Positions 1 through 18,806 of a stretch of 18,806 nt of DNA are shown piece by piece. The stretch spans positions 1 to 18,806 of the forward strand of contig JADGIF010000122.1 of assembly GCA_018985225.1 (NCBI GenBank), given 5' to 3'. Within the stretch, counting starts at the first letter, position 1. Every line of letters begins with the position of its first letter. The position numbers and the translations under genes are program-made. The stretch is from Amoeboradix gromovi X-113 (Eukaryota > Fungi > Sanchytriomycota). The notes beneath the pieces were generated by a model. That model saw only the letters and a program-made list of their open reading frames with translations. It was not told the DNA's origin and searched no databases.

Positions 1-65
1 CCACTCGCCTCTTAAATAATGTTCCAAGTTGTTACAGAAAGTTAGTCCAGTTTTTATATTTGATG
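1..65 (-). repeat. Left-end fragment of the GGGACATC-TIR transposon family; element runs off the window start
   Basis: The reverse complement CATCAAATATAAAAACTGGACTAACTTTCTGTAACAACTTGGAACATTATTTAAGAGGCGAGTGG matches 3240-3328 and 18687-18774. It has an internal 23-24 nt deletion and lacks the terminal GGGA. Confidence 0.92.
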
Positions 66-257
66 AAACACATGTTAAATTTTGGAAATCTAGCTTACGG
101 CTTGGTTGGGATTGGATTTCTCGGTGGAGTGTTTGAAAATGAGTACCAAATATATTGCCTTCTACTTCTTTTTTTTGGAATAATTTTAATCATGATCCAA
201 GAAGATGGATATAAAAGACTTAGAAATACTGAATCAACCGATACTCTAGTGGAATAA
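60..257 (+). CDS. Small hypothetical two-TM protein, or the 3' remnant of a membrane-protein gene abutting the transposon end
   Basis: 65-codon ORF with two hydrophobic stretches (LAYGLVGIGFLGGVF, IYCLLLLFFGIILIMI). Its first codons overlap the repeat end. No family recognised. Confidence 0.3.
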   Translation: MMKHMLNFGNLAYGLVGIGFLGGVFENEYQIYCLLLLFFGIILIMIQEDGYKRLRNTESTDTLVE

Positions 258-1168
258 AATATAAAGTAAATAATTCATGCCTTCAGTTTTTTCTCTGGGA
301 CACACTGCACATTAAATCACCTAGATATTAATGCGAGGGGAGAAATTTATGTTGCCATTTCTTGTCTCCAAAGTTGATCTTGTAACAATTACTAACAACC
401 TTTCAATTACCAGAAGATAATTACAGCAAACAAACACATCCCTGTCGAAATCTACATCACAGCAGGTACATTGGCGTAATCTAAGGCAGTTTAGAACCAA
501 AATCTCTTTGGATGCTATGGTCCTGTTGCTAATATAGCACTACTCAACACTTATGAAACGTGGAATAAGATGCAAAAAAATTCTTTTTAACTTATAGATT
601 AAGCCATCCTTTGCAATACTATTTTGCGTTCTTTATATTGCGCCTATTCTTACACCGTCATAATAATTGTTTACATTACTTTGTGGCTTCTTTTATTTAG
701 ATTATTAGTGGCTATATTTCTGAATAACTTGAGCGAATTCTTACCGCCTAGGTAAAACGAAATTCTGGTGTTGACGGCTTTGTGATAATAAGAATCAGGA
801 GGAGGCATTAAACGACTATAGACAGAGCAGCCTGTATCCAGCAAATTTATGGCTACTTGTTAATTGTTTCAAGAAAAGTAAGTAAAAACAAGTGCCCATA
901 TTCTAACAAGCATTGTGTTAGTTAAACGGGAGTAAGGGTAAAAAATTTTTATTTTCTGCATTGATCTATCGATTCTAATTGATTGAGTCGATTCATCTAA
1001 TTACATAAGCTATTCGCTACATTATACTTTTTTCAGACTTTTCTAACTGCATAAGAACCCTATATCTTGTTTATCATAAATTGCGTTGTTTGGAGGCGTA
1101 AAGCAGCGAGGAACATGTTCTTGAAATGTGTGCATTCTTGTTTAATCTAGCCTTAGGATAATAGAAGC

Positions 1169-2323
1169 ATGAGCTGGCACTGCAACAGGGTTACTGGCTT
1201 CTTATTTACTCTGTTTAAAATTCTTGCTATTTATAAAACCAGGACTTTTACAGTCAGTTTCAGGATGGTAAGCCGGAGTGTGAAACTTAGTTTTATGCCA
1301 AATTTCTGCACTCAGGATAATAAACTTTGTATTGGAGCATCAAAAACAAACGATTACATAAACGTTACAATAACCGCAGATAGTTCTATAGGCTATGGTG
1401 CATTTGGTACGGGAAACACCATGGATGGATCAGATATGATTCTTGTTTGGAACATAAACAACCAAATAGGAATTAGCAACAGAAAAGGTAGAGGTCATGA
1501 TATTGATTTGCAAAAGAATGTATGGAATGTGCAAAGCAAGGAAGTAATTGACAATAGCATAAGAGTAACTATTAGTAGATTGCTGGAGCTGGATAATAGA
1601 CCGCAAATCAAATCCATTAACTCATTCATTTGGTGCTGGAGTCTCGACAAAATAAAGAGTCTGGAAGAAAGTGCGGCAATCCCATACCATGATCTAAGTG
1701 GCACTTTTACTATGAATCTGGAGAGCGGAGAGTTAAATATAGTCGAAAAAGCAAGTTCTGAGCTACAAACAAGTCACGGGATACTTATGTGCTTGGCTTG
1801 GTTGGTTCTAATTCCATTTTCTACAATTCTGTCCCGTTTCTTTAAGTTAAAACTGGCTAATTGGTTCAAAATTCACAAGATTATCAACATTTCTAGTAGT
1901 GCAATAGTTGTTTTGGCGCTTTTGCTCATTATCATTGATAGAAATGGTATTGTTTTTATTGGAAAGTTAGATCCTCATCCGATTTTTGGAATATTTATTT
2001 TTGTGCTGTTGCTGCTTCAAGTGTTTCTTGGGTTTTTTATAGATCAGAAATTTAACAGATTTAGGAAAATGGTACCACTCAGAGATAGACTTCATTGGTA
2101 TTTGGGGTATTTCACTATTTTTTTATCTGTAATTAATGTGTTTTTGGGAATGAAAACATCAAGCTCAAAAGTATACGGTTACGTATTTTTATCTATATTT
2201 TTGGTCTATATTCTAGTTTGGATTGTACTAAATTTGCGAATGGGAAGAGTTCATGAAGTATTTGAAGCCTCTCCTGAATCATCCAGCGATAACAACAATC
2301 GACAAGATGATCACATTGAATGA
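1169..2323 (+). CDS. DOMON plus cytochrome b561 domain membrane protein (CYBDOM, ferric-reductase-like)
   Basis: DOMON motifs GYGAFGTGNTMDGSDMILVW and IPYH. The b561 region has four heme histidines in TM helices (SHGILMCLAW, WFKIHKI, PHPIFG, RLHWYLG). True start uncertain. Confidence 0.85.
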   Translation: MSWHCNRVTGFLFTLFKILAIYKTRTFTVSFRMVSRSVKLSFMPNFCTQDNKLCIGASKTNDYINVTITADSSIGYGAFGTGNTMDGSDMILVWNINNQIGISNRKGRGHDIDLQKNVWNVQSKEVIDNSIRVTISRLLELDNRPQIKSINSFIWCWSLDKIKSLEESAAIPYHDLSGTFTMNLESGELNIVEKASSELQTSHGILMCLAWLVLIPFSTILSRFFKLKLANWFKIHKIINISSSAIVVLALLLIIIDRNGIVFIGKLDPHPIFGIFIFVLLLLQVFLGFFIDQKFNRFRKMVPLRDRLHWYLGYFTIFLSVINVFLGMKTSSSKVYGYVFLSIFLVYILVWIVLNLRMGRVHEVFEASPESSSDNNNRQDDHIE

Positions 2324-2349
2324 TATTTTCAATAAACTTACATCTTTTA

Positions 2350-3069
2350 TTAATCCACATGAGAATAATTATGTTCTTTGTACATAAAATATTGAAAAAA
2401 TACAATCAAGTCCAATCCTATAGTTCCCACTGAGCCAAGAAGAAACGGAAAACTGTTTGGAGACCAGTGTAATATTAAAGAGAGACTGTAAGTTGTGTTC
2501 CCCATTATTGCACAGAAAAACATTGTCAAGCTCAGGGATTGAACTGACTTTATCTTATAATTGGTTATCAGCTGGGGAAATCTGCTGCACAAATATAAAA
2601 GACAGCAGATCCAAGATATGAAAGAACCAAGGTTTTGATAATCTATGTTTGATGCGCCTCCCATTACAGGGCTCGCTAGAATAAGCGGGGACAGCAGGCT
2701 CGGAGACAGGCTTGGCCTTCTAGAGACTATGATAACCTCTGCAACGCTTCGATAAAAGATACATTGAGATAGCAAAATAGTATCAATCAGAACAAAGTAA
2801 ACTGCTAAATATACCTGAAATGGTTTTTGGTTAGTTAGTTTACCGCCAACTAGGTTGCATATGTCACCAAGTAACCAAATAAATATGAAGTTGACATTAA
2901 CGTACTTCTTGTTTTTGTAATTTTTAAGTATTTGGGGTATCTGCGCACATATCCAGAAGGCAATACTAGCATAACCAAGCAAGAAAGAAAACAACTCATT
3001 TGTAGTATATACGCATTCGTTTAGAAGTAATGGAAAACTATAGGCGAAATCTTTACAAGTTTGTTCCAT
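2350..3069 (-). CDS. PQ-loop vacuolar/lysosomal cationic amino-acid transporter (YPQ/PQLC2-like)
   Basis: Two PQ motifs (WICAQIPQILKNY, YLCSRFPQLITNY), plus WLLGDICNLVG, GNTTYSLS and FLLGSVGTIGLD. Start taken at the first ATG (3069) rather than the TTG at 3120. Confidence 0.9.
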   Translation of the reverse strand: MEQTCKDFAYSFPLLLNECVYTTNELFSFLLGYASIAFWICAQIPQILKNYKNKKYVNVNFIFIWLLGDICNLVGGKLTNQKPFQVYLAVYFVLIDTILLSQCIFYRSVAEVIIVSRRPSLSPSLLSPLILASPVMGGASNIDYQNLGSFISWICCLLYLCSRFPQLITNYKIKSVQSLSLTMFFCAIMGNTTYSLSLILHWSPNSFPFLLGSVGTIGLDLIVFFQYFMYKEHNYSHVD

Positions 3070-3235
3070 ATCTGAGACGTATATTAGAAACTGACCCGTC
3101 AGTTTGAATAGCTTTTCCAATGAATGTGCTTGGTAAGTAAAAAGAAGAAACCTTTACCAGAAGTCTCGACTTCTTACTTGGGCAATTCATAGGTGTGCAG
3201 AAATATCTATTTTACAACCTCCTATTTTTACAGTT

Positions 3236-3829
3236 GGGACATCAAATATAAAAACTGGACTAACTTTCTGTAACAACTTTGAACATTATTTCATCTTTAT
3301 TAATTTTATGGATTTAAGAGGCGAGTGGACATTCAGCTAGTTGCGGAGTTAACGAGTATGAAAGGAAAATAAATAACTATGTATCGAAATTTCAAAAATA
3401 AATATTCTGTACAGCTATTCTCTTACTCTTTCATCCAATCTTTATTTCAAATGAACCTCTGATTCATAATACTATTTCATAATTGAAATTCAGCAAGACA
3501 AGAGTCAGGGAGACTGTCCATAGATTACACTTCAAAGAAATGTAGTGTCTGTGAGAATGAAATAGACAAGAGTAATGATGTTAGTACAACATTACATAAT
3601 GACTCTAGAAAAGAGTACCGTCTAAGAAGATGCACCTCTTGCTTAGATGCTCAAAGACCTCATATATTTGAAAGAGATGTAGGGTCTTCTAGTTTTATTT
3701 TGAAGAGGGGAATACAATTAATGAGAGAATCTTGGTATAATAGAAGAAGATCTTTTATTAATGATAGCATTTCCTCCGTGTGGTGCACCTTTAAAAACGA
3801 GTTAGTCTAGTTTTTATATTTGGTGTCCC
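3236..3829 (+). mobile_element. Non-autonomous (internally deleted) TIR DNA transposon carrying a Fanzor/TnpB remnant; possibly IS630-Tc1-mariner type, in which case the ends extend to 3231/3834
   Basis: 30-bp TIRs GGGACATCAAATATAAAAACTGGACTAACT (3236-3265) and AGTTAGTCTAGTTTTTATATTTGGTGTCCC (3800-3829) match at 28/30. The left ~125 bp recurs at 18683-18806 and partly at 1-65. Flanks are TA-CAGTT and AAATG-CA. Confidence 0.9.
3487..3810 (+). pseudogene. Fanzor (eukaryotic TnpB-like RNA-guided nuclease) C-terminal fragment: zinc finger and RuvC-III
   Basis: The frame is open from 3487 to 3810 with no ATG upstream of the motifs. It reads ...SIDYTSKKCSVCENEIDKSNDVSTQLHNDSRKEYRLRRCTSCLDAQRPHIFERDVGSSSFILKRG..., matching the family pattern YTSKxCxxC-x(n)-CxxC-x(n)-RDxNAAxNI. 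Confidence 0.8.
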
Positions 3830-4045
3830 AAATGCATCAGCATCCCAATTAATTATGAGAGCACATGAATTGGCATTTTCTGTGTCCATTATGTGAAAAT
3901 GCTTGCTTGAAAAGATATGATTATATTTTGATTTAAAGGTATTATATCTTCCGTGAAATTAATTTTAACAGTCTTTCGTAAGGTCCGAGCGGCTCAAAAA
4001 AATCGGTAACACATTTATATATCTTAAAGTAACGACGACTAATAT

Positions 4046-4095
4046 GCAATTTTCCTCCGTTGCACAATACGTTGTGTACCTTCAAAACATGTTAA
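4046..4095 (+). repeat. Diverged copy of the element's 3' subterminal motif, containing a UACG-loop hairpin
   Basis: GCAATTTTCCTCCGT-TGCACAATACGTTGTGTA-CCTTCAAAACATGTTA aligns with 3767-3804 GCATTTCCTCCGT-GTGGTGCA-CCTTTAAAAACGAGTTA. Confidence 0.6.
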
Positions 4096-4824
4096 ATTAT
4101 GAAAGCAATACTTTTATTTTTTAAGTGACAAATATCTATTTAGACGAAGGTGAGTCAGCTTACCATTACAACACACTGCACAAATTCTAGATAAACCTTT
4201 TAAAACAAATGTCTGAAAAGGTTGAAATAATAAATTAGAAAATTCGATGTTTTACCGTCATGTTCTAATTTCTCTTCTTTGCCATCTTGGTCTTTCAGCA
4301 TTGCGAAGTAGATTTCTAAGACATGGGTCGGGGTCGTAACACATGCCTTAGTATCACTGTCTGCGGGTTAATCAGTGAGCTAACTGACCTTAAATTTGGC
4401 CTTGCGAGATTGCTGAATACTAATAAGCTTCCCGTCAGCCGCATAACAACTAAGGCAATAAACAGATCCACTGAATTCAATAACTCCAGTAATATCGAGA
4501 TCTCATATGTTTTCGATGAGAACACTCATTTGCGAATCATTGTAATCATGGACAGTTCCGCCAAGAGTTTAATATGCTGGCGCAGGTCTCTAGGTCACAG
4601 GTGACCTTGAAATTGGGTCACGAGTTGTGAAATTGCTTGTTTTCGTAATTAAATGGGTATAACCGTTGAACTACAGTTTGAGCACCTATTTTTAGGTTTT
4701 CGCATAAGTATTAAGTTGAATCTTTTTCATACTTGAGTCTCATTCACTCCCTTGCATTATGTTTTCATAGAGCATGTTGCTAACATTCTATTTTGATAAA
4801 GTTTCAAACCTCCTTTTATATTAA

Positions 4825-5472
4825 ATGTTCGCCAGAAGCACAGCTGACTGGATGAATTCCAACGGTCCTTTTAAATACCTTCACAAACTTAATGATATAA
4901 GAATTCCTTATATTTCTAACATAATGAAAATATCAGGTAAAAAAGTACTTGATGTTGGTGCTGGAGGTGGAATATTGTCAACAGAGCTTTTAAAAATGGG
5001 TGCAAACGTGACATCAATAGACTTAGAACCAAGTAATCTGAGCGTCATGCGCGAAGTTAAAGATTTAATGAAGTTAAACAATTGGGAGATAAAGAACGAA
5101 AATATATTCGATATCAACGACAAATATGATATTGTGATTGCTTCTGAAGTTATTGAGCATGTTGATGAGCAGCATGCGTTCCTATCTCGCTGCTGCGAGT
5201 TAACAAAGAAAAACGGTGCTTTTGTGTTATCAACTATAAACAAAACTCTCTTGTCTCATTTTATAACAATTACACTTGCTGAGAATTTGCTAGGTAAAAT
5301 CGACAAAGGAACACATGATTCTAGGCTTTACGTTTGCCCTGAGGATGTTAACGTTAAAGGCTATAGTTTATCAAATGTTAAGCCATTTATTTTAAATCCG
5401 CTAAGCGATAATTTTGTGCATATTGAATTTCCAACAATCCATTGGATTGGGTGCATGACTCATAATTCATAG
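4825..5472 (+). CDS. COQ3: Ubiquinone biosynthesis O-methyltransferase (Coq3/UbiG)
   Basis: WMNSNGPFKYLHKLNDIR, SAM motif VLDVGAGGGILS, YDIVIASEVIEHV, LSTINKT and GTHD. Confidence 0.9.
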   Translation: MFARSTADWMNSNGPFKYLHKLNDIRIPYISNIMKISGKKVLDVGAGGGILSTELLKMGANVTSIDLEPSNLSVMREVKDLMKLNNWEIKNENIFDINDKYDIVIASEVIEHVDEQHAFLSRCCELTKKNGAFVLSTINKTLLSHFITITLAENLLGKIDKGTHDSRLYVCPEDVNVKGYSLSNVKPFILNPLSDNFVHIEFPTIHWIGCMTHNS

Positions 5473-5558
5473 TAAATTTAATTATTACGACGCTTCTTAG
5501 ATTTGCTTCACTTTTAGTCGAGTATTAACTTGAGTTTCATTTTTCAAACTTCATTTTT

Positions 5559-7394
5559 ATGGATTACAATTACATCAGCTCTGATATTGGGAGAGATCAC
5601 CTCTCAACATTAGAAAGCTTTAAAAACGGACAGCAGTTATGTAAATTGCATCTAATTTGGAACGTGTTTTTGGATCCCAATTTGCTGGACCAATCTCATC
5701 AAAATATAGTTCTGTCTACATGTAAATTAATCTGTAATTTACCTCTCTATGGTATAAGATGGATGATTAAAGGCCTAATTGAGAATTGCTCTACTGCTCC
5801 AGATGATAATAATTTAGGCTCACGTTCAACTCTAGTTACCTTTATAGACACGTCGCCCAAAGATCTTTGCGTTCCTGACCACTACCACTCTTGGTTCTAT
5901 TCTTTTGAATCCAAGAAAATAAAAGGTAAATTAGACACCAACGTGAATATCGTGTCGCCTCGCTCTGATCTTTCTAAAGTTTTTAATACCATTCTAACCA
6001 CTTTACAACACTTCTTAACCACTTGGGCCTGTGAAGATCTCTCTTTCGATCTAGTGGAAGACGTGTTTTTGGTTTTATCTGTTTTATTCGAGGCCTCCAA
6101 CAACTTTAAAATACTAAACAACAACTTATTCTACAATTATGCGGTCAGTGAGACGATGGATGTTAAGCACCATTTTCCAAAGTGGAAACTTGACAACGGC
6201 TTTAGTGTTTGTAAATATCCATTTATTATGACTCCTTCAACTAAGGCGGATGTGTTAAGGGTAGAAAGCATGGTTCAGATGAGGCATGAACTTCAGGACG
6301 CATTTTTTCGCGCTATGTTCAGCGGCGTAAACAGTCCATATTTCACTTTGAATGTCCGGAGGGATTATTTAATCCGTGATGCGTTGTACCAAATAGAAAC
6401 AAAACATCCTTCAGACTTGAAAAAGCAATTGAGAGTGACATTTCAAAATGAGGAAGCTATCGATGAAGGTGGGCCGCAAAAAGAATTCTACCGCCTAATT
6501 ATTAGAGACATGTTTAAAGAAGAATATGGGCTTTTTAGATACTTCAAGGATAGCAGAATGTGGTGGTTTGCGCTGGATTCCATGGTTGATGGGGACTGCT
6601 TAAAAGAGTATAGACTGGTTGGAGAACTAATCGGAATAGCAATCTATAATGGTATTCATTTGGATATCAACTTTCCTTTGGCGCTATACAAGAAGGTTCT
6701 AAACGAGCCATTGGATTTAGATGATCTAAGGCTGCTAGACTCTCAACTGGCAAACTCTTTAAAGATTATCAAAACGATGAAATCAGATGTGGCTGAGTTA
6801 GGATTAACATTTGAAATCGAGATACCCAGTTATGGACACGTACAAAAGAGTGAGTTATGCTTAAATGGAAAGAACATTGCAGTAACCAACAGCAATAGAG
6901 AAGAATACATTAGACTATACATTGATTATTATTTAAATAGAAGCATGGCTAAGCCGTTTTCATCTTTCTATGAAGGCTTTAACTTGATAACAAAAGGTAC
7001 CGCACTGACACTATTCAGGGCGGATGAGCTGGAAGAACTGATATGCGGAATACCAGAAATATCATTCAAAGAATTAGAATCAATAACTCAATATGATGGA
7101 GGATACAATCGAGAGTCCACTGTGATAAAATGGTTTTGGGAAATAGTTTTTGGCTTTAGTGATGAAGATAAGAAAAAGCTGCTCTACTTCACAACTAGTA
7201 GCGACAGAGTGCCGACAGGCGGATTTAGTAAAATGTCATTTATAATAAGCAAGAACGGAGGTGACACCGATAGAGTACCAACGGCGCACACATGTTTTAA
7301 TGTATTGCTCTTAAACGAATACTCGTCCAAAGATAAGTTGAAATTAAAGCTGACAACAGCGATTAGAAATGCAGAAGGTTTCGGACTATTATAA
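5559..7394 (+). CDS. HECT-domain E3 ubiquitin ligase (Hul4/UBE3A/HERC4-like)
   Basis: YPFI, LNVRRD, DLKKQLRVTFQNEEAIDEGGPQKEF, ELEELICG, WFWEIV, catalytic PTAHTCFN and terminal EGFGLL. Confidence 0.95.
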   Translation: MDYNYISSDIGRDHLSTLESFKNGQQLCKLHLIWNVFLDPNLLDQSHQNIVLSTCKLICNLPLYGIRWMIKGLIENCSTAPDDNNLGSRSTLVTFIDTSPKDLCVPDHYHSWFYSFESKKIKGKLDTNVNIVSPRSDLSKVFNTILTTLQHFLTTWACEDLSFDLVEDVFLVLSVLFEASNNFKILNNNLFYNYAVSETMDVKHHFPKWKLDNGFSVCKYPFIMTPSTKADVLRVESMVQMRHELQDAFFRAMFSGVNSPYFTLNVRRDYLIRDALYQIETKHPSDLKKQLRVTFQNEEAIDEGGPQKEFYRLIIRDMFKEEYGLFRYFKDSRMWWFALDSMVDGDCLKEYRLVGELIGIAIYNGIHLDINFPLALYKKVLNEPLDLDDLRLLDSQLANSLKIIKTMKSDVAELGLTFEIEIPSYGHVQKSELCLNGKNIAVTNSNREEYIRLYIDYYLNRSMAKPFSSFYEGFNLITKGTALTLFRADELEELICGIPEISFKELESITQYDGGYNRESTVIKWFWEIVFGFSDEDKKKLLYFTTSSDRVPTGGFSKMSFIISKNGGDTDRVPTAHTCFNVLLLNEYSSKDKLKLKLTTAIRNAEGFGLL

Positions 7395-7432
7395 GAATTC
7401 AGAGTTTAAATAAAATTTGATTTATATGGATT

Positions 7433-8100
7433 TACTTGGGACACCGCCAAAATAAGACGAGCATTTAAAAAACCCATAATCATTGCCTATGATTTGCGTA
7501 ACAACTTGTAGTTATCAATTACTCTTCTTTGCCAACTTGATTTTTAGCACTGTTCAGTAAGCATTGAACTTGCTGAAGACTGCTACAATATGCACTCACA
7601 TCTCTATCTACATTTGTGTAACAATGTCACTTGCGCCAACAGGACCTGTACTTGATTGCTGAGTTCGGCCATAATTGCAATCATTCCGGTGAAGTTGTGA
7701 CGCTCTTTGGATGATCCTAACTCAGAAACAAGCAATTGAGATATATTTTTACAAGCTAAAAACACTAGCTTCTTGCTTTGTACACTACACAGCCCTTAAC
7801 CTCGTTTAATGCATTTCATGTTCGCATCTAATGCCTTTCTAAAAACCATCTCTGTATACCAAATCGGCATTTACTGATTCTTTGCTACTGGTAATGGTTT
7901 TAGAATTAATTCAGTTGTCTGACTAAATTTATTATAGAGCTTCAACGCTTTCTATTCTATTTCCCTCTTACTGACATCCAGTCTAGCTTCATATAACCCT
8001 ACTTATGTGGAAAACAACAGCAAACTTATTCCACAAAGTCATGCAAGATTCATTGCGTAAAAGATATTAATATGCCAACCAAGATCAGAAGATATCGACT
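7433..8100 (-). pseudogene. Heavily decayed TnpB/Fanzor-like relic ending in a related transposon right end (GGTGTCCCAA)
   Basis: One minus-strand frame, with five stops, contains KSISSDLG (D at 8084-8086), ELILKP (7895-7912) and LLVSELGSSKERHNF (7691-7735). After a frameshift it reads WRK*HCYTNVDRDVSA (7591-7638). The terminus TTGGGACACC is at 7436-7445. Confidence 0.45.
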
Positions 8101-8944
8101 TTAATTGAAGGAGCTTATTATGATTACAAAAACTACTTCGTTATGCAAACGTACCAGAATTCTGTGGTATCTTATAAACACGGTTTTATTTCTTCCCGTC
8201 TATGAAAAATGACTCAAAATCACTCCAGCCAAAGTATAACAAACTGAAGACATCGAAAACGATACCGCATGTCATTCTCTACCGGAACTATCAGGTCTCC
8301 CCGAACTCTAGCAATGAGATTCCTGTACCGTTTGCAGGGCGTTCAAGAATCTCTTGATGTTTCCACATTTTTCTCAAAATAGAATATCTTGTTGAAAAAA
8401 AACAGTCTTGAAAGACAACCCGATGCTATGTCTCGGGACTTCCCTGGCACTATAAATACTGAAGACACTGTAAGACGTCGTTTACAACCGGATAGAGAAA
8501 TCGTGAACACATGCATCCTATTAACCCTCCTTGAGATATAAAAGCGTGTGCTATCACTGTAACTCAGTGGCATCCACTGCAGTTTTCTCTCTAAAAGCTA
8601 GGACTCTTGATGAGGCAAGATATAAAAAAATTGAATTTTATGAAGGCAAGAAATAAAATATAAAACTTAGCGCATCACATTAACGAATATTGATTTGTGA
8701 AAAATCGATGTGCCATCAGGAAATTACGCTTTAAATTCTCTTTCTTGCCTATTCCTGATTTTAATGGTGATAAAACCCTTTGCAGGTTGATCCGCTTTCA
8801 TAGATACAGGTTCCGTAAAGCAGCTTTGATCAATTAGCAACCAATACTTTGAAAATGGGGCCTTGGGCAGATCAAAACTGCAAAAGAATTAATTTATCCT
8901 GTCAATAGCGATTTACTAAAAAAGACATTAAAGCCAAAAAATAA

Positions 8945-11041
8945 TCAGGTCGATCTGTCATTGCAACTAACATATCTGTTTTGAATCTTCAAATTGACTT
9001 CTCTCCATATGTCCTTAAACTCATTGCTCCATTTTCTAAAAGCTGTCAAATATTTCACTAACTTCATTATCTCAGTTGCAAAATCAGAATATCCCGATTC
9101 TACAAGTTCATTCAGATAATGCTCCACGTCTAGTTTGTCCTGTACATCCGGGGGCCCTTTATCTTGCCTATTTATAATCCACTCCCTAATTTTATCTAGA
9201 ATTGCTTTACGATCTCTGATATTATTAAAACCTGGCATTTCCCGTACTTTATCAAATTGTTTAGTATTTCCTCTCGCCCTTTTTAATTTCTGCAGGAGCC
9301 CGTTCTCATTTTGTTCTCTTTTCCAGTTGTGGTATACTTCTAGCTGAAGTGATGAGGGTAACTCATCATAAATACTCTTATTAACGGAATTGAAGAATTC
9401 CTGGTTTATTGATTTCTTCACATTTTTATTATCAAATTCAAACTTGGTGTTAAAATTCGTTTCCAATTGCAGTTGTAGCAGCTGAATACCTACACCTCTT
9501 AGATCACATATAGCGCTGTTGTACTTATCTGCTAGCAATGTTACATGCTTTAAAATTGTTTTGAAATCATTGGTTGTAGGAAATGTAGCTACAAATGACA
9601 CAGTGTCACATATTCCATGTCCTAGATACTTCGTAGGATTCACTGGCTGTCCCGGTTGTCTCACCATCAACTTTAACGCACATTTTGCACATAATGAATT
9701 TGAGCTTACCAACCTTTCGACCACCTGAGCAGCTAGTCCATTTAAAAACTCAATAAAGTCTTGCTTTACTGTAAATCGTATTCCCCAATTTATTTCGGCA
9801 GATACACTTTGCCTCTCATCCTTAATACTATTAAGAGATCTTTTATCAATTCCACGTAACATTTCATACATAGTGTGCCCTTTATTCTTTCCAAAGTGAA
9901 GCTGTAGATATTCTGAATCTTTTTTGATCAAATCACCACAATTTAGAATTCCCAAGTCCTTCATTGTCTTGCACATCTTCCAACCTACGCCCGGCAAAAC
10001 ATCCGGGCTATAGTCCTGAAGTACAGATTGTATTTTATCTTGTGATAAATAATATTCACCACAAGGTTTAGCCTTTTTAGTGGCAATTCGAGCTAAAATT
10101 TTATTATGACCTATTCCAGCAGATGCTTCTATTTTTATCTTGTTGAATACTTTCAGCCTCAAGTTGTTGATGTATGCAACGGCGTCCATTTCGTCTTCCA
10201 CGAAATTAGATATGTCTATAAAAGCCTCATCACAAGATATTGCCTCAATTTCATCGCAGTTGGCAATTAAAAGAGAGTAAAAATCTTTTGAAATTGAGCG
10301 GTATCTGTCAAAATCATATGGCAAGACAACTAGACTCGGGCACATCCGTTTTGCAGCGCCGAGATGCATTCCGTTTTTAATGGCAAATTCACGAGCTACA
10401 TAATTGCAGCAAGCAATGTCTGCAGAACTGGATTCGACATTTGATCCGTGGCTAACTGCAACGGGGCAATTTGCATATTGGGGGTAGTTTAACAAAGACG
10501 CAGAAACAAAAAAGGCGTCTAAATCAATGTGAGCTATGAATGTTTTTTTTTTCAAATTGGGCTTAAAAACTAGTCCAGAGCACCAATTTTTTAATTCTTC
10601 CTTCCATAAAGATAGATAATGTAACCTGGAATGCTGATAGAAGTCTCTAATAAATGCAGTAGACCCATTTTTAAACAACTCATAATTTTGATATTTCAAA
10701 ACTTTGCTGCTATTGATAGAGTCTGTTATAAATGAAGATCTGACAACAATCTTGTCTTTCCACATTTGTTTTTTAGATTCGGACAGTTCCTCTGCAATGA
10801 AAAAATCAACAGAGTTCAATCTATACTGCTCATATTTGCCACCGTTGGTCAAAATTAGCATTTTTAACTCTTTAAATGGGGGCGAGGTATCGCCGTTTAT
10901 GTGAAATGTTAAGTTCTCAAAAATTCTAGATTCTAACTCGATATGGTTGTTTTGGTAATTAAGCTTTTCAATCTTGTTGTTCATATACACATTGAATTCA
11001 CCATACTGAGGTACTGTAGTTTTTGGCTTCTGCTCAATCAT
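8945..11041 (-). CDS. REV1: Y-family translesion DNA polymerase / deoxycytidyl transferase Rev1
   Basis: N-terminal YMNNKIEKL and BRCT domain, N-digit FYQHSRLHYLS, catalytic HIDLDAFF and SCDEAFID, SVSAEINWGIRF, KYLGHGICD, and a UBM-like ELPSSLQLEV. Confidence 0.96.
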   Translation of the reverse strand: MIEQKPKTTVPQYGEFNVYMNNKIEKLNYQNNHIELESRIFENLTFHINGDTSPPFKELKMLILTNGGKYEQYRLNSVDFFIAEELSESKKQMWKDKIVVRSSFITDSINSSKVLKYQNYELFKNGSTAFIRDFYQHSRLHYLSLWKEELKNWCSGLVFKPNLKKKTFIAHIDLDAFFVSASLLNYPQYANCPVAVSHGSNVESSSADIACCNYVAREFAIKNGMHLGAAKRMCPSLVVLPYDFDRYRSISKDFYSLLIANCDEIEAISCDEAFIDISNFVEDEMDAVAYINNLRLKVFNKIKIEASAGIGHNKILARIATKKAKPCGEYYLSQDKIQSVLQDYSPDVLPGVGWKMCKTMKDLGILNCGDLIKKDSEYLQLHFGKNKGHTMYEMLRGIDKRSLNSIKDERQSVSAEINWGIRFTVKQDFIEFLNGLAAQVVERLVSSNSLCAKCALKLMVRQPGQPVNPTKYLGHGICDTVSFVATFPTTNDFKTILKHVTLLADKYNSAICDLRGVGIQLLQLQLETNFNTKFEFDNKNVKKSINQEFFNSVNKSIYDELPSSLQLEVYHNWKREQNENGLLQKLKRARGNTKQFDKVREMPGFNNIRDRKAILDKIREWIINRQDKGPPDVQDKLDVEHYLNELVESGYSDFATEIMKLVKYLTAFRKWSNEFKDIWREVNLKIQNRYVSCNDRST

Positions 11042-11115
11042 TCAACGGATAGAGTTCCTAATCCGTGTTTTCAAACAAACCTAAAATAAAAAAATGAGTA
11101 TTGCTTATTGTTTAT

Positions 11116-12867
11116 TTAATGATGAAATAGCCTAGTATTTGTAAAGCAATAGGTCATGTTAAATTCATTCGCTCTTTTGATAATTTGACTATCTTGTACA
11201 CTTCCACCTGGCGCACTAATATACTTCACTCCACTCTTAGCAGCTCTCTCCACATTATCATAAAATGGAAAGAAGGCGTCTGAGCTTAATGCAACATTGC
11301 GCATATGTTGCAGAAATTCGATTTTTTCAATCTCATTTAATTTCTGTGGAACCTGTTCAAAATTGGTTAAAGCAGCTTCAGAATTAAAATCCAAAAGTCC
11401 CTCAATGTACTGATCAATCGCATTCGACTTATCAGCTCTCTTTGTTCCTTTTTTGAATTTTAATCCCAAAACCTTCGGGTGACGTCTTAACCACCAATTA
11501 TCAGCTTTACTACCTGCTAATCTTGTACAGTGAATTCTAGATTGTTGTCCTGCTCCTAAACCAATAACCATACCATCATATGCATAGCAAACTGAGTTGG
11601 ACTGAGTGTACTTCAATGCAATTGTTGCCACAGTCAAGTCTGTAATAGCACTTGACGGCAACTCTTTAGATTGAGACACAATTTCAGAAAACGTTGATGG
11701 CTCAATTTCGACGGTGTTTCTTTTTTGCTTCAAATTGATGCCATAAACTTGCCTCTGTTCAAATAACTGAGGTTCGTAATACGGATCCATTTGCAAAATG
11801 CAGTATTTTCCATTTTTTTTCTTTTTCAACATCTCTAATGCATCGGCTGAGTACCCTGGCGCAATTATACCATCACTTACTTCACGAGATATAATGAAAG
11901 CAGTTTCGATATCACATTCATCACTTAACGCTATAAAGTCACCAAAGGAAGACATTCTGTCTCCACCTCGAGCTCTAGCATAGGCGCTCGCCAAAGGTGT
12001 AAGATGGACATTCTCAACCATGTAAATTTTGCGATCTTCATCGCTCAGCTCTTTTGCGATAGCCACTCCTGCAGGAGATACATGCTTAAATGAAGCAGAT
12101 GAGGCTTTTCCTGTTGCCTTCTTTAGCTCCTTAACTAGTGGCCATGCATTCAATGCATCCAACAAGTTAATGTAGCCAGGACTACCATTAAGTACCTTGA
12201 ATGGCAGAGCGTTGCTTTTTACGTAAACACTGGCTGGTGTCTGATGTGGATTAGCACCATACCTTAAAGATAGCAAGGACTGTGGCTCACCATACAGTTC
12301 TCTAAAATAGTACGAAATAGCTTCATCGTACTCGGCAGTATGGGAAAACGCTTTTAAAGCAAGTTTTTGACGAACACCCAGAGATACCGTGCCATCTTTA
12401 TCTAATTGGTCTGCAACAATATTGTAATCTTGAGGATTACAAATAACTGTAACTCTTTCATGGTTCTTCGCACCGGCACGTAATAATGTAACTCCCCCAA
12501 TGTCGATTTGCTCCATAGCATCAGAGAAGCTGACATTTTCTTTTGAAATGGTCTTTTGAAAAGGATACAAATTACAAACAACAAAGTCAATACGGTCATA
12601 TCCTCGTTGTCTTAAATCAGATATGTCACTTTCAATATTTCTAGCCAAAATTCCACCATGGACTGCAGGGTGAAGAGTTTTTACTCGTCCTCCGAGCATT
12701 TCTGGAGCCTGAGTAATTTCTGCAACATCCTCTACTTCTAAACCTGCGTCTCTAAGCTGTTTCGCTGTGCCGCCGCTGGCTACAAGTCTGCAAAATTTGC
12801 TTAATCTCTTTGCAAACTCTACTAGGTTAGTCTTATCTGACACAGACAATAGGGCGATTTGTTTCAT
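11116..12867 (-). CDS. ADE17: Bifunctional AICAR transformylase / IMP cyclohydrolase (PurH/ATIC, fungal Ade16/Ade17)
   Basis: [71 protein letters not shown] and terminal RLFHH. Confidence 0.97.
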
Positions 12868-12930
12868 GGGAAAGACTCACACAATCTTTTTTCAATGGTT
12901 GTTATCAAATTTACAAAAAAATTTATTCAC

Positions 12931-13623
12931 TTAGTTCATAAATAGCTTCGTATTCAGCACAACATGAAGCCCTTGATATATGTCCAACGCAGAGTTAAGT
13001 TGGTTAACGTTTGGGTTATCTAGCAAATCAGACAGAGATGTATCCGGACTCTTCAGAGTCATTGCTACAAGTTCTTCAATCAATGGTTCCTGCTTGACCA
13101 TGAAAAGTTGAGAATGATATGCATCCATAACATCCAGCCTCACAGCAGCATTTACCACACCTTTTAAAAAAAAGAGTAAAAAGAGAAACAAAGCATCCCT
13201 CTTGGATAAACCATACTGTTTTGCAAAGATACCAAATATACAAGGCATGTATGGGTGCAAACCGTTGTCAAACTCCCCTCTGAGGGTGTGAATGTAATGT
13301 TTGCTATCCTTGAAAAAACATTTACACACGGACAAATAGTAAGATTTGCCTTGTTTTCTAGAACTGTTTAATTTTACGTCATTGATATTTAGTATGGAAT
13401 ATGCATATGACAATTCTACCAAAAAAGCCAGCTTTTCGCTATTATCAAATGCCATCGATACGAACGGCAGCTCAGTTCCAGACTGCTTTAATAAATCGAT
13501 TATAAACGGTTCTAATTCAGCTATACTTCCAATGTTTTTCATAACCTCTACGCCATTGGAAAAGCAAAAACCGCCGCTGGGAAAGGCAGAATCGCTTAAA
13601 TAATACATTATCGTAGAGCTCAT
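12931..13623 (-). CDS. ureF: Urease accessory protein UreF
   Basis: LSDSAFPSGGFCFSNGVE, SRKQGKS, VNAAVRL and C-terminal LDIYQGLHVVLNTKLFMN. Confidence 0.9.
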   Translation of the reverse strand: MSSTIMYYLSDSAFPSGGFCFSNGVEVMKNIGSIAELEPFIIDLLKQSGTELPFVSMAFDNSEKLAFLVELSYAYSILNINDVKLNSSRKQGKSYYLSVCKCFFKDSKHYIHTLRGEFDNGLHPYMPCIFGIFAKQYGLSKRDALFLFLLFFLKGVVNAAVRLDVMDAYHSQLFMVKQEPLIEELVAMTLKSPDTSLSDLLDNPNVNQLNSALDIYQGLHVVLNTKLFMN

Positions 13624-13694
13624 GGTAAATTGTGAGAAAAATGAATTTAGTCAATCTTTCGTATTCACAAAAGGCCTTTCTAACTTTCAAAACA

Positions 13695-14510
13695 ATGAGT
13701 GGCTTTGTAAACATGATTAATCGTTCCCAACCAGATGAAATCTCTCGCTTTGTGAATAAGTTTCTACAAGATACTGAAAAGAACATGGAGATTATATCCA
13801 AAAATGTAGATACCATGGTAAATACAGAGAAAAAAACGCGAAAAAGAAATCTTCAATTCTCATCTGCTCTAAAAACGTCAGCAGATTCTGAGTTACCTCA
13901 GACTAGACTTGCACTTGCTGGAATCTCTGAAGCCATTCAAGATATTCAAGCTTATAGGAAAATAATGTATGATACTATAGAAGCCAGAGTCCAACAGCCT
14001 TTATCGCTTTATAAAACATTCGTTTCCAAGGCAAAAGATGATCTTAAGAGTAGAGAGTCTGCTAGGAAAAGGGAAAACGATAAACAGAATTTAATGGAGA
14101 AATTGAACATAAAAGAAAGTAATAGAGCAAAGCTTGCTAAAGGACATTTAGAATTGGCTGGCGCTAATCATGAGATGTTCCATACCTCACTAGCACTTGC
14201 AGAACACATTGATTCCTTAGAGGCGAAAAAGATTAGCGACGTTAGAGCAATTTTAAAAGATTATCTGACCATTCAAATGGAGTTTCATTGTCGATCAGTG
14301 GAAATACTAACAGATGCTGTGGGATTCCTTGAATCTTGTGAAATGGATAACGACATCGGCGAAATAAGAGAAAGAATGAGAACCATAGGACTTGGTGAAT
14401 ATAATGGGACGCCTGTTAGTAAATCTGTTTATTCCTACGCCAAGCACTTTTTGTCCAAGATACTTTTCCCATGTTCTTCATATTCCTGTTTTGTAACCCA
14501 CATACTTTGA
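13695..14510 (+). CDS. FAM92: FAM92/CIBAR BAR-domain protein (Chibby-interacting, ciliary transition zone)
   Basis: [37 protein letters not shown] and [32 protein letters not shown] follow the FAM92 pattern. Start taken at ATG 13695 (ATG 13641 also possible). The 3' end overlaps ARP4 and is uncertain. Confidence 0.8.
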
Positions 14511-15592
14511 AATGAATCACAAGATGCCAATATTGATCCTCCTATCCATGATCCAAATCTGCGCTCACTAGATTGGCTACCAGCGTACACTTTAACTTTT
14601 CCCTTCATTATACCACTCCTTTGTATCTCAGCCTAAATTAATATATGAAGTACTTCTAGCCGTTCTGCAAACCCATTTATCGATGATGTACCGCCTGTCA
14701 GTACAATATTACCAGGCAATAGATTTTTACATTCATTATCACACATGTCATAAGATGCTTGCACCATTTTTATAATCGACTGGTATTCCTGGTTTAGAGA
14801 AGATGGGTTAAATAAAAGGTCAGTTATAAAAGGTTCTTTGGTAAAAGACCTGTTATATCCATCAGGAAACTCAAATGGTCTACCTTGTTGCACTTGTACT
14901 GAATTAAAAGAATTTGAGGTGAAAACATGTTCCTTAAATACATGCATAATGTCCATTTGCAATTGCTTCTTCACTTTGTCATTAATCGCTATTTTTAGCC
15001 TATTTTCAGGATCAGGTAACTTTCCAGGTTCGAGAATAGGTTTTTTGTCAACAAGCAATGAAGGATACGGATCATATTGATATTCCTTTTTAAGATAGTC
15101 TAGCGCATACTGAGATAGAAATTCACCAGCTAGAGTAGATGTTTGCACACTATTCTTGACATGGTACCCTTCATGTACTGCACAAACTGTTGTTTGTTTA
15201 TGCCCTACATCAATTACCAAAGCGTTAGTTTTTGCAGCATGAAATGTGCTCAATACAGGTCTACAGCAAAAATACAAACAAGGTACTTGTTCAAACAACC
15301 TGTCCATTAATGCCACTCTTTCCTTTGTATTTGGTGCATCTGGTATCATAAGTGCGTGCTCGCTCATATCTAACCCCATATATCCGTACGCTTGATTTAA
15401 TAGTTCATCATAATCGTCTTCCTTGATCTCAATAGTTGACAATGGTTTAAATACGTTTCTCAATACCTTTTGCCCATCCGTGAACAGAGTAGATGGAGTC
15501 ACAAATGCAGGTAAATCGGTCCCAGCATGTCCAAATTTTGTCTCGTAACTTCCATGGTCAAATACTACCGCATTCCTCTCTACAAATGTCAT
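14435..15592 (-). CDS. ARP4: Nuclear actin-related protein Arp4/ACTL6-like; two exons (15592-14654 and 14632-14435)
   Basis: Actin fold: [44 protein letters not shown]. The missing C-terminus ([15 protein letters not shown]...[13 protein letters not shown]...KKCLA*) resumes immediately after a 21-nt GT-AG segment. Confidence 0.85.
14633..14653 (-). other. 21-nt spliceosomal intron in ARP4
   Basis: GTACTTCATATATTAATTTAG has GT-AG ends, is phase 0 and ends in an in-frame TAG. Removing it gives FAERLE|AEIQ and restores the actin-family C-terminus. Confidence 0.85.
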
Positions 15593-15631
15593 TTAAACAA
15601 GGAGTAATTATTTTAATTTGTATTTATTGAG

Positions 15632-18600
15632 TTACTCTCCCACAATTGGCGCTCCACTTACTAGTCTCTTGAAGTCATTAATAACGTTCATTATTTTCTG
15701 ATATTTTAGCTGTTGCATTACATACCCTTCATTTGTTACTTTGAACGGCACATGTTGCACAGGGTTATCTGGAGTAGATTTATAGGATATCAAGCATACT
15801 GTAGGTCTTGTGTAATCAAAGTGAATTAAATATGGCACTGATTTACCTCTTTTTGATAACGAATCCAACGATGCTCTAACCTGACTCTCATTTTTTGGTG
15901 TGAATTTAGTGCTTTTGACAATTTGGCGGATATATGACTGTATTCTCCCAATATACTGCACAACGGCATCATCCATGCTATTAAATTCTTGGTTTGGGTC
16001 ACTAGTCAATATCCATCTGCCACCAGACAGTACTTGCTGAATTTCGATATTCCCAAATAGATCCTTCTCAATTTTCCATGTAATATTCAAACAGTAATCT
16101 CCGTTTCTGCTTGGTCTAAAAACATAATAATTCATTGGGTCGTTTAGAGACTTTAAATATTTACAAGCGGATTTAAAATCCAGATTCTTGTATTTGTCGC
16201 TCTTTGAATGCATTATACTTACCTGGGCTTTTTCCTGTTCCTTTTCGATTTTATCTTTATCCTGATTAGCTCTGATCATATCATAATAACCGTCAATTTT
16301 GACACTGGACTCATTGACATATAATCTCTTACTTGCCCTTGCACTGTTTCCCAAGTCTTCCGTGGGCTCATTCAAATCATCTTCTGAATCAATATCTAGT
16401 TTTATTTCCATGTTTCTGTTCTTTAAGGTGGAATCCAATGCAATTTGAAATAAATCAAAATTTGTTGCCTTTATGCTTAATCTAAGTGGTGTGCCTTGCT
16501 TAAGCACACTTAGTACATTAATGCTACGTCCATGATCATCTTTGATCAATTCAAACGCTTCATTATCAATCTTACCCTGTAGTCCACACTCCAAAGTGAT
16601 AAACGAGGCTTTCTCAATTATGCTCTTTACTTCACCATTGACGTGCGTGTTAGGGGAGTATGTCTTTTCAGTCTCACCTGTCACATAGTAGAAGACTTCA
16701 CTGCGATTACTTTTATAGTCCTGTAAATCCGGTCTGTAATCTACATAGTGCTCAATTAGCTCTTTTCTAATACTTTCTACCAATTCTTTTGCATCTTCTA
16801 CTGTCTTTCCAATTGCGGATGCCAAATGCTCCGCAAACGTATCCAACTCCAGAGATTTTAGTTTATTAGCTTTATCATCATCATTTAATAATTTTGAGAC
16901 ACTTTTACTAGGATTCTGCTCATCGATCTCTTGCTCTGCTTCCTCCAATGCATCGCTACATATTTTTCGAGCTATTAAGTAATGATTAGGATGAATTCTC
17001 ATGTCATCTAGAGGGTCAGCGTACTCAATCTCCTCTTCACCAATTCTTATTACATCGGCAGCAACTTCAAACTCTTCTTTTGTTAGTATTGATTCGATGC
17101 TATCCTCATTGAACAAATCGGCTCTGCTATACAGTACCTGATCTTCGCTAGTTAATATAGTAGATATAATGTGGCTTACCCTGGATGAATGTATACCAGG
17201 AATAAATTGAATGACGTTGTGTAAATGAGGTCTATGCAAGACGTAGTTGATATCAATTCCACACTTTGTGATGATTTCTTTTAATTTGGAGTGAAGTGCC
17301 TGATATAGTACATCCTCGGGGACCTGGTGCTGGTTGTTGTGAAAGGGAAGCAGCAAATAGTCTTTTTGCTTATTAAATAGGCTGCAAATTTCAAAAGTGG
17401 GATTAATGAAGTATCTGGCTAGAGATGTTAAATATTTGTCAATCAATGTGTACTGGGATTCCTCTGGTGCATTTCTCGGCAAATCCGGACTAACAAACAA
17501 GTTTTCACTATAAATGGAATATTTGTTTAATCTTGCAAAATAGTCACCCACAATACAGAGAAATACGGGCATTTCAGATGACTCATCTCTACTTCTGTTA
17601 TCCTTGACGCCATTGTTAAGTATAAACTCGACAACATCCTTTAGTCTAATACCTTGACCACCAATAATAATTCCTTGAATGTTAAATTCCATGTATACAG
17701 TACTTAAAGTCTTACATTTCTTCCCGTTGAACGCATTTCCACGCTCAAAATAGCTGAGTACAAATGAGTCAATCAAGAAACCATCCTTGTTAACGATAGC
17801 ACCTACAATGTCCCTATTGTCATGACTAACAGCTAAAACGTAATTGTCTTCATTTAGTGAAATCGGGCACTTTAAATCCGCCATCTTGGTCAAAGACATT
17901 ACACATTGTTTTGTAATATATTTAATTGCTCTACCCTTTAAGGTTTCAATAAAGTACTGCTTAGAATATTCCATCAACTTTACGATAGAAGCGTCACAGA
18001 TACGCTGTCTGATAGTGTTCCAGTCCGAATGAGGGTTGGAACCTTCAAAATACTCGTCCCGCCAGTTCGATTTTATTCTGTCATCAATGTCCCATTCGAG
18101 ATACAAAAGATTTTGGCTTACAGCATTTAGAATATATATGATTTGGTCATGCTTAAACTGAGAAATTGGCTTTTTCCGAATATATTTGCAAGGATAGAAT
18201 TGGTGCAACACATCAATTTCACGCATTCCAATATCAGTTGGATAAACGCTAAGTTTTGTATTTTCAAAGGTTTTGGTACAAAAAACTTCTCTAATTTTGG
18301 TACTAGAAGAAATCTGAGATACCATTGAGTTGATCACTGCGCTTTCAACCTCTCCAGTCTGTTCAGAAATTCCACCAGCTTCAATATAAAATGATTCTTC
18401 AGGATCTTGAGGAATTGTATAAAACTTGTAGCCATTCTCTATACTACTTTCTAATTCAGAAATAGAAACAAAGAACCGCTCACATAGCTTTGTAATATTC
18501 TCATCAATTATTGTGGTACTCTGAATTTGACGTTTAACTACTTGCTCAGGCTCTTCCAAATATTCCTCCTGGGCATCAAACGCCCACAAGTACTCACTAC

Positions 18601-18649
18601 CATCTCCAAAGATGTTGAGCATCAATTCTTGTGGTAAAATACCTTGCAT
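15632..18649 (-). CDS. SPT6: Transcription elongation factor / histone chaperone Spt6, lacking the acidic N-terminal region
   Basis: IFGDGSEYLWA, HQFYPCKYIRKKPI, GIDIN, DPLDDMRIHPNHYLIARKICSDALE, an S1 region (LECGLQGKI) and tandem SH2 (VFRPSRNGDYCLNITWKI). First ATG is at 18649. Confidence 0.9.
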   Translation of the reverse strand: MQGILPQELMLNIFGDGSEYLWAFDAQEEYLEEPEQVVKRQIQSTTIIDENITKLCERFFVSISELESSIENGYKFYTIPQDPEESFYIEAGGISEQTGEVESAVINSMVSQISSSTKIREVFCTKTFENTKLSVYPTDIGMREIDVLHQFYPCKYIRKKPISQFKHDQIIYILNAVSQNLLYLEWDIDDRIKSNWRDEYFEGSNPHSDWNTIRQRICDASIVKLMEYSKQYFIETLKGRAIKYITKQCVMSLTKMADLKCPISLNEDNYVLAVSHDNRDIVGAIVNKDGFLIDSFVLSYFERGNAFNGKKCKTLSTVYMEFNIQGIIIGGQGIRLKDVVEFILNNGVKDNRSRDESSEMPVFLCIVGDYFARLNKYSIYSENLFVSPDLPRNAPEESQYTLIDKYLTSLARYFINPTFEICSLFNKQKDYLLLPFHNNQHQVPEDVLYQALHSKLKEIITKCGIDINYVLHRPHLHNVIQFIPGIHSSRVSHIISTILTSEDQVLYSRADLFNEDSIESILTKEEFEVAADVIRIGEEEIEYADPLDDMRIHPNHYLIARKICSDALEEAEQEIDEQNPSKSVSKLLNDDDKANKLKSLELDTFAEHLASAIGKTVEDAKELVESIRKELIEHYVDYRPDLQDYKSNRSEVFYYVTGETEKTYSPNTHVNGEVKSIIEKASFITLECGLQGKIDNEAFELIKDDHGRSINVLSVLKQGTPLRLSIKATNFDLFQIALDSTLKNRNMEIKLDIDSEDDLNEPTEDLGNSARASKRLYVNESSVKIDGYYDMIRANQDKDKIEKEQEKAQVSIMHSKSDKYKNLDFKSACKYLKSLNDPMNYYVFRPSRNGDYCLNITWKIEKDLFGNIEIQQVLSGGRWILTSDPNQEFNSMDDAVVQYIGRIQSYIRQIVKSTKFTPKNESQVRASLDSLSKRGKSVPYLIHFDYTRPTVCLISYKSTPDNPVQHVPFKVTNEGYVMQQLKYQKIMNVINDFKRLVSGAPIVGE

Positions 18650-18682
18650 CTCAAGACAAGGAGAGGAATGCAAAAAACACTC

Positions 18683-18806
18683 GGGACATCAAATATAAAA
18701 ACTGGACTAACTTTCTGTAACAACTTGGGACATTATTTCAGCTTTATTACTTTATGGATTTAAGAGGCGAGTGGACATTCAGCTAGTTGCGGAGTTGACG
18801 AGTATA
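18683..18806 (+). mobile_element. Left end of another copy of the GGGACATC-TIR transposon; runs off the window end
   Basis: Aligns with 3236-3360 with about 7 differences in 125 nt by manual count, and includes the complete 30-bp left TIR. Confidence 0.93.

Follow-up and report, generated by a model that had tools for sequence, protein, structure and literature searches.

The closest described system to the element analysed here is Spu-1 of Spizellomyces punctatus, which is, like Amoeboradix gromovi, a zoosporic fungus (PMC10432273). Spu-1 is an element of about 2.1 kb that encodes Fanzor1 only, has 30-nt TIRs and no transposase, and is accompanied by ghosts, copies of about 550 nt that keep both ends and the omegaRNA (PMC10432273). 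The ghost RNAs are functional, and the conserved motif of Spu-1 lies at the left flank only, where the CA is part of its TAM (PMC10432273). The Amoeboradix family resembles Spu-1 in each of these structural respects, but there are clear differences: Spu-1 has 134 ghosts, whereas the Amoeboradix family comprises about 740 copies in a genome of less than half the size; the 75-nt scaffold of Spu-1 lies between stop codon and TIR, whereas here the stop codon falls within the TIR, and a scaffold of about 220 nt is predicted inside the ORF; and Spu-1 has a TA target and a CATA TAM, as opposed to a 4-bp ANNT target and GRG..CYC ends. SpuFz1 and the proteins of the Amoeboradix family are remotely similar (profile E 3e-4). 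The best solved relative is Fanzor1 of Guillardia theta (GtFz1; PDB 9CER), which has a multi-stem omegaRNA; its loci lack IRs and its third catalytic residue is Asn (PMC10432273, PMC11423790), whereas the Amoeboradix clade has TIRs and keeps Asp. The Sola2-Fanzor1 elements DFa-1/2/3 and PPa-1/4/5 of dictyostelids likewise carry Fanzor1 between TIRs and have 4-bp AT-rich TSDs, but they contain a Sola2 transposase or its remnants, are 5-10 kb long and have TIRs of 12-21 bp (PMC3627910); in the Amoeboradix family the TIRs measure about 30 bp and no complete copy seen has a transposase. SfAV-1 and related insect-virus Fanzor1 elements are, similarly, virus-borne, Fanzor-only TIR elements with a 4-bp TSD, and their RNA has three stems including TIR and TSD (PMC3627910, PMC10711439). 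They differ in their TTAN TSD, 13-bp TIR and insect-virus hosts, while the elements described here reside in NCLDV contigs and a fungus. The kind of element is already known from the Spu-1 ghosts, and the new parts are the predicted ORF-embedded scaffold, the copy load, the Sola-like ends and the virus link. A literature search found no paper naming Fanzor together with Amoeboradix.

The host, A. gromovi, is a tiny parasitic sanchytrid fungus whose genome has 10.5 Mb and 36.3% GC (PMC8371127); fragments related to the element are among its proteins in EukProt. The window, the whole 18,806-nt stretch of DNA analysed, is a complete contig (C273) of the 10.55-Mb, 1319-contig assembly, and its 594-base piece 3236-3829 is one copy of a miniature TIR transposon. 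The initial annotation of this piece had described 30-bp TIRs enclosing an open frame, the motif series DYTSKK-CSVC-x26-CTSC-x10-RDVGSS, and a sibling end with about 94% identity in the same window. All three were confirmed: the TIRs are 28/30 identical, the frame is free of stops from 3487 to 3807 and terminates within the right TIR, the motif series occurs exactly in the window translation, and the sibling matches at 118 of 125 positions. The features identified are as follows:

3229-3235, + strand: left flank TAC-AGTT, the (T)AC-ANNT target-site motif and presumptive TAM, with the left TSD copy at 3232-3235
3236-3265, + strand: left TIR, 30 bp, GGG terminus
3266-3482, + strand: non-coding sequence next to the left TIR, presumably the promoter of the Fanzor gene (alignment of 28 copies)
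3483-3530, + strand: Fanzor N-terminal coding remnant LKFSKTRVRETVHRLH, offset by one frame from the C-terminal part
3525-3530, + strand: deletion junction, TTACAC microhomology (6 nt)
3526-3810, + strand: Fanzor1 C-terminal coding remnant with YTSK, C4 zinc finger and RuvC-III Asp; translation not expected
3541-3642, + strand: C4 zinc finger
3676-3678, + strand: RuvC-III Asp codon
3808-3810, + strand: stop TAG inside the right TIR
3613-3830, + strand: predicted omegaRNA scaffold embedded in coding sequence, stems A, B and C (covariation, fold)
3613-3652, + strand: stem-loop A (predicted)
3705-3777, + strand: stem-loop B (predicted)
3781-3830, + strand: stem-loop C (predicted), in which subterminal sequence pairs with the right TIR and the first TSD base
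3800-3829, + strand: right TIR with CCC terminus, matching that of the intact giant-virus element L087 at 29/30 positions
3830-3833, + strand: right TSD copy AAAT
3830-3850, + strand: unique right flank including the TSD copy, predicted guide by analogy with SpuFz1 and SfAV Fanzor1 (PMC10432273, PMC10711439)
18683-18806, + strand: left end of a sibling copy that runs off the end of the contig
1-65, - strand: left end of another sibling copy, truncated at the start of the contig and without the terminal GGGA

Ordinary fungal genes surround the element. A UreF urease accessory gene is located at 12931-13623 (minus strand), and its neighbours are compact, intron-poor fungal genes (REV1, ADE16/17, SPT6, HECT ligase). 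The window also contains other nuclease relics: one at 297-520 (minus strand) of a different Fanzor1-like family (LRLRQCTCC...FDRDV) with a related TGTCCC terminus and an AGAG flank, and a third, older TnpB/Fanzor-like relic at 7438-8100 (minus strand; ...NVDRDVSA) that ends GGTGTCCC-AAGT. The latter is probably repeated, because a unique public contig ends near 8126.

The 107-aa frame within the element is no gene and would do nothing by itself. No start codon precedes residue 79, and the first 13 residues come from N-terminal Fanzor codons read out of frame, which are fused at TTACAC to the YTSK codons. The frame is therefore a chimera without a start, and the possibility of a real short ORF was rejected. 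The remnant upstream of the junction matches the N-termini of relatives L088, P0003 and P0006 (0-2 of 1000 shuffles). With this breakpoint mapped, the proposal that the copy is a deletion derivative of a Fanzor1-type element holds, and RuvC-I and the Glu preceding YTS, rightly reported as missing, were both removed by the same deletion. Judging from relatives of 585-642 aa, this deletion would have taken out about 1.5 kb of the gene. The start-codon segment is also deleted from the left region of the window copy (3266-3482), but the ATG is kept in the longer copies L014, L017 and L009. In the longer copies it lies 240-330 nt from the left TIR, and the peptide encoded after it is basic, NLS-like and alignable with the N-termini of the relatives, so that there is no room for a transposase in the parent. 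The main value of the element is its retained, predicted RNA scaffold rather than the peptide.

By itself, the window peptide matched Pfam PF07282 below threshold (E 0.015) and nothing in the PDB, and L061, a longer copy on contig C1157, had no PDB match by phmmer; a profile was therefore needed. Pfam had no match for intact clade members. Between the contig start and the same right TIR, L061 has 436 open codons, which include SDG, GIDPG (D125), WGDG, NESYTS (E340), the C4 finger and ERD (D394). Its ORF is 63% identical to the window peptide (E 9e-32), and with 75% nucleotide identity it represents a sibling subfamily of the window element. Among 1.84 billion representatives, 16 proteins match L061. 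The profile of these proteins matches GtFz1 with E 5.9e-17 over the WED TDG, RuvC-I, RuvC-II, the zinc finger and RuvC-III, and SpuFz1 with E 3.4e-4. The RuvC-I Asp in DPG is present as D125 in L061 and in every full-length relative, and deleted in the window copy. The rearranged RuvC-II Glu beside the zinc finger is E340 (NESYTS) in L061 and was lost at the window copy's junction, and the canonical RuvC-II site holds an inert residue (WGDG in L061). The C4 zinc finger followed by the RuvC-III RD occurs in the window (3541-3678) as well as in the relatives, which also have SDG/TDG in the WED domain and, with 515-642 aa, a basic N-terminus and a helical REC2 insertion, the make-up of Fanzor1 proteins of about 500-700 aa. 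In a fold search with the low-confidence model of P0003 the top six matches were SpuFz and PpFz (E 4e-5 to 1e-3); since the AlphaFold models are weak (pLDDT 51 and 59), these matches are supportive only. Judged by its sequences, the family is Fanzor1. The initial annotation was thus right about identity, as the longer copy with the same right end has the motif set and the family profile, unlike the window peptide, finds GtFz1. It was also right that the RuvC-III Asp is kept, but the RDVGSS context is not atypical, RD[VAFGIM][GA]S[SA] being the norm of the clade.

A Fanzor2/IS607 origin was rejected, because the element has TIRs and a 4-bp target and is distinct from the genome's IS607 family (L071). 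L071 (G000:C542) encodes a serine recombinase and a 569-aa TnpB/Fanzor2; its family has 560 candidates genome-wide, and hundreds of short derivatives keep the C-terminus. With the window family beside it, there are at least two very large MITE families of RNA-guided nucleases in the genome. An open frame of 693 aa with weak similarity (26%) to the Fanzor of L061 (G000:C363:1730-2110, minus strand) is, by sequence, a candidate intact Fanzor1 of another family. Contigs C574, C133 and C1001 of the same assembly (G000) contain a more distant subfamily (P0009; 34-37%) that is nearer to the viral relatives P0003 and P0007, hinting at more than one acquisition.

The initial annotation suggested that an intact Fanzor may exist elsewhere in this genome. 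The C1157 copy is open through the D-E-D triad up to a contig end, where it is cut, and belongs to the sibling subfamily; no intact full-length parent gene is assembled. All other assembled parent-type copies carry stops or deletions: none of the N-terminal matches has an open frame longer than 143 aa, and a near-complete copy on C33 is broken. More than half of the element ends coincide with contig breaks. The expected full-length copy with transposase does not exist as such, as the parent is transposase-less and the complete relatives encode Fanzor alone. On C488 (G000; 7400-12770, minus strand), a Fanzor gene of the family is split at about residue 200 by an insert of about 4.2 kb that contains a DUF7869 gene. 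A parent with its own transposase was rejected, because by its coordinates this DUF7869 gene is nested in the split Fanzor gene.

About 740-850 copies of the element are present in the genome. The TIR pattern has 1587 matches genome-wide (reversed control, 0) and the right subterminal pattern occurs at 739 places. Taking about 500 bp per copy, the family makes up about 3.5% of the genome. At least 108 DNA matches to the element were obtained among 40 scored of 1430 candidates, and peptide matches exceed 150. Complete copies measure 390-726 bp and are 6-8% diverged. They are non-autonomous Fanzor ghosts that occur in multiple copies, keep both ends and the predicted omegaRNA region and have lost the nuclease ORF. 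The stem A sequence was found 345 times. Among the listed plus-strand right ends, 28/52 are cut by a contig start before stem A; with 24/52 uncut, about 340 of the 739 right ends could show it. The YTSK site, situated 90 nt upstream of stem A, occurs 38 times genome-wide. The predicted omegaRNA region is kept by nearly all assembled copies. The copies are mosaic, with linkage decaying within tens of bases and more than 80% of the site pairs 30-80 or >200 bp apart failing the four-gamete test.

Such retention could also be that of an ordinary MITE, in which a dead Fanzor1 element was amplified via its transposase-binding ends and the scaffold is inert founder-effect baggage in a host without active Fanzor. 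We regard this as possible but unlikely. It would account for the stops and deletions in the assembled parent-type copies other than C1157, for the dominance of few breakpoint classes, for the 6-8% divergence and for the loss of scaffold parts in some copies, which have deletions within the predicted scaffold. Moreover, most copies retain 268-274 nt, so that the breakpoints are not clustered at the edge of the scaffold, and the retention could be due to founder effects. Against it, in a biased sample with which the genome-wide counts agree, each of at least six breakpoint classes (223-312 nt from the end) falls outside the predicted scaffold; the 436 open codons of C1157 include an intact triad; and the strong left-only flank bias described below suggests TAM selection.

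With the stop codon inside the right TIR, a scaffold necessarily shares sequence with the ORF; the final ~220 nt are predicted to be an omegaRNA written into coding sequence. In a 12-sequence alignment, whose proteins are 30-65% identical, the three-stem model has 87% paired cells and 10 pairs with two-sided changes. It beats slid controls, and 0/500 shuffles were as good, although kinship of the sequences inflates the shuffle test. RNAalifold independently recovers stem A (3613-3652) but, on the gapped alignment, not stems B and C, which were named from single-sequence folds. Stem A pairs the codon preceding the third cysteine of the zinc finger with the codon preceding the fourth. Across lineages these codon pairs are reverse-complementary (K/F, R/S, M/H and R/A, with M/D at 2/3 positions), and 11/12 positions pair in the four changed lineages (p about 2e-4). 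There is no protein rationale for the K/F, R/S, M/H and R/A codon pairing. The terminal stem, in which subterminal sequence pairs with the TIR, reaches z -3.0 to -4.8 in the window copy, L085 and L087, is weak in L061 and L089, covaries from GGG/CCC to GAG/CTC in the viral relatives and is maintained by G-U wobble. Window 3610-3845 folds with z -3.4, although the optimal fold of this single sequence pairs stem A in a different register. An Rfam search of the predicted scaffold gave no match. The motif joining stems B and C recurs, its insert being longer, at 4051-4087 of the window (0 expected by chance); it is possibly a decayed right-end fragment.

The retained 3' sequence might instead be selected as DNA, for instance as a subterminal transposase-binding site or hairpin, or as a short zinc-finger peptide, and not as guide RNA. 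An open C-terminal frame in 19/28 sampled copies and a terminal hairpin that folds on the opposite strand as well agree with this. Nevertheless, it appears highly improbable: the frame lacks a start codon and the junctions are out of frame, many copies have lost the first zinc knuckle or carry frameshifts, G-U wobble preserves sense-strand pairing in L087, L007 and L061, and the left end has no comparable hairpin structure.

The copies are preceded by (T)AC-ANNT and followed by ANNT(G), the left flank being significantly more constrained. For 36 left ends this asymmetry amounts to p 7e-5 at position -5, 2e-3 at -6 and 6e-4 at -7. The left (T)AC-ANNT motif recurs in viral and metagenomic relatives, as at L088 and L093. 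A symmetric transposase would not yield a one-sided motif, and by analogy with the left-only CA of Spu-1 we infer a TAM of about (T)ACANNT. The TSD copies are identical in 7/28 elements (2.2 expected by chance, p 0.002), including the non-consensus ATTG and ATAA. The others look randomly paired, among them those of the window copy (AGTT left, AAAT right). Simple decay as the cause of this mismatch was rejected, because position 1 matches in 27/28 elements and positions 2-3 are near chance. Assembly through the repeat tangle could have swapped flanks (no Logan public contig spans the window element), but the TSDs of a 51-bp viral element and of L093, which is single-copy, are imperfect as well. 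As biological causes, ectopic recombination and gap repair templated by ectopic copies come into question. No empty target site was found among the loci examined.

The termini are GGG/GAG...CCC/CTC in 27/28 copies and in the viral relatives. Sola2 transposons reportedly have GRG...CYC termini. Their TSDs are 4 bp long and AT-rich (PMC3627910). The mobilising transposase may therefore be Sola-like, with DUF7869 as an unproven candidate. The genome has 29 DUF7869 loci with ORFs of up to 687 aa, and about 870 bp downstream of one of them (C576) lies a near-identical TIR, which is flanked by AGAT and lacks a Fanzor remnant; this link to the mobiliser is suggestive only.

Intact relatives with the same ends are found in giant-virus contigs and encode proteins of 515-642 aa. 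L087 is a complete element of 2071 bp that consists of the left TIR and a 642-aa Fanzor1 gene with full triad, whose stop lies inside the right TIR. Its right TIR is 29/30 identical to that of the window copy, compared with 31% identity of the proteins. The L087-type right end occurs with five different flanks, on contigs that carry NCLDV major capsid protein, D5 primase, VLTF3 and ribonucleotide reductase. The second complete element, L093 (515 aa, 31-bp TIRs), lies on an 86-kb contig with VLTF3, and both encode Fanzor alone. Kin with the same or related TIRs were detected in soil and water metagenomes (L085, L088, L089 and L092), and the relatives form one clade with moderate support (90/96). 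The exact TIR is absent from IMG/VR. Several observations concern the surroundings of these elements: the 51-bp element (L099:2132-2182; flanks AAGT and AATT), in a giant-virus-like contig, is composed of two fused TIRs only; a histone H3-type gene adjoins the element in the giant-virus-like contig of L087 (1-141); the giant-virus-like contig of L093 encodes a hybrid histidine kinase (13978-15465) and an ADP-ribosyltransferase (PF03496) match (18332-19216); and a 299-aa ORF that abuts the element end in L096 (5725-6621) resembles a tyrosine recombinase by eye, with no Pfam match.

Building on the internal deletion at a microhomology, the copy number, the Fanzor1 ancestry and the intact relatives with the same ends, we consider it probable that 3236-3829 is a non-autonomous ghost of a transposase-less Fanzor1 TIR element of about 2 kb that takes part in guide-directed retention or homing. 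The parent would consist of a TIR, a promoter, an NLS-bearing Fanzor1 ORF and a stop inside the right TIR. A cut-and-paste DDE transposase acting in trans, probably Sola-like, would insert copies at (T)AC-ANNT sites and thereby duplicate 4 bp. Transcription from the retained left region would then yield an omegaRNA, with the ~220-nt scaffold provided by the old coding sequence and the guide by the copy's own right flank. Fanzor1 from a rare intact copy could load these ghost RNAs and cut an empty site, be it vacated or allelic, that reads TAC-ANNT-protospacer, and would spare the occupied site with its CCC-ANNT-protospacer; as the bases upstream of ANNT differ, the nuclease could tell one from the other. 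Repair from the occupied homolog would restore or spread the copy. A wider scenario, which we put forward as speculative and rather doubtful, is that of a Fanzor1 clade shuttled between viruses and fungi with its omegaRNA in its own codons, whose ~700 guide cassettes are still read by a trans-acting Fanzor. Breaks repaired from ectopic copies would produce the mosaic copies and overwritten TSD centres, amounting to RNA-guided gene conversion on several percent of the genome.

The Fanzor1 clade is apparently undescribed, and it supplies natural intact genes of 515-642 aa together with a predicted scaffold and a predicted TAM. The 29/30 identity of the right TIR between fungus and giant virus, at 31% protein identity, directly supports virus-mediated spread of Fanzor1 and, likewise, a shared mobilising transposase. 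With hundreds of ghost loci and their one-sided flank bias, a native role of Fanzor, the retention of transposons by trans-acting guides, becomes testable in one genome.
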